Shown here: in pieces, positions 1-64,000 of the stretch
Position numbering within the stretch: the stretch's first letter is position 1
Layout: each line of letters begins with the position of its first letter
Made by a program: the position numbers and the translations under genes
Virus record (IMG/VR): IMGVR_UViG_3300035698_016988
Span: 10,622 to 74,621 of that record
DNA from: a virus
Direction: 5' to 3' (one strand)
Length of the DNA stretch: 64,000 nucleotides
The notes under the pieces: generated by a model
The model's input: only the letters and a program-made list of their open reading frames with translations
Database searches by the model: none
Told to the model about the DNA's origin: nothing

Positions 1-3000
1 AGTCTCACCTGCAACAAGATAATCCAATTCACCAAGCTGTGCCCAACCACCTGTTGGTAAGTCTTTACCAATAATGTTTGTGAAGTTTCGCAAATAGAAT
101 TTGTTCGAGAAACTATTTGTAGCAGTTCTAATCCAACGCGAATCATTGATAGGAATAGTGATTACTTGATCTAGTCTTGAATCAACAACCGTTTGATCAG
201 TTGTGAAGGTAACCGTCTGCGGATCAGCTTTGATGTCAGTTTGCAACAAGGCAAATTCTAGTGAAGTTCTAATATCTCTGGCACCATACTCACCAACCTT
301 GAATGCCCACTCTTCGAAGACCTGGAAGTCTTCTTGTGAGTTACGAATAAACGTAGAACGAAGTAATCTATCAAACGATACTTTCGTTCCTTTCTCTTCT
401 AGAAATCCACGGAAGAAGTTGAACTGTGATCTATCATCTAATAGCATTTGCTGCATGTGATCACGGCGCTGGTATCCTACCAAATGCCTTGCATGATTAA
501 ATGCTGCAGAAGATGCGCCAATAGAATAAGGATCATAAAACTTTCTGATATTGTCTGCACGAGTATCATAGTTCGGGATAACAGTCGTTTCTTGAATAAG
601 ATATCCAGGGGCATCAAAGCGACCGTTCCAAAACTTAACTCGGTTTCCAATAGTTCTAAATCTTCTTTGGCGAAGGTTAATTGCTGGATCGTAAATTAGA
701 TCTCCGAACTTAGTTGAGTTATCAAAAATGAAACCGTGATCATATTCAATAACAGTCAATCTTAAGAACGCCAGCGGTTCTGTATTGTCATGTCTAATAT
801 TCACTTGATTGTCTAGTCTAGAAACATTAAATGATTCTGTTCTCATAGGAATCGCTTCGTAGTCAAGCGCAGTCCAGGATCCGTTCGTGTATTGTGTGAT
901 TCTATCAACCAAACCAAATTCAGATTGGAAAGCCGCTTCAGATGAATACGGAGACAAGAACAATACGTCGTCTTCTTCCAATCCACCGTCAGCCCATTTG
1001 ACAAATTCTTTTGCCATACGGCGCCAGTCGTTAATCTCGTTGGTATCTGATAGGTGCTCGTCGAAAATCCAACCCTCGCTTTCTAACCACGCACCGTAAC
1101 CCATAACAATGTTAGTCACGTCTTGAATAGTAGAAATAAGATCATCGTATTCGTAAGTCTTTTCGACTGCATTAAACTTCGAATACAAGGTAGAAGTCAA
1201 TTTACCGAAAGTAAAGTTTGATTTGGTTCCGGATTGGTTAGGAGTGAAATAACCCAGGGTAGGATACAATGGATCATATCCCCGGATTCGATAATTTGTT
1301 CCGTCCCAACGAACAATCAAACCAGAGTAAACCGGTTCTCTTCTTGATGCAGACTTTACCAAAACAGTTTTCACATTTTCGCTTGGCAACAATCCAAAAT
1401 TATCAGAGGTAATTCTAAATCCGTCGATGTTTACAAATGATCCGGCACGGTGACCAAGCTGAACAGTCAAGTCATTAATCTTGTCACCCAAATCAGTTGT
1501 CCTGTTCAACCCTTTGTAAAGCCAGAAATCAGCAACCCATTGCTGTGATCCAATTTCTCTGTTGGTATCAGTATGAATTGTGTCTTCTGCAGAACTTTTT
1601 CGACTTCTTGTATCGTCATAAACAAACTGCGTTTGAACTTGGTTACGGAAATATCTTGAAGTCCCAGCAGTATCCCATGTTTTTTCTAACCACTCACCAG
1701 GTCGGGCAAGGTACGCAGTTGCTGCCTGTGCAAACGGAAATACGTTCGAAATTCGCCAAATCCATTCTACCGGACTAACATCACCGAATTTGAAATTTTC
1801 CTCGGCGAATGCAACTGAAGGTGCTTGCGGAATAATTCCCGCAGCGACTGGATCAAGTATTTCACCAGCTGCATCAACCGGAATAACACTTGAAAGACCG
1901 GGACGAGCAAAACGAATATCAATACCCGCACGAGTACCTTGTGCGATTCTTCCAGCTTCTAGGTCTCGCCACATCGTTGTATTTTCACGAGTATAAGGCG
2001 CAGCGCCGTATTCACTTACCCACCATGACGGTTTCTCACCTAAGCCAAGCATTTCCCAAGGATGAGTATGCGGTCTGTCGGTGTCGAAATAATAACGATA
2101 AATTCCTCTCCAATGACCTGGCATTGTTTCACCAAATCTGTCAGGAGTTCTGCTGTAATTATAAGTGAATAGGTCTGACTGAACATAGAAAGTATTCGGT
2201 TTGTGGTCGACGCCCGTCTGGAAAGCCCAGTTCTCAAACATCGGACGCATAATTTTATTCCACTCTATTCTTGAATAAGCTGATTCTCTGTACTTTCCTG
2301 GAGCAACCTCGAAGTGACTAAATTCAGGGTGGACATTCTTAAAATCAGGTTGGATAGAATCATAAATTCTCTGTTCGAGCTGCAACATCACGTCATCAAG
2401 ATCGCCGCCAATAATCTGTGTCAAAGAACCGTCATGACCTCTTCTCCAACGAACTGATCTGTTGGTAATGGTATCATCAACAAACGTCCCGGGAGCATAA
2501 ACCTGTGCAAATCCTAGGTAAGAAGGAGTAGGTGGAATGTAAAGATCATCGCCGATCATGCCTGAATTCTTGAAAGGGAAAGTCTCATCTTTACCTGCGT
2601 TGATTTGACTGATGATTGCATCAATAAACAAATCATTAGAAGCATAATCCTCAAACAAACCTTGCTGAATCCATTGCTTGGCGATCGACTCTACTTTAGA
2701 ATACCAACGATCATATTCTAGTTCAGTGTACCTAATAGCATTCCGAACATTATACTCTTTGTCTTGGTTCAAGAACATAAGCTTCAACAACGCACCGGAA
2801 TGTTGAATAATCTCCGTGCCTGCAGAGAGGTTTCTTGCGGTAGAGTTGAAATTATTAATTCCGTAAAGTCGACCATCGATTCCTTGCTGGTTCTCGATGA
2901 TACTGATAAAGTGTTCGAACAATTCGTTATAAGAAATGATCGTAACTTTTTCGTTGTTCGGGTTGGCTTGTAAGTTTGTTGGAATACGATAGTATCCGTT

Positions 3001-4815
3001 TCCGTTTAACGGAATTTCTCGGTCTCGGTCAAAAGATCTTGCATCTAAGAAATCGTTGTCTTCTAACGATAAAGTAAGACTAAGTTCGATTTCGTCCCCC
3101 GAAACCAAATAATCAGTACCTTCGTCAAGTAATCGGCCGTTTAAGAAAACACGAAGAGTTTCGTATTGTCCGAATACTTCTGGCTCAGGTGTTTGTGAAA
3201 GTTGATAAGTTCTAGGAAATTCTACAGTTCCGGTTGAAGTTTCCCGCTGCTTAATGGAGAATGTGTCAGAAACACTTTGACGACTAAGCCATCCCGGATT
3301 TCTCCAATCTGTTTCGTAGGTGTCAAACGCCGCAGTAGTTGCGTTAACTCGAAAGAATTTCAAACCTTCAATAGCTGAACGAGTAACTGAGTCTTCGTCA
3401 TAAAAGAAGTCTTCGGTCTGAAGGTTTGCTTCATAAATGATTTCACCAAAAGTATTGAAAGCAAGTCGAAGGCCTAATACATCGTCTACCGGATTTTCAT
3501 CTTCCTGTCTGAAACCAAACAAAAAGCTTCCGTCGAAATCTGAACCAGGATAGATACCTTCGTCGTCCAAAGGAATACCGTCAATATCATAAAGCTCAAA
3601 CAACGGATACTGGTTAATTGAGTCTTTTGATTGCCCAGTAATCCACGCAGTCCCGTCCCAATATAGTCTTTTTCTTGCGTTAGAAACGCCTTGGGTAATT
3701 CGAAGGACTTCGTCCTCTGATGGGGTTCCGTCGACATTTAATCCGTCAACTTCTTTCACTAGAACATAAACACCAATTTCGGCTTGCCCGGTAACTCTAT
3801 AAACGATATTATTTTGTCCTGCTGTTGGTTCTCCAGTAACAAGAATTCTCATTCCGTCGGTTACTAGAACACCATCAACTGATACGGTTGTTTCGCCTTG
3901 AATAGAAGACAACGGACCGTTGTGGATCAAATTTACTGGGTCTCTTGCTAAACGTCCCATGTCTCTGAGTTGAAGATCTGCTTCGAACTGAATGATTGGA
4001 CGGCGAGCCTGAACAGCAATGATGTTAGTCAAGTCGACGTTAGAAATTTGATTTCTATGGAACCAACGGTTACGAACAGACCAAGCGTTGTGGTCATTTG
4101 CTCCTCTTTCCATAACGATATAATCTTGGTCAGTGCTTCCTGAAACTACACCATCAAACTCTGAGTCGTCAAGTAAACGGATAGATCTACCAACGTTCAC
4201 TACCAAGAAATTGACGTTGTTGAATTCTGTGTTATCGTCGTCAAGGAAAAGGACTCGCTGGCCTGACTGTGCCTCTGTGCCGTCAGGGAAAGTATAATTC
4301 ACTTGTCCGATCATGTCAAGCACAACGTTCGTATTCTCGGTAACTTCAATAACCGGAGGGCCTTCTTCTAACCAATAATAGTTTGAGAAGTTGATGAGCA
4401 TGTCTGGGTTGATAGGCGGACACCATGACCAGAATTCTGACTCAAATAATCTAGCGTGGTTCTCGGTAAGTGATCCCTGAACACGCAAGTTATCAACCAA
4501 ATCTTCGTAGAAACGGAAATAATTGATATTCTCTTCTGCGTCTCTAGAAACAGCGATAGGTTCTAACTGATAGTTCTGTCGGGAAGGGGTTGCTTCCGGA
4601 ATATAAAAGTCGTTGGGATTAAATACCGTCGAGCGTCTACCGACGAAACCGCTGATCTCTTCAAGTTCAGATGGTTCAAAGAAATGGTTAGCAACGCCCT
4701 TAAAGAATCTCTTAACATCTTCGTGTCCTTGCAAAAATCCAGGTAATCTTGTTAAGATATCTCTAGCTTCTGGTTTGGTCTCTTCTCTTTTGATCTTAGG
4801 TGAAAAATCTGCCAT
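1..4815 (-). CDS. Giant virion structural (baseplate/tail) protein, 3'-truncated by the window edge (>=1605 aa)
   Basis: ATG at 4815 after AGAAGG (MADFSPKIKREETK...). The same frame is open at the window edge (...LPTGGWAQLGELDYLVAGET at 60-1). It is probably missing from the ORF track because there is no stop in the window; I spot-checked the frame rather than every codon. It follows the gp6-like gene, with GTAAATAG upstream. Confidence 0.8.
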   Translation of the reverse strand, partial: MADFSPKIKREETKPEARDILTRLPGFLQGHEDVKRFFKGVANHFFEPSELEEISGFVGRRSTVFNPNDFYIPEATPSRQNYQLEPIAVSRDAEENINYFRFYEDLVDNLRVQGSLTENHARLFESEFWSWCPPINPDMLINFSNYYWLEEGPPVIEVTENTNVVLDMIGQVNYTFPDGTEAQSGQRVLFLDDDNTEFNNVNFLVVNVGRSIRLLDDSEFDGVVSGSTDQDYIVMERGANDHNAWSVRNRWFHRNQISNVDLTNIIAVQARRPIIQFEADLQLRDMGRLARDPVNLIHNGPLSSIQGETTVSVDGVLVTDGMRILVTGEPTAGQNNIVYRVTGQAEIGVYVLVKEVDGLNVDGTPSEDEVLRITQGVSNARKRLYWDGTAWITGQSKDSINQYPLFELYDIDGIPLDDEGIYPGSDFDGSFLFGFRQEDENPVDDVLGLRLAFNTFGEIIYEANLQTEDFFYDEDSVTRSAIEGLKFFRVNATTAAFDTYETDWRNPGWLSRQSVSDTFSIKQRETSTGTVEFPRTYQLSQTPEPEVFGQYETLRVFLNGRLLDEGTDYLVSGDEIELSLTLSLEDNDFLDARSFDRDREIPLNGNGYYRIPTNLQANPNNEKVTIISYNELFEHFISIIENQQGIDGRLYGINNFNSTARNLSAGTEIIQHSGALLKLMFLNQDKEYNVRNAIRYTELEYDRWYSKVESIAKQWIQQGLFEDYASNDLFIDAIISQINAGKDETFPFKNSGMIGDDLYIPPTPSYLGFAQVYAPGTFVDDTITNRSVRWRRGHDGSLTQIIGGDLDDVMLQLEQRIYDSIQPDFKNVHPEFSHFEVAPGKYRESAYSRIEWNKIMRPMFENWAFQTGVDHKPNTFYVQSDLFTYNYSRTPDRFGETMPGHWRGIYRYYFDTDRPHTHPWEMLGLGEKPSWWVSEYGAAPYTRENTTMWRDLEAGRIAQGTRAGIDIRFARPGLSSVIPVDAAGEILDPVAAGIIPQAPSVAFAEENFKFGDVSPVEWIWRISNVFPFAQAATAYLARPGEWLEKTWDTAGTSRYFRNQVQTQFVYDDTRSRKSSAEDTIHTDTNREIGSQQWVADFWLYKGLNRTTDLGDKINDLTVQLGHRAGSFVNIDGFRITSDNFGLLPSENVKTVLVKSASRREPVYSGLIVRWDGTNYRIRGYDPLYPTLGYFTPNQSGTKSNFTFGKLTSTLYSKFNAVEKTYEYDDLISTIQDVTNIVMGYGAWLESEGWIFDEHLSDTNEINDWRRMAKEFVKWADGGLEEDDVLFLSPYSSEAAFQSEFGLVDRITQYTNGSWTALDYEAIPMRTESFNVSRLDNQVNIRHDNTEPLAFLRLTVIEYDHGFIFDNSTKFGDLIYDPAINLRQRRFRTIGNRVKFWNGRFDAPGYLIQETTVIPNYDTRADNIRKFYDPYSIGASSAAFNHARHLVGYQRRDHMQQMLLDDRSQFNFFRGFLEEKGTKVSFDRLLRSTFIRNSQEDFQVFEEWAFKVGEYGARDIRTSLEFALLQTDIKADPQTVTFTTDQTVVDSRLDQVITIPINDSRWIRTATNSFSNKFYLRNFTNIIGKDLPTGGWAQLGELDYLVAGET

Positions 4816-4883
4816 TAGTTACCTTCTATTGAATTCTGTAACTATTTACCGTTTTAGAATTATGATTTTCTAGAGTCTTTACT

Positions 4884-7800
4884 TTACGATCCGATCTTAG
4901 AGTTAGTTGCTGTCAAGTTATTCACGATATTGACATCAGTTACCTGCGCAGTTGATAAGAACAATTCATTGTGGTCTGCTCTAATTTGGAAAAGGTTACC
5001 AAACTTTGAACTGTCCTGTACCGGAACAATAACCACCTGCGCAACAACCGTTGGATTCTGTTGGTGAATATAAGCAGCAAGCTCTGTGAAGTAGAAACTT
5101 TCACCAAAGTCCCAGTTATCAACATTAAAGAATTCGTTAATCGCGTCAATTACTGACTGCTTAATTTCGTTGTCAGACAATAATGTTCCCGGAACCTTTG
5201 TTACGTTGAATGTCGAACGAACACTATCAGTCGAGCCACTACCAAACAAAATTTTGAATTTTGCCGAATGCCAAATAATGGTATCCGAAGCTGATTTAAA
5301 TTGTTCGAGATCACCGAAAGTAATCGAGAGATCGTTGGTTGTAGGTGGCTCAGGGAACGTAGCAATAGTTGATCCGGTTGTATTTTGCCAAGTAGTAACG
5401 TCTTTATAATACTCTTCAGTCAAAACGTAGATGTCCATGATGTTTGACGGAGAAGGATCGATACGTGTTCTTTGATCTGCGAAATGCTTCCACTGGAAAA
5501 TCAAACTGTCTCGTCCTTCTCTCCAGTAGTAATCATCAGCTTCTGGATCAATCAAACTTGATCCGGCCCATTCTTTAAACGAGTCTTCGTCGATTGAATA
5601 GAACACGTCTCCGGTAACTGAATCAGTTGTTACGATGTCAGCTTCTTCTTGAACAATAGTGAAAGTAAAGTCATCCTCATCAATCATTGGACGATAATAT
5701 TCATACCCTTCTGTGCTGATATCTTTTCTCCAAAATACATAGCGGTTATCTGCAACAGTCGGACTCACAACAGGATCAACAATTTCTTCATACTGCTTCG
5801 GATTATCCGGAACACCATCAGCATCTGTATCTACCAATGCTAACCTTACTCTTCTTGGTTCGACATATCCGTCGGCATAAGTGATAGGCTCGGATAGGAA
5901 CCATTTATATTCTTGTCCTAGGATAGCAGTTCCGTCTGCGGTCTCGTTAATTCGAAGTAACTTAATAAAGTCTCGAATAGCAATACCGGTTTCTAAATCA
6001 TTTACTCTTCGGTTATTTGTAAAGTAGAATCTAATGTCTTCAAGTGATTCCCAAACGTATTCCAAATATCTAACAGTGAATGTCCATTTGTCAGACGAAT
6101 ACTCTGCCAAGATTAACCAAGAAGCATCTGCGTTTGTTTCACCAGTATCACCAGCGGCTGCTTCACTCCAAGGATCATCAAGGTTGATATTGTTCTCTAG
6201 AATTAAGAACCAAGAATCCAATGACTGATTATAACGAAGAGCAAAGGTATTTAGATTATCCATCTCTTCAGTAATTGTTTCGAGTTCACTGGTTGAGAAA
6301 GTTCTTCTAAAACTGGTGTAGAAAATATCAACGTACCAACCATCAGTGACCGATTCGTTCAAAATAACCGGGCCAGAACCTGATGCAAGATCAGTAATTC
6401 CAGTTCCAGAAACAGATTCAATCTTTGCCCACTTTTCTTCGTATCCAGGATCACCCGGTAAGCCGCTTGCAGTGTTAACAAACCTTAGCAACGCTCCTTC
6501 TCGGACATAAACCGCATTACCGGTTCCGGTATCTCCAATAATCACAGGAGAATCCGCAGATTCTGAATCAACAAATTTACCAGTCGATGAGAACGTCGCA
6601 CTTGTTGCTTGTTCCCACTTAACTCTAGTCGCCCCAATTACCCAAGAATAAGAATCAAAGTTCTTATAGAAAAAGTTAGCAAAGTCTGTATCATCAAGTA
6701 ACGGAACAACCTTTGAGCTTACAATTTCTTCATAAGATTTTGTGGTCGGGAGCAGTTCTTCATCGTTTACCGTGTAGGTGTTACGATACAAAATTCCATC
6801 TTCACTGAATACGTTCGTGTTCTGCGTTGAACCGGTCGGATCATTCAAATCGATATAGCGAGAATGACCTGCGAATGTTCTGTTAATTGCTTTGGTTTTA
6901 CGCAACAAGTTTCCAGAAAGCAATGGGAAAATTTGATAATCTTCACCGTTAACCATTCTGTTCTGAGTGTAATACTGCTGCGGCGCTCTTCTTCTAATCT
7001 GTTCAGTAGTTTCTCTTGGTGTGCTGTTGGTTACAGGATACTGCAAAGAGAAACGCACAGTCAAGTTGAATTGTTCGTCGGTTGTTCCAGTGTTTCGGTT
7101 ATAAGGAATTGAAATTTGGATATCACGAATGTCTTTAGAATTGATTTGATAAGTCAAACCATTCGAGGTTCTGTGCCAAACTCTGAACACACCGAAAGGA
7201 ACGTCACCGAATCTACCATCTGGCCAGCGGATAGAAACTTGATCTTCGTCTCTGGTCTGTACCTGGAAAATATTTCTTACGTTCTTACCTAACGAATTAT
7301 AATAGATATTTTCAGTGTTGTCAACTTTTGTCCACTTCTGACGAATAGACCCGGTTGTTTCATTAATTTCTTGTGCCCAAATATCATTTTCGTTGATATT
7401 ATCAATATTGATTCGAGTTACTCTGTTCTCAATTGGTTGGTCATAATTGTAATCAGAGGTGCTTAATGACCCCTGCTTGAAATAAACAAAATAACCGGTG
7501 TCAGTTGATCCGTTACCGGTACCGTCATTTCGATATAAAAAGTAGAATGGGTTTTCTGGATTAGGTTCTCTTTCAGAAAATGTTCCTTCATCAACAAAGT
7601 CAGGGTTGACTACTTCAAAGTCTACTCTTGATCCATTCACGTTTGATGTGAACGGATAAACCACGTTTCTAAAATTGACCGAGTTAGATTGATAAAGATA
7701 AGTAAGAATTGAATTGACTGTTCCTACCTTAACCGGGGTACCGACTGGGTTAGATGTGGACAACGAAGAATTCAGTACTGCATTCCACTGTTCTAACCAA

Positions 7801-8255
7801 TCCTCATTTGTTTCGTCGTTCCAACGAATTGCAACACCTTGAAGACTGTTTCCGTTTGAATCTCGTACATCTTGGTTGGTTTGAATCTCTGTAATTTTTG
7901 CTAATCCATTAGCAGGTAAGTTTCTGCTAGGATTATATGCAACCATTTCCGCAAGGCGAAGAATAGAATCACGACGCTCACTTGTATCAATAAAGTTATC
8001 ACGAGTATTCAAATCTGTTTTGTATGCCAGGTTCTGACCGAGGTAAGCGATCAAATCCATGATCATAACAAATTCAGAGTTTTCAATCCAGTCGTCGAAG
8101 TCTTCAGGGAAATTTATTCTTAGGTATTCGACCATCACCTCACGGTAAGTGTCAAAATCCGAAGCCTGGAAGTTAACCGTATTGAACGCTTCGTAAATCT
8201 TTTCCCAGTCACTACCTAAGAGTAGATTTGTCTGACGGATTGGTTGGTTACTCAT
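4884..8255 (-). CDS. gp6: Baseplate wedge subunit, T4 gp6-like (extended)
   Basis: N-terminal DFDTYRE...MDLIAY...ERRDSILRLAEMVAYNP, then WPDGRFGDVP and QNRMVNGEDY motifs typical of gp6. Confidence 0.85.
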   Translation of the reverse strand: MSNQPIRQTNLLLGSDWEKIYEAFNTVNFQASDFDTYREVMVEYLRINFPEDFDDWIENSEFVMIMDLIAYLGQNLAYKTDLNTRDNFIDTSERRDSILRLAEMVAYNPSRNLPANGLAKITEIQTNQDVRDSNGNSLQGVAIRWNDETNEDWLEQWNAVLNSSLSTSNPVGTPVKVGTVNSILTYLYQSNSVNFRNVVYPFTSNVNGSRVDFEVVNPDFVDEGTFSEREPNPENPFYFLYRNDGTGNGSTDTGYFVYFKQGSLSTSDYNYDQPIENRVTRINIDNINENDIWAQEINETTGSIRQKWTKVDNTENIYYNSLGKNVRNIFQVQTRDEDQVSIRWPDGRFGDVPFGVFRVWHRTSNGLTYQINSKDIRDIQISIPYNRNTGTTDEQFNLTVRFSLQYPVTNSTPRETTEQIRRRAPQQYYTQNRMVNGEDYQIFPLLSGNLLRKTKAINRTFAGHSRYIDLNDPTGSTQNTNVFSEDGILYRNTYTVNDEELLPTTKSYEEIVSSKVVPLLDDTDFANFFYKNFDSYSWVIGATRVKWEQATSATFSSTGKFVDSESADSPVIIGDTGTGNAVYVREGALLRFVNTASGLPGDPGYEEKWAKIESVSGTGITDLASGSGPVILNESVTDGWYVDIFYTSFRRTFSTSELETITEEMDNLNTFALRYNQSLDSWFLILENNINLDDPWSEAAAGDTGETNADASWLILAEYSSDKWTFTVRYLEYVWESLEDIRFYFTNNRRVNDLETGIAIRDFIKLLRINETADGTAILGQEYKWFLSEPITYADGYVEPRRVRLALVDTDADGVPDNPKQYEEIVDPVVSPTVADNRYVFWRKDISTEGYEYYRPMIDEDDFTFTIVQEEADIVTTDSVTGDVFYSIDEDSFKEWAGSSLIDPEADDYYWREGRDSLIFQWKHFADQRTRIDPSPSNIMDIYVLTEEYYKDVTTWQNTTGSTIATFPEPPTTNDLSITFGDLEQFKSASDTIIWHSAKFKILFGSGSTDSVRSTFNVTKVPGTLLSDNEIKQSVIDAINEFFNVDNWDFGESFYFTELAAYIHQQNPTVVAQVVIVPVQDSSKFGNLFQIRADHNELFLSTAQVTDVNIVNNLTATNSKIGS

Positions 8256-8257
8256 CC

Positions 8258-8641
8258 TTAAACCTCATTAAAATTTCTTCTGTCGAATTCTATCTGCATA
8301 AGGATAGGAGGGTTTCGACCTAAATAATTGATTAGAACTTCCACATTATATCCGTGCTCTAAAACTTCTACGGTTATTTCTTGTAAAGACACGCGTTGAT
8401 CTGAATTAATAATTCTACGAACATCATCTTCGATAATATTCTGAGATCTATCGTTTCTCGTTTCAAACAGCATGTCCGGAATGACTGAGCCATAATTAGG
8501 AGCCCAATCTAGTTCACCTTGTCTTGTATAGAAATGATTAAGCAAGTCTTGTTGAACCAATTCGATATCATACAAGCGTTCAGATTCTCCGTTACGAGTA
8601 CTGCATCCTGCGAAGTCCCATGGCTGTTCAAGTTCTGGCAT
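8258..8641 (-). CDS. gp25: Baseplate wedge protein gp25-like
   Basis: DIELVQQDLLNHFYTRQGELDWAPNYGS...DQRV pattern of the GPW/gp25 family. Confidence 0.85.
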   Translation of the reverse strand: MPELEQPWDFAGCSTRNGESERLYDIELVQQDLLNHFYTRQGELDWAPNYGSVIPDMLFETRNDRSQNIIEDDVRRIINSDQRVSLQEITVEVLEHGYNVEVLINYLGRNPPILMQIEFDRRNFNEV

Positions 8642-8688
8642 AATCTTCTCCCATTTTTATTATTTATTCATAATCAAACGAATATTTC

Positions 8689-10158
8689 TTAGCGTTCAAT
8701 ACGAGTGATAGGGAGCTGGGTAGGGAATTCGTATCCACGACCAACAAACGGTTCATGTGTTGGAACTCTTTGAGAAATTGTTTCGATCACATTATCTTCA
8801 ACCACAGTATTTGCTTGTCCGAATATAGGAGTAGAGATTCTTCTCTTGATATTAACGCCCGAGTTAACTACCGGAGCAGTAGCTGAGTCTGCAGAGTTTG
8901 CTGGATCAGCAACAGGACCGTTAAAGAAAATATATCGTCCCGAAGCAACCATATCAGCACCAGATCGCAGGTTTAATCCACTTGCTGAGGCTGCGTTCAA
9001 TACTCCTCCGGAATTAAGATGCAAACCTCCGCCAGACTGTTGAACCATTTCGGCGTTTGTTGCTTGATGCAAGTTACCGGTAACGGTAACAGTCATAGCA
9101 CCACCAACAACCAGATCGTAATCACCAGCTGATTCCGTTTTGATATTTCCAGCTGCGGCTTTTAGATTCACATTATTTCCAGCTTCTAGGTTAATGTCGT
9201 TGTCTGCTCTAAAGTTGATATCTTGTTCCGTATGCACGTTGAATGAACCGGTACCATAAAGGTCAATATTGCCGTCATTGTTTAGTTCAATCCACGATTC
9301 ACCGTCTCGGGTAATCATGTAAATGTGCCCGTAGGTCTCCGATATCAATAACTGTGCACCGGAACGGGTACGGAATCTAATCAATTCATCGTTACGTTCA
9401 CCGGTTGTTGATGAGTTCCTGTTCGCAGGATTTAAAGCAGGAGCACGATGGTCTTTTCTATTAGCAACAGATTTTCTATTTTCTTCAAGTAACCAAGATC
9501 TTAACGAATCAGGTAGTTCGTCAGTTTTCCAACCATCGTCAATTACGATTTGATGTCCTCTTGGTGTTAAAATTCCTTGAGATCTACTTGGCGCTTCTCT
9601 TCTGGCAGACGACGTAGTTTGTCCTCGAACATAATCAGCGGCGAGGCCTTGATTCAATAAACCGTTAACCATGGGATCATGTGAAGGTCGCGTTCTATCC
9701 TCTGCAGTTAATACTCTGTTATATTCTGCTGCTGGTAATTTAGAATCAGAACCAAAAGTTGACTCGGAAGGGATGCCCGGAACCATATTGTTCATGAATG
9801 CTTCCGGAACTGAAGCAAACCAGAACGCATCGTGGTGACCGATAAAACAAATTAAAACTTCGTTGCCAAGGTCAGGTGGCACAAACCACATTCCGTACGA
9901 TTTCTTGGTACTCTCGAATGATTTTTGGTCGCCCGGGTTATCCGGCGTGGTTCCCCAGAAAGGAGGGGCGTACCTAACAGTTACCCATTTTTCATAATCT
10001 TCTTCATCGAATTGTGATTGCTTAATCCAAACTCTTAGTCTTCCGTTTCTATCCGGATCTCGGTTGTCTTTAATCTTGGCAGTATAGATTCTACCAATGT
10101 CATAATGCATTTTTTCATCTTTGGCCCGATCACCAATTGATCCTCTTCCATATGACAT
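8689..10158 (-). CDS. gp5: Baseplate hub/central spike, gp5/VgrG-like (OB fold plus beta-helix, no lysozyme domain)
   Basis: DNRDPDRNGRLRVWI, YGMWFVPPDLGNEVLICF, TPRGHQIVIDD and C-terminal beta-helix repeats. Confidence 0.8.
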   Translation of the reverse strand: MSYGRGSIGDRAKDEKMHYDIGRIYTAKIKDNRDPDRNGRLRVWIKQSQFDEEDYEKWVTVRYAPPFWGTTPDNPGDQKSFESTKKSYGMWFVPPDLGNEVLICFIGHHDAFWFASVPEAFMNNMVPGIPSESTFGSDSKLPAAEYNRVLTAEDRTRPSHDPMVNGLLNQGLAADYVRGQTTSSARREAPSRSQGILTPRGHQIVIDDGWKTDELPDSLRSWLLEENRKSVANRKDHRAPALNPANRNSSTTGERNDELIRFRTRSGAQLLISETYGHIYMITRDGESWIELNNDGNIDLYGTGSFNVHTEQDINFRADNDINLEAGNNVNLKAAAGNIKTESAGDYDLVVGGAMTVTVTGNLHQATNAEMVQQSGGGLHLNSGGVLNAASASGLNLRSGADMVASGRYIFFNGPVADPANSADSATAPVVNSGVNIKRRISTPIFGQANTVVEDNVIETISQRVPTHEPFVGRGYEFPTQLPITRIER

Positions 10159-12254
10159 TAATTCACCCTTATGTTCATGTTTCTATAAGCTTTTAACCGT
10201 TGAGTAAATTTCCCGTCTTCAAACTTATGAGTAACTTCGGTTACTGAATATACGCCTCGGATAACCGTAGAATTATTTATATCGACCAAACCGGTTTCAT
10301 CGTCAACCCCAGTCGGAGTACGATATTCAAAGTAGAAAGAGTTTTCACCGTCCTCATACTTGGCATTTCTAGTCAGTCTGGTATTGTCGCCTAATTTAAT
10401 TTTCGATGCTTCGAGTGCCGTCGGTCCAAGCCAAAAAGGATCACCTTTGATTTCTAATTCGATCGTCAACAACGATCCCCGTTTATCGTATGCTTGTTCT
10501 AGAACGGTGACTCTTTTGTGAACTCCAATATCAGGCTTAGTGGCATTAATCGTATACCGCTCAAACGGCGGATCAGTTCTTAGTTCATACCTAGGTTTGA
10601 TTTCAAGTTGAGAGTAAACATCTTCAGTCAAGGTTTCGTTGGTGGATTCAAGTAATACTCTACCTTGCGCAAAGTTCAAATCACTTGCACTCCTAGAAGT
10701 TGAAGACAAACTCTTTTCTTTTTCAGCAATAGTTTCACTCAGTATCCGATCGTTTTTTGAAATTACAGTTTCAGATCTAGAAAAGGCATTAGAAGACGCT
10801 TTCTTTTCTTCTATAACGTCTCTTGTTTCTCGACGGAGGGCCCACAGTTGAACGATATTCAAATCTTTTAATTCTTGTTTATCAAGTTCTTTTGTCGAAA
10901 GATCGGTAGGTTTTTCTCTTGATCGCCTATCGTCGGACCTAAATGCCAACATTGCGGGACTTAGACTCATAGAAACAGCCCATAATGTATCCAAAGAAAT
11001 AGCCGTGTCCAATACTTCAGTGTTCAATCCAGAGAAAATATAATCGTATCTTTTCTGAAGCAACCCTAAATCCTTAATTTGTTCTAAAGTTTCTCTCGTC
11101 CTTTTCTGTTGGGTTTTGTCATCTGGCTTTTCGCCCGGGATAATCCTACTCACAGTAAAAGGACGAATGATATATTCTATGTTCTTACCGTATTCTTGTG
11201 TTTCGGGTAAGAACAATCCGTAATTAGTTCTGGAAGTAATCTTAGGAATCGTTTGCAACTCGTAGGCTTGTTTTGTTGCTTTCTCTCCTGAATGCGCGCC
11301 TTCAGAAAAATCTTCAAGGTTCGCATACATTGAGTCAATTACTCTAGAGATAGACCAACCTTTTTCAAGTTTAAATTCTAAATTTCCGTCTCGTTCGGTC
11401 GATGCCTCTGATGCATTACCTTTTCTGAATTTTAAGTCTCTGAAATTCTTAAACCCGATTTTTGATCCACTCTCGATACGAATATTATAGAACTTGTCTT
11501 CGAATTCTTCTAATAACCTAAGATTTTTGATATAACCTTTGAATTTCTCTTCTGTTTTATTGATTTCTCTTTCGAATTTATCAATAAACTCTCCGACATT
11601 TTCCGCTTCTCTAATTATGATGGTTTCGCGTAAATTGAAGGTGTCTTTGTTATGAGCTACATCTGACATCGGAACCATTTGAATTTGATACATTGTTCCG
11701 TTTAACTCTGATTCTGGAGCAATATCTAAAAGTTTGACATACCAAAGAAACTGATCGTACGAATCAACAGGTTGTCCTGCTTCGTCGTATCCAGTAAAAC
11801 CGAGGCTAATAAAAGTCGGAGTTTCTTGAATATTCGGCGAGCCGGCAAGAGCGGCCGCTTCGAGTAACTTATCAAACAAAGTCATTCCGAACGATTCTTT
11901 CAACCCTAGATTGATATTATAAGCGGATACATTTCTTGATTTATAATTCGCCCCAACAAAACTTTCAATTTCAACTGAGTGAATACTGAACCGAGAACTA
12001 ACCCCGGACTCTGCTAAAACGATTTGGTTAGGAAGCTGTTTTATATTATAGGTTCTTTGATAGGATCTGAGATCTTCGATCGGAACCATGAACCATTTCC
12101 AATGATAAGAAACATTATCATATTTAGCATTTAATTCATTTTCTAAAAATTTAAAGTCTTGCAAATTAAAAGCTTTAGAAACTGATTTTTCACCCTCAAT
12201 CTTTTTTGGTTTTGCTGGCAAAAATGCTTTTTCTTTGTCTGAACGTAATGTCAT
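10158..12254 (-). CDS. Putative baseplate hub protein (gp27/GPD-like)
   Basis: C-terminal LEIKGDPFWL...GVYSVTEVTHKFEDGKFTQRL hub motif; lies between gp53 and gp5. Confidence 0.6.
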   Translation of the reverse strand: MTLRSDKEKAFLPAKPKKIEGEKSVSKAFNLQDFKFLENELNAKYDNVSYHWKWFMVPIEDLRSYQRTYNIKQLPNQIVLAESGVSSRFSIHSVEIESFVGANYKSRNVSAYNINLGLKESFGMTLFDKLLEAAALAGSPNIQETPTFISLGFTGYDEAGQPVDSYDQFLWYVKLLDIAPESELNGTMYQIQMVPMSDVAHNKDTFNLRETIIIREAENVGEFIDKFEREINKTEEKFKGYIKNLRLLEEFEDKFYNIRIESGSKIGFKNFRDLKFRKGNASEASTERDGNLEFKLEKGWSISRVIDSMYANLEDFSEGAHSGEKATKQAYELQTIPKITSRTNYGLFLPETQEYGKNIEYIIRPFTVSRIIPGEKPDDKTQQKRTRETLEQIKDLGLLQKRYDYIFSGLNTEVLDTAISLDTLWAVSMSLSPAMLAFRSDDRRSREKPTDLSTKELDKQELKDLNIVQLWALRRETRDVIEEKKASSNAFSRSETVISKNDRILSETIAEKEKSLSSTSRSASDLNFAQGRVLLESTNETLTEDVYSQLEIKPRYELRTDPPFERYTINATKPDIGVHKRVTVLEQAYDKRGSLLTIELEIKGDPFWLGPTALEASKIKLGDNTRLTRNAKYEDGENSFYFEYRTPTGVDDETGLVDINNSTVIRGVYSVTEVTHKFEDGKFTQRLKAYRNMNIRVN

Positions 12255-12259
12255 TTTGA

Positions 12260-12562
12260 TTATCCGAATAATTCTAAAATTCTTTTTCTATCAGGCACGA
12301 TGATTTTCATTCCAGAGACCAAGTCGAATGTAGGATCAATTATTAAATCGGGATTCATCTGTGCAAATATCCACCAAAGCTTTGAAGTACCGAATAAATC
12401 TTTCGACAGTAAACCTGGTCTCTGGTTATATTTAACACCAATTTCAAGTTCATAATCTGTGTCAGCTGATGGGATTGAACGATAAACAAAATGATCAATA
12501 AACCTAGGACCTATTGATGTTTCTGCGTAAGGAGAGTATCTATTAAAAGCCATTAGAACCAC
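12260..12562 (-). CDS. gp53: Baseplate wedge protein gp53-like (LysM/tail X)
   Basis: RPGLLSKDLFGTSKLWWIFAQMN...GMKIIVP motif. Confidence 0.75.
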   Translation of the reverse strand: MVLMAFNRYSPYAETSIGPRFIDHFVYRSIPSADTDYELEIGVKYNQRPGLLSKDLFGTSKLWWIFAQMNPDLIIDPTFDLVSGMKIIVPDRKRILELFG

Positions 12563-13272
12563 CCCTTTGTGCTGTTGTTTCTAAGTAATGCACCGGACTT
12601 GAAGTCTTTCAAGTTGAAAGTGTTGGTTTGTCTCTTCGGTGAATTTTGAACTGTCAAGGTAACTGCCAACAACATCTCCGAAGGAACCCATGTTTCGAAT
12701 GGTGAATTGGTATTTTCAATACTATTCTCACCGACGTTTCCTTGGTTTCTATCAATATCCAACGGGACCTTTACGTAGTCTTTCTCAGCCGGGAGGTCAA
12801 ACGAAAAGTTTGTCACTACAACCGGAAGATCATTGAACATATATTGTCCGTATGCACTGAATAACAAAATCGGAGGAGGTGTTCCGGGACGTTCGGCATT
12901 AATACCAAAGTCCATCTTTGTTACTGAACGAAGAAAGTGCATACCTGCAAGTAGATATTGTGCTTCAGTTGGATTCTGGGCGGTAAAAGTTCCAGCCACA
13001 GTAATCTGTTGCGCACGTGATCTAGAAAAAGCTAAAAATTCTTGGTTAGAATGAACAGGATCATAACTCGAATAGTCAACGCTTGTTGCGACGTTAACGG
13101 TAGGAGTATAGGGCCATACCAAACCTCCAGTCTTTCGAAGAATAGCCAGAATACTATCGGATCCTTCCTCGCCGTAGATATAATCCTTTACTTTTTCTGA
13201 GTCTTTCGGACGTAATCTAACTCGTCTATCCGGCGCAGTCCCTGATTGCGGACTAAGGTCTGGTTCGGGCAT
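12553..13272 (-). CDS. Baseplate tail-tube initiator/cap protein (gp48/gp54/CIS-tube-like)
   Basis: WPYTPTV...GTPPPILLFSAYGQYMFNDLPVVVTNFSFDLP; located in the baseplate operon. Confidence 0.65.
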   Translation of the reverse strand: MPEPDLSPQSGTAPDRRVRLRPKDSEKVKDYIYGEEGSDSILAILRKTGGLVWPYTPTVNVATSVDYSSYDPVHSNQEFLAFSRSRAQQITVAGTFTAQNPTEAQYLLAGMHFLRSVTKMDFGINAERPGTPPPILLFSAYGQYMFNDLPVVVTNFSFDLPAEKDYVKVPLDIDRNQGNVGENSIENTNSPFETWVPSEMLLAVTLTVQNSPKRQTNTFNLKDFKSGALLRNNSTKGWF

Positions 13273-13402
13273 TTTCTACCTCCATAAATAAATGTACACC
13301 AGTATTTACCATTTCCGAGAACGAATTTTTCTACACCGTAATCTATTTGGTGTTTTTACTTAAATGACTGTATCTTATAAAGAAAGTAAACACGGAGTAT
13401 AA

Positions 13403-14272
13403 ATGGCACAAAAACGCGCCTATCTAAATAATCGAGACCTCTTAAAAGAAATTCATACATCAAAACGATCTTATTGTGCTTTCACGGACGAAGATTACTT
13501 TGACTATGACTTTATCGTTGATGACATTAATCGCATGAGTGATGCTCGTTGTCGTGAAGCAAGAAAAGCCAGAGCAGAACGGTTAACCCAAATCGCTGTT
13601 CAGAAAATGATTGCAGAAGAAGGCATCTCAGCGAAAGCCGGTAACAAACGAGCCGACGAAGTTAGGGTTCACACTAGGAATATTAATCTTGAAGACGTGG
13701 TTGTTCGTGAAATGACACATGAACACGTTCCGCAAGAAGAAAACAAGTCAGGCAAATTGGTTTATCCAAAGCTGAAATTCCCACCATTCAAACATTTTGC
13801 TTATATTGACGGCAAGTGGACTGAAGTTCTACGTTCCCATTGGGAAGGTGGATTCGACAACGGTTATTTCAAACAAGACCAAGGCAGAGTAACTGACAAA
13901 CTAGCAAAAATGATTATGATGCTGGTAGAAAGAATCAGTCACAAAGGAAACTACCGAGGGTATTCATTCATTAATGATATGAGATCCGAAGCACTTGTTC
14001 ATCTGTCTGATGTTGCCTTGAAGTTCGACGAATCAAAAGGCGACAACCCATTTGCTTTCTATACCACAATCATTAATCACTCGTTCAAAGGATTTTTGAA
14101 TTTTGAGAAGAAACAACGTACAATCAGAGATGACTTGATGATTGCTGGAGGATATTCTCCTTCGCATACAGCACAAGTCGAGCATGAAATGTCAATCCGT
14201 CTAGCTGATATTGATGAAGAAAACGAAAAAGCTTATCAAGAAAGACAAGATAAGGAGATGCAAAATAGGTGA
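13403..14272 (+). CDS. gp55: Late-transcription sigma factor
   Basis: YLNNRDLL N-terminus; NYRGYSFINDMRSEAL...KFDESKGDNPFAFYTTI; directly upstream of gp47/gp46 as in T4. Confidence 0.85.
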   Translation: MAQKRAYLNNRDLLKEIHTSKRSYCAFTDEDYFDYDFIVDDINRMSDARCREARKARAERLTQIAVQKMIAEEGISAKAGNKRADEVRVHTRNINLEDVVVREMTHEHVPQEENKSGKLVYPKLKFPPFKHFAYIDGKWTEVLRSHWEGGFDNGYFKQDQGRVTDKLAKMIMMLVERISHKGNYRGYSFINDMRSEALVHLSDVALKFDESKGDNPFAFYTTIINHSFKGFLNFEKKQRTIRDDLMIAGGYSPSHTAQVEHEMSIRLADIDEENEKAYQERQDKEMQNR

Positions 14273-15291
14273 CTGAACATTTATTTGAAAAAGCCGTAGC
14301 ATTCACAGATATGCATCTGGGTCTGCGTAATAACTCGAGAGAACACAATAACGATTGTCAAGAATTTACAGAATGGATGATTAAGGAAGCAAAAGCAAGA
14401 GGAATCAAGACTTGCTTTTTCTTAGGTGATTATCATCATGTTCGTTCTTCACTCAATATTTCAACTCTTTGTTACTCAACCTTTCTTTTACGGATGCTAT
14501 CCGATAATTTCGACGACGTTTATTTTATCGTTGGCAACCACGATATGTTCTACAAAGAAAAAAGAGAAATCAATTCAATTGATTATGCCAAGGATATTCC
14601 GAATGTTCACTTGATTAATGAACCAGTTTGTATGGGCCAAGTTGGATTAGTTCCTTGGGTCTTAAAGGACGAATGGCAAAAGATTTGCAACATGGATGCA
14701 AAATATCTGTTCGGTCACTTTGAGTTTCCTTCATTCTTGTTGAACAGTAAAGTATTGATGCCCGACCACGGTCAATATCCAATCGGAGATTTGAAAAAGT
14801 TCGACTGGGTTTTCTCTGGTCACTTCCACAAAAGGCAAAGAAGACAGAACGTCCAGTACATGGGTAACTGCTTTCCGCATGACTTTAGTGATGTGAACGA
14901 AGAAAAAGATCGAGGAATCATGTTTCTAGATTGGGACGGAAAGCCGGAGTTCAAAGCATGGCCGGGCACTCCTAAATATCGATACGCAGGTATTGCAGAT
15001 CTAATTGAACGACCAGATCAATACTTAGGCGATAAAACTTATGTTCGCGCTACACTTGACATAGACATTGATTTTGATGACGCATCGTTTGTTCGAGAGA
15101 CTTTGTCAAGTCTTTACAATCTTCGAGAGTTTACTTTCTTACCAAAGAAAAGAGAACAGGAAATCTTAGAAGTCGGAAATGAAGATGTTGACTTTGAATC
15201 TGTTGATTCAGTAGTGATCGGACAATTACAAAACGTCGATTCGAATACATTTGATTCGAACCTTTTAATCTCAATTTATCAGGCCCTATAA
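14269..15291 (+). CDS. gp47: Recombination nuclease subunit (Mre11/SbcD-like)
   Basis: DMHLG, LGDYHH, VGNHD, FGHFE and SGHFH metallophosphoesterase motifs. Confidence 0.92.
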   Translation: MTEHLFEKAVAFTDMHLGLRNNSREHNNDCQEFTEWMIKEAKARGIKTCFFLGDYHHVRSSLNISTLCYSTFLLRMLSDNFDDVYFIVGNHDMFYKEKREINSIDYAKDIPNVHLINEPVCMGQVGLVPWVLKDEWQKICNMDAKYLFGHFEFPSFLLNSKVLMPDHGQYPIGDLKKFDWVFSGHFHKRQRRQNVQYMGNCFPHDFSDVNEEKDRGIMFLDWDGKPEFKAWPGTPKYRYAGIADLIERPDQYLGDKTYVRATLDIDIDFDDASFVRETLSSLYNLREFTFLPKKREQEILEVGNEDVDFESVDSVVIGQLQNVDSNTFDSNLLISIYQAL

Positions 15292-17118
15292 ATGATTCAA
15301 TTTGAAAAAATTATTCTAAAGAACTTTATGAGTTTCGGTAACGTACCGGAATCTATTCCGCTTGATCGTGATCCGTTGACGTTGATCTTAGGAAGAAACC
15401 AAGACAAAGGTGAAGACTCAGGTGAAAGAAACGGTGTCGGTAAATCCAGTATCGTTATGGCGCTGCACTTTGCTTTGTTCGGTATTTCGGTTGGTAACAA
15501 AATTAAGAAGCCGAGGCTAATCAATAACATCAACCAAAAGAATCTTGAAGTAACTCTGAAGTTTACAATCGGAACGAACTCTTACACGATTAAAAGATTC
15601 CGTAAACCAGAGAAGCTAGAGTTTTACGTCGACGATCACTTGGTAAATGACCAGGGCGGTGACGAAGGCCAAGGCGAGATGGGAAAGACCCAAGAAGAAA
15701 TCAATCGTGTAGTCGGCATCACTCCTGATATGTTTAACCAATCAATTTTCTTGTCAGTCATTACTGAGCCGTTCTTGCTATTAGGATCCGGCAAGCAACG
15801 TGAATTGATCGAAGAACTTCTAGGAATTACTCAATTATCTGAGAAATCAACTACTCTCAAAGAAATGCTAAGAGAAACAAAGACTCAACTTGATAAAGAA
15901 ACGTTCAAAATCAAAACAGTCGAAGAGACTAACGCCAGGGTTAGAACCAATCATGAAAAGTCAATTCAAAACTTGATGTCCAGAGAGACACGTTGGGAGA
16001 ATGAGCATAGGTTCGAACTCGACGGGATTGAAAAAGAAATCGCTGAATACAGTGAGATCAGTATCAACCAAGAAATTAAAAATCACGAACTCCTAGCTGA
16101 ATGGCTAGAAAAGAAAGTGGCACAAGATCAATTATTGTCTGAACTCGAAAGAACTAATATCGAAAAGGGTCGTCATGATCGAGCAAAGCAACAAGCTTTC
16201 AAGCGTTTAGAAGATTTGGCAATTGATTTAGAATCAGCTGAAGAACAAAAATGCCCTACTTGTGGTCAGGACGTGCATGACGATAAACACGATTCTGTCC
16301 TTGGCGGCATCGTTGAAAAAGTTGAGTTTTACGAAAAGCAACTCAGAGAAGAAGACGATAACCTGGCACAAATTGAGGAACGCTTACAAGAACTAAGCGA
16401 ACTAGAATTTGACCTAGGTAAAAAACCTGAGGTATTCTATACCGAAGTTAAGGATGCATACAAACACAAAAGTACGCTGAAATCTTTAAAAGATGGATTG
16501 AAATCTGAGAAATCAAAAACCAATCCTTACTCTGAGCAAATTGCTTCCCAACCAGATGCACCGTTGCAGGATATCAATTATGAATTAAAGGATGATCTCA
16601 TTCAACTTAGAGACCACCAAGAATTCCTTTACAAACTCTTAACCAGCAAAGACTCATCAGTTCGAAAACATATTATTAACCAGAACATCAGTTACTTGAA
16701 TGCTCGCTTAGGTATGTATCTCGAGAAACTAGGGTTGCCACATGAGGTTGAATTCTTGAATGACCTCAGCACTGAAATCACAATGCTCGGTAATCAATAT
16801 GACTTCTTGAGTCTATCTGCGGGTGAGCGGGCACGCTTGACTTTGGGACTTATTTTTGCTTTCCGTGATGTTTGGGAATCACTAAATCAAACAATGAACA
16901 TCTTCTTTGTTGACGAATTTCTCGACACGGGGTTAGATACAGCGGGTGTAGAATCCGCGCTTAAGACCTTGAAACAATTGGGTCGAGAACGCGCAAAGAA
17001 CATTTTTATCATATCACACCGTGAAGAGTTAATTTCAAGATGTTCAAATGTATTAACGATTGTAAAAGAAGGCGGCTTCAGTCAACTCGAATGGCAAAGA
17101 GACGAGGAAGAAGTATGA
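15292..17118 (+). CDS. gp46: Recombination ATPase subunit (Rad50/SbcC-like)
   Basis: NGVGKS Walker A, CPTCGQ zinc hook, LSAGE signature, FFVDE Walker B, ISH. Confidence 0.93.
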   Translation: MIQFEKIILKNFMSFGNVPESIPLDRDPLTLILGRNQDKGEDSGERNGVGKSSIVMALHFALFGISVGNKIKKPRLINNINQKNLEVTLKFTIGTNSYTIKRFRKPEKLEFYVDDHLVNDQGGDEGQGEMGKTQEEINRVVGITPDMFNQSIFLSVITEPFLLLGSGKQRELIEELLGITQLSEKSTTLKEMLRETKTQLDKETFKIKTVEETNARVRTNHEKSIQNLMSRETRWENEHRFELDGIEKEIAEYSEISINQEIKNHELLAEWLEKKVAQDQLLSELERTNIEKGRHDRAKQQAFKRLEDLAIDLESAEEQKCPTCGQDVHDDKHDSVLGGIVEKVEFYEKQLREEDDNLAQIEERLQELSELEFDLGKKPEVFYTEVKDAYKHKSTLKSLKDGLKSEKSKTNPYSEQIASQPDAPLQDINYELKDDLIQLRDHQEFLYKLLTSKDSSVRKHIINQNISYLNARLGMYLEKLGLPHEVEFLNDLSTEITMLGNQYDFLSLSAGERARLTLGLIFAFRDVWESLNQTMNIFFVDEFLDTGLDTAGVESALKTLKQLGRERAKNIFIISHREELISRCSNVLTIVKEGGFSQLEWQRDEEEV

Positions 17119-17126
17119 CAGAAAAA

Positions 17127-17342
17127 TCAGTCTTCCTGATACCACTTGATCAATTCCGAAACTGCCATTCCGGCAGCAACTTCTGTACCTAAACGCATGG
17201 CGGCCTTCTCTCGAAGTTCACCTTCTGTGAGCCCATCCACCAGATCGAGTCCGTCTCTGACTGGTTGGGTTACGACGTCGATCGCCGAGCTTAAAAATTT
17301 ATCAAACATATCTTTATTTAACACCTTGTCAAACTTTGTCAA
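17127..17342 (-). CDS. Hypothetical protein (probably starts at the internal MFDKF)
   Basis: ORF track; protein-like composition. Confidence 0.5.
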   Translation of the reverse strand: MTKFDKVLNKDMFDKFLSSAIDVVTQPVRDGLDLVDGLTEGELREKAAMRLGTEVAAGMAVSELIKWYQED

Positions 17343-17414
17343 GAATATTATTGATCAGATGAATGTACGGTGTTAGGATTATAATAAGAAAAACACAAAA
17401 CTAAAGGAGTTTAA

Positions 17415-17522
17415 ATGATTTTATTCGACGAAGAAGTTAGAGCAGAACTTATTGAATGCGGTTACAATCCCGATGATGATGAAGATGTATTGGCCTGGGC
17501 GGAAGATTTACTAGAAGGTTAA
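17415..17522 (+). CDS. Small acidic hypothetical protein (35 aa)
   Basis: AAGGAG RBS, then MILFDEEVRAELIECGYNPDDDEDVLAWAEDLLEG*; TATAAT upstream. Confidence 0.55.
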   Translation: MILFDEEVRAELIECGYNPDDDEDVLAWAEDLLEG

Positions 17523-17525
17523 TGC

Positions 17526-17554
17526 TTGACTCCTGTTCAACTCGGTGTTACTTT
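17526..17554 (+). promoter_or_regulatory. Sigma70-type early promoter
   Basis: TTGACT-N17-TACTTT with extended TG; embedded in a long palindrome. Confidence 0.6.
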
Positions 17555-17582
17555 AAGTGACACTGAGGAACAGGAGTTTTCA

Positions 17583-17944
17583 ATGCAAACATATTCCCAA
17601 GATCAAATCAACAATTTTCGTGCTTACCTGTCTTATAAGTAAACAGTCCGCACTTCCCTCATCATGTTTTTGCTAAAATCAAAATCCCAACCTGCCCGAC
17701 CATTAAAACTGCAAGTGATGCTATTGCGCTACTTTCCCAAAATGCAGTAGTCGATGCTTTTAATTCTTATCTAACGTATATGAACTTCGGTTCAAAAATT
17801 CAAGATCAACTCTTAAATCTGACCGTTAATCAGTTACAAGCAAAACGCTTAATCGCAAAACGGGACGTCGAGCCGATCACAATCGAGCAGTTCTTAATTG
17901 AACGAGCAAAGCCTTCACCACAAAGCCTTCGCCACAAAGCCTAA
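17583..17944 (+). pseudogene. Frameshifted small early gene
   Basis: RBS plus MQTYSQDQINNFRAYLSYK*, then ~100 open codons in the -1 frame (NSPHFPHHVF...LRHKA*). Confidence 0.5.
17907..17942. repeat. 14-bp tandem repeat, ~2.5 copies
   Basis: CAAAGCCTTCACCA CAAAGCCTTCGCCA CAAAGCCT. Confidence 0.8.
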
Positions 17945-17947
17945 AAC

Positions 17948-17983
17948 AAAAAGCGCGGAATGTTAATTCGTTACGCGCTTTTT
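17948..17983. terminator. Bidirectional intrinsic terminator
   Basis: AAAAAGCGCG...CGCGCTTTTT between convergent genes. Confidence 0.75.
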
Positions 17984-18000
17984 CCTTGTCTAAAAATGGA

Positions 18001-18510
18001 TTAAATCTTTTTCTTGTAAAGTTTGACCAATTCTTTTTTGGTCTCTTTTCCAGAAAGTTCTATATTATTATGTTCAAGGAGGATCGTTATTTGGTCCTCC
18101 TTTTTCATATTCTTAAATTTGGTAACTTTTTTATTCTTATGTGCTGGATGTTCGTAATCAGTTTGATTAGATTTGAGATAAGATAAATGATCTTCCAGCC
18201 ATCCAATATAATCAGTTTCTAGGCTCACGTGCCCAGATCGTCTAAAACGATAAAATAAAATTCCTTCCAATAAATTGCATCTTCTGCACAAAACCCCACG
18301 GACTAAACCCGAATCGTGATTGTGGTCAACGTGGCGGTTCGTATTATCTTCAGTCAATAAATCTTCAGAGCAAATGCCGCATTTATAATCTTGTGCGACG
18401 AGCAACTCATCACGAATTCTTGCGATATCTTTTGATTTAAGAATTGTAACCAAGGGATCTCCATTTGAATTAATGTCAGGTAATGCCACAAGTGACCCAT
18501 CTCCCAGCAA
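18001..18510 (-). CDS. gp49: Endonuclease VII-like resolvase (probable true start is TTG at 18453 after GGAGA)
   Basis: QDYKCGIC...HVDHNHDSGLVRGVLCRRCNLLEG Endo VII motif. Confidence 0.85.
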   Translation of the reverse strand: MLGDGSLVALPDINSNGDPLVTILKSKDIARIRDELLVAQDYKCGICSEDLLTEDNTNRHVDHNHDSGLVRGVLCRRCNLLEGILFYRFRRSGHVSLETDYIGWLEDHLSYLKSNQTDYEHPAHKNKKVTKFKNMKKEDQITILLEHNNIELSGKETKKELVKLYKKKI

Positions 18511-18549
18511 ACCTATTAAAAGCTGTCCCCGACATTATATTTATCAACT

Positions 18550-18557
18550 TATAAATA
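18550..18557 (+). promoter_or_regulatory. T4-type late promoter TATAAATA
   Basis: Perfect gp55 consensus 25 nt upstream of the 18583 ORF. Confidence 0.7.
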
Positions 18558-18582
18558 ATAGAAACAAAACAGGAGACACCCA

Positions 18583-19461
18583 ATGAGCGAGATCAGGCTA
18601 AAGAATGCCCTTTCACAAATGAAAAACGAAGCTGTTTCGGAACGTAAAAATCATATCCGAAAGCATCGAAATCAACAAGGTGAGGCATGGTCAGTTGAAT
18701 GCCAACTGGCTGACCCGCAAGACGCCAGACGAATGAACGGATTCATGCAACATGAATTGGATCTATATAATCAAATCCTAGAATATTTCAACCCAACTGC
18801 AAGAACTGCTCCAGAGATCTTCTCGGCTTTTACCGAAGAGCATATCAATTTGTTTGCATTCTTAGCACAGCACGGTATCGATATTCGAAGAATACGAAAA
18901 AGCAATCTACCAGATGTTATGAAAGAATTCGAAACGATTCTATTCGACGGTTCTATTAGTGAAAGAATGAAAATCCTAATGGAATCAGTAGGCGGATCTT
19001 ATTCGATGCTTGAATCAACCAAGAAAGCAATGGCTCGTGAGCTAATGAAATTCTATGCTGAGGACGCAAGAGTACGTCAGCAAAGAATGCCAAAAGGCGG
19101 TGACCAAGAATTTAAAACCCCACCTAAGTCTTTGGCACAGCAAACCCCAATCAGCAAGCGTCACTTGCAGATGAAAAGAGACCAAGTCAAAATCAAATTC
19201 AACGAAAAAGAAGACCGTTCGGAAATTTCGATCCCTTATTGTTCTTCACCGATTTACGTGAAAGAAGTTGATCTATCAGATCGTAATTCTTGGAATATTA
19301 TGATCGTTCACCAAACACCAAATGTAATGGTCCTACCAGGATCACCTTGGGTTTTAGACTTCAGGGGCATCAAGAACGATTACTTGGTTGATTATTTAGA
19401 CAACCGTAACGATAAGTCAGGAGTATTCTGGCATGCCAAATCAAACAGGAGTGGAAGATAA
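18583..19461 (+). CDS. Hypothetical protein; possible TnpB/Cas12f-like WED-REC module lacking RuvC
   Basis: The CDS is clear (AGGAG RBS, late promoter). The fold is inferred from the motif order SVECQL, helix with LYNQILE, then RHLQ, ISIPY..PIYVK, IMIVHQ, WVLDF. Confidence 0.5.
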   Translation: MSEIRLKNALSQMKNEAVSERKNHIRKHRNQQGEAWSVECQLADPQDARRMNGFMQHELDLYNQILEYFNPTARTAPEIFSAFTEEHINLFAFLAQHGIDIRRIRKSNLPDVMKEFETILFDGSISERMKILMESVGGSYSMLESTKKAMARELMKFYAEDARVRQQRMPKGGDQEFKTPPKSLAQQTPISKRHLQMKRDQVKIKFNEKEDRSEISIPYCSSPIYVKEVDLSDRNSWNIMIVHQTPNVMVLPGSPWVLDFRGIKNDYLVDYLDNRNDKSGVFWHAKSNRSGR

Positions 19462-19587
19462 TGTCACAACTTTTAGAAACTTGCTTTTGCTTAGTGCAGG
19501 CCTAGTAATGAATCCAAATAACGGAAATATGGTTATTATTTTCTTAACTCGATATTCGGAAGAGCCAACGGACGCCGAATAATCTTA

Positions 19588-19616
19588 TTGACGCTCGCAG
19601 TTTAGATATATAGTAT
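19588..19616 (+). promoter_or_regulatory. Sigma70-type promoter facing the non-coding region
   Basis: TTGACG-N17-TAGTAT; no RBS-led ORF downstream. Confidence 0.6.
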
Positions 19617-19622
19617 CAGATA

Positions 19623-20260
19623 GTTAGAACATAGTGACTCAGATATGGTGGTATACCACCGACGGAAGGGATGCCTAGGTATCAGGAACGTCGTAAAACC
19701 CGCGTCACACGGGACCGCAATGAAAACTTCCAGGAAGAGGCACCATCCGAACTGGGACAGACGGCGGAATATTTACATGCACTCAATGAATCGGCGAGGT
19801 ATGTGATAAGGATTAAGATTTTAATCTGAAATAGGTCGCGGATGCTGATGGCATCTTTGAAAATGAAGAACCATATCCAAAAATTAGAAGGCACAAATTA
19901 GGCACAACACTACCATAGGCAAAAAAATCAGGTGAAATGAATACCGCAAGGCACAAATCAGGGCGACGACCCGTAGGCACAAGGATTTGGATCATGCTCT
20001 GTCTCGAGACACTGACAACATGAACTCCGTTAGAAACTTTGAAGGTATGAAGTAATAACGGACGCCGGTTTTGGCTTAGCCACAAAACCTAGAGCGATAG
20101 GCGGGATTCGGAAACCCCTCGTTTGTATAAACTCTACATACCCTGACCATACGATGTACCATACGGAAATCGTCCTTTTGCCCTATTTCCAGTTACTTGG
20201 AGGCGGGGGCAAAAGGACTGGACTCACCCAACGGAATGTGTCTTGTTCAAGCCTCATCCA
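19623..20260 (+). ncRNA. Putative large structured non-coding RNA (ends approximate)
   Basis: ~930-nt gene-free gap in a dense genome with many stems: 19647-19660, 19660-19693, 19699-19713, 19727-19737, 19810-19827, 19841-19855, 20067-20089, and a 12-bp stem 20172-20183/20207-20218. Confidence 0.65.
19889..19984 (+). repeat. AGGCA(C/A)AA repeat cluster within the ncRNA
   Basis: Copies at 19889, 19900, 19917, 19949 and 19975. Confidence 0.8.
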
Positions 20261-20392
20261 ATAGACTAATATGACTTGAAATGGTTTTAATGATGTTTCT
20301 AGAAAAAGTTACCAATGAAAACTGTTAGGTTTTCATTAGATCTTTAGATCTTAGATAATTGTTATATTGTTTCACACTTGGAATCTTTGCGA

Positions 20393-20602
20393 CTATCGTG
20401 AGGCTTTCTTCATTGCTCTATGATATTCTTCGTAGGCATCAACCATTGATTGTCTATCTTCTCTGGTAGAGAGCCACAATTCTGTCCAACCAATTCGGCC
20501 TTCCATATACATCATTATCTGGCTAATCTCTGACCGGATAGCTTTTGCCTCATCTTCGATTTCAGTGAGGAAACCGGAAATTCCCTCATCGTCTAGGAGC
20601 AA
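20393..20602 (-). CDS. gp51-like/T-type chaperone extension, probably reached by -1 frameshift
   Basis: No ATG or RBS; lies in the -1 frame of the upstream gene after T-TTT-TTC. Confidence 0.6.
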   Translation of the reverse strand: MLLDDEGISGFLTEIEDEAKAIRSEISQIMMYMEGRIGWTELWLSTREDRQSMVDAYEEYHRAMKKASR

Positions 20603-20607
20603 AAGCT

Positions 20608-21465
20608 TTAGTCGAAAAAATTTGAGGGATCAAATGTTAAATTTTCTTCGACATATTCATGTTGACAATGAGTACAAACACAATTCTGTGAATTCGGAAC
20701 GCCGGCTTCATTAAGGCTTTTGATTTTAAATCGGATATTGTCTACTTCTTTTGTATCAAGTTCTTTGACCATAGGTTCAATATGTTTTCTTTCTTTAACG
20801 AAAATTCCGTCAGGGGTTTGAACTCCCATTACTGAATCACAAACCAACTCGAAGTTCATCTTAACCATTTTGTCAAAACTATTTGCAAAAGTTCTAATCT
20901 TTTCTTCGTCGGCCATTTCTTCTCGGTCGACTAATTGCATAATTTTTGTTTGTTCGAACTGAGCTAGGTTTGACTTTGTGCTGGTCTTAAAATCGTGCGG
21001 TTTCATTACCAAAGTCAAACCGTTTGATAATTCGATAGAGTTTTCGTCATCTAAGAAAGTCATTGTATCGATAGCCATTCGAATTGATCGGTCAAATTCG
21101 TTTATTTCATTACATTCAGGGCAAGTTGATTTAAAATCAATTGTATCTCCGTAAGACGCAAATCTAATTGCTAGCATCAAAGCGGTTACATCAGGAACAA
21201 CCAACATTGAAGGATCTCCTTTAATTCCCGGAACACATGATTTGATAACGTCCAACATTCCTTGACCGTTTAGCAAGGCGTCTGGGCTTTTTAATGAAAG
21301 GTCATCAGATGCGGTCATAGCCTTAATATCGAGTTCATCGTTATTATTCAATTCCAAAAAGTTCGGAGGATAGAATAATCCTCTTGAAGGTAAAGGAATT
21401 GAAATTTTAGTCTGGCGACCATAACCGGCGAGTGGATTTGCTGTCTGTGACATCGGGTTCTCCAA
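20608..21465 (-). CDS. gp26: Baseplate hub/tail assembly chaperone, gp26-like
   Basis: IPLPSRGLFYP, AMTASDD, LMLAIRFASYGD, CPEC and a C-terminal CTHC...FDPSNFF. Confidence 0.75.
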   Translation of the reverse strand: MENPMSQTANPLAGYGRQTKISIPLPSRGLFYPPNFLELNNNDELDIKAMTASDDLSLKSPDALLNGQGMLDVIKSCVPGIKGDPSMLVVPDVTALMLAIRFASYGDTIDFKSTCPECNEINEFDRSIRMAIDTMTFLDDENSIELSNGLTLVMKPHDFKTSTKSNLAQFEQTKIMQLVDREEMADEEKIRTFANSFDKMVKMNFELVCDSVMGVQTPDGIFVKERKHIEPMVKELDTKEVDNIRFKIKSLNEAGVPNSQNCVCTHCQHEYVEENLTFDPSNFFD

Positions 21466-21506
21466 ATTGGTAAATAAAACTACTAGACTTATTTATTCGA
21501 GGAATC

Positions 21507-23744
21507 ATGGCTTCTGCAGACGATATTTTAGATGGCTTAGAAATGTATGCTAGCCGTGCGGGCGATTGGTCAACGGAAGAAACTGCGAAAGATATGCTTG
21601 CAGTTATCACCGAGATTGCTAAAAAAGCCGGCGTTTCACAGAAAACCTTAGAAAATACTGCCAAGAAGTTCGAAAAACCTTCGGCGAATATAAATGAATT
21701 CTCCAAACAAAATAAGACTTATCAATCAAAGATTTCGGTTACTGTTCAAGAACTTAATAATTCGTTAGGATTGGGAAAAACTAAGTTCGGTTCTATGCTA
21801 GGAAATGTAGACAACCTCGGTAATTCAATCAGATCCGGAACTGGATTATTCTCGAAATTGAATCCGGTTATGTTAGGTCTTACTGGAGTTTTTGTTGCAG
21901 TTACCGCAGCAGTTAGTACCTTGGTTGAATATATAATGGACTCCGTGAACGTGTATATGCGTTTGCGTGATGTTGGTATTACTTTTGCTGGCGGTCTGGT
22001 TGAAATGCGATACGCAGCAGCTAACGCGTCAATGGGATTTGAAGAGTTTAGCAAAACACTAGCAGAAAACTCAAAAGTAATTACAGCATTCGGTGGTGAT
22101 GGCGCTAGACAGTTTAGTATTTTGTCTAAAGCAGCAAGAGACACAGCAACAATGCAAAGAGGGTTGGCATTTACAACCGAACAAGTGAATGAGTATTTGT
22201 TAGATTATTTGGAAGTACAACGCCAGACAGGTCTATTGGATCGACTGTCAGCCGGCGAGACAGCTAGACGCACTTCCGATTACTTAGAGTCGTTAGATAT
22301 GTTCTCACAAGCGTTAGGTAAATCTAGAAGCGAACTTGCTGAGTCTAGTAAAAGTATGACTGAGGGTATTCGGATTCAAGCAGGTCTTAGAGCTATGCCT
22401 AAAGAGATCAGAGATACCGTTATGGATAACTTGAAAAGAGCTGGTCCTGCTTTTGATGCTATTGGTCCTGAATTCGGTGAAATGGTAAAAGAAATGATAG
22501 CAACAGGCGGTCGGCCGGTATCAGAAGCTGCGAAGATGTTTATAGCAGCTTCACCTGAACTCGGTTCACAAGTCATGGCTCTTGCTGACAGAATGGGTAA
22601 AACTAGACTTTCTAACGAAGATTTCCGAGAAGAAATGATAAAACTCAAAAAGAATGTAGGCCCCGTGGCTGACGATATGTCCCAACTCGTTGCTCAACTC
22701 GGTGAGTCCCAACCAGCCTTTGCTAGTTTTATGGGTTCACTATTGAATATAGAACGAATGAAAATAGGAGGGAAAGGGGAAGTTGATCCGTTGGTTAGAT
22801 TGATGTTGAAACTTGGTGAAACCATGAAATCTATTACCGGTGCATTTGACTCTATGAAGGCAAGTATCTTCGAAAATCTAGAAGGACCTCTAGAGCAATT
22901 TGCAACATGGATGAATACAAAAGTTCTACCTGGCTTGAAAACATTTTTTGATGAAATTATAGGAATTTTTCAAGGCGAAGGTGATTTTGGCGACAAACTA
23001 GTCAATGCCTTTTCTCATGTTTTTGATAGATTAGCAGAAACTCTCGGTCCTATTCTTTCGGATATGATAACTTTTATGGTTGATTCTGTTTTAAGAAGTT
23101 TGCATATTGAAACCGATGCGATGGAACAACGAAAGAAGTTCAGAGAGAAAGAAAAGGAAATTCAGTCCGGAAAAAGTATGTCAGCGGAAGAATTTAAAGC
23201 AATGGCAAGAGACTTGATGATTGATGTTAGAGACGGTGATGTTTCCAAAGCTGATGCAAATAAAATGATGCAGAAAGTCCGTGATGCTCAATCAGAATTA
23301 TTGAAAAGACAAGGCGACGGTTTTAACCCAGTCGGTAATATGAATGCATATAATGAAAATATTTATGCAAACCCTAACACACAGCAAAGTTCTATGCGCC
23401 CAGTCGGTAATATGAATGCATATAATGAAAATATTTATGCAAACCCTAACACACAGCAAAGTTCTATGCGCATCGGTCGCCGCGTCACCCGAACCGGCCC
23501 AAGCTTTGCCCACGCCGGTATCAATAATGCAATCCCGAAACAACAGAATACTCAAATGCCTAAGGTAACTCCAACAAAACCTGACATTAAAGAAGAAGAG
23601 AATGGTTTCGGGTCGACTTTGATCAATAAAATTTCAGAACTAATTGATGTGAGTAATGCAAACTTAACTCAGAATGCGGCCTTGGCTAGGAAACAAAAAA
23701 GAGCTACCGATAAAGCCGGTGAAAAAGTAGAAGGATCGTTCTAG
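21507..23744 (+). CDS. Tape-measure-like tail/baseplate protein
   Basis: Long Ala/Gly/Met-rich helical protein with a hydrophobic segment; divergent from the chaperone pair. Confidence 0.6.
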   Translation: MASADDILDGLEMYASRAGDWSTEETAKDMLAVITEIAKKAGVSQKTLENTAKKFEKPSANINEFSKQNKTYQSKISVTVQELNNSLGLGKTKFGSMLGNVDNLGNSIRSGTGLFSKLNPVMLGLTGVFVAVTAAVSTLVEYIMDSVNVYMRLRDVGITFAGGLVEMRYAAANASMGFEEFSKTLAENSKVITAFGGDGARQFSILSKAARDTATMQRGLAFTTEQVNEYLLDYLEVQRQTGLLDRLSAGETARRTSDYLESLDMFSQALGKSRSELAESSKSMTEGIRIQAGLRAMPKEIRDTVMDNLKRAGPAFDAIGPEFGEMVKEMIATGGRPVSEAAKMFIAASPELGSQVMALADRMGKTRLSNEDFREEMIKLKKNVGPVADDMSQLVAQLGESQPAFASFMGSLLNIERMKIGGKGEVDPLVRLMLKLGETMKSITGAFDSMKASIFENLEGPLEQFATWMNTKVLPGLKTFFDEIIGIFQGEGDFGDKLVNAFSHVFDRLAETLGPILSDMITFMVDSVLRSLHIETDAMEQRKKFREKEKEIQSGKSMSAEEFKAMARDLMIDVRDGDVSKADANKMMQKVRDAQSELLKRQGDGFNPVGNMNAYNENIYANPNTQQSSMRPVGNMNAYNENIYANPNTQQSSMRIGRRVTRTGPSFAHAGINNAIPKQQNTQMPKVTPTKPDIKEEENGFGSTLINKISELIDVSNANLTQNAALARKQKRATDKAGEKVEGSF
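23327..23471 (+). repeat. Perfect 72-bp tandem duplication (24 aa x2)
   Basis: PVGNMNAYNENIYANPNTQQSSMR appears twice, identical at the DNA level. Confidence 0.95.
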
Positions 23745-23797
23745 AAGTAATCGGTACTGACTAAATAAGATTATAATAAACCCATAAGGAGAAAACC

Positions 23798-25546
23798 ATG
23801 GCATCATGGAAACGTCACTATCGTTTAGCTTCAAAAGAAGCTAGAATGAATTTATACCGAAATAAGGATGATGCAGGGTATGAACCAACCGGTTCTTCTA
23901 AAAATTACCAGTCTTTCCTTCCAGAGGTATATGCAGGTTTTCCAAACAGAATAGACCGTTTCCGTCAATATGATATGATGGAAAATGATCCAGAGATTAA
24001 CGCGGCTATGGATATCTTAACAGATTTCTGTACTCAGAATAATGACGACGACGGCGGCAACCCTTTCCGTATTGAGTTTGGTAACGATACTCCGGATACG
24101 GTTATTGAAACTATTCAATCAATTCTCAAGGGCTGGGTGAAACTTAATAACTTGGACAGAAGAATTTTTGATATTGTTCGTTCAACTTTGAAGTTTGGTG
24201 ACTATTTCTTTGTTAGAGACCCGGAAACATTCGAACTATACCCAGCGAACCCGTATAATATCGAAAAGGTTGTGGTTGATGAATCCCGAGGAAAAGAAAT
24301 TGAGCAATACTTCATTAAAAACTTGGAGTTAAACCTTCAAGGGCAAGTAGCAACTGCTGCAGTTGCTACAACCAATAACTATGCAATTTCCGGAACAGCA
24401 GCTACTACCAACCTAACCGGTAGTCAAGGAACGACAGGTGGCGGCACTAACTCACAAATGGGTGGGTCGGCGTCAAGTAGATTTGCTAACAATCCACAAT
24501 CGTTTGCTGTTGGGGCTGAAAACGTCGTCCATGTTTCTATGAACGCAGGCGACGATCCTAACTGGCCATTCGGTACTTCTGTTCTTGAGGCGATTTACAA
24601 AACCTACAAGCAGAAAGAATTGCTAGAAGATGCGATTATCATTTACCGTATTCAACGTGCACCGGAAAGACGAGTATTTAAAATCGACGTTGGAAACTTA
24701 CCGCATCACAAAGCTATGGCTTTTGTTGAACGTATGAAAAACGAAATGCACCAGAGAAGAATCCCAACAAGGGACGGATCTGGATCTAATAGTTTTTCAC
24801 TTATGGACACAGCATATAACCCGATGTCGATCCTAGAAGATTTTTATCTTCCAGTTACTGCAGACGGTCGTGGTTCTGATATTACCACGTTGCCTGGTGG
24901 TGAGTCACTCGGTCAAATTGATGACTTGAGATTCTGGAACAATAAACTAATCAGAGGTTTGAAAATTCCTAGCTCGTATCTTCCGTTTGGTCCAGATGAC
25001 GGAGCGCAGACATTTAATGATGGTAGACTAGGTCAAGTATTTGTTCAGGAAATTAGGTTCGCAAAGTATTGCCAGAGACTGCAGAATAACTTTGCTCCAA
25101 CTTTTGACGCTGAATTTAAAAAGTTCTTAGAATACAAAGGCTACAATATCGACATCACTGATTTTGAAGTTCGTTTCAATAAACCGATGAACTTTGCAAT
25201 CTGGACTAAGATCGAAATGATGAACTCTTCGATTAGTCTTTACACTCAGATGGCTGACCGCCCAGAGATTTCTACTCGTTTGGCTATGGAAGAATTCTTG
25301 CAGTGGGATGATGAAATTATTGCTAGAAACGCTAGAATGTGGAGAGAAGAAAACCCAACAAAACTCAAGGGTGTAGCTTCACTTGTAGCAGATGATGACA
25401 TGGCAGACGGAGCACCGGGACTACAATCGGTTGGTGTTGGTTTGCCGGGCGAAGATGAAGACTTCGGAAATGAGGAAGGTTTAGACAGTCCGTTAGGTGG
25501 CGAAGATGAAGACACTGAGGACGATAACGATGAGGAAACGATCTAA
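23798..25546 (+). CDS. gp20: Portal protein
   Basis: LLEDAIIIYRIQRAPERRVFKIDVGNLP, EDFYLP...GSDITTLPGG, LKIPSSYL. Confidence 0.95.
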   Translation: MASWKRHYRLASKEARMNLYRNKDDAGYEPTGSSKNYQSFLPEVYAGFPNRIDRFRQYDMMENDPEINAAMDILTDFCTQNNDDDGGNPFRIEFGNDTPDTVIETIQSILKGWVKLNNLDRRIFDIVRSTLKFGDYFFVRDPETFELYPANPYNIEKVVVDESRGKEIEQYFIKNLELNLQGQVATAAVATTNNYAISGTAATTNLTGSQGTTGGGTNSQMGGSASSRFANNPQSFAVGAENVVHVSMNAGDDPNWPFGTSVLEAIYKTYKQKELLEDAIIIYRIQRAPERRVFKIDVGNLPHHKAMAFVERMKNEMHQRRIPTRDGSGSNSFSLMDTAYNPMSILEDFYLPVTADGRGSDITTLPGGESLGQIDDLRFWNNKLIRGLKIPSSYLPFGPDDGAQTFNDGRLGQVFVQEIRFAKYCQRLQNNFAPTFDAEFKKFLEYKGYNIDITDFEVRFNKPMNFAIWTKIEMMNSSISLYTQMADRPEISTRLAMEEFLQWDDEIIARNARMWREENPTKLKGVASLVADDDMADGAPGLQSVGVGLPGEDEDFGNEEGLDSPLGGEDEDTEDDNDEETI

Positions 25547-25752
25547 TGAAGCATAATGAAATCATGGAAGCTGACATGTATGAGCCAGGACAGGATAAGT
25601 CTATGCGAAAAATGTCGGATACTCGAAAGCCTAAGATCACTCTAAGAAACCTGAATAGACTCAGAAAGATGCGAGAAGTGAAAAAAGCTGAACAACAAAA
25701 GTCCGCATCAACCCTTGAAATTCAATACGCTAGCTCGGGATCAGACGAATAA
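25546..25752 (+). CDS. Small basic head-module protein
   Basis: DTRKPKITLRNLNRLRKMRE; overlaps the portal stop codon. Confidence 0.7.
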   Translation: MKHNEIMEADMYEPGQDKSMRKMSDTRKPKITLRNLNRLRKMREVKKAEQQKSASTLEIQYASSGSDE

Positions 25753-25884
25753 TTAAACTAAGATTTGAAGAAAATTTTCAAAAGTAGCACTTTTGGTATT
25801 CTTTGGTACGTCTTTTAAGACTTTTCTCCTAAATATATTTGAAAAACTGTGGTTTTATCAATCTTACGTAAGGAGAAAAATTAA

Positions 25885-26712
<828 letters not shown>

Positions 26713-27354
26713 ATGAATCAGAAGACGCTACTCCAAGAAGTACTCTCACAGCAACAAGCTAGACTGGTCGTTGAATCAGATAAGAATGATGCAGGTGAGA
26801 AAAAATTCCATATGGAGGGTATCTTTATCCAAGGTAATCAACCTAACCATAACGGTAGGAATTATCCAGAGGGTGAAATACGGTCAGCGGTAGATGACAT
26901 CCAAGCTAAGATTGATAGCGGTTTTTCGGTTACTGGTGAGTTGGATCATCCTGATTCACTCACCATTAATCTCGACCGGATCAGTCATGTAATTGATAAA
27001 ATGTGGATGAACGGATCAGACGGCATGGGTCGTTTGACTATAATTCCAACACCGTGTGGCGACATTGCCGCAGCTCTTTTAAAGAGTGGTGTAAAGCTTG
27101 GTGTCAGTTCAAGGGGTTCCGGCAACGTGAACGAAGCAACAGGAAGTGTTTCAGAATTTGAAATCATTACTGTTGATATTGTTATGCAGCCTTCTGCTCC
27201 AGAGGCTTTCCCGACTCCAATTTACGAAAGTATTTTTGGAACTCGAAAAGGCCTGCAGACCCTAGATGTGTTTCAAGCAAACCGCGATGGAGATCGTATT
27301 GCTGAAAAATACGTTGAGTCACAATTGACTGAATTTATTAAATCACTCAAGTAA
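26713..27354 (+). CDS. gp21: Prohead protease
   Basis: EGIFIQ...NHNGRNYP, GELDHP, GVSSRGSG, DIVMQPSAPEA. Confidence 0.93.
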   Translation: MNQKTLLQEVLSQQQARLVVESDKNDAGEKKFHMEGIFIQGNQPNHNGRNYPEGEIRSAVDDIQAKIDSGFSVTGELDHPDSLTINLDRISHVIDKMWMNGSDGMGRLTIIPTPCGDIAAALLKSGVKLGVSSRGSGNVNEATGSVSEFEIITVDIVMQPSAPEAFPTPIYESIFGTRKGLQTLDVFQANRDGDRIAEKYVESQLTEFIKSLK

Positions 27355-27371
27355 GGTAGGAGAACCTAATA

Positions 27372-28487
27372 ATGGCAGATCTAAAACAAAAACTTGCAGA
27401 GGGTGGACTTCCTAAAGAAGTACAAGATACCATTCTCGAGGCATGGAATGAGCAAAAAGCTGAGATCCGTGCTGAAGCAACTGCCGAAATTCGTGAGGAA
27501 ATCGCTGTCAAGTATGAACATGACCGCGAACAGACCGTAACTGCAATGTCCGAAATGATTAATGACGTCATCGCAGAAGAAGTTCAAAGTCTAAAGGAAG
27601 AGCGTTCAGCTCTTGCTAAGGAGCGTGTCCGGAACAAAGAAAAGCTTTCTAAGTTCATGGAATTCGCAATCCGCAAACTAGGAACAGAAGTAGTCGAACT
27701 TCACGAAGATCGCAAAGCTCTTGAAGAAAATATGAAAAAATTCAAAGAGTTTTATCTACGTCAGGCAGACAGAGAACTTACAGAGTTTCGTGGAGAAACC
27801 AAATCACTTGCTGAAGCACGTGTTAAGGTACTTTCCGAAGGTCGTAAGAAACTCGAAGAAGCTCAAAAGAAATTTGTCACTCGTGCAGCAAGAAGTGCAG
27901 CTGAGTGGATCAAAGAATCAACCAAGAAAGAGTTCAACGAATTCCGTAAGGAAATCAATGAAGCTCGTCAGAATAGATTTGGACAAAGAATGTTTGAATC
28001 GATGGCTGAAGAATTCAGAACTTATTTCTACAATGAAGATGCACATTTTCAGGAATTGACTAACGCAATTCAAGAGCGTGAGCAGAAACTCGAGGAAGCT
28101 CAGGCTGCTCTCGAAGACAAGGACTCGTTAATCGCAGAATCTAAGAAAGAAGCTAAGATTGCACGAGACCGTTTAATCCGAGAGGCAAAGATTAGTTCTT
28201 CTCTCGGTCATCTACCGCGCGATAAGCGTAGTGTAATGATGGAATTGCTTGAAGACGTTCAGACCGAAAGGCTTGACGAATCTATCAAGAGATATTTGCC
28301 AATGGTTCTAAAGGAAGGCAAGAAACCAGTTCGCGAGAAAAAGGTTTTGTCTGAGTCAGAACAGAAGGCAGGCAAGAGAGTCGTTACAGGAGATCGTGCC
28401 GAGAAGGTGATCACTGAGTCAAACGATCGCATTGACGAAGTCGATGGAGAAATTGATCGACTAGTTTATTTGGGAACACGTTCCTAA
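27372..28487 (+). CDS. gp22: Prohead scaffold protein
   Basis: Coiled-coil, Glu/Lys-rich; lies between gp21 and gp23. Confidence 0.8.
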   Translation: MADLKQKLAEGGLPKEVQDTILEAWNEQKAEIRAEATAEIREEIAVKYEHDREQTVTAMSEMINDVIAEEVQSLKEERSALAKERVRNKEKLSKFMEFAIRKLGTEVVELHEDRKALEENMKKFKEFYLRQADRELTEFRGETKSLAEARVKVLSEGRKKLEEAQKKFVTRAARSAAEWIKESTKKEFNEFRKEINEARQNRFGQRMFESMAEEFRTYFYNEDAHFQELTNAIQEREQKLEEAQAALEDKDSLIAESKKEAKIARDRLIREAKISSSLGHLPRDKRSVMMELLEDVQTERLDESIKRYLPMVLKEGKKPVREKKVLSESEQKAGKRVVTGDRAEKVITESNDRIDEVDGEIDRLVYLGTRS

Positions 28488-28507
28488 TCTAAAAGGAGAA
28501 AAAGAAA

Positions 28508-29686
28508 ATGAGTATGCTACTTGAAAATAGAAAGTGGGGCGTTGTAAAAGACAAGCTTACCGAAGGCCTAACCGGCAATCGTAAAGATGTTCTTGGCGTC
28601 GTCCTAGAAAACCAGCGTAAGTGGCTTGTTGAGGCAGCGTCCTCAGGTGCAACCACAGCAGGAAACATCGCAGCGTTGAACAAGGTTATTTTGCCTGTTA
28701 TTCGCCGTGTTATGCCGACTGTTATCGCTAACGAAATTATCGGTGTTCAGCCGATGACTGGCCCAGTTGGTCAGATTCACACACTTCGTATCCAGTATGC
28801 TGATACGGTTCCAGGAGCAGGAACTGGTGCAGTTGCAGGTGACGAAGCTCTTAGCCCGTTCAACATCGAGAATCATTACTCCGGTAATGAGAATCCTGCA
28901 AACCCTGGTCCAGCACGTACTGCCCAGCTTGAAGGTCGTATGGGTAACAAGATGAACATTCGTGTCTTGAAAGAAACTGTTGAAGCAGAAAGCCGTAGAC
29001 TATCAGCTAACTGGACAATCGAATCCATGCAGGACGCACAGTCCCAGCACGGCATCGACATTGAAGCTGAATTGATGGCTGTTCTAGCACAGGAAATGAC
29101 CGCAGAAATTGACCAGGAGATCTTGAACAATCTTCGTACCCTAGCTGGTACCGCAACGGTTACTTTCGATCAGTCAGCTGTTTCCGGTGTTGCAACATCT
29201 GTTGTTGATGAGCACGCAGCACTAGCTGTTCTTATCAACCAGCAGGCAAACCGTATCTCACAGCGTACACGTCGCGGTGCAGGTAACTGGTGTGTTGTTA
29301 ACCCACTAGTCATAACAGTTTTTCAGTCCGCTGGCGCATCCGCGTTCGCACGTACAACTGAAGGAACTTTCGAAGCACCAACAAATACCAAGTTCGTTGG
29401 TACTTTGAACGGCGAGATGAGAGTTTATGTTGACACATACGCAGGTGACAACGTCGACGTTCTAGTTGGATACAAAGGAACCAGCGAGTCGGATGCAGCA
29501 GCATTCTATTGCCCTTATATCCCTCTAATGAGCTCCGGTTCCGTTATGGACCCGAACACAGGCGAGATGATCACAACGTTCCTAACACGCTACGGCTACT
29601 TGGAATTGAAAGATCAGGCATCTTCACTTGGTAACGCAGCTGACTACCTCGGTAAGGTTGCAGTTTCCAACTTGCGCTTCTACTAA
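28508..29686 (+). CDS. gp23: Major capsid protein
   Basis: IRRVMPTVIANEIIGVQPMTGPVGQI, RRLSANWTIE, TRRGAGN, FYCPYIPL, TRYG. Confidence 0.97.
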   Translation: MSMLLENRKWGVVKDKLTEGLTGNRKDVLGVVLENQRKWLVEAASSGATTAGNIAALNKVILPVIRRVMPTVIANEIIGVQPMTGPVGQIHTLRIQYADTVPGAGTGAVAGDEALSPFNIENHYSGNENPANPGPARTAQLEGRMGNKMNIRVLKETVEAESRRLSANWTIESMQDAQSQHGIDIEAELMAVLAQEMTAEIDQEILNNLRTLAGTATVTFDQSAVSGVATSVVDEHAALAVLINQQANRISQRTRRGAGNWCVVNPLVITVFQSAGASAFARTTEGTFEAPTNTKFVGTLNGEMRVYVDTYAGDNVDVLVGYKGTSESDAAAFYCPYIPLMSSGSVMDPNTGEMITTFLTRYGYLELKDQASSLGNAADYLGKVAVSNLRFY

Positions 29687-29729
29687 GCCGAAGGCTTAGA
29701 AGACGCTCGTAAAGAGCTAAGAAGAATTT

Positions 29730-29753
29730 ATCCCGGGGCTTCGGCCTCGGGAT
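29730..29753 (+). terminator. Terminator hairpin with cUUCGg tetraloop
   Basis: ATCCCGGGG-C-TTCG-G-CCTCGGGAT after gp23, as is typical of T4-like phages. Confidence 0.8.
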
Positions 29754-29814
29754 TCTTCATGATTATTATTGATTTTTAGATAAGAATAATAATAAAATAA
29801 AATAAAATTGAACA

Positions 29815-30606
29815 ATGAATTTAACAGACAAACAAAAAGACAGATTTCTAAAGATTATAGAAGGTAGCTCAAAGCATATAGGTCAGTCACTTCTTCGGGA
29901 AAAAAATAAAGACTTGCTTGCTTGGATAGAATCATATGAATTTGATTTTGAAACCATAAATCTAACCGAAAAGGTTTATTTGGTAGTTGCTGAATTTGAC
30001 CCGATTTGTGAGAACGGAAATAAAAGATCTTTCAAGTCTTGGTCTGATGGATACGTTTTAGGTTGTGGCCGACCGAAGCAATGTGAATGTGTTTTCAAAG
30101 CTGTTAACGAAGCCCACCATAGAAAAATTGATAAACTCAAAAACGATTTAGAATATCGAACAGGTATAGGTAAGAAAATTACCAAAAAGCTGAATGCTTT
30201 TTATGAAAGAACCTCAGACGAAGATCTTAGAATTCGTTATGATTCAATAAAGGCCTCGCTGCAATCACAAGCAGTAAAAGACAAAAGAGCCAAGACGAAA
30301 ATTGAAAGAGGTCAACAAATTGACCCAGCTGAACGAACTGAACGTGACGAATATTATCATCAAGTTGGAATCATAACTGAGCAGAACTTTCGAGACCATT
30401 TCTACGAAATTAATCCAGAAGGTTTATCTAGGGGAGAGTATCATCTAGACCATATCTACTCTAAGATCGCCGGTTATCGTAATGGAATATCGCCCGAAGT
30501 AATTGGTCACTGGAAAAATCTTCGAATGATGACAGAGTTAGACAACAAAATCAAGGCCGGGAGATGCGATCAAACCATCGAAGAATTAATGGAGGCTATT
30601 AAATGA
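29815..30606 (+). CDS. HNH-type (homing) endonuclease-like protein
   Basis: C-terminal YHLDHIYS...HWKNLRMMTELDNKIK. Confidence 0.6.
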   Translation: MNLTDKQKDRFLKIIEGSSKHIGQSLLREKNKDLLAWIESYEFDFETINLTEKVYLVVAEFDPICENGNKRSFKSWSDGYVLGCGRPKQCECVFKAVNEAHHRKIDKLKNDLEYRTGIGKKITKKLNAFYERTSDEDLRIRYDSIKASLQSQAVKDKRAKTKIERGQQIDPAERTERDEYYHQVGIITEQNFRDHFYEINPEGLSRGEYHLDHIYSKIAGYRNGISPEVIGHWKNLRMMTELDNKIKAGRCDQTIEELMEAIK

Positions 30607-30864
30607 TCCTCTATTAAATCAAAAATCTACTAGCGGTTACATGACAAACTCCTTTTATATGGATCAAATTTATCTTTCTCATCTAAGTAGTCTTTATTCT
30701 AGACGATTTATTTCATTTTGTCAAGAAGTTTTTCGAGAAATTGTTGGTTTCGATTTTGATTTGAAGAGTGTTTAGAAGCCAGTCACGAGCCTCTTCAGAC
30801 ATCATGCCGAGATCAAACCGACTTAATGTTTGGATCTTAGCGTTCATCAATTTTTCTTGTGTGT

Positions 30865-31839
30865 TCATTTCCACCATTTCTTCTTCTCCGGACCAGAATT
30901 CAGTCGGGTGAACTCGGCATTAATGAGATTTAATTCAAGTTCTCTGGCTTCTTCTTCGTCTTCCGAATAAACATTAGAATTAAGAACCTGATCATACCGA
31001 TCGACCAACGCTTCATAGTTTAGTGATTTCAAGATGTCAATGCTTTCCTGCGCTTCTGGAAATTTGCTTAGGTCTCCTGGCGCGAACTGTTTTCCGGAAC
31101 TGATTTTAGCCATGCGGCGTGCAATATCGGCGGGAACAGAGTCGGTTCTTTTTGATATTTTATAACCGTTGCTAACAAACTCAGCAGCTTTGAATTTGTG
31201 GTTGAAAACTTTCTGACAAATCTTTTCAACTTTGTCCAAATCAAACCAACCGTTTGTTCGTACACCGGATTCCATATCTAACCAAAAATCAGTTTTATTG
31301 GTGTTTGATTTTTCGATCATTATTAGATATTTTTCAATCGTTTCGATCGAGATACCACCAGAGTAACCAACTAGGTTTGAGCTGTAACTTGGTTCCGGTA
31401 GTGATTCTGGAAACTTACCGGTACCGCCGGATGTGTCAAACAATTGAAGAGCATCTTCAGGTTTGGAAAAGGTAAAATTTCTGACTTGAGTTATCAATTT
31501 AATCCGTAGCATCTGAGCAACGCGTACTGCTTTCGAACTCGCTCCTGCACCGTTAATTTGTATTCGGTCGAAACTTAAAACATCGTTCAGAAGATTTTCT
31601 GATAATTCACCAGTGTCATTAAAATGTCTGGCAGCGCCTCCGCAAAGATGAAGAGATTTCTTTCCTTCAATAGAACCTAGTTCATTAAAAAATTGATTTG
31701 AAGGGTAGCGTGCATCTTTGTTTGAAGTCGAAAGTAAAATGCCCCATTCAATAGGGTATTGGCGAGACAGCTCATTCATACGATTTTTGTCTGTTCTGTC
31801 GTCTGCACCTGTGAAGGTGATAAATTTCGGTAAAATCAT
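30865..31839 (-). CDS. PRAI/TrpF-like TIM-barrel protein with an extra C-terminal domain
   Basis: ITFTGAD, EWGILLS, RIQING, LFDTSGGTG, GYSGGI, WLDMESGVR. Confidence 0.6.
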   Translation of the reverse strand: MILPKFITFTGADDRTDKNRMNELSRQYPIEWGILLSTSNKDARYPSNQFFNELGSIEGKKSLHLCGGAARHFNDTGELSENLLNDVLSFDRIQINGAGASSKAVRVAQMLRIKLITQVRNFTFSKPEDALQLFDTSGGTGKFPESLPEPSYSSNLVGYSGGISIETIEKYLIMIEKSNTNKTDFWLDMESGVRTNGWFDLDKVEKICQKVFNHKFKAAEFVSNGYKISKRTDSVPADIARRMAKISSGKQFAPGDLSKFPEAQESIDILKSLNYEALVDRYDQVLNSNVYSEDEEEARELELNLINAEFTRLNSGPEKKKWWK

Positions 31840-31866
31840 GTCATTCCTTGGGTCAGTTTGGTTGTG

Positions 31867-32016
31867 TTAGCTTGAAAGCAAAACGCCAATGGATATTAAA
31901 AGTCCTAGGGTTGAAGATAAAGTACCCACAACCGCAACCTTGTTGATAAGTGAGGCATTTTGCCAACTTATCCTCATTCGACTTATTAATCCTTTAGCGT
32001 TCTTTTCCTTTGCCAT
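31867..32016 (-). CDS. Small membrane protein
   Basis: MAKEKNAK... with a hydrophobic C-terminal helix. Confidence 0.45.
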   Translation of the reverse strand: MAKEKNAKGLISRMRISWQNASLINKVAVVGTLSSTLGLLISIGVLLSS

Positions 32017-32107
32017 AAAATTATTTATCCTTCGATACAATAATTGGTATTTTCCTTTTGTCAAGGTTTTTCTTGACATAATGTAGGATATATCGTAAAA
32101 TATAAGT

Positions 32108-32848
32108 ATGGACATTTATTTGGTTAGACATGGTGAGTCAATGGGGAACGTGGACAAAACATTTCACTTCGACACCGCTGACCATGCGATCCCGCTGTCG
32201 CCGAAAGGTAACATGCAGGCTAGAGCCGCTGGAGATTTTCTAGCTGAGGAATTTGTGGTAACTGGTGGGTTCATTCCCAAGAGACGAATTTGGTGCTCTC
32301 CGTATGTTAGGACCCGAGAAACCGCTGCCAACATTATGAAAGGCATTGGGCTTGACTGGTCTAATCAAACTTTGCCGACCGCTAGCCATTCACCGGATAT
32401 TCCGGATTTAAGTTGGAAGCAGTCCGGATTCAGTTATCGTGAACACGTTGCTTTATGTGAACAGCAATTCGGATTGTTTGATGGTATTGAAGATGAAGAC
32501 CTTCCCGTAGTCTTACCTAAAGAGGCGGCGCACTATAATCGTTGCGTTGAACAAGAAGGTAAATTCTGGGCTCGAATGCCTATGGGCGAGAGCCGATTTG
32601 ATGTAGCCAACCGTGTTAACCAAACATTCGGCACATTCCATCGTGATAAAGACAAACACGAAATTCAAGACATTATTGTAGTTTGTCACGGAGTCACCCT
32701 TCGGGCGTTCATGATGCAATGGCTGCACTTGACACCTGAATGGTTCGACGAAGAGTCTAATCCAGGAAATTGTTGGATTCGAAAAATTGGCCGTAACTCA
32801 GCTGGTCAATACGAAGACCAAGGTTATATTTTCAAACCGGAGGTTTAA
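32108..32848 (+). CDS. Histidine phosphatase (phosphoglycerate mutase family)
   Basis: LVRHGES, SPYVRTRETA, GES, VCHG. Confidence 0.9.
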   Translation: MDIYLVRHGESMGNVDKTFHFDTADHAIPLSPKGNMQARAAGDFLAEEFVVTGGFIPKRRIWCSPYVRTRETAANIMKGIGLDWSNQTLPTASHSPDIPDLSWKQSGFSYREHVALCEQQFGLFDGIEDEDLPVVLPKEAAHYNRCVEQEGKFWARMPMGESRFDVANRVNQTFGTFHRDKDKHEIQDIIVVCHGVTLRAFMMQWLHLTPEWFDEESNPGNCWIRKIGRNSAGQYEDQGYIFKPEV

Positions 32849-33111
32849 TGAACAGACACACAAGAAGAAAATTAGGGAAGAATGCATTTGATAAACTGAC
32901 CTGGGTTTGCAACGACGTAGCGAAACCGACGGCAAATGCAATAGTAGTCAACCCTGGAGAAGATCCGCGACAAGCATTGCGAGACCATATGAAGTGGCGT
33001 TCGCAGTTTACAATCGGTGATCCAGCTCCGACGAAAGAACTCAGTATTCGTGAACTAAAGAAAGCCGGGGTCGTTGGTCTTTATACGGATGATGTCAGGA
33101 AATTTATCTAA
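32848..33111 (+). CDS. Hypothetical protein
   Basis: GGAGG RBS; translationally coupled. Confidence 0.65.
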   Translation: MNRHTRRKLGKNAFDKLTWVCNDVAKPTANAIVVNPGEDPRQALRDHMKWRSQFTIGDPAPTKELSIRELKKAGVVGLYTDDVRKFI

Positions 33112-33331
33112 TGGCAGATGCAGTATATGAAATCGTATGGATCGAATCCGAATCCGGATGGGGACAGAAAGAATGGACACGAACTTATCACGAAACAAAA
33201 TCTGATGCTGACCGAGCAATGAGCATTGGGAAAAAGAAAAGATAAGGAATCCGTCTGGTCAAACGCCGAGTTGGTATGTTCAACCGGAAATTCCTAGACT
33301 AGTCGAACGACCAAAAACTTATTGGAATTAA
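33111..33331 (+). pseudogene. Small frameshifted gene
   Basis: MADAVYEIVWIESESGWGQKEW... continues in another frame as EHWEKEKIRNPSGQTPSWYVQPEIPRLVERPKTYWN*. Confidence 0.4.
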
Positions 33332-33338
33332 AGGATCT

Positions 33339-33362
33339 AAAGGGTGTAACAGCACCCTTTTT
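33339..33362 (+). terminator. Intrinsic terminator
   Basis: AAAGGGTG-TAACAG-CACCCTTTTT. Confidence 0.7.
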
Positions 33363-33463
33363 CCATGACTAAGTATTCACAAGTATTCGTTTTCTTTTTG
33401 ACTTGAAGACTAGGTTTTATTAAACTAATTGAATAATAAAAACAAGTAAACATAGGAGTTAAG

Positions 33464-34411
33464 ATGACGAATACTGAAACCGTTACTTTATCACAAGCAG
33501 AAAAGGAACTTGGACTAATAAAAGATAGAGTTCTAACAAATCTTGAACTTGCCGGCGTAAGCATTGAAGAATGGCAGAATGCCAAGACAAAAGATAAACT
33601 AAGAGTGAAAGTTTATAAAAATATCGAAGAGAAAAGACTTGAACTTTGTCCTTTCAAGTACGATCAGATTAGAGCTATCCTACCTGAGTTAAATGATTAT
33701 CCAAACGATAAAGTTCCGTACTCATGGGCTTGGCAAAAGTACGTGGCTGAAAGACACCCGGGGTATAAGAAAGCTTTAGAGGAACAACAAGCAAAGCAAA
33801 AGATTCTTGCTAAAGAAAGAATAAAGCAAACCTATATTGATAATCACGAAGATATGCCAGAAGATATGAAGGAGATCGCAATTAAATATGCTACCGATAC
33901 TTCATTCGACGATGGCTGGATGGGTTATTTGTTGAGAAACAAGAAGATTTCTCCAGACTTTAGGGAAGAAATCGTTTGTGACTTTCTTGGGATTAATAGA
34001 GCATCTGTTGAAGTTGGTGGTTTTGACGGAACAACCAAAAATGGACGTGAAGTTGAAATCAAAACTGAACAAGCCAGAATAGGTGAGGCCAGAAAGCTTA
34101 ATGGAGCACATCAGTTCAGTACCCTTTGCATTCCTTCTATGGAAAAGAAAATTCAAGAGAATCCGATTATGGCACACGCTGGATTTGTCGACGGAAGACT
34201 CGCATATTTAGCAACGTGGATGCTAAAAGAGATGGATCATAAAAGACTTTTATCTGAAGGAACTATACATCGAAACTATCGAGTAGACGATTGGATGCAT
34301 TTACCTTTTAGATTACAGTTTGTTGACTATTCATTACTTGAAGGATATACCGCATTGAAACTAATGGCAACCCTACAGTCAAAAAAAATTCATAAGAATA
34401 AGAATAAATAA
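33464..34411 (+). CDS. Hypothetical protein with a PD-(D/E)xK nuclease-like motif
   Basis: EEIV...GFDGTTKNGREVEIKT. Confidence 0.5.
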   Translation: MTNTETVTLSQAEKELGLIKDRVLTNLELAGVSIEEWQNAKTKDKLRVKVYKNIEEKRLELCPFKYDQIRAILPELNDYPNDKVPYSWAWQKYVAERHPGYKKALEEQQAKQKILAKERIKQTYIDNHEDMPEDMKEIAIKYATDTSFDDGWMGYLLRNKKISPDFREEIVCDFLGINRASVEVGGFDGTTKNGREVEIKTEQARIGEARKLNGAHQFSTLCIPSMEKKIQENPIMAHAGFVDGRLAYLATWMLKEMDHKRLLSEGTIHRNYRVDDWMHLPFRLQFVDYSLLEGYTALKLMATLQSKKIHKNKNK

Positions 34412-34427
34412 ACGATAGGAGGGTTTT

Positions 34428-35396
34428 ATGCCAGGAGTAGCAAGATTAGGAGACGTATGTTCAGGTCATGGGTGTTTCCCACCTAGGACAAATGACCAAG
34501 GATCATCAACTGTTTTTGTCAATAATTTGCCAGCACATAGAATGGGAGATCATTGGGTAACTCATTGTTGTCATCCAGAATGTCACGATGGTGCATTAGC
34601 CAGCGGTGATCCTACGGTTTTTGTGAATAACATTCCTTTGGGTAGAATGGGTGATCCTATTTCTTGTGGCTCAACAGTTATGTCGGCATCTAGCACAGTA
34701 TTCTCTGAAGGCAATAGTCCGCCTCCGATTGACTCTTATTCGGTCGAGGCTGTTCGAGAGATCATTGCAGTAGCAGGACAAATTGCTCCCTTTGATGAAC
34801 CGGTTTATACTTTGCAAAACGCAGGTGTTGACACAACCTCTTATCCGGCAGACACTGAACCTCCAGCAGCCCCGGCTCCGCCTACAGATTTAGCAGAACC
34901 AGAAAAAGAAATCCCAGCAGAAGTACCTTCTTGTGGAGAATACACTGAAGTTGATTACGATATTCAACTTACTCAGTCTTTCAAACTTCGTGACTTATCT
35001 GTTGGTGCATTGTTCTCGCATTCAATTAAATCACAATGCGGATTTTCGGGTTTAGAAATTATATGTAATCTAAAAGCTCTTTGTGAAAATGTGCTTGAAC
35101 CACTGAACAGCGCGTACCCTGGATTTAGAATTAACTCTGGATTTCGTACAGCAACCAGATGCAAAAGCCAACACGAAAAAGGTCAAGCAGCTGATTTACA
35201 ATGGCCCGGCCTTAGTAGCCAAGAATATTTGAGAAGAGCAGAATGGATTAGGGATAATCTTCTATTCGATCAAGAAATTATGGAACATGGAAATAGTATT
35301 TGGATTCATGTCAGTTATGCAGAGGCACAGAGACGACAAGTCTTAACCATGTATAGAAAGAATTACGAGTCAGGTTTGACTTTATATTACGCATAG
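34428..35396 (+). CDS. PAAR (gp5.4-like) spike tip fused to a peptidase M15 domain
   Basis: VARLGDVCSGH...PAHRMGDHWVTHCC PAAR repeats; Pro-rich linker; INSGFR...SQHEKGQAAD...WIHVSY. Confidence 0.85.
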   Translation: MPGVARLGDVCSGHGCFPPRTNDQGSSTVFVNNLPAHRMGDHWVTHCCHPECHDGALASGDPTVFVNNIPLGRMGDPISCGSTVMSASSTVFSEGNSPPPIDSYSVEAVREIIAVAGQIAPFDEPVYTLQNAGVDTTSYPADTEPPAAPAPPTDLAEPEKEIPAEVPSCGEYTEVDYDIQLTQSFKLRDLSVGALFSHSIKSQCGFSGLEIICNLKALCENVLEPLNSAYPGFRINSGFRTATRCKSQHEKGQAADLQWPGLSSQEYLRRAEWIRDNLLFDQEIMEHGNSIWIHVSYAEAQRRQVLTMYRKNYESGLTLYYA

Positions 35397-35404
35397 GAGA
35401 TAAA

Positions 35405-36175
35405 ATGGTAGCAATTACATTACCAGCAAATATTGCTGACATCTATAACACTTTCACCACACAAGGTCTGAGTGTTCCGGATGCGGAATTATGCATGGAT
35501 ACGTGCGCGAAGATTCAGTTCGCAAAAACCCAAATTCAAAGTTGGAACAATCCTGATGCCGTATTAAACGATCTATCTGAATTAACCGGTGCTGGTGTCG
35601 ACAATGAATTTTTCAATTTTATCGCTGATCAATTAGATTTTGCAGCAACCGAGGTAAGTAATGCAGAAACGCATCTTCGTGGTATATTCGGCGCCGCACC
35701 CGGTACTCCTGGGTCGCTCGGTGCTGCCAATTTGGTGAAAAATATGAGTATTGCAACCGTAGAAAAGGCTAGACAGGAAACACTGAATCTGGTTGGGTCT
35801 AATCCATGTGATGCAATATCTAATCTATTCAATACAATTAGTGGTGGGTTGAATACATCTCTTAATGCAATTTCTGCTGCGGTAGATGAAATTCTGCAAA
35901 AGATCGGCGAAGGTATAGCAGCTTTGGTTGCATCAATTGCGGCGGTTATTCAACCTGCCTTAGATGCAATCAACGCAGCAATTGACGAGATTGTTTCTGC
36001 CATTGCAAAAGAAATCGATGATTTTGCCAAAGCGTTTGCTGATATCTTCGATTTTTCAATGTCATTGACTTTGCCTTCGTTGTTTAAGGATCCTTGCCTC
36101 CGTGCAGTTCTTGATGTGGTAGCACCGCCGGAATTAAAAGCTGCTTTGAAAATTGCCGACGATTTAACTTCTTGA
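35405..36175 (+). CDS. Ala-rich helical hypothetical protein (possibly virion-associated)
   Basis: AGGAG RBS; co-transcribed with the PAAR gene. Confidence 0.6.
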   Translation: MVAITLPANIADIYNTFTTQGLSVPDAELCMDTCAKIQFAKTQIQSWNNPDAVLNDLSELTGAGVDNEFFNFIADQLDFAATEVSNAETHLRGIFGAAPGTPGSLGAANLVKNMSIATVEKARQETLNLVGSNPCDAISNLFNTISGGLNTSLNAISAAVDEILQKIGEGIAALVASIAAVIQPALDAINAAIDEIVSAIAKEIDDFAKAFADIFDFSMSLTLPSLFKDPCLRAVLDVVAPPELKAALKIADDLTS

Positions 36176-36228
36176 CAAAACGATTAAAGATGTTATCATA
36201 AAAGATCATCAAAAGGTAAAGGAATATA

Positions 36229-37611
36229 ATGGGCGGAAATTCAAGAGCACTTCAACCAAACGGCGAACTAATCATTCGAAACGGTAAGCCGATATATGCA
36301 CAAAAGATTGACTTTGGTAAAAAGTTTGATCGATCAAAATTTCAAACCGACTTCTTTAAAATGATGTCGGTATTGAATGCTGCCTTTTTGAATGAGTACG
36401 GCAAGCAACTCTGGAATTTAAAAACACGCAACCGGTATTTCAACGGTTCTTCTAGTGCATTATTCGATCCAACCATTTCCAACAAAGAATTTATTGAATA
36501 TAAGCCTGAAGTTGGTGATGTTGATATGATGGTTGACCACAAAGACCTACCTAAACTTTGGGATTTACTCAAAGCCAATGAAGGTAGACTTTTAGGCGAC
36601 TTTGTTTATCTCGGGAATAACAAGATTGCAAAGAGTGCAATCGTCTCCCAAATTAACGCAGTGCTCGAATATGTCCAAGGTCCTTACATGGTTTGGTGCC
36701 AGGTAGACTTCGAAGGTGCTGACTTTGAAAATCTAATTCCTACAGAATGGGCAAGCTTTAGTCATTCCTCAGATTGGAATGACACAAAGTCGGGAATCAA
36801 AGGCGTCATTCATAAATTTATGATTCAATCCCTTGCCACTGTTTTTGGTAAAGTAGATCAATCGGTTGAGCTAACACCAAAGAGCCCGGTTGTTGATGAT
36901 GAAAAACTCAAAACTCTTACATTTGATTTGGAAGAGGCTACGGATCAGTATGAACAAACCGAAGACCCGAAGCTTAGAAAGAAAATCGCGGATTTGACAA
37001 AAGAAATAAAGCGCTCGACGCCAAAGATAAAGAAAGGCGCTGAAGAACTTGATGTTTCTAGTCTCACATTTTCAGTCTTGTATGGTCTCAGAAATAAAAT
37101 GCAACCGCAATATCTACCAAACGGTCACCATTTCCAAGTGAACAGCCGAAAAGCGTTTAAGCAGATTCCTCCGGCTGAGAGTGGATATGTAAACGATCTT
37201 CGTGAAATGTTTATGAGTCTATTCAATCACGAACCTTCCCCTCAAGAGCTCAATAAATTCAAATCGTTTGTTGGATTGATTGACTTGATCGCAGCTGAAG
37301 AACCCGAAAAACTGATAGAAATTAGAGATGAATTTATCCGTCGCTTGTGGGGATTCACCCCGGCACAGTCAAAAGGATTGGCTAAACCTAATGATGTCAA
37401 AACCCCAGCACAGGCTCTTGATCGAGACGACTGGCAAACTGATTTGAATATTAAAATGGCAGCATTGAACCACTTCTTTAACGTGTTCAATTTTGTAAAA
37501 TTGCCTAAGAAAGATATTGACCATATCACTTATCTATATTATGGTAAAAACGGAGAGGCCTATTATGATCTCAGATCTAAAGGACGTGACCACGATGAAC
37601 CGACCGGATAA
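36229..37611 (+). CDS. Pol-beta superfamily nucleotidyltransferase-like protein
   Basis: NGSS...GDVDMMV...QVDF (GS, DxD and third Asp). Confidence 0.55.
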   Translation: MGGNSRALQPNGELIIRNGKPIYAQKIDFGKKFDRSKFQTDFFKMMSVLNAAFLNEYGKQLWNLKTRNRYFNGSSSALFDPTISNKEFIEYKPEVGDVDMMVDHKDLPKLWDLLKANEGRLLGDFVYLGNNKIAKSAIVSQINAVLEYVQGPYMVWCQVDFEGADFENLIPTEWASFSHSSDWNDTKSGIKGVIHKFMIQSLATVFGKVDQSVELTPKSPVVDDEKLKTLTFDLEEATDQYEQTEDPKLRKKIADLTKEIKRSTPKIKKGAEELDVSSLTFSVLYGLRNKMQPQYLPNGHHFQVNSRKAFKQIPPAESGYVNDLREMFMSLFNHEPSPQELNKFKSFVGLIDLIAAEEPEKLIEIRDEFIRRLWGFTPAQSKGLAKPNDVKTPAQALDRDDWQTDLNIKMAALNHFFNVFNFVKLPKKDIDHITYLYYGKNGEAYYDLRSKGRDHDEPTG

Positions 37612-37614
37612 AAT

Positions 37615-39147
37615 ATGAAGATTAATGAAATCAACGGTATGTTGGATATTTCTATTCAACACGCTGACAAAGTAACTCAAGGCGATCCGGAAAAGATCCA
37701 GAAATTCTTGAGCAACCACTATACAGTAACGCAAAAGTTTGACGGTGTGAAGTTAACTCTTTGGCGTAATGCAGAACCGTTTGATCCCGATTACCGAAAG
37801 AACTGGATTGTTGCTTACAAGAATAGAGTCTTGCATCCGGAAGAATTTGAAGGACCGGATCGGAGTGCTATCAAGAATGACTCAATCTCAATTAGTCAAT
37901 ACGCTTTGGTTCATGACCATTTAAAAGCGAATCACCAAAACACTCAGTTCATTCCAGAAGAGACTGAATTCTTTGTTGAGTTCATTATGAACAAACCGAC
38001 CACAACGCGTGACTATTCAGATTTCCATAGTTTGATCTTGATCGCGTATGCTCCGGCAACGGCTAGTATTGGTGGTGGTATGTTCTATACTCAGCCAGAA
38101 GGTTTTCATCAAGAAGAGATTCAAGAATACGCAGCAGCATTGGGAATGATGGTCCCGCCGGTGGTCTTCGAAGGCACATTAGATAGTGAAGTGAATATAC
38201 GTAAAGGAATCCAGTCAGAAGAATTACTTCAAGCATTTGAAGACAAAAAGCAATTCTTAAAATTTAATGATCCTGATCATGCGTCGGAGACTTACGCTAA
38301 CATAAAAGCGATGTTCTTGTCGCTTGAATCGCCGTTTGGTGGACCCGAAGAAGGTGTTGTTTTGCTTTCTGATAAGGGGAAGTTTTTCAAAATTATTCAA
38401 GCTGACCAACATGACAAAAATGTTCGCTTTAAAAAGAAACAGCGATGGCGTGGATCAATTGAAGAAGAGAAATTGTATTGGTCAAGCATCAACAGAATTG
38501 CAGACAGTGTCATAAACAAAACAAACCAAGGCGCGCTAGAGCCTACTTTAGGGATGATGTCGAAATTGACTTATTCGTTCACTGAAGATATGCTACCACA
38601 AAACGCCAAGAAGTCTCATCATCAAATTAAAGACGATTTGTTTCTAACCGCCAAGGAAAGAATAATCAGTGAATTACCGGAAAACAAAACCGCGCTAGTA
38701 ATAGGCAAGCTTCGTATTTTTACAAATGCTCATAAAATTTTGATAGAAGAAGCAAAACAAAAATGCGACCACGTAACGGTAGCTTTGGTAACTGGCAAGA
38801 ATCAACCTTTCTCGTTTAATCTTAGAAAAAGAATGGTCCATGCCGTCTTTCCTGATGTTGATGTAATTGAAGTGTCAAGCGGTAATCTGTTATCGACCAT
38901 GAAAAAATCTAAGAAGATCATCAAATATGTAATAGCCGGAAGTGATCGGGTAGAAGGATATCGTGACCAGTTGAAAAAGCACAACGTAGAAGTAATTGAA
39001 GTAGTGCGTGATTTTTCGTCTGCAGACGCTATTTCAGCTTCCACTGTGGTTCGTGCGTTGATGTATCACGAAACAAAATTGTTCCGAAATTTAACACCAA
39101 AAGAAATTTGGCCCTTTATGAAAGAATTACTAAATGTCCTCTATTGA
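37615..39147 (+). CDS. RNA-ligase-like domain fused to a HIGH-class cytidylyltransferase-like domain
   Basis: TQKFDG (motif I), FFVEF (III), EEGVVL (IV), FFKII (V); C-terminal GKLRIFTNAH, AGSDR, ISASTV. Confidence 0.65.
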   Translation: MKINEINGMLDISIQHADKVTQGDPEKIQKFLSNHYTVTQKFDGVKLTLWRNAEPFDPDYRKNWIVAYKNRVLHPEEFEGPDRSAIKNDSISISQYALVHDHLKANHQNTQFIPEETEFFVEFIMNKPTTTRDYSDFHSLILIAYAPATASIGGGMFYTQPEGFHQEEIQEYAAALGMMVPPVVFEGTLDSEVNIRKGIQSEELLQAFEDKKQFLKFNDPDHASETYANIKAMFLSLESPFGGPEEGVVLLSDKGKFFKIIQADQHDKNVRFKKKQRWRGSIEEEKLYWSSINRIADSVINKTNQGALEPTLGMMSKLTYSFTEDMLPQNAKKSHHQIKDDLFLTAKERIISELPENKTALVIGKLRIFTNAHKILIEEAKQKCDHVTVALVTGKNQPFSFNLRKRMVHAVFPDVDVIEVSSGNLLSTMKKSKKIIKYVIAGSDRVEGYRDQLKKHNVEVIEVVRDFSSADAISASTVVRALMYHETKLFRNLTPKEIWPFMKELLNVLY

Positions 39148-39685
39148 AATTGACAAAATTATTAAACTCGATGGTCCGGTATTTGTTCTGGTCGGTGGCG
39201 CTATTGGTGCAGGTAAAACCACAGTGGTCAATAAACACTTGAAGAGTTTGGCAGTTCTTGATCCCGATGCTATTCAACTAAGTCAGATAGCTGGATTCTA
39301 TATTTTTTATGATCCTAAAAAAGTGGCACAGACTTTAGTTGAGCTTGATGCGAGATGCAAAAGCTTTCTGAAAATTAAGAAATCGTTTATTAGGATGGGA
39401 ACCGCGTCACAAGCTTCTGCGGCTTTGAAGAGAGCAGACCAAGCAAAAGAATATGGATTTACCACCGTGTTTCTGCATGTTGAAGTTCCGGTAGAACAAG
39501 CCGTTGCCCAGAACGCTTGGAGAAGAAAACAAGGCGACCGAGCTGTTGAATTTGATAAAGAATATAGGATCACACGAACACATGCAGCATCCCGTAGAAC
39601 TTTTGAAGCCATTAAAGATAGGTTTGATTATTCATGTCAATTTGAGAATAATCTTGACACGAATATTGCGCCTATTGTAAATTAA
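39134..39685 (+). CDS. P-loop kinase (AAA_33/zeta/PNK-like)
   Basis: GGAIGAGKTT, LDPDAI, lid region NAWRRK. Confidence 0.75.
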   Translation: MSSIEIDKIIKLDGPVFVLVGGAIGAGKTTVVNKHLKSLAVLDPDAIQLSQIAGFYIFYDPKKVAQTLVELDARCKSFLKIKKSFIRMGTASQASAALKRADQAKEYGFTTVFLHVEVPVEQAVAQNAWRRKQGDRAVEFDKEYRITRTHAASRRTFEAIKDRFDYSCQFENNLDTNIAPIVN

Positions 39686-39688
39686 TAG

Positions 39689-40234
39689 ATGACAGATTTT
39701 TATACATCAGACAATCACTTTGGTCACTGGACCACCGAAGACCGAAACATAATCAAATACTGCGATAGACCGTTTGATTCCATAAGTGAAATGGATGTCA
39801 AAATGATCGAGAACTGGAATAATGTTGTCGGTCATAAAGATACAGTTTATCATTTGGGTGATTTCACCTTCTACAAAAACCGAGACATTATCGATGCCAT
39901 TATGGATAGCCTCAATGGTAGGAAGATTTTAATCTCCGGCAATCATGATCGTGATTATATCAAAAAACATAAAGAATGGGCTGAGGTTCATCAATACTTA
40001 GAACGGAAAGACCGAGGCAAAGGTACTTGGTTGGTTATGTTCCATTATCCGATTGCAAATTGGAATGGATCATATCACAAAAGTTGGCACTTGCATGGAC
40101 ATTCGCATGGAAAATACGTTTATCCTTTGAACGAAAACGGAACAAAGAAAACTGCACTAGACGTCGGAGTTGATACTCACGACTTCACTCCTTGGTCATT
40201 TGATGAAATCAAGGAGTATATGGATAATCTCTAA
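39689..40234 (+). CDS. Calcineurin-like metallophosphoesterase
   Basis: SDNHFGH, HLGDF, GNHD, FHYP, LHGHSH, DVGVD. Confidence 0.9.
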   Translation: MTDFYTSDNHFGHWTTEDRNIIKYCDRPFDSISEMDVKMIENWNNVVGHKDTVYHLGDFTFYKNRDIIDAIMDSLNGRKILISGNHDRDYIKKHKEWAEVHQYLERKDRGKGTWLVMFHYPIANWNGSYHKSWHLHGHSHGKYVYPLNENGTKKTALDVGVDTHDFTPWSFDEIKEYMDNL

Positions 40235-40265
40235 TAAATAAAGAAAACAGGTTATTGGAGAAATT

Positions 40266-41732
40266 ATGCGCGTTAACGAAGTAATCAACCTAAAAGAAGC
40301 ACGTCTTCCAAAAGAAATTCCTTTCATGGGCTGGATGTTGCGTCCGGTTCCGAAGAAAACCTCATTTGACGGCGTCGCTTATGCTCCCGGAAAAGAAAGA
40401 ATTGTTATCCGTGGTGTCGCTACACTTGAAGAAGTGTACGATCAGCTTAAACAAGCAGTGCGTGAAAAAAGGTCAACAGATTCACAATCAAGGAATCCGA
40501 ACATTCAATTCAGTAATGTGGATGAAACGAATGGTGTTTTCAATCAAGCATTTACAAATTCATTTTTCGGTGACGAAGTACCGGCGCTAGGAAAGATAGT
40601 TGTCGACGGCGCTACCCATATCGATGTTTATATTGGTAATGATCCAGAAGATTTAGAGCTTTACAAGTCTGATGGTTTTGTGCAAATATCAGATCGCCTT
40701 TGGAATAAGTCGCGTGTTTATCGTATGTCTCTGACCCCTAAGCAGGTCGCTGATAAGGGTCTTGAGTTCAGGGGTATCTACACCGTAAACGAGACAAAAT
40801 CTCCTGATCCGGACCTTAAACGCTTCACTTTGAGCCCTCAACCGATTGACTACCTTGAAGGCAAAGAAAGTAAGAAAATATTCAAAGAGCCTACTTTCAG
40901 TATACCGACTTGGTTAAAAGGCAGTAAAACGCTTCAAGAACGCGATGCTAGTATGTCCTACGAGACAGTAGAAGTCAAAGGTATTGTAGATCGAGTAATT
41001 GCTAAAATCAAAAATCAAAAAGGTTCAGCCTGGACGAGAATGGGCAAGCAGTTAAAAGACCTTAGAAATCAAATTGCAGTTTTGTCTGAGAAAGAAGCAA
41101 AATTAACTGACAAAATTAAAGACAGATTTCCAGAAACTTTTGATTCCTCTGATGAAGTATTGACGCGAGTCGTTGAGACCGCCCATTTAGTCGCAACTAT
41201 GACAAAAGCAAGTCAAACAGATAAATCCACTGTTGACTATGCTGCTATCCTTGAAGAAATTCTTAAACTTGATTTGGTACCTGAACAGCAGAAAGCGGTT
41301 ACCGCAATCATTAAGAAACACACCACCACAAAGACTGTTTCTACTCCGTCTAAGCTACGGTTGAAAGTAACCGAATCTGAATTGATGGCAAACATCAAAA
41401 GTTCCTGGAGTAGCTTACTCTCGAAGCTGAAAGTTTGGGGCAAGAGACAAGATCAGAAAATTGCTAGAGTTAAACAAATGATGAGTCAAGTCGGTAGTAA
41501 TCAGAACACGATGATTTCTGAAGAAGAAGTTATGAGTTCATGGATTGATGAACTAACTTATGAGCCTCATCCAGAAGCAGAAGGTGAAGGAAACGTCGAA
41601 ATGCTTTTGGGAAACGGTAGAGCATATACCGTCTATAATGTTGCATATGGTGAATACGAAGACTGGTTGTCTTCTCCGTCGAAAGGTAGGTATTGGCACG
41701 CTAATATCAAAGACGTTTACACGGTGAAATAA
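40266..41732 (+). CDS. Multidomain protein with a C-terminal KTSC domain; possibly head-packaged
   Basis: SSWIDELTYE...GRAYTVYNV..EYEDWLSSPSKGRYWHANIKDVY; ATAAATA upstream; MRVNEV leader. Confidence 0.6.
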   Translation: MRVNEVINLKEARLPKEIPFMGWMLRPVPKKTSFDGVAYAPGKERIVIRGVATLEEVYDQLKQAVREKRSTDSQSRNPNIQFSNVDETNGVFNQAFTNSFFGDEVPALGKIVVDGATHIDVYIGNDPEDLELYKSDGFVQISDRLWNKSRVYRMSLTPKQVADKGLEFRGIYTVNETKSPDPDLKRFTLSPQPIDYLEGKESKKIFKEPTFSIPTWLKGSKTLQERDASMSYETVEVKGIVDRVIAKIKNQKGSAWTRMGKQLKDLRNQIAVLSEKEAKLTDKIKDRFPETFDSSDEVLTRVVETAHLVATMTKASQTDKSTVDYAAILEEILKLDLVPEQQKAVTAIIKKHTTTKTVSTPSKLRLKVTESELMANIKSSWSSLLSKLKVWGKRQDQKIARVKQMMSQVGSNQNTMISEEEVMSSWIDELTYEPHPEAEGEGNVEMLLGNGRAYTVYNVAYGEYEDWLSSPSKGRYWHANIKDVYTVK

Positions 41733-42079
41733 TGACCGAAACTGAAATTTGGTGGAAAGGCGCTTGGCGCCCTGCGGCCGCAGGAATATACCTATCAATC
41801 TGTTTGTTTGATTTTGTAGTCATGCCTATGATTAATTCCAATAATTACGACCCTGCAGAGCTGGTTGACCAAGCGTTACGTTTCAATGACCCAACTGTTC
41901 AAGTCAAAGCATTAGCAGCAATGGATCAAGGAAGGATGTGGGAACCTTTGACCACTCAAGGGAATGGAATTTTTCACTTATCCTTCGGTGCCATCTTAGG
42001 CGCAGCAGCCCACGGTAGATCAAAAGAAAAAGTTGCTAGAAGTTCTAAAGACATTGTTATAGGTGAAAATCCTGCTTGA
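41732..42079 (+). CDS. Membrane protein, holin-like
   Basis: WRPAAAGIYLSICLFDF...PLTTQGNGIFHLSFGAILG...RSKEK. Confidence 0.5.
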   Translation: MTETEIWWKGAWRPAAAGIYLSICLFDFVVMPMINSNNYDPAELVDQALRFNDPTVQVKALAAMDQGRMWEPLTTQGNGIFHLSFGAILGAAAHGRSKEKVARSSKDIVIGENPA

Positions 42080-42426
42080 CATTTAAATTATCTGATATTA
42101 AACTGATATTGGAGGAAGAAATGCAAAATGTCAAAAATTTAACAGATTATTTACGGAACGCCCCAACAGAAACGAAAATCAAAATTGCCAAGGCTTTTTT
42201 GTTTTCGCCGGTGATGAAACGTCGAATGCCGTTTACATCAAAACTGTCTGAGGTGGTCGCTTCCTTTTTTCCTCGTTTGTTAGAAGAGGAATTAACCACA
42301 GAAAAGTCGACTTTGCTTGTCAATGCAATAGCATATGACATCGATACCGAATATTATACCGGAAAAGATTTTGAAGATCTTTTAATTATTTTATTTTCTC
42401 ACGGTTATCGACCACAATCTTATTAA
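42076..42426 (+). CDS. Hypothetical protein (probable start ATG 42121)
   Basis: GGAGG before ATG 42121. Confidence 0.55.
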   Translation: MTFKLSDIKLILEEEMQNVKNLTDYLRNAPTETKIKIAKAFLFSPVMKRRMPFTSKLSEVVASFFPRLLEEELTTEKSTLLVNAIAYDIDTEYYTGKDFEDLLIILFSHGYRPQSY

Positions 42427-42545
42427 TTTTTATACTCTCCTGAAACTATAAATAAAGATGATAGCAATTGTGTTATTGAAAATCATATGGCAGTTTAAGC
42501 CTCTGAACGCAGTCAGAGCAGTTAAAGTCCATAACAGGAGATAAA

Positions 42546-43300
42546 ATGACAGATCACATTAAAGTGAACCATACCGGTTCTTCAAAATCCAAAAATCCAA
42601 CCTTAAGACTCATGTTCATGTCGTACTTGATCGCTCAGGATCAATGAATAATTGCCGTAAAGCAACTATTGACGGATTCAACGAGTATATTGGCTCATTA
42701 AAAGCTGACAAAGACAATAAGTATTTTGTCACGTTGACTCAGTTTGATTCGACAAACGCTGGTGTCTTAATTGAAGATACCTTTACTGACGTGAAATTAT
42801 CTGAAGTTGAAGATTTAACTGAAGACACTTTCCAACCAAGAGGCACGACTCCGTTGCACGATGCAATCGGTGAAAGCATGCGTCAATCAGCGAATCGCCT
42901 GAAAGAAAAGAAAGGCAACAACGCAGTGGTTATGATCGTTATGACTGATGGCGGCGAGAATTCAAGTAAAGAGTTCGATGCAAGCATCATTAAGAAAATG
43001 ATCGACACTGAAGAAGCTAACGGTTGGACTGTAACCTACATGGGTGCAAACCAAAACGCACATCGTGTTGGTGGATCATTGGGATTCAAAGCCGGTAAGA
43101 CTATGAACTACAGCACTGACCAAATGCAAGACACTTTCCGTGGCTTAGCAATTAACACAGCTTCACGCTCCTCGTTGTATTCGAAGACCTTAGATTCAAT
43201 GGAATCTGGTGCAACACCTGAAAATATTTCTATGGCATTTGCATCAGTATCGAGAAGTGCTGACTTCTTTGAAGATGAGGACGAAGATGCGATGTCCTAA
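42546..43300 (+). CDS. vWA-domain protein with an apparent frameshift near 42590
   Basis: RBS and ATG at 42546; MIDAS motif VVLDRSGSM lies in the frame of the 42644 ORF; GTTPLHDAI, MTDGGEN, YMGAN. Confidence 0.75.
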
Positions 43301-44075
43301 TAACGCTTCTAGTCTTGAAGTTTTGGTTAACGGGAGACCGGTAACTGAATATCGACATGACGGAAACGTCTTTATTGAAGGTAGAGACCGTTCGGAATTT
43401 TCATTACGTATGAAGTATCTAGGTGGTTACCGTGATATGGGCAAAAGAAAATTGTTTGTACCTTCGGTTGACGGCCTGAGTATCATCGACGGGAAACCGG
43501 CTTCGAATGATTCACGTGGATTCATTTTAGAAACAGATGAAGAAATTGAAGTTCCTGGTTGGATGGTGAATAACGAGACAGCAGCAAGCTTTTTCTTTAG
43601 TTTGTCAAATAAAGAACCAAGTTATGCTGAACAAATGGGTTATGGCGGACAGAACAACGGTGTAATCGGTGTTCGTGTTTTCCAGGAAAAGGAACCGGCT
43701 AAGAAACCGTTACCTAATCCTTTCCCCGATGTTTTACAGCTGAAGGACTTTCCTTGGGCTGACTCCGGAACTGTTAGAGAACCGGATTTTAACCCTAGGA
43801 CAATCTCTTTTGGTGCATCAGCATCAGCGTCAGCATTAAGAGGAATTGCTCCTCAAAGCGCAAAAGAACTTGGCGCTGGTTGGGGTGAAGAAACTGATTT
43901 CAGTACGACAATCACACAGTTCGAGAAAGGTGAGCATTTGACTGATATCGTGATTTTTTATGATACCATTCGAGGTCTCGAAGCCCTAGGCGTTGATGTC
44001 GTGAAAAAGAAAGCAAGGCGTTCCTCAATGGGAGCTAGTCCTTTCCCGGGAGACTATTGTAAGTCTCCAAAATAA
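43287..44075 (+). CDS. vWA-associated hypothetical protein
   Basis: MRCPNNASSLEVLVNG...SVDGLSIIDG...GVIGVRVFQE; overlaps the vWA stop. Confidence 0.65.
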   Translation: MRCPNNASSLEVLVNGRPVTEYRHDGNVFIEGRDRSEFSLRMKYLGGYRDMGKRKLFVPSVDGLSIIDGKPASNDSRGFILETDEEIEVPGWMVNNETAASFFFSLSNKEPSYAEQMGYGGQNNGVIGVRVFQEKEPAKKPLPNPFPDVLQLKDFPWADSGTVREPDFNPRTISFGASASASALRGIAPQSAKELGAGWGEETDFSTTITQFEKGEHLTDIVIFYDTIRGLEALGVDVVKKKARRSSMGASPFPGDYCKSPK

Positions 44076-44078
44076 ATC

Positions 44079-44121
44079 TTGACAAAGTGGTGATACCGTG
44101 TTTTATAATAAGCACGGTATC
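44079..44121 (+). promoter_or_regulatory. Promoter overlapped by an inverted repeat (terminator or operator)
   Basis: TTGACA...TATAAT with GATACCGTG/CACGGTATC flanking the -10. Confidence 0.5.
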
Positions 44122-44162
44122 TCCATGATAAATAACTGGAACAAAACAACATTGGGACCCAA

Positions 44163-46049
44163 ATGAATCAAGACGATATTAGAAAGTTATCCGACTACCA
44201 ACACGCCCGTCTAAGAACAGAGACTTATTTCGGTTCAAGATCAAATCACACTCAAAATGTTCTCATGTTTCATGCTGACAAACCAGTCATTAAAGAAATA
44301 ACTTGGGTGCCTGCTTTGTTAACGGCTGTTCGTGAAATTATTGATAACTCGTTAGATGAATTGATCGGCAAGGGATTCGGCGACAGACTTGATGTCACGT
44401 TCGATACCAAAACGATGGAATTCACTGTTCGTGATAACGGTCGCGGCATTCCGATCGCAAAAGACAAAACCGAGAACATGCACTTAGCCACGATGGTTTT
44501 GAGTGAGGCCCGAGCCGGTAGAAACTTTGACGATACTCAAAGAACTGGTGCCGGTATGAACGGGGTCGGCGCTAGTATTTGCAATTTCTGTGCTGAATAT
44601 TTTGAAGTAGAAGTTATCCGGGACGGTAAGAAGTTCGTTCAGAATTTCTCACAAGGTAATGCTGTTGATGATTCGCTACAAATTCACAAGGCAAAAATTA
44701 CCGCGTCGGGTAGCCCAAGAACAGGCACATTTATTAAGTTCAAACCGTCGAAGGAAGTTTTCAAAAACCAAACCCTTCCGGTGGACTTTATTGAATCTAG
44801 ATTGTTAGAGATTGCTGCATGTAATCCAAAGGTCAAGATTTATTTTAATGGTAAGAAAATCGACATTAAGCGTGGTGTTGAGAAAACATTGTTCGGTGGT
44901 TTGAAAGGAATTCATATTCCGGTCAAAGACAAAGAAATGGAATTTATGACTGACTTTTATGTTTATCCGAATGTATCCGATGGGCGTGAGCATATTCACT
45001 CGCTTGTGAATAACGTTCCTACCTTCGATGGCGGTGAACATATTGAAGAGTTCCGTAGGATTTTTGTGCAAGGTATGCTCAAAGCCTTAGAGAAGCCGGC
45101 GAGGAAAAGAAAACTCTCACCAAACAGAACCGATATTTTAGAAAGTCTTCTTTTCTTCTCGGTAACGAAAATGAAAGCACCGTACTTTGGTAACCAAGCA
45201 AAAACCAAACTAATCAACGAAGAAGTAAAGAAACCTATTCGTGAGCAAGTTGACAACGAAGAGTTGTTCAAGGGAATTGTCTTGAAGAACAAAGAATGGG
45301 TAGAAGAAATTCTTGAGCGTACCGCTGTTCGTACTCAGAAAAGAGATGACGCGGATGTTTCTAGAGAATCTAAAAAGAACCTTCGAAACAAGATTCCAAG
45401 CCTTATGGATGCGACGAGTAAAATTAGATCTGACTGTATCCTAATGCTAGCAGAAGGTGATTCGGCTATCTCTGGTTTCAGTAATGTTCGCGATCCTAAA
45501 ATTCACGGCGGCTTGCCTTTACGTGGTAAGATCATGAATGTGTTCGGAGAGAATCCAAAGAAAGTTATCGGTTCAAAAGCTTTGGCAGATATTATGAACA
45601 GTTTGGGATTGGTAATCGGTCAGAAGTTTGATCGCAGCCAGCTTCGTTACGGTAAGGTTTATATCGCTTGTGATATGGATCAAGACGGAGCAAACATTAC
45701 AGCGTTGTTGGTAAACTTCTTCTACCGATATTGGCCTGAATTGTTTGATCCAGCAAAACCGTTCTTCTTTATTTTCTTGACTCCGTATATTATTGTCGAG
45801 AAAGGAAAAGAACGTCATTATTGGTACAGCAACGATTACCATGAATTTGAATCAAGTAAATGGAAAGGCGCAACCGTACGTCGAGCAAAAGGTCTCGGAA
45901 CGTTGCGTAAAGAAAATTGGAAGCATGCTATTCAAGACCCTAGACTAATTGCACTTTCGGACGATGGTAAACTTAAAGAAACTTTAGACTTAATCTTCGA
46001 CGGTGCTAGGGCCGACGATAGAAAAGAATGGATGGCAAATGTCGATTAA
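44163..46049 (+). CDS. gp39: Type II topoisomerase large subunit (gp39+gp60 fused, GyrB/ParE-like)
   Basis: EIIDNSLDE, DNGRGIP, GMNGVG, EGDSA, PLRGKIMN, DMDQDG, KGLG. Confidence 0.93.
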   Translation: MNQDDIRKLSDYQHARLRTETYFGSRSNHTQNVLMFHADKPVIKEITWVPALLTAVREIIDNSLDELIGKGFGDRLDVTFDTKTMEFTVRDNGRGIPIAKDKTENMHLATMVLSEARAGRNFDDTQRTGAGMNGVGASICNFCAEYFEVEVIRDGKKFVQNFSQGNAVDDSLQIHKAKITASGSPRTGTFIKFKPSKEVFKNQTLPVDFIESRLLEIAACNPKVKIYFNGKKIDIKRGVEKTLFGGLKGIHIPVKDKEMEFMTDFYVYPNVSDGREHIHSLVNNVPTFDGGEHIEEFRRIFVQGMLKALEKPARKRKLSPNRTDILESLLFFSVTKMKAPYFGNQAKTKLINEEVKKPIREQVDNEELFKGIVLKNKEWVEEILERTAVRTQKRDDADVSRESKKNLRNKIPSLMDATSKIRSDCILMLAEGDSAISGFSNVRDPKIHGGLPLRGKIMNVFGENPKKVIGSKALADIMNSLGLVIGQKFDRSQLRYGKVYIACDMDQDGANITALLVNFFYRYWPELFDPAKPFFFIFLTPYIIVEKGKERHYWYSNDYHEFESSKWKGATVRRAKGLGTLRKENWKHAIQDPRLIALSDDGKLKETLDLIFDGARADDRKEWMANVD

Positions 46050-46269
46050 ACCAGAATATAATTTAAACCATATTGATGACAGATTAGCGGCTTTAGATAA
46101 AGTCAAGAACGCAGTCGAAGAATATATCGAGTATATGTGGTCGGATGAACGGCTTGAAGACAACGATGAAAATTATCAGAATCATATTTTCGAAACAGCG
46201 GTTCTCGCAATAATGGGCCCTGATGCGTTTATTAAAATAACTGAAAGAATGGTAGAATCTGATGACTGA
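46039..46269 (+). CDS. Hypothetical protein
   Basis: Overlaps both topoisomerase genes. Confidence 0.55.
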   Translation: MSIKPEYNLNHIDDRLAALDKVKNAVEEYIEYMWSDERLEDNDENYQNHIFETAVLAIMGPDAFIKITERMVESDD

Positions 46270-47635
46270 AGTATTAATTCCAATTGAGTCAAGCGAACAC
46301 ATCGACGCATCAAGTAAAGAATACAGCCTCTACGTCTGTGAACAACGGGCTATCCCGAAAGCAAGTGATGGACTGAAATCTGCTCAACGTAAAGCGTTGT
46401 TTTTGATGATGACCAAAGCTGGTGAAATCAAAACGGTTTCGTTGTCTGGTGAAACAATCTCGAGAGGATTATATGTTCACGGTGATACTAGCATGTCGGA
46501 TACCGTATCTCTTCTAGCTGCGCCGTATTCTAACAATCTGCCATGGCTCGAGGGTATTGGTACGTTTGGAACTAAGGTAAATCCTAGGGCATTTGCGGCC
46601 CCTCGCTATACGTACGTCAAACGATCAAAAGCATCAGAGGAGATTTTATATGCTGACAGAGATATTGTTCCAATGCAGGAAAATTATGACGGTTCTACAT
46701 CCGAACCGACTCACTTCCTTCCCATTATTCCTACTGTTCTTCTTAACGGTGTTTCAGGTATCGCTGTTGGGTGGTCAACAGAAATACTCCCCCGCGCATT
46801 GGATGATCTTATCCGAGCGACCGCGGCTGCAATCGACGGAAAACGATTCAAGTATCTGACACCGAAATACGAGTTCTTGGATATTGACGTCGAAAAGTTA
46901 GAAGATAACTCATGGGAGTTTCGCGGAAAGGTTACCATTCAAGATGCACAAACGGTAATCGTAAACGAGTTGCCGCCTGATTTGTCTTTGGAAAAGTTTA
47001 AGGATAGGTTAATTGCGCTTGAAGATGACAGTCAAATTCAAACCTATACCGACCACAGTTCTGACAAGATTTGCATCGAAGTAAAGTTCAAGCGCGGGAT
47101 GCTAAAAGATAAAGATGATAAATGGGTTGTGAAAACTTTAAAATTGACTTCTCGGAAAAAAGAACGTATCGTAGTAGTTGACTGGGATAATAAGTCAATT
47201 AGACAATTCGATTCTGCCGAACAATTGATTAAAGAGTTTGTTGAAGTCCGTTTCGGGTTTTACATCAAGCGCTTTGATAAATTCTTAAAAGATGACAGTT
47301 ATGAACTGAAATATTGGAAAGCCTTAAAGTTATGTTTCGATGATGGATTACCAACACGAATTCTTAAAGCAAAAGATAAAGCAGCCGTATGTGCAGATAT
47401 TAAATCTATCACAAAAGCTGCTGGACCTGATGAAACCCAAATTGATCGCATTGCGGGAACGTCGTCTTATAATTGGGCGAAGGATCGGTATGCTGTGGTA
47501 CAAGCACGAATTAAGGAACTCGAAGCGAACATCGAGAAATACAAAAAACTTTTGGCAAACCCAGACGATATTAGAGATATTTTCAAAGCCGAGGTTTTAT
47601 CTCTTGGGAAGCAAAAATTCGACGTTGATAGATAA
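46262..47635 (+). CDS. gp52: Type II topoisomerase medium subunit (GyrA/ParC-like)
   Basis: RAIP..DGLKSAQRK, YVHGDTS, AAPRY, LLNGVSGIAVGWST. Confidence 0.93.
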   Translation: MTEVLIPIESSEHIDASSKEYSLYVCEQRAIPKASDGLKSAQRKALFLMMTKAGEIKTVSLSGETISRGLYVHGDTSMSDTVSLLAAPYSNNLPWLEGIGTFGTKVNPRAFAAPRYTYVKRSKASEEILYADRDIVPMQENYDGSTSEPTHFLPIIPTVLLNGVSGIAVGWSTEILPRALDDLIRATAAAIDGKRFKYLTPKYEFLDIDVEKLEDNSWEFRGKVTIQDAQTVIVNELPPDLSLEKFKDRLIALEDDSQIQTYTDHSSDKICIEVKFKRGMLKDKDDKWVVKTLKLTSRKKERIVVVDWDNKSIRQFDSAEQLIKEFVEVRFGFYIKRFDKFLKDDSYELKYWKALKLCFDDGLPTRILKAKDKAAVCADIKSITKAAGPDETQIDRIAGTSSYNWAKDRYAVVQARIKELEANIEKYKKLLANPDDIRDIFKAEVLSLGKQKFDVDR

Positions 47636-47647
47636 ACGAGGAAATAA

Positions 47648-48109
47648 ATGACCAACGGATTCACAATAGGCTACAAAGACGGAAACGTGCTTGACGCCGA
47701 AGAGACCATTATTGTTCACGGCTGCAATGCCCAAGGAGTTATGGGCTCCGGTGTAGCGAAAGCTATCCGAGCAAAATATCCTGGTGCCTATGAGCTTTAT
47801 CGTCAAGAATACGAAGCGCAAGGTGGATTAGCCTTAGGTACCGTTACTGTTTATGATGCTCCAGACGGAAAAGTAATAATCAACGGAGTTACCCAAGAAT
47901 TCTACGGTAGGGACGGAAAGAAATATGTCGACTATACTGCCGTTCGGGAAGTAATGGAAGCGGCTGATTTTATCGCGCACAATTTAGGTTGCGGTATTGC
48001 TATGCCTATGATTGGTTCAGGTTTGGGTGGTGGTAGTTGGACAACCATTGAAAACATTATTGAAGTCAATGTAAAGCGCCCAGTAACCGTTTACCGTTTT
48101 AAAGAATGA
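47648..48109 (+). CDS. Macrodomain ADP-ribose hydrolase (T4 Tk.4/Poa1-like)
   Basis: IVHGCNAQGVMGSGVAKAI, MPMIGSGLGGGSW. Confidence 0.9.
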   Translation: MTNGFTIGYKDGNVLDAEETIIVHGCNAQGVMGSGVAKAIRAKYPGAYELYRQEYEAQGGLALGTVTVYDAPDGKVIINGVTQEFYGRDGKKYVDYTAVREVMEAADFIAHNLGCGIAMPMIGSGLGGGSWTTIENIIEVNVKRPVTVYRFKE

Positions 48110-48264
48110 GACAGCAATTTGACGAAGGTTATAGGGATCACAATTTAAAAGTAGGTTTATCTAATAATCCCTATGATCGAGCGAAGCAACCTGGGCAATA
48201 TAAAGCCTGGAGAGAAGGCTGGAAGGCCGCCAACTTTGATTCAAAAATGAAAGGAAAATCATGA
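48106..48264 (+). CDS. Ribosome modulation factor (Rmf/CrpP-fold)-like small protein, 52 aa
   Basis: MRQQFDEGYRDHNLKVGLSNNPYDRAKQPGQYKAWREGWKAA; ATGA overlaps with neighbours on both sides; not in the ORF track. Confidence 0.6.
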   Translation: MRQQFDEGYRDHNLKVGLSNNPYDRAKQPGQYKAWREGWKAANFDSKMKGKS

Positions 48265-48557
48265 ATATTTTCGATAACCGAGTACTAACCGCAGACGAGC
48301 AGGATTTGCTCAGAAAAACCGTAGAAGACGGTGTGCATTACGCAGAGGCAATTCGTGCCGAACAGGATTCACTAAAAGATATGGTAAAGGATGCAGTTGC
48401 AAAACTCAACGACCAGATCGACGATCCTGATCAGAAAATCAAAGGCAGTACCGTCAACAAAATGATTCGTGTCTTACATCTTCGTGATATACAAGAAGCA
48501 AAAGATAAGATTTCAGAAGTTGAGGACGGTCTGACTGTAATCGGAAAGCAGGTTTAA
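48261..48557 (+). CDS. T4 DsbA-like double-stranded DNA-binding protein
   Basis: LRKTVEDG...IRAEQDSLKDMVKDA...VNKMIRVLH helical pattern. Confidence 0.55.
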   Translation: MNIFDNRVLTADEQDLLRKTVEDGVHYAEAIRAEQDSLKDMVKDAVAKLNDQIDDPDQKIKGSTVNKMIRVLHLRDIQEAKDKISEVEDGLTVIGKQV

Positions 48558-48558
48558 A

Positions 48559-48879
48559 ATGAATAACCATCCTTGGACTTCTGTCGCTTCGCTTGTTATC
48601 GCGACGGCAATCGCGGCGATTATTGTCTCGGTCTATCCGTGGGCATTGACTGTGATTTGGGATTGGTTTATTTTTCCCGAGTTCGGGGTTCAACTTTCTT
48701 ACTTGGGTGCACTAGGCATCACTGGTGTTTTCATGCTATTAGCAAAGAACAGTCCCTCAGTTTTAGAAATGCGAGTTAATAAAACCGGTATAGAATCTGC
48801 TAAACTGATGGGTTTTATTATTGCTAAACCGTTTGTAGTTCTTGGTATTTTAGGAATCATTAAGATTGTCGTTTCTTAA
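48559..48879 (+). CDS. Membrane protein
   Basis: Several hydrophobic segments. Confidence 0.6.
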   Translation: MNNHPWTSVASLVIATAIAAIIVSVYPWALTVIWDWFIFPEFGVQLSYLGALGITGVFMLLAKNSPSVLEMRVNKTGIESAKLMGFIIAKPFVVLGILGIIKIVVS

Positions 48880-49162
48880 AATCCTAACAGATTGCAAAGA
48901 CTTTTTTGTGAATGACTGGCGGTATAACCGTCAGTTATTCATGATTGAAAACTTAGGGACGTTCTTCGGTTTGATCTCTGCATTTACTATTGCGGCGTTT
49001 ACAACCTCAGCTCCCTTTGTTTGGGTCTATATCTTTTTTACTTTGGCATCTATTTTCCTTATAATAGCAGCATATAAAAGAAACTCGGCGCCAGTTATAA
49101 TACTGAACGGAGGTTACTTTTTCATCAATATATTGGGTCTCTATAAAGCCCTGGGAGTATAA
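48866..49162 (+). CDS. Membrane protein
   Basis: Three predicted transmembrane segments. Confidence 0.55.
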   Translation: MSFLKILTDCKDFFVNDWRYNRQLFMIENLGTFFGLISAFTIAAFTTSAPFVWVYIFFTLASIFLIIAAYKRNSAPVIILNGGYFFINILGLYKALGV

Positions 49163-51492
49163 TGACATATATCGACGCACACCACGACCAAGAAAAAGAT
49201 ATTGTTCGCGTAGTTGAGCGAGTAAACGGAAAAAGACAAATTACTGAACTGCCGCCAGTTTATGAATTTTATTATGAAGACGAAAACGGATCACATATAG
49301 CCACAACAGGCGAACGTTGCAAACTGGTATCATCCAAACGCAACAAAGATTTCAAACGTGAAATCAAATCTATGCATGGTCGCAAAACATTCGAAGCTGA
49401 CCAAAACATTATTTTCAAAACTCTGAAGAGACATTACCCTAATCAGACTCCACCAGTCTTGAATGTAGCCTTCTTCGACATCGAGGTCGACTTTGACCTA
49501 GAAAAAGGCTACTCAACACCTGAAGACCCGTTCAACGAAGTCACGGCGGTCTCGGTGTATAACGTATGGGAAGACACTCTTTATACCTTAACCATCAAAC
49601 CTGAAACTTTATCAACTGAAGAAGCTCTGGCAATTACATCAGAATTTCCGAACACTGTTCTGTGCGAAACAGAAAACGAAATGTTGATGACGTTCCAAGA
49701 CATAATTGAAGAAGCTGATGTAATTTCAGGTTGGAACTCAGAAGGGTACGACGTACCTTATATGGTGAACAGAACAATTCAACAAATGAACAAAGCTTCG
49801 ACCGCTGGTTGGTGCCTTTGGGGAATGTTACCAGTCAGAACAAAAGTAGAAAAGTTCGGCAAAGAGAATTTGGCTTTTCGTTTGAAAGGTCGTCTTCATG
49901 TTGACTATTTGGATCTATATCAAAAGCATACGCCCAAGACACAAGAGTCTTACAAACTTGACTTCATTGGTTTACAAGAAGTTAATGAACGTAAAGTTGA
50001 ATATGATGGAACCTTGTATCAATTATATCGTGAAGACTTCAAGAAGTTTATCGAATATAACAGACAAGACACGATGCTTCTTCACAAAATCGACAAGAAG
50101 CTTCAATACCTTGACTTAGCCAACCAGATCGCAATTCAGAACTGGGTCTTAATTCCGTCTACTATGGGCACAGTTGCTTGGGTTGACCAGTCAATTATTA
50201 ACGAAGCGCACGAACGCGGCATGGTTGTTCCAACTAAACTTCGAGAAGAAGAACAGACCAACTCAGCAGCAGGTGCATGGGTAGCAGAACCGGAACTTGG
50301 CCTGCAAGAATGGATCGGCGCAGTTGATATTAACTCACTATATCCTTCATGTATTCGACTATTGAATATGAGTCCAGAAACAATCTTTGGTCAGATTAGA
50401 CTTGACCATACGGATGAATATTTGGAAGACAGAATTGTTCGAGAAAACTTGATCTATTCTGTTAAAGGAGTGAAGAAGAAAAATTACACTGAAGCCTGGA
50501 ACGGTTTGTTCGGAACACTTGAATATCAAAAGGTAATAGCAAAAGAAGACGAAGAGATTACCGTTGATTGGGAAGACGGAACATCCATGACGCTTTTAGC
50601 AAGTGAATTGTATGAATTGATTTTCCAAGACGATTCTAATTTGAATATATCAGCAAACGGTACAATCTTTAGAACAGATATTGATGGACTTATCCCGGGA
50701 CTACTCGCTCGTTGGTATAACGAAAGAAAAGTCATGCAGAAGACTTCTAAGATTTGGAAGTCATTGCAAGATGGAATCACTGAGGTCGATAGCCTTTACG
50801 AAGCAATGCTCGAAGAAATTTCAGAAGATGATCGTCAAAATCGAGCCGGTGTTTGGTTTGCGGTTGACTTGGATTATGCTAAGAAGCAGTTTACTTTTTG
50901 GAATATGCGACAGCAAATTCGTAAGATTCAGTTGAACAGCCTTTATGGATCGTTGCTACAAAAGGGATCCAAGTTCTATGACAAGAGACTAGGACAGTCT
51001 GTTACGTTGACAGGTCGTTGCATTACCAAGCATATGACAGCAAAAATCAACGAAACTGTGACTGGACTTTATGATCACACTGGTGATGCCATTGTTTATG
51101 GTGACACCGACAGCCTGATCGGTTCGACAAAAATCGAATCTGAATTTTACGGAGCGGTTTCTATAGAAGATTATTATAAAAGAGGCACGGAGTTATTCGG
51201 TGGCGAAGACCTTGAAAATATGAAATCGTTAAATAAGTCGTTTGTTGCAACTGTGGATGGTCTAGATAAAGTTAAATCATATGATGAAAAAAATAAGAAA
51301 CCGATATTTAGAAAAGCTTCAGTACATCGCCATAAAGTTTCTAAACCGAAATGGAGATTGGTGACAGAATCTGGAAAGGAAGTGATTATTACTGATGATC
51401 ATTCTTTGGTTGTAATGAGAGACGAAAAACTAACTGAAGTTAAACCTTCTCAGGTTGATCCGGAATCTGATCAAGTTGTTTCTCTCCTGTAG
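49162..51492 (+). CDS. gp43: Family B DNA polymerase, N-terminal part, ending in the N-half of a split intein
   Basis: FFDIEVD, GWNSEGYDVPY, YNRQD, DINSLYPS, KIQLNSLYG, YGDTD|S. Confidence 0.95.
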   Translation: MTYIDAHHDQEKDIVRVVERVNGKRQITELPPVYEFYYEDENGSHIATTGERCKLVSSKRNKDFKREIKSMHGRKTFEADQNIIFKTLKRHYPNQTPPVLNVAFFDIEVDFDLEKGYSTPEDPFNEVTAVSVYNVWEDTLYTLTIKPETLSTEEALAITSEFPNTVLCETENEMLMTFQDIIEEADVISGWNSEGYDVPYMVNRTIQQMNKASTAGWCLWGMLPVRTKVEKFGKENLAFRLKGRLHVDYLDLYQKHTPKTQESYKLDFIGLQEVNERKVEYDGTLYQLYREDFKKFIEYNRQDTMLLHKIDKKLQYLDLANQIAIQNWVLIPSTMGTVAWVDQSIINEAHERGMVVPTKLREEEQTNSAAGAWVAEPELGLQEWIGAVDINSLYPSCIRLLNMSPETIFGQIRLDHTDEYLEDRIVRENLIYSVKGVKKKNYTEAWNGLFGTLEYQKVIAKEDEEITVDWEDGTSMTLLASELYELIFQDDSNLNISANGTIFRTDIDGLIPGLLARWYNERKVMQKTSKIWKSLQDGITEVDSLYEAMLEEISEDDRQNRAGVWFAVDLDYAKKQFTFWNMRQQIRKIQLNSLYGSLLQKGSKFYDKRLGQSVTLTGRCITKHMTAKINETVTGLYDHTGDAIVYGDTDSLIGSTKIESEFYGAVSIEDYYKRGTELFGGEDLENMKSLNKSFVATVDGLDKVKSYDEKNKKPIFRKASVHRHKVSKPKWRLVTESGKEVIITDDHSLVVMRDEKLTEVKPSQVDPESDQVVSLL
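51112..51489 (+). mobile_element. Split intein N-fragment (126 aa)
   Basis: Begins SLIGSTKI right after YGDTD; block B ITDDHSLVV. Confidence 0.9.
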
Positions 51493-51581
51493 ACATTTTA
51501 GGTTTTGATTTCTTCTTCAATTTGACCTCTTTGATATAAAATATTATACGGAGCCGTCTCCGTAAATATTAGGGAGGGATA

Positions 51582-51935
51582 ATGGACAAAGATATTTATG
51601 TTGAATGTTTGGTTCACTTCACGTGCAATACGAATCAAATGTGTTTATGGAATTTAAAAGATAGCCGTCCAAACTTTTTTGATATTGCTTGCGCTAAAAA
51701 GAGGAAGATAATCGAATTTAATGGAGATTATTGGCATGCTAATCCTGAGTTATATGAGGCAAGTGATTTAGTTGGCATGGGCGAGAAATCTAAAGCTTCG
51801 GATGTCTGGCTTAAAGACAATTCAAAAATCGACAACGCAGAGGCTAGGGGTTATGCTGTCTTTGTTGTTTGGGAAAAAGATTGGAAAGAAGACCCGGAAG
51901 AAGTGTTGAATAAAGTAGAGGAATTTTGGAAATGA
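51582..51935 (+). CDS. Free-standing Vsr/DUF559-like endonuclease between the intein halves
   Basis: FFD...IIEFNGDYWHANP...GYAVFVVWEKDW. Confidence 0.75.
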   Translation: MDKDIYVECLVHFTCNTNQMCLWNLKDSRPNFFDIACAKKRKIIEFNGDYWHANPELYEASDLVGMGEKSKASDVWLKDNSKIDNAEARGYAVFVVWEKDWKEDPEEVLNKVEEFWK

Positions 51936-51975
51936 TTTTTCAAAGTTATAGCTGAAGGAATTGAATGGGAGTGGT

Positions 51976-52113
51976 ATGATAGAAAAAATTGAAACAATTG
52001 AACAAATCGGTGAGTTTGAAGATGAATGGGTATATGATTTAGAGATTGACGAAGAGGATTCACCGGATGAAATCAAACAGACGTTCTTTGCGAACGATGT
52101 TCTTGTGCATAAC
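51976..52113 (+). mobile_element. Split intein C-fragment (46 aa)
   Basis: WVYDLEI...FFANDVLVHN|S (blocks F and G). Confidence 0.9.
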
Positions 52114-52968
52114 TCTGCGTATTTCTCGACTTGGAAATTCATGCAAGAAAATAACATCGACTTTTCTTGGTCTAAAGAAGACGTCACTAATTTGTACGAT
52201 CAAATTGCTGACCAAACAAACCAGTCATTCCCTGGAAAGATGGATGAAATGTTTCACTCAGGACTTGAACGTGGTGGTATTATTCAAGCTGGTCGTGAAC
52301 TTGTTGGTACTCGTGGTTTGTTTGTAGCAAAGAAAAGATATGCAATTATGGTTTACGACAACGAAGGTTATCGTGAAGACACAGACGGAAAACCAGGCAA
52401 GCTTAAAGTTATGGGACTCGATATCAAACGAGCCGACAGTTCCAAGGCGGTTCAAGACTTCCTAAAGGATTGTGTTGAGTATGTACTTGATGGTGGCGAC
52501 GAGGACGGACTCAAAGAAAAGATCAAGAATTTCAGAACCGTATTCAAGAGTCTACCGCCTTGGGAAAAAGGCTCACCAAAGTCAGCAAACAAAATGTCTG
52601 AATATACGGAATTGTTTGAGAAACTAGGCAAGGGAGCGAAACTCCCAGGGCACGTTCGAGCGTCAGTTAATTGGAATATGCTGAGCAAAGCAAACAAAGA
52701 TTTCTACGCAACGAAAATCTCAGACGGTTCGAGAATTGTAGTCTGCAAGCTAAAGCCGAATAATCCTTTGAACATGACAAGTATCGCATATCCGGTAGGT
52801 GAATTAAATCTTCCTAAATGGTTTAAAGACTTGCCATTTGATGATGATGCAATGGAAGCTTCGGGAGTCGAGAAGAAACTCAAGAACATCTTCGAAGTAT
52901 TGCACTGGGAATTACATATCGGAGAAGCAGCGCACTCTGAAGTTTTGAATTCAATGTTCGAATTCTAA
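51976..52968 (+). CDS. gp43: DNA polymerase B C-terminal part, preceded by the intein C-half
   Basis: GGAG RBS; HN|SAYF, KKRYA, KVMGLDIKR, LPGHVRAS. Confidence 0.92.
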   Translation: MIEKIETIEQIGEFEDEWVYDLEIDEEDSPDEIKQTFFANDVLVHNSAYFSTWKFMQENNIDFSWSKEDVTNLYDQIADQTNQSFPGKMDEMFHSGLERGGIIQAGRELVGTRGLFVAKKRYAIMVYDNEGYREDTDGKPGKLKVMGLDIKRADSSKAVQDFLKDCVEYVLDGGDEDGLKEKIKNFRTVFKSLPPWEKGSPKSANKMSEYTELFEKLGKGAKLPGHVRASVNWNMLSKANKDFYATKISDGSRIVVCKLKPNNPLNMTSIAYPVGELNLPKWFKDLPFDDDAMEASGVEKKLKNIFEVLHWELHIGEAAHSEVLNSMFEF

Positions 52969-53031
52969 TTATTGACAGACTCGATAGTAATCTGTTATTG
53001 TATTAAAAATTAACACAAACAAGGAGACCCA

Positions 53032-53769
53032 ATGAAAAAATATCTACAGGATATTGTAAGATGCACTTCCGGACTTGAGTTCGGGGTTGTTAAAGTTGAA
53101 GGCAACGACAAAGAGACCAAATATCAATCAGTTTCAGACGACAGAACAGTTATTGTTTCGGCAACAGCAAATGAAGTTGTTGACGATTTTAAAGGTGTGT
53201 TCGGACTTTCGAACTTAGCTCTTCTCGGTGGCTTGACTGGTTCAAAGTCATTTAAAGGTGACGATGCAACGGTTACGGTCAGTAAAATCAATCGCGACGG
53301 AAAAGACATTCCAGCAGCTTTCGTATTTGATAATGACTCGGGAATGCACGGCGTTTACCGTTTGATGTCCGAACAAGCTATTCCGAACCAACCGAAGTTT
53401 ACTGGAACGACTTATGCGATCGAAATTGATGAGCCTGCTAAGCAGAAGATTACTGAATTCGCAGAAATCGCGACTTTGTATTCAGCCACAGAAGAAAAGT
53501 TCACGCCGAAGATTGTTGACGACAATTTGATCTTTGCAATTGGCGACGAGAACTCAGCTTCCCACTCTGCATCGGTTATGTTCCAAAAGGACGTAGGCAC
53601 TGCATATAAAGGCGGTTTCTCATGGCCTACTTCTCAGGTTTTGACAATTCTCAAGCTAGCAGAATCCGGTGACTCTTCTTTGTCATTGTCTAATGACGGT
53701 GTAATGAAAGTTGATGTCGATACTGGTATTTCCAAGTGGGAATTCTTACTTCCGGGCCACACTGTTTAA
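53032..53769 (+). CDS. gp45: Sliding clamp (gp45-like)
   Basis: ~245 aa, follows the polymerase; FGLSNLALL and C-terminal WEFLLP. Confidence 0.7.
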   Translation: MKKYLQDIVRCTSGLEFGVVKVEGNDKETKYQSVSDDRTVIVSATANEVVDDFKGVFGLSNLALLGGLTGSKSFKGDDATVTVSKINRDGKDIPAAFVFDNDSGMHGVYRLMSEQAIPNQPKFTGTTYAIEIDEPAKQKITEFAEIATLYSATEEKFTPKIVDDNLIFAIGDENSASHSASVMFQKDVGTAYKGGFSWPTSQVLTILKLAESGDSSLSLSNDGVMKVDVDTGISKWEFLLPGHTV

Positions 53770-53834
53770 ACGAGTAAATAACGGAATCTGTACCAAGGAT
53801 TTCAATACTTTACCGAACACAAAATCGGAGTGAC

Positions 53835-55418
53835 ATGTCAGACATAGATCGTAAGAATTATCGAGAAAATCGGCCCTTTAATGAAAGTCTAGCAAAACAG
53901 ACTACAGATTATTGGGCCGGCAATCGAGATCCAAGACTAGATCCAGAAGATCCACAGGCAGCATACGCTGTCTATCTTCCGGCAACGTCAAGCAACTATG
54001 TGGTATATTCGCATAGACAGAAAGTAGAAGAATTTGGTATGAAGTCGGCTGGCTACGATAAAGGTCACCGACTTCCTGCTTCTTGTCATCCAGATGGGGA
54101 TGAACTGAATTTCTATCAAAAGGATTCCGGTTCATTCTTTTATGGAGCAGGTTTGTATTCTTCAGGCCACGCTACTCTTGACATTGAGAAATCAAAAAGT
54201 CGAGAGTCTTTTGTTCATGAAAGAGATCCTTCCGTTACGATGGTGGGTGACTCTGGTGGTTTCCAATGGGCAACCGGTACATGGAAAACTGATTGGTCTA
54301 ATCAAGCAAGTATTGAGAAAGTTCGTTCAACAGTTTTGAACTGGCTAGAATATACAGCAGATTATGCCATGATCTTGGATATGCCTACCGCTGCTATTTC
54401 CCGGAACAAGGATTGGGACACCATCTACAATATGATGAAGCACCGGTATTCTAATACTGGTCCATACAAACCAACACAAGCGTGCCTAGACTTTACTCTT
54501 GAAAATGCTGATTACTTTATTCGAAACCGAACTGAAGGTGCTGTCAAATTCTTGAACGTGCTGCAAGGTAGATCAGTTTCAGAAGCTGATGCTTGGTTTG
54601 ATGCAGTTAAGCATCTACCGTTTGAGGGTTGGGCTTTTGCTGGTAAGAACGCAATTGACTTTGAAATGATTTGTCGAAGACTGATTGTTCTGCGTGATGA
54701 AAATCTTCTAGACGCTGCGAGACACTGGGTTCACATCCTAGGAGTAAGTCGTATTGGATCGGCCGCTCCGTTGACACAAATTCAAAGAATCCTTCGTAAA
54801 CAAGTTGATCCAAAGATTACAATTAGTTTTGATTCTAGTTCACCGTATTTGGCAACAGCAAACGGATTGAGTTATACCAGAAACGTATTCAACAATAAGC
54901 GATTCACATTTATTATGGACTCGTGTGTTGACGACAAGGATTTGACAGGATCGAATACACCTTTATGTGATTGGTTGCAAGAAACATACGGATCAACACC
55001 AGAAGATTTGACTTGGGCATCCAGAAATCTAACCGTCGGTGACATTTGCACAAAAGGTCATGACAAGGAATCGTCAAGTTCTTGGGACACGGTCTCTTAT
55101 ATTTTGATCATGAATCATAATACCGAGATGCAACTCAAAGCAATCCAAACCGGCAACAGAATTTATGAAGGCTCTGAGCCAGCATTTACCACTGTTCAAG
55201 ACGGGTTGTTCACACATGAAGAAAAGAGAATTCTTCCTGGTCTTGAGTTTATGCGAGAAATCGTATTGCCTGAGATTTTTGAGAGTGAAAAGCCGATGGA
55301 CACGATCAAGAAATATAAAACTTTCCTAACTGGTCGAGACAAAGTTCACGGCACAATTAACGGAACAAAGACTGGACTGTCATTCAGTGATGACACGTTC
55401 TCGGAAAACTTTGAATGA
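53835..55418 (+). CDS. dpdA: TGT-family DNA 7-deazaguanine transglycosylase (DpdA-like)
   Basis: DSGGFQ, LDMP, LNVLQG, HILG, SFDSSS; clustered with folE, queD and queE. Confidence 0.75.
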   Translation: MSDIDRKNYRENRPFNESLAKQTTDYWAGNRDPRLDPEDPQAAYAVYLPATSSNYVVYSHRQKVEEFGMKSAGYDKGHRLPASCHPDGDELNFYQKDSGSFFYGAGLYSSGHATLDIEKSKSRESFVHERDPSVTMVGDSGGFQWATGTWKTDWSNQASIEKVRSTVLNWLEYTADYAMILDMPTAAISRNKDWDTIYNMMKHRYSNTGPYKPTQACLDFTLENADYFIRNRTEGAVKFLNVLQGRSVSEADAWFDAVKHLPFEGWAFAGKNAIDFEMICRRLIVLRDENLLDAARHWVHILGVSRIGSAAPLTQIQRILRKQVDPKITISFDSSSPYLATANGLSYTRNVFNNKRFTFIMDSCVDDKDLTGSNTPLCDWLQETYGSTPEDLTWASRNLTVGDICTKGHDKESSSSWDTVSYILIMNHNTEMQLKAIQTGNRIYEGSEPAFTTVQDGLFTHEEKRILPGLEFMREIVLPEIFESEKPMDTIKKYKTFLTGRDKVHGTINGTKTGLSFSDDTFSENFE

Positions 55419-56770
55419 GAGTAGCATTTGTAATTAGCAAATCCCATCTTCACCCTAATGGTGGAATTGGGCAATTCGCTAAATCTTTTTTAGAAATGGC
55501 TGAGTCACTTGGTTGGTGTGTTGACTTTATCCTTGACATGCCGGCCAGGAACAATGATCCGTTGGTTGATTATATTCAATCAAGAGGGTGCAAGTTCATT
55601 GTTCCGGACCAGCCAATTTCGTATAGCAGGCACACCAGTCTTTTCCAGTTTGGTGATTCGTTTAATATCGAGAAGATGTTGAACTTTCAGAACGCCTTAA
55701 CTAAAGCATTCACTAGATTTATGTATGACTTGGTGATTTCGAATACACCCGAAGCGACCCCTGCTTATCAGTTCATGGATTTATATCATTACTGTCCTTT
55801 GATTCACTATACTCATATCGAGAATAGTGTTTTCTTTGACGCTGAACCGAATGACACTTTCCGTCCTGCGCATACAGCTTTCCTTAGAAACTTGAACACT
55901 TGCCCGGGCGTGATTGTTGGTACTCAGTCCAAACATAACGCTGAACTAATTAAGACTAGATTCCCTGAATCCAATGTCTTGCCTTTACCTATGCCAGTTC
56001 CTGAATTAGATTTGTTGGAAGATGATTTTCCGGAACAGTCAGGGGTTTTGTTTATTGGTCGACATGAAGACAGAAAGAATCCAAAATTATTCGTAAAGAC
56101 TGTGGCCGAGGCGGGACTTCCGGCTAAGGTTTTAACCAAACCAAACTCTGTACCGAAATTCGAGAAGATGTTTGCTGAACATGGAGTTACTGACTATGAA
56201 ATCAAAGCCGGGATCATTGGCAAGGAGAAAACAGACTTCATCAAATCTGCTCGGGTTGCTTTCCATCCCGCTCTTCGTGAGTCTTTTGGTTTTAGTGCTT
56301 TTGAGTCACTACATTCTTGCCCTACTCTTCTTGTTGAAGAGTATCATTGGTGGGCTAATTTTAAAGACATGGGTGTCGAAACGTGCACAAAGAAAACAGC
56401 AAAAGAAAAATTGCTTGAACTCTACAACCAAAAACCAGATCCGAGTAATCGCGTCAAAAGAATGAAAGAAGTTCACGACGAAACTTATCGTCTATGGAAA
56501 GATCTAATCGATTCGCTAGTGATTAAGTCAGCAGATAAAATAGGAAAAAACACTCTGCATTCTACACTTGAGGAACACAAAACCATTAGGCTTCATGACT
56601 ACTGGTTCAAGCACTTAAATAGAACTATGCCAAACATTCCTGACTTTGAATCAGTTTGGTATAAGAAAGCACATTTTAAAGTCATTCAAACTGAAGACGA
56701 TACCTGGATATCAATTGAAGACGATCCGGAGATTCCTGACAAACAAGGAGTAGGGTTGTTTGACTTCTAA
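55415..56770 (+). CDS. GT-B (GT4-like) glycosyltransferase
   Basis: PNGGIGQF, LFIGRHEDRKNP, ESFGFSAFES. Confidence 0.85.
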   Translation: MRVAFVISKSHLHPNGGIGQFAKSFLEMAESLGWCVDFILDMPARNNDPLVDYIQSRGCKFIVPDQPISYSRHTSLFQFGDSFNIEKMLNFQNALTKAFTRFMYDLVISNTPEATPAYQFMDLYHYCPLIHYTHIENSVFFDAEPNDTFRPAHTAFLRNLNTCPGVIVGTQSKHNAELIKTRFPESNVLPLPMPVPELDLLEDDFPEQSGVLFIGRHEDRKNPKLFVKTVAEAGLPAKVLTKPNSVPKFEKMFAEHGVTDYEIKAGIIGKEKTDFIKSARVAFHPALRESFGFSAFESLHSCPTLLVEEYHWWANFKDMGVETCTKKTAKEKLLELYNQKPDPSNRVKRMKEVHDETYRLWKDLIDSLVIKSADKIGKNTLHSTLEEHKTIRLHDYWFKHLNRTMPNIPDFESVWYKKAHFKVIQTEDDTWISIEDDPEIPDKQGVGLFDF

Positions 56771-57026
56771 GGTTGTTCATTGTAAACGAGAACCTTATGA
56801 TATCTACATTGGTCGCCCTTCGAAATGGGGAAACCCTTTTGAAATTGGTTGCGATGGTGACAGACAGCAGGTAATCCAAAAATATACCGAATGGGTAGTC
56901 AAGCAAGAAAATTTGCTTGGCTCTATCCATGAACTAGAAGGTAAAGTATTGGGTTGTTGGTGTCGTCCAAAAGAATGTCACGGTGATGTATTGATTGATT
57001 TGCTGGAAGTAATGAAAGAATATTGA
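56760..57026 (+). CDS. DUF4326-family protein
   Basis: YIGRPSKWGNPF...LGCWCRPKECHGDVL. Confidence 0.85.
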   Translation: MTSKVVHCKREPYDIYIGRPSKWGNPFEIGCDGDRQQVIQKYTEWVVKQENLLGSIHELEGKVLGCWCRPKECHGDVLIDLLEVMKEY

Positions 57027-57072
57027 TTCGTATCGATACTTTCGTTATAATAACAAATAATAAGGAGACACT

Positions 57073-57288
57073 ATGAATAGACCTATGACAGACAGAAAGA
57101 CCGAAATCTTAGTTGAGGGTGAATGGAAACAGATTCACTTCAAAGAACTTAAGATCGGTGATACCTTCAGACTATTTGACGGAACGATTAATCCTGTTAG
57201 ATACAAGGGAAAATATAATTTTGTCGCTACATCGGAACCGTATGTAAGCGGCCTCGGAACTTTGGAGATAGAAATTGAAGAGTCTTAA
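57073..57288 (+). CDS. Hypothetical protein
   Basis: AAGGAG RBS; TTGATT-N17-TATAAT upstream. Confidence 0.6.
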   Translation: MNRPMTDRKTEILVEGEWKQIHFKELKIGDTFRLFDGTINPVRYKGKYNFVATSEPYVSGLGTLEIEIEES

Positions 57289-57703
57289 TATCAAGAAATT
57301 TATTGAAGTTGGTTTTCAGAAAGAGGGTATTCATAAATATCCCGCTGCAGCCACTGATCCAAAACTAAAGACCGGAAAATGGGATGACGTTTCATTTCTA
57401 GCAAATGACCATAGTCATATTTTCCACTTTTGGGTTAGAATTTCAGTTGACCACAGTGATAGAGACATTGAGTTCATTCAGTTCAAACGCTGGCTTGAAT
57501 ATAAAGTAAGCAAACGACTAGATCTTAATTATCGTTCATGTGAAATGTTGGCTGAAGAATTAGCAGAAGTCATTTTGAAAAGATATCCTGGCAGAGAATT
57601 AGAGATCCGAATTTCAGAGGACGGACACCAAGGTGCAGTTTTGCAATTCACTGAAGAAGAAGTAGAAGAAGAAGTTTCAAAATGTTCTCATGTTTCATGC
57701 TGA
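57275..57703 (+). CDS. queD: QueD/PTPS-like T-fold enzyme
   Basis: EGIHKYP, HSHIFHF, DIEFIQFK, SCEMLAE. Confidence 0.75.
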   Translation: MKSLNIKKFIEVGFQKEGIHKYPAAATDPKLKTGKWDDVSFLANDHSHIFHFWVRISVDHSDRDIEFIQFKRWLEYKVSKRLDLNYRSCEMLAEELAEVILKRYPGRELEIRISEDGHQGAVLQFTEEEVEEEVSKCSHVSC

Positions 57704-57743
57704 CAAACATCGAATTTATTCCGCAATTTCGGTTTGACGATTA

Positions 57744-58811
57744 ATGAAAAATACTGTTTGGATCCTATCGCTAGAGCCAATTGACACACGCTATACGCGT
57801 CAGTGGCACGATCATCTTCCAGAAAAGATGCGTGAATGGTTTGATGGCGATATAAAAGTTAGGCAGATCGACGGAGAACAAGTCCCTGCTAAACCATCAC
57901 CCGGTGCCTTCTTAGATTTTGCAGCAACAAACATTTGGAAGTCAACTCAGTTGGCAAAGTTGATGCATAAGATTCAAGATCAAGAAGTCAAGAAAGGTGA
58001 CTATGTGTTGGTTACTGATGCATGGAATCCAGCAGTACTTCAGATTAGATATACAAGTGACCTCTTAGGATTAGAATTGAAACTCGGTGGTATTTGGCAC
58101 GCTGGATCCTATGATCCGAATGACTTCTTAGGAAGAGCATGCGGTGGTGTTGAGTGGACACAGCATACAGAACAAGCATTGTATGCTGCGTTTGATGATA
58201 ACTATTTCGCAACCGATGAACACATCGAATTAATGAAGAAAACATATGAATTAACTGATCCGGTTAGAACAGGTTTCCCATTCGAATACTTTCAAGAAAC
58301 CTTCGAGCCGTATCAACATTTAGAAAAAAGAGACTTAATCCTTTTCCCGCATAGGATTGCTCCGGAAAAGAGACTAGACATTTTTAAATCACTGGCCGAA
58401 AGAATGCCAGAATACGAGTGGGTTGTTTGTCAAGAACAAGAACTCACTAAAGACGAATACCACACGTTGCTCGGAGAAAGCAGATTGGTATTCAGCGCTA
58501 ACCTTCAGGAGACTTTAGGAATTTCAATGATGGAAGGCATCATGTGCAATTCCTTTCCAGTCATGCCTGAACGTTTGAGTTATCCAGAAATGTACGACGA
58601 TGATTTCCTCTACCCTTCATGGTGGGCGTCTTCTGAGTCTGAAAATCTTGATAAACTCGAAGCACACATTAAAGTTCTGATGAGTTGTTGGAAGGAGAAG
58701 CCTTCAGAACTTTTGCTTACGATTGCCGAGCAGCGTAAGCGTCTTGAAAAAAATTATTTGACTGCAAGTATCATGTATGATAAAATTAAGTCAAACATCA
58801 AAGGAGTATAA
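57744..58811 (+). CDS. GT-B glycosyltransferase
   Basis: FPHRIAPEK, QETLGISMMEG, LSYPEMY. Confidence 0.8.
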   Translation: MKNTVWILSLEPIDTRYTRQWHDHLPEKMREWFDGDIKVRQIDGEQVPAKPSPGAFLDFAATNIWKSTQLAKLMHKIQDQEVKKGDYVLVTDAWNPAVLQIRYTSDLLGLELKLGGIWHAGSYDPNDFLGRACGGVEWTQHTEQALYAAFDDNYFATDEHIELMKKTYELTDPVRTGFPFEYFQETFEPYQHLEKRDLILFPHRIAPEKRLDIFKSLAERMPEYEWVVCQEQELTKDEYHTLLGESRLVFSANLQETLGISMMEGIMCNSFPVMPERLSYPEMYDDDFLYPSWWASSESENLDKLEAHIKVLMSCWKEKPSELLLTIAEQRKRLEKNYLTASIMYDKIKSNIKGV

Positions 58812-58813
58812 AC

Positions 58814-59653
58814 ATGGACGATAAAACTCGCGTAATCCAGCGCATCCGATCTACCCAACTAGATAATTCCGAAACTAACTTAACTGATCCCAAAGTCAAT
58901 GATCCAACGGTAAATGAAATTAAAGATGCCATGATCGCGGTTGAAACCGAATACAAAATGTCTGAGATCATCAGAGATAGAATTCTAAAATACAACGAAG
59001 CGGTAATTGAAGACGAAGAAGAAGTTACTTTCCGTTGCAACGATAACATTTCAGCGTTCATTAAAGACGAAGAAGAACTTGATTGGTTAGTTGATGAAGT
59101 CACAAAAAACATGGAAGCTGTTCTTAGATCTTTGGTTATTGATGTCGACAACGATCATAATACCAGAGACACCGCGCGCCGCGTGGCAAAGATGATGGTT
59201 AAAGAAACCTTCTCTGGTAGATTTATTCCAGAACCAACCGTAACTGCATTTCCTAATATGGGTTACGCCGGACTTTATACGACAGGTCCGATCTCGATTA
59301 GATCGACTTGCGCTCACCACTTCCAGAACATTGTCGGAAAGTGTTGGGTCGGGGTGGTTCCTGATAAGGAAGTTATTGGTCTGAGTAAGTTCAACAGAAT
59401 CGTTCATCACATTGCTGAGCGTCCACAAATTCAAGAAGAATTGACTACTCAGGTAGCAAAAGCATTGAAACGATTCACAAAATCAGAAAACATTGCTGTG
59501 GTGATTAAAGCTGAGCACCATTGCATGACTCATAGAGGTGTCAAAGAACACGAATCGGATATGGTAACGACATTACTGTCAGGTAGCTTCGAAGATAACG
59601 ATGCTCTGCGTGCAGAATTCTATAGCATCATCCAAAACTTAAGGAGTTTCTAA
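58814..59653 (+). CDS. folE: GTP cyclohydrolase I
   Basis: TARRVAKM, STCAHH, GLSKFNR, RPQIQEELT, HHCMTHRGV. Confidence 0.95.
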   Translation: MDDKTRVIQRIRSTQLDNSETNLTDPKVNDPTVNEIKDAMIAVETEYKMSEIIRDRILKYNEAVIEDEEEVTFRCNDNISAFIKDEEELDWLVDEVTKNMEAVLRSLVIDVDNDHNTRDTARRVAKMMVKETFSGRFIPEPTVTAFPNMGYAGLYTTGPISIRSTCAHHFQNIVGKCWVGVVPDKEVIGLSKFNRIVHHIAERPQIQEELTTQVAKALKRFTKSENIAVVIKAEHHCMTHRGVKEHESDMVTTLLSGSFEDNDALRAEFYSIIQNLRSF

Positions 59654-60222
59654 TGGCAAAAGACAAAAAGAAGAAAAAGAAAAGTATAGAGAACGATATA
59701 GAGAAGGCTGCACCGGCGATCGTTCCTGGGCATGAACAAGCTGCTCTCGCTTCTACTAAACCGATTATAGAAGAAATACGAAAACGAGAAATTGACTACA
59801 TGCGTCAGGCAGTTACGCCCGAAATGAAAGAGGCCTTGACGGATTGGGTATCAGCAGTTAATCTCGGCAAAGCATATGATTATGTGATGCATATTGATGA
59901 AAAAAGTAATCCGGATTGGATGAATAACTACAGAACGTCGACTGCATTGCAATTCATGGCTGGTGTATTCATAAAAACCGGTTTGTCAAAAGAACGGGTT
60001 TATGCAATTATGAATGATGAAGAAAAAGTGGTTGTTCAAACGGAATCTGAATTCAATGAAACCGTGTCCGTGTTAGCAGAAACAAAAATTCAACTTCAGA
60101 AAGCCAGACTGACAAATAACGGTCTTATGAGGATAGTAACTGATCTCGAAGACTTTAAAGGCAAGGTTCGTTTTGCTAGTTTTTGGATGCGTCTCAAATA
60201 TCTGTTTAAAGGAGAAATTTAA
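59653..60222 (+). CDS. Hypothetical protein
   Basis: ORF track; translationally coupled to folE. Confidence 0.6.
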   Translation: MAKDKKKKKKSIENDIEKAAPAIVPGHEQAALASTKPIIEEIRKREIDYMRQAVTPEMKEALTDWVSAVNLGKAYDYVMHIDEKSNPDWMNNYRTSTALQFMAGVFIKTGLSKERVYAIMNDEEKVVVQTESEFNETVSVLAETKIQLQKARLTNNGLMRIVTDLEDFKGKVRFASFWMRLKYLFKGEI

Positions 60223-60444
60223 ATGTTCGGTGCCGTTGTTGGTGATGTTATTGGTTCGCAATACGAATTCAATAACGTGAAAACAAAAGACTTTCCGTTA
60301 TGCAATGGCCGGATCGTTGGCTGAGTGCGTCTACGAAATTCCAAAAGAAATTAAAGAATTCACCCGGCAACGACTAACCCCCCGGAATTCGAAGAAATTT
60401 TAACACGATTTGCAAAGGAAAGGCCGATACAAATATGGCTATAA
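60223..60444 (+). pseudogene. Internally deleted ADP-ribosylglycohydrolase (DraG/ARH) remnant
   Basis: MFGAVVGDVIGSQYEFNNVKTKDFPL joined out of frame to AMAGSLAECVYEIPKEI. Confidence 0.7.
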
Positions 60445-60878
60445 GCTACACACATGAACAATTCAAAGGCGACATTATTGAAATGGCTAGACAGATGCAT
60501 CGGGATAATTTCTTCCCTGATGTCGTCGCAGGAATCAGCCGCGGAGGTTTGGTCCCAGCAGTTTATTTCGGACAATGGTTCCAAGTTCCGGTCGTCGAAA
60601 TTAGATGCTCCCTTAGAGACCAAAAAGAAGATGTGAATCTTTACCATCTGAGAAAGAACGTAGGCAAAAAAATTCTGGTCGTCGATGATATTATTGACGG
60701 CGGCGAAACTATGCGTCGGGTAAACGAACACGATTTCTTAGGTCGACAGAAATTTGCTAGCATGTGGTTAAACACTGCACAAGATTTCTCACCTAATTAT
60801 TACGCACGTGAAATCAACCGCCTAGAAGACGAAAGTTGGATTAATTTTCCTTGGGAGAACTTCTGGATTAGTGCTTGA
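60435..60878 (+). CDS. Purine phosphoribosyltransferase (Gpt/Hpt-like)
   Basis: GISRGGLVPA, ILVVDDIIDGGETM PRPP-binding loop, WINFPWE. Confidence 0.88.
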   Translation: MAISYTHEQFKGDIIEMARQMHRDNFFPDVVAGISRGGLVPAVYFGQWFQVPVVEIRCSLRDQKEDVNLYHLRKNVGKKILVVDDIIDGGETMRRVNEHDFLGRQKFASMWLNTAQDFSPNYYAREINRLEDESWINFPWENFWISA

Positions 60879-60902
60879 CATTTGTCAACTTGATGTTATC
60901 TT
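60875..60902 (+). promoter_or_regulatory. Sigma70-type early promoter
   Basis: TTGACA-N16-TATCTT with extended TG; leader TGAGGAACAGGAGTT shared with 17564. Confidence 0.6.
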
Positions 60903-60933
60903 ATACAGACAATGAGGAACAGGAGTTACCCAA

Positions 60934-61272
60934 ATGAAAATTCGTTTTAAATGGTATACGAACAGTTTAAACGAGCGTATTGGTGACGTGGTTTTGGTCT
61001 ATGGTTACTGGAATTTCGAGCGTTGCGTTGGTAAGCTGTCCCAACCGAAATCCAACTTAACTGAGGCCGTTGTTGATTATGACGGCATATTGGTTAAACT
61101 GGCCGGTTCGAAGATGGGTGAGTTGAAAAATGAAATTCTGAATCGGTTACTTGATCGCGACAACGAAATGATTACGGTGAAGAATTGTTTGACCGACACA
61201 GAGTGCCAAATCCGCAGGGGCGACCGTGGAACGGTTTGCGATCCTAGCACAGAACGTTTTTACACTTTCTAA
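60934..61272 (+). CDS. Hypothetical early protein
   Basis: RBS and promoter upstream. Confidence 0.6.
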   Translation: MKIRFKWYTNSLNERIGDVVLVYGYWNFERCVGKLSQPKSNLTEAVVDYDGILVKLAGSKMGELKNEILNRLLDRDNEMITVKNCLTDTECQIRRGDRGTVCDPSTERFYTF

Positions 61273-61278
61273 TGAATA

Positions 61279-61335
61279 TTTGGTCACAATACCTTTTTAA
61301 GAAATGGTTAGCTATTTTTAGGTATTGTGACCAAA
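61279..61335. repeat. 16-bp perfect inverted repeat
   Basis: TTTGGTCACAATACCT / AGGTATTGTGACCAAA. Confidence 0.85.
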
Positions 61336-62661
61336 ATTCCTGTAATCCGACTCCCAAATTGAAACAACATTGAACCCGGCCTCGTGTAGATTAGATTCTT
61401 TTTCTTTGGTTTTTTGATAAAGAACGCCGAAAGAACATTTTGTGACCGGATTTATTTCTTCCGAATCGTATTTCTTAGGATTTCCGTGCCAATAATCACC
61501 GTTGAATTCGTAAACGGTATTGGTCTTTGGGTCGAACCCATCTACGAAATAATTCTTTTTCCCGATTTTGATTTTCCATTGTCGGTATTTAGAAGGAATT
61601 TCAAAACTGTCTAACCATTCAGATTCGATTTTAGATTTTCCGGTTTTAGTGCAACCCGGACAGCATATTTTATTTGCAAAAACTCTGATAATTTTTTTCT
61701 TAAAAATTCCGTGATTCAAACATTCGAGTTTGATTTCATCAAATATACTAAATTCCCCCGTCGAAACCAGACTTATATTTTCAAAATTATTGACAAGAAA
61801 TTGGGTTATTTCGGTGTCTTTTACAATCCGGGTTGATCGCTTAATATGTTGTTCTTTTTTACATTCAGGGCACGTTTCTTTGGTTGTATTCAAAAGATGT
61901 TGGTTAGCCTTTTGGTCAAACCATAATTGGTGGTTTTTACAGAAAATTTGAACAGTGCCTGTTATTTTTGAATAAGATGACTCTAAATAAGAAAATGTTC
62001 TTCCGTGCCTTTTGATAGCCCGTTTTAGATATTCTTGAAAATCAATTGCTTTGTCTGCGTTTGAGCATTTCCTACAAAGAGTTCGATCTCTTTTGATCAT
62101 TTTTTTGGGATCAGCACAATATACTCCGTGGTTCGGGCACGAGATTTGAATAGTTGATCCCTTTTTGAAATCGTAATTTGATAAATCGTATTCGAAAATT
62201 GGTTCGATACGTCGAAGTCGCGTTATCATTTCATTCTTTTTTTCTTCTAATTCACACTTAGGACAACCTCGACCTTTAAGATGAAGATATAAACTGGCAT
62301 TGAATTTTCCGTGCCTGCTGCATTCCAAATTAAGATTACCGGAACTTATTTCAGATTCTTCGTATTGAAATTTACCATGGATCGATTTCAACTTTTTGAT
62401 GATTGAATAAATTTCGTTTCCATTTGACTTTCGAATTTTCGCAGCTGTTTTCTGACTTGCCGATTTTCTGCCGCAATCAGGACACCCGCACCCGATTACA
62501 TGGTCGTTTGCAATTTGTTCGAAAATTCCGTGATCTGGGCAAATTATTTGAACTTTTTGTCGCCAACCGGTATATTCTTTTATAAGAGAGTAATCATATC
62601 TACTCTTATGTTTTTCTTTTGCTTTCTCTTTCCATTCTTCGGTAGTTCTTTTCCTAGGCAT
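61318..62661 (-). CDS. Homing-type endonuclease with repeated Zn-binding CxxHG...CxxC modules and a Vsr/DUF559-like nuclease domain
   Basis: CPDHG, CSRHG, CPNHG, CKNH and CLNHG repeats; VDGFD...YEFNGDYWHGNP...IWESD; TATAAATA on the minus strand at 62691-62698. Confidence 0.8.
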   Translation of the reverse strand: MPRKRTTEEWKEKAKEKHKSRYDYSLIKEYTGWRQKVQIICPDHGIFEQIANDHVIGCGCPDCGRKSASQKTAAKIRKSNGNEIYSIIKKLKSIHGKFQYEESEISSGNLNLECSRHGKFNASLYLHLKGRGCPKCELEEKKNEMITRLRRIEPIFEYDLSNYDFKKGSTIQISCPNHGVYCADPKKMIKRDRTLCRKCSNADKAIDFQEYLKRAIKRHGRTFSYLESSYSKITGTVQIFCKNHQLWFDQKANQHLLNTTKETCPECKKEQHIKRSTRIVKDTEITQFLVNNFENISLVSTGEFSIFDEIKLECLNHGIFKKKIIRVFANKICCPGCTKTGKSKIESEWLDSFEIPSKYRQWKIKIGKKNYFVDGFDPKTNTVYEFNGDYWHGNPKKYDSEEINPVTKCSFGVLYQKTKEKESNLHEAGFNVVSIWESDYRNFGHNT

Positions 62662-62700
62662 CCTGTAATCCTTTTTATTCCTTACCCTTGTATTTATAAA

Positions 62701-62729
62701 TTGACATTCGAGTTCGTTTACTTTATGAT
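62701..62729 (+). promoter_or_regulatory. Sigma70-type promoter for queE
   Basis: TTGACA-N17-TATGAT. Confidence 0.75.
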
Positions 62730-62786
62730 AAGATATGATTTGTAATAAATGTGGAAAAAGATATGATTTGTAATAAATGTGGAAAA
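62730..62786 (+). repeat. 28-bp tandem duplication
   Basis: AAGATATGATTTGTAATAAATGTGGAAA x2. Confidence 0.9.
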
Positions 62787-62789
62787 GAA

Positions 62790-63698
62790 ATGAACGAGAA
62801 AAAATATCGTTACTCTGAAATTTTCGGAGATACTGTGCAAGGCGAAGGTCATTATACCGGTGTTCCTACAGTGTGGCTACGTTTCTGGGGATGCAACTTC
62901 AATTGTCAGGGATTTGGTCAGAAAGATCCAACTGATCCCAAAACTTGGGTGACCGAATACGCTGATTTGGATATATCCGGATACAAGTCAATGCATGAGC
63001 TGCCGATCCTAAGGTTTGGTTGTGACTCTGCATATTCGTGGGCAAAGAAATTCTCCCATTTGGCAAAACAAGAGACCGCCGCTGAGATTTGTGATCGGCT
63101 CGAAGATCTTCTGAGAAACGAACGAAACCCGGACGGTAAGTTTATACACCCGGTGTCGGGACAGGCTACTCATATGGCGTTTACTGGCGGCGAGCCTATG
63201 ATGAATCAATCAGCGATGGTTGACATCATTAATGAGTTCAAAGCACGCGGTAATGTCCCGCCGAATGTTACCGTTGAGACAAACGGCACGATTCCTTTGC
63301 GTGACAACGTGAGAAAACTGATTTTTGACAATTATGCTAATCATCCAGATATTGATGAATGGTTTTGGTCGTGCAGTCCCAAACTATCAGCCTCCGGTGA
63401 GCCTTGGGAAAAGGCGATTAACCCTGATATTCTTTCGGCGTATAATACGTGTTCAAAGCAAGGTCAGTTGAAATATGTAGTTGACGGGACTGAAAAGAGT
63501 TGGGATGAAGTAGAAAAAGCTACTAAACTTTATCGTGCAAAAGGCATTTTATGGCCGGTTTGGATTATGCCAGTTGGGTCTGCTGGCGATCAGCAAGAAG
63601 AAATACAGGCAGAAGTTTGCGAAGAAACCACACGCCGTGGATATAACTTTGCAGCTCGGGTTCATTCTTGGCTATTCGGTAACAGAATGGGAAAGTGA
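62790..63698 (+). CDS. queE: 7-carboxy-7-deazaguanine synthase (radical SAM)
   Basis: SEIFGDTVQGEG, RFWGCNFNC...CDS, FTGGEP, VETNGT, CSPKL, RVH. Confidence 0.9.
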   Translation: MNEKKYRYSEIFGDTVQGEGHYTGVPTVWLRFWGCNFNCQGFGQKDPTDPKTWVTEYADLDISGYKSMHELPILRFGCDSAYSWAKKFSHLAKQETAAEICDRLEDLLRNERNPDGKFIHPVSGQATHMAFTGGEPMMNQSAMVDIINEFKARGNVPPNVTVETNGTIPLRDNVRKLIFDNYANHPDIDEWFWSCSPKLSASGEPWEKAINPDILSAYNTCSKQGQLKYVVDGTEKSWDEVEKATKLYRAKGILWPVWIMPVGSAGDQQEEIQAEVCEETTRRGYNFAARVHSWLFGNRMGK

Positions 63699-63699
63699 T

Positions 63700-63888
63700 A
63701 TGAAAACAGATTGGGAAGAAAAACTGCGTATTGATAATTTACTAGCTGATGCAATTAAATCTGCAGAAGAACTCGCAACCATCCGTGAACGCATGCGTTG
63801 TGCTGAAATAGCTAGAACTCAATTTCTAATCACACCAAACGGAAAAGATTGCGGCGAGGCTATCGCAAAGAAAATAGAAAATGTCTGA
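63700..63888 (+). CDS. Hypothetical protein
   Basis: ATG directly after the queE stop. Confidence 0.5.
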   Translation: MKTDWEEKLRIDNLLADAIKSAEELATIRERMRCAEIARTQFLITPNGKDCGEAIAKKIENV

Positions 63889-64000
63889 TTTAGATGAAAC
63901 TTTGAAAATGCTAAAACGTCTCGCAGCGTCGGTTAATCATACCATAATTGAAGACGAAGTGGCGTTGCTTTTGAAAAAGAGAAAACTTGAAAGAAAGAAA
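63881..64000 (+). CDS. Hypothetical protein, truncated by the window edge
   Basis: MSDLDETLKMLKRLAAS... open to the end of the window. Confidence 0.4.
   Translation, partial: MSDLDETLKMLKRLAASVNHTIIEDEVALLLKKRKLERKK

Follow-up and report, generated by a model that had tools for sequence, protein, structure and literature searches.

In TnpB, the WED and REC domains grip the DNA duplex that contains the TAM and also touch part of the guide-RNA scaffold and of the guide–target duplex. Among large RNAs that are frequently borne by phages or prophages, ROOL and GOLLD have no known partner. Much of the surface of TnpB that binds the scaffold and the heteroduplex is supplied by its RuvC domain (PMC10097598), and TldR proteins, TnpB homologues with a dead nuclease and in some cases a truncated C terminus, have their guide RNAs encoded 3′ of their genes and include phage-borne examples (PMC10705468). 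Here we describe a locus at which a predicted RNA of about 615 nt lies directly 3′ of a gene for a 292-aa protein modelled with the TnpB WED–REC fold, on the same strand, as do TnpB ωRNAs and TldR guide RNAs. As in both of those systems, conservation of the scaffold ends sharply and variable sequence follows; as in TldR, the nuclease appears to have been lost from the protein; and short members of the RNA family in other phages (~130–150 nt) are of ωRNA size. Unlike TldR, the 292-aa protein is without the whole RuvC/ZnF half, not the active site alone, and has no Pfam match. An ωRNA comprises a 116-nt scaffold and a 16-nt guide, whereas the RNA is about 615 nt long here and about 790 nt in a sister clade (clade B); it also differs from the RNAs of TnpB and TldR in having its own promoter, in being separated from the gene by another ORF, and in that no guide–target pair, TAM or conserved pseudoknot was found. 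TnpB and TldR, the latter nuclease-dead TnpB-like repressors that are in part encoded by prophages, are IS200/IS605-derived, but the carrier here is a huge T4-like phage of lytic type and neither a transposon nor a prophage.

Other described systems share single features with the locus. Its likeness to the IscB/HEARO ωRNA and to the second Cas12f protomer would consist in a small protein with an enlarged RNA replacing missing domains, which is inference only here; unlike IscB/HEARO and the Cas12f dimers, it has no HEARO match and no nuclease partner has been identified. An earlier reading of this DNA, made from the sequence alone (hereafter the sequence-only reading), had placed the RNA in the size class of ROOL and GOLLD. 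The size is indeed shared (about 0.6–0.8 kb), as are the many helices, the phage location, the lack of a known function and a transcription unit of its own, but the RNA belongs to neither family: there is no covariance-model similarity even at E ≤ 10, hosts and context differ, and the RNA is modular, with a small conserved core and a lineage-specific extension. With ColE1 RNA II and T4 oriF/oriG it shares a promoter-driven structured RNA of about 0.55 kb, and an RNase H gene adjoins its clade-B counterpart, but no AT-rich origin features and no antisense regulator were seen and it is conserved in the manner of a folded RNA that acts in trans. Unlike in the CsrB/RsmZ sponges, the repeat occurs mainly in single-stranded spacers instead of hairpin loops, and its unit reads AGGCA(C)AA or AGG(U/G) in place of A(N)GGA.

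Few new large structured RNAs come with solid covariation, and this one was validated from sequence alone. It defines a family of at least 12 distinct cores, together with a second RNA of ~790 nt at the same position in the sister clade. Should a complex with the protein prove true, it would bring huge lytic phages into the range of RNA-guided, TnpB-derived systems, exemplify RNA growth offsetting protein loss and supply a protein module of very small size that could be used for programmable binding; should the link fail, the RNA would still be a new, experimentally tractable phage non-coding RNA with clear boundaries, a promoter and a testable structure.

Genomic setting of the locus

The window, by which we mean the whole 64-kb stretch of DNA that was analysed, belongs to a 74.6-kb viral contig that CheckV estimates to be ~20% complete. 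The source phage is T4-like and huge: T4-type genes on the contig include a gp46/gp47-like SMC nuclease pair, endonuclease VII, a baseplate protein (PF12322) and a gp20 portal ~48% identical to the portals of ~350-kb jumbo phages such as Vibrio 2.275.O, Xanthomonas XaC1 and Serratia BF. The RNA locus sits in the gap between two convergent gene blocks. Upstream are the 292-aa ORF (18583–19461, +), which matches nothing in Pfam or PHROG, and a 49-aa ORF (19433–19582, +) between the 292-aa gene and the RNA promoter; the convergent block contains a 69-aa ORF (20602–20393, −) and the baseplate gene (21465–20608, −).

On the strength of its position and a weak alignment, the 49-aa ORF is interpreted as what is left of a truncated Tad2-like (anti-Thoeris) gene. 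The syntenic gene in a homologous IMG/VR contig (L002:7822–8175, −) encodes an intact Tad2-like protein (PF11195, E = 8.5e-27), and only pieces of the gene are present in the window and in a second homologue, L091, which retains the C-terminal part. The nuclease adjoining the TnpB-like gene is endonuclease VII in the window (18001–18510, −) and PDDEXK_15 at L055:9523–10062 and L120:3761–4330, which looks like a non-orthologous swap at one genomic position. Another stretch with short ORFs only extends from the gp46-like gene to endonuclease VII (17118–18000), and in L002 a distance of ~3.4 kb separates the RNA locus from a tRNA gene (L002:11159–11231, −; Rfam RF00005, 63.5 bits).

Comparative evidence for a structured RNA

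The sequence-only reading had interpreted this gap as a large, promoter-driven, structured phage non-coding RNA of an unrecognised class, a claim that remains open on this one sequence, where promoter and folding energy are both weak. The putative sigma70-like promoter (19588–19616, +), with a −35 element TTGACG at 19588–19593, a 17-nt spacer and a −10 element TAGTAT at 19611–19616, is present as described; its 9/12 match alone is not above chance (8 sites found versus 4.6 expected), and the −35/17/−10 layout is kept in L002 (TTGACA/TAGTAT) and L091 (TTGACT/TAATAT). From this layout we would infer a transcription start near 19622–19624, for which no measured start exists. Comparison of the minimum free energy (MFE) with that of shuffled sequences, which the sequence-only reading had named as a way to refute its claim, did not come out in favour of a structured RNA on the + strand (z = −1.13) and z = −2.88 on the − strand, and the scores of both strands are uninformative.

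Searches for a known identity were negative throughout. No ORF of note and no open frame across the RNA region was found in six frames; ARAGORN found neither a tRNA nor a tmRNA; and cmscan of the whole window against Rfam at the gathering threshold returned 0 hits. Relaxing the search of region 19400–20500 to E ≤ 10 yielded only a chance 12.6-bit SOX2OT match, with none to the models for ROOL, GOLLD, OLE, HEARO, RNase P, tmRNA, group I/II introns or 6S. The RNA region had no blastn match in GenBank phages, and an exact-hairpin pattern search found nothing.

Covariation is a stronger test than the MFE z-score, and two homologues made it possible: L002, reached via relatives of the baseplate protein, and L091, which was found by a motif scan of JGI metagenomes and extends the contig end of L001. 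The non-coding element, promoter included, recurs at the corresponding place in both, with pairwise nucleotide identities of 82.8, 74.5 and 71.7% for the element and 62–69% for three neighbouring genes. A three-sequence RNAalifold structure delimits a conserved structured scaffold at about 19623–20236 (~614 nt, +), comprising 23 helices and 137 pairs. Across the three phages 94.6% of cells were paired, compared with 41–48% when partners were slid, and compensatory changes occurred in 41 of the 137 pairs, compared with 4–11 in the slid controls; none of 500 shuffles reached any observed pairing measure. We caution that the structure was derived from the same alignment on which it was counted and that some bias is expected, although the margin is large. 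G·U cells numbered 58 and A·C cells 6, which fixes + as the RNA strand. Covariation across homologues, which the sequence-only reading had named as a test, is therefore clearly present. Since the homologues show many compensatory base changes, nucleotide conservation exceeds that of the flanking genes and Rfam holds no match, the interpretation as a structured non-coding RNA is borne out, and we regard it as confirmed by comparison that the window encodes a real, structured, conserved + strand RNA of no catalogued family.

Architecture of the predicted RNA

The comparative model supports the stems GGTGG/CCACC, GACG/CGTC, GATGC/GTATC and GATGC/GCATC of the sequence-only reading, as well as its 12-bp perfect stem (20172–20183/20207–20218, helix 23). 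The long-range pair GATATGGT/ACCATATC fared less clearly, with two compensatory changes in L002 (GAAUGGU/ACCAUUC) in its favour but a different partner picked by RNAalifold for its 3′ strand. Four further stems did not hold as written: the conserved helix at CTTCCAGGAAG is UCCAG/CUGGG, GGATTAA/TTAATCT is a window-specific insert hairpin missing from L002, and CCCG/CGGG and GGTTTTG/CAAAACC compete with covarying long-range helices.

The predicted RNA opens with a 5′ core domain ('type A'; 19634–19767, +), in which a candidate pseudoknot (GUGAC/GUCAC versus CCCG/CGGG) is sterically doubtful. A mostly single-stranded central region follows, with a run of AGGCA(C)AA or AGG-centred modules (19889–19982, +) that contains all four exact copies of AGGCACAA in the 64-kb window; L002 and L091 have 6–7 comparable AGGCA/AGG modules each, at positions that are not identical. 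Being an isolated match of 8/9, TTAGCCACA at 20074 was not retained as a DnaA box. Towards the 3′ end, a long terminal hairpin (20172–20218, +) encloses within its 12-bp perfect stem a small covarying inner hairpin, whose stem changes from CCAG/CUUGG to CUAGC/GCUAG in L002, while the outer stem is retained in L091 via U·G pairs. Behind it lies a conserved single-stranded tail, ACTCACCCAACGGAA (20222–20236, +), and a motif scan built on this tail recovered all three homologues.

Conservation begins at the promoter and ends abruptly past this tail, at 20236, giving way to a poorly conserved 3′ segment of ~75 nt (20237–20311, +) in which the alignment of the three phages is lost. Next comes a covarying hairpin (20312–20339, no strand assigned) that is maintained although its sequence differs entirely from phage to phage (window, AATGAAAAC/GTTTTCATT; L002, GGTCAC/GTGATC; L091, AAGCC/GGCTT). 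It scored as terminator-like on the − strand and is possibly bidirectional between the convergent units. Right behind it all three phages have an invariant AGATCTNTAGATCT; the AGATCTTTAGATCT motif there (20338–20351, no strand assigned), made up of two BglII-type palindromes, is kept in the three loci and is unique in the window.

A wider family of type-A RNAs

A covariance model of the 5′ domain 19634–19767 (R1) gave weak, exactly placed matches in the distant phage loci L106, L107 and L112, and direct alignment revealed the blocks AUGGUGGU..CCACC..GAARGGAU..AUCAGGAA common to these loci and the window core. A motif from core sequences recovered 18 IMG/VR loci, 14 of which match the rebuilt model (R2) at E values of 1e-5 to 1e-23. 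The score of the window itself against R2 (92.9 bits, E = 2e-21) is high by construction, the window having been a seed; nine non-seed members scored 32–87 bits (L002 87, eight motif-fetched loci 32–79). Among 12 distinct cores, 90.5% of cells were paired and 17 of 23 pairs were compensatory, compared with 3–7 when partners were slid; this alignment was fitted to the model and hence leans towards it. The motif also had 71 matches in GTDB bacterial and archaeal genomes, which were rejected as chance-level (E ≥ 0.08 with R2). By covariance modelling, then, the type-A 5′ core is a new, phage-only RNA family with at least 12 distinct members.

In other phages the type-A RNA is only about 110–145 nt long. 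That of the window's lineage has a ~470-nt 3′ extension with 6–7 AGG-centred modules and the long terminal hairpin, an extension that this lineage added to the phage-specific core. Directly upstream of the short-form RNA in other phages lies a gene for a basic protein of 88–120 aa and no known family (L106:4806–5090, L107:4880–5158, L112:4869–5165, L110:4812–5078 and L120:4320–4682, all +). Outside the window's lineage, no other neighbour accompanies the core RNA as constantly, and the protein was not found in phages with enlarged RNAs.

Predicted fold of the upstream protein

A tblastn search with the 292-aa protein and with a clade-B relative found no match in GenBank phages, and single-protein IMG/VR scans with either flanking protein found nothing. 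Its AlphaFold (AF2) model (pLDDT 71.6, pTM 0.68) had Cas12f/TnpB as the top Foldseek matches, and when the model was compared by VIA-align with 48,161 PDB representative chains, the top 30 were all TnpB, Cas12 or Fanzor. ISDra2 TnpB was the best structural match (Z 10.2–10.4 over 170 residues, rmsd 4.0 Å, TnpB residues 2–175), unrelated folds started at Z 4.5 in the same ranking, and several of the best matches were Cas12f chains with only WED–REC ordered (for example 9nzp_B and 8dzj_B). A profile of the family had Fanzor1 as its best match among PDB sequences (E = 0.0012). In ISDra2 TnpB, WED comprises residues 1–12 and 117–176, REC residues 13–116, and RuvC begins at residue 185 (PMC10097598). 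The aligned TnpB range 2–175 is thus exactly WED plus REC, and the 292-aa protein ends where RuvC starts.

Together, the structural ranking, the aligned range and the Fanzor1 profile match indicate that the 292-aa protein is, as modelled, the WED–REC module of TnpB/Cas12 without RuvC and without the zinc finger. It is the most reduced TnpB/Cas12 relative that we know of, retaining no more than the half that binds RNA and the TAM. A profile search found 192 cluster representatives of the family; among the 150 of these that were listed, all were ≤345 aa and none was a longer, RuvC-bearing relative. The TnpB-like nature of this gene, which the sequence-only reading had not linked to the RNA, changes the most likely mechanism.

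Association of protein and RNA in two clades

In the window, L002 and L091 the order is the same, from the gene for the TnpB-like protein through the Tad2-like gene to the promoter and RNA, with the protein gene and the RNA on the same strand. In the window, only the 49-aa remnant ORF lies between the end of the 292-aa gene at 19461 and the start of the RNA promoter at 19588. Clade B comprises 10 loci, including complete genomes of 436 and 465 kb, and encodes a homologue ~30% identical to the 292-aa protein; in 10 of the 10 loci this homologue is followed at once by a different non-coding element of ~790 nt, the RNA beginning right after the homologue's stop codon. The clade-B RNA (L029:7828–8616 and L055:7810–8584, both −, with equivalents in L034, L036, L047 and L097) has compensatory changes in 53 of 204 pairs, long invariant blocks and no Rfam match. 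With neither R1 nor R2 was a type-A core found in the RNAs of clade B, the only results being a weak sub-hairpin resemblance at E 0.68 and matches out of position. In the protein tree clade B and the window's clade are split with support of 1.0, and the two RNA types follow the split. As separate observations on clade B, L060, L071, L100 and L103 form a third sequence group sharing only the 5′ ~30 nt, and a gene for a 126-aa RNase HI (PF13456/PF00075) follows the clade-B RNA immediately and in the same orientation (L055:7073–7453, −; L060:7058–7441, −).

Loci fetched by the RNA motif alone provide a view of the association from the RNA side. A homologue of the 292-aa protein lies upstream on the same strand in L116, L121, L125 and L128, but three type-A variants (L115/L120/L123, L119 and L118/L127/L129) have a PDDEXK nuclease and a 118–120-aa basic protein upstream and no 292-aa homologue, and none was found in the 216-kb record of L127 (42% complete). 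Upstream proteins of 189 and 205 aa, considered as diverged copies of the 292-aa protein, were rejected because they are PDDEXK nucleases. Conversely, L108 and L110 have the TnpB-like protein without a detectable RNA. The protein–RNA link is not obligate; the two genes nonetheless travel together in two deep clades, which shared synteny within one phage lineage could explain.

Proposed mechanism and alternative interpretations

In the TnpB family the RNA is encoded just 3′ of the gene; from this rule and the parallel arrangement in two deep clades we infer that the RNA is a subunit of a nuclease-free, TnpB-derived ribonucleoprotein (RNP) with the 292-aa protein, an inference to which, without expression or binding data, we give an even chance. 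A trans-acting structured RNA (~19623–20236, +) would be made from its own early-type promoter and would pair with a WED–REC-only TnpB/Cas12 derivative of 292 aa that lost RuvC. By analogy with TnpB ωRNAs and TldR guide RNAs, the complex would bind nucleic acid without cutting it, and the enlarged RNA would take over surfaces normally provided by RuvC. We stress that the mutual binding of RNA and protein, any guide role and the target are inferred only.

A guide function in particular is speculative. The conservation boundary at 20236 resembles a scaffold–guide junction, and 20237–20311 is a possible guide-like or spacer region, again by inference only; the segment after 20236 has no second match in the 74.6-kb contig, the clade-B segments had no target in two complete clade-B genomes (BLAST and 20-mers with up to 3 mismatches), and no covarying pseudoknot partner was found for the 3′ tail. 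The lack of a target, the lack of a tail pseudoknot and the missing RuvC surface count against a guide role. A point against the RNP reading as a whole is that the RNA is 4–5 times as long as known ωRNAs and has no similarity to them. We found no literature on such a protein–RNA pair in huge phages. More tentative still, and in our view unlikely to be right in full, is the proposal that huge T4-like phages encode an undescribed class of such nuclease-free RNPs in which a WED–REC protein and a co-evolving RNA, grown from ~130 nt to 0.6–0.8 kb and replacing the RuvC lobe, direct sequence-specific binding to host or phage nucleic acid, for silencing or for a replication-start R-loop, during lytic infection.

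An alternative interpretation that remains credible, if short of probable, is that the RNA is a stand-alone structured molecule (a scaffold, sponge or ribozyme), perhaps acting with the small basic protein, and that the 292-aa gene is a mere syntenic neighbour. The type-A core does occur without a 292-aa homologue in three variants, the 88–120-aa basic protein directly precedes it outside the window's lineage and is missing where the RNA is enlarged, as if RNA expansion and protein were alternatives, and large phage-borne RNAs with an unknown partner exist in ROOL and GOLLD. The 6–7 AGG-centred modules in a single-stranded region resemble those of protein-titrating RNAs, although they are AGGCA and not the GGA of CsrB-type sponges. 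Two further observations are harder to reconcile with a solitary RNA: where a TnpB-fold protein is encoded immediately upstream and on the same strand, an RNA partner is strongly to be expected, and behind members of this one protein family two deep clades have unrelated large RNAs in matching positions.

The sequence-only reading had itself offered a second possibility, a transcription-primed (R-loop) replication origin like T4 oriF, in which a folded RNA would form a persistent hybrid with its template and a cut by RNase H would prime DNA synthesis. The RNA's own promoter, a length close to that of RNA II, iteron-like direct repeats and the RNase HI gene directly after the clade-B RNA are compatible with such an origin, and a WED–REC protein could in principle hold an RNA–DNA hybrid. 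We nevertheless consider it improbable, disfavoured but not excluded, because selection acts on RNA pairing (58 G·U versus 6 A·C cells), on some 20 RNA helices over the whole length, and because the region is GC-richer than its surroundings (0.45–0.49 versus 0.36–0.41 in the flanks), with no AT-rich unwinding element. Moreover, repeat positions are not conserved as DNA, the short relatives of ~130 nt look unlike primer transcripts, and there is no RNase H gene in the window's contig, which is only ~20% complete. It is barely tenable that the locus, lying between convergent operons, is no RNA gene but the remains of a decayed gene or a site acting as DNA, such as terminators or a region bound by protein, since its place between convergent units, a + strand z-score that falls so little below zero and the gene decay marked at this spot by the adjacent Tad2 remnant are outweighed by the compensatory pairs, the excess of G·U over A·C, conservation above that of the coding flanks, a conserved promoter and the lack of an open frame, and the covariation has already largely refuted it.

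Occurrence in salt-lake metagenomes

The same DNA is present in several salt-lake metagenomes, and no RNA dataset is listed among the sequencing runs that carry it. Four other salt-lake runs showed only the identical phage, in fragments, plus one poly-A length variant. This variant, in which the A-run in the RNA's central region (window position 19920) is longer by one A, occurs in one run and is the sole difference seen among the four.
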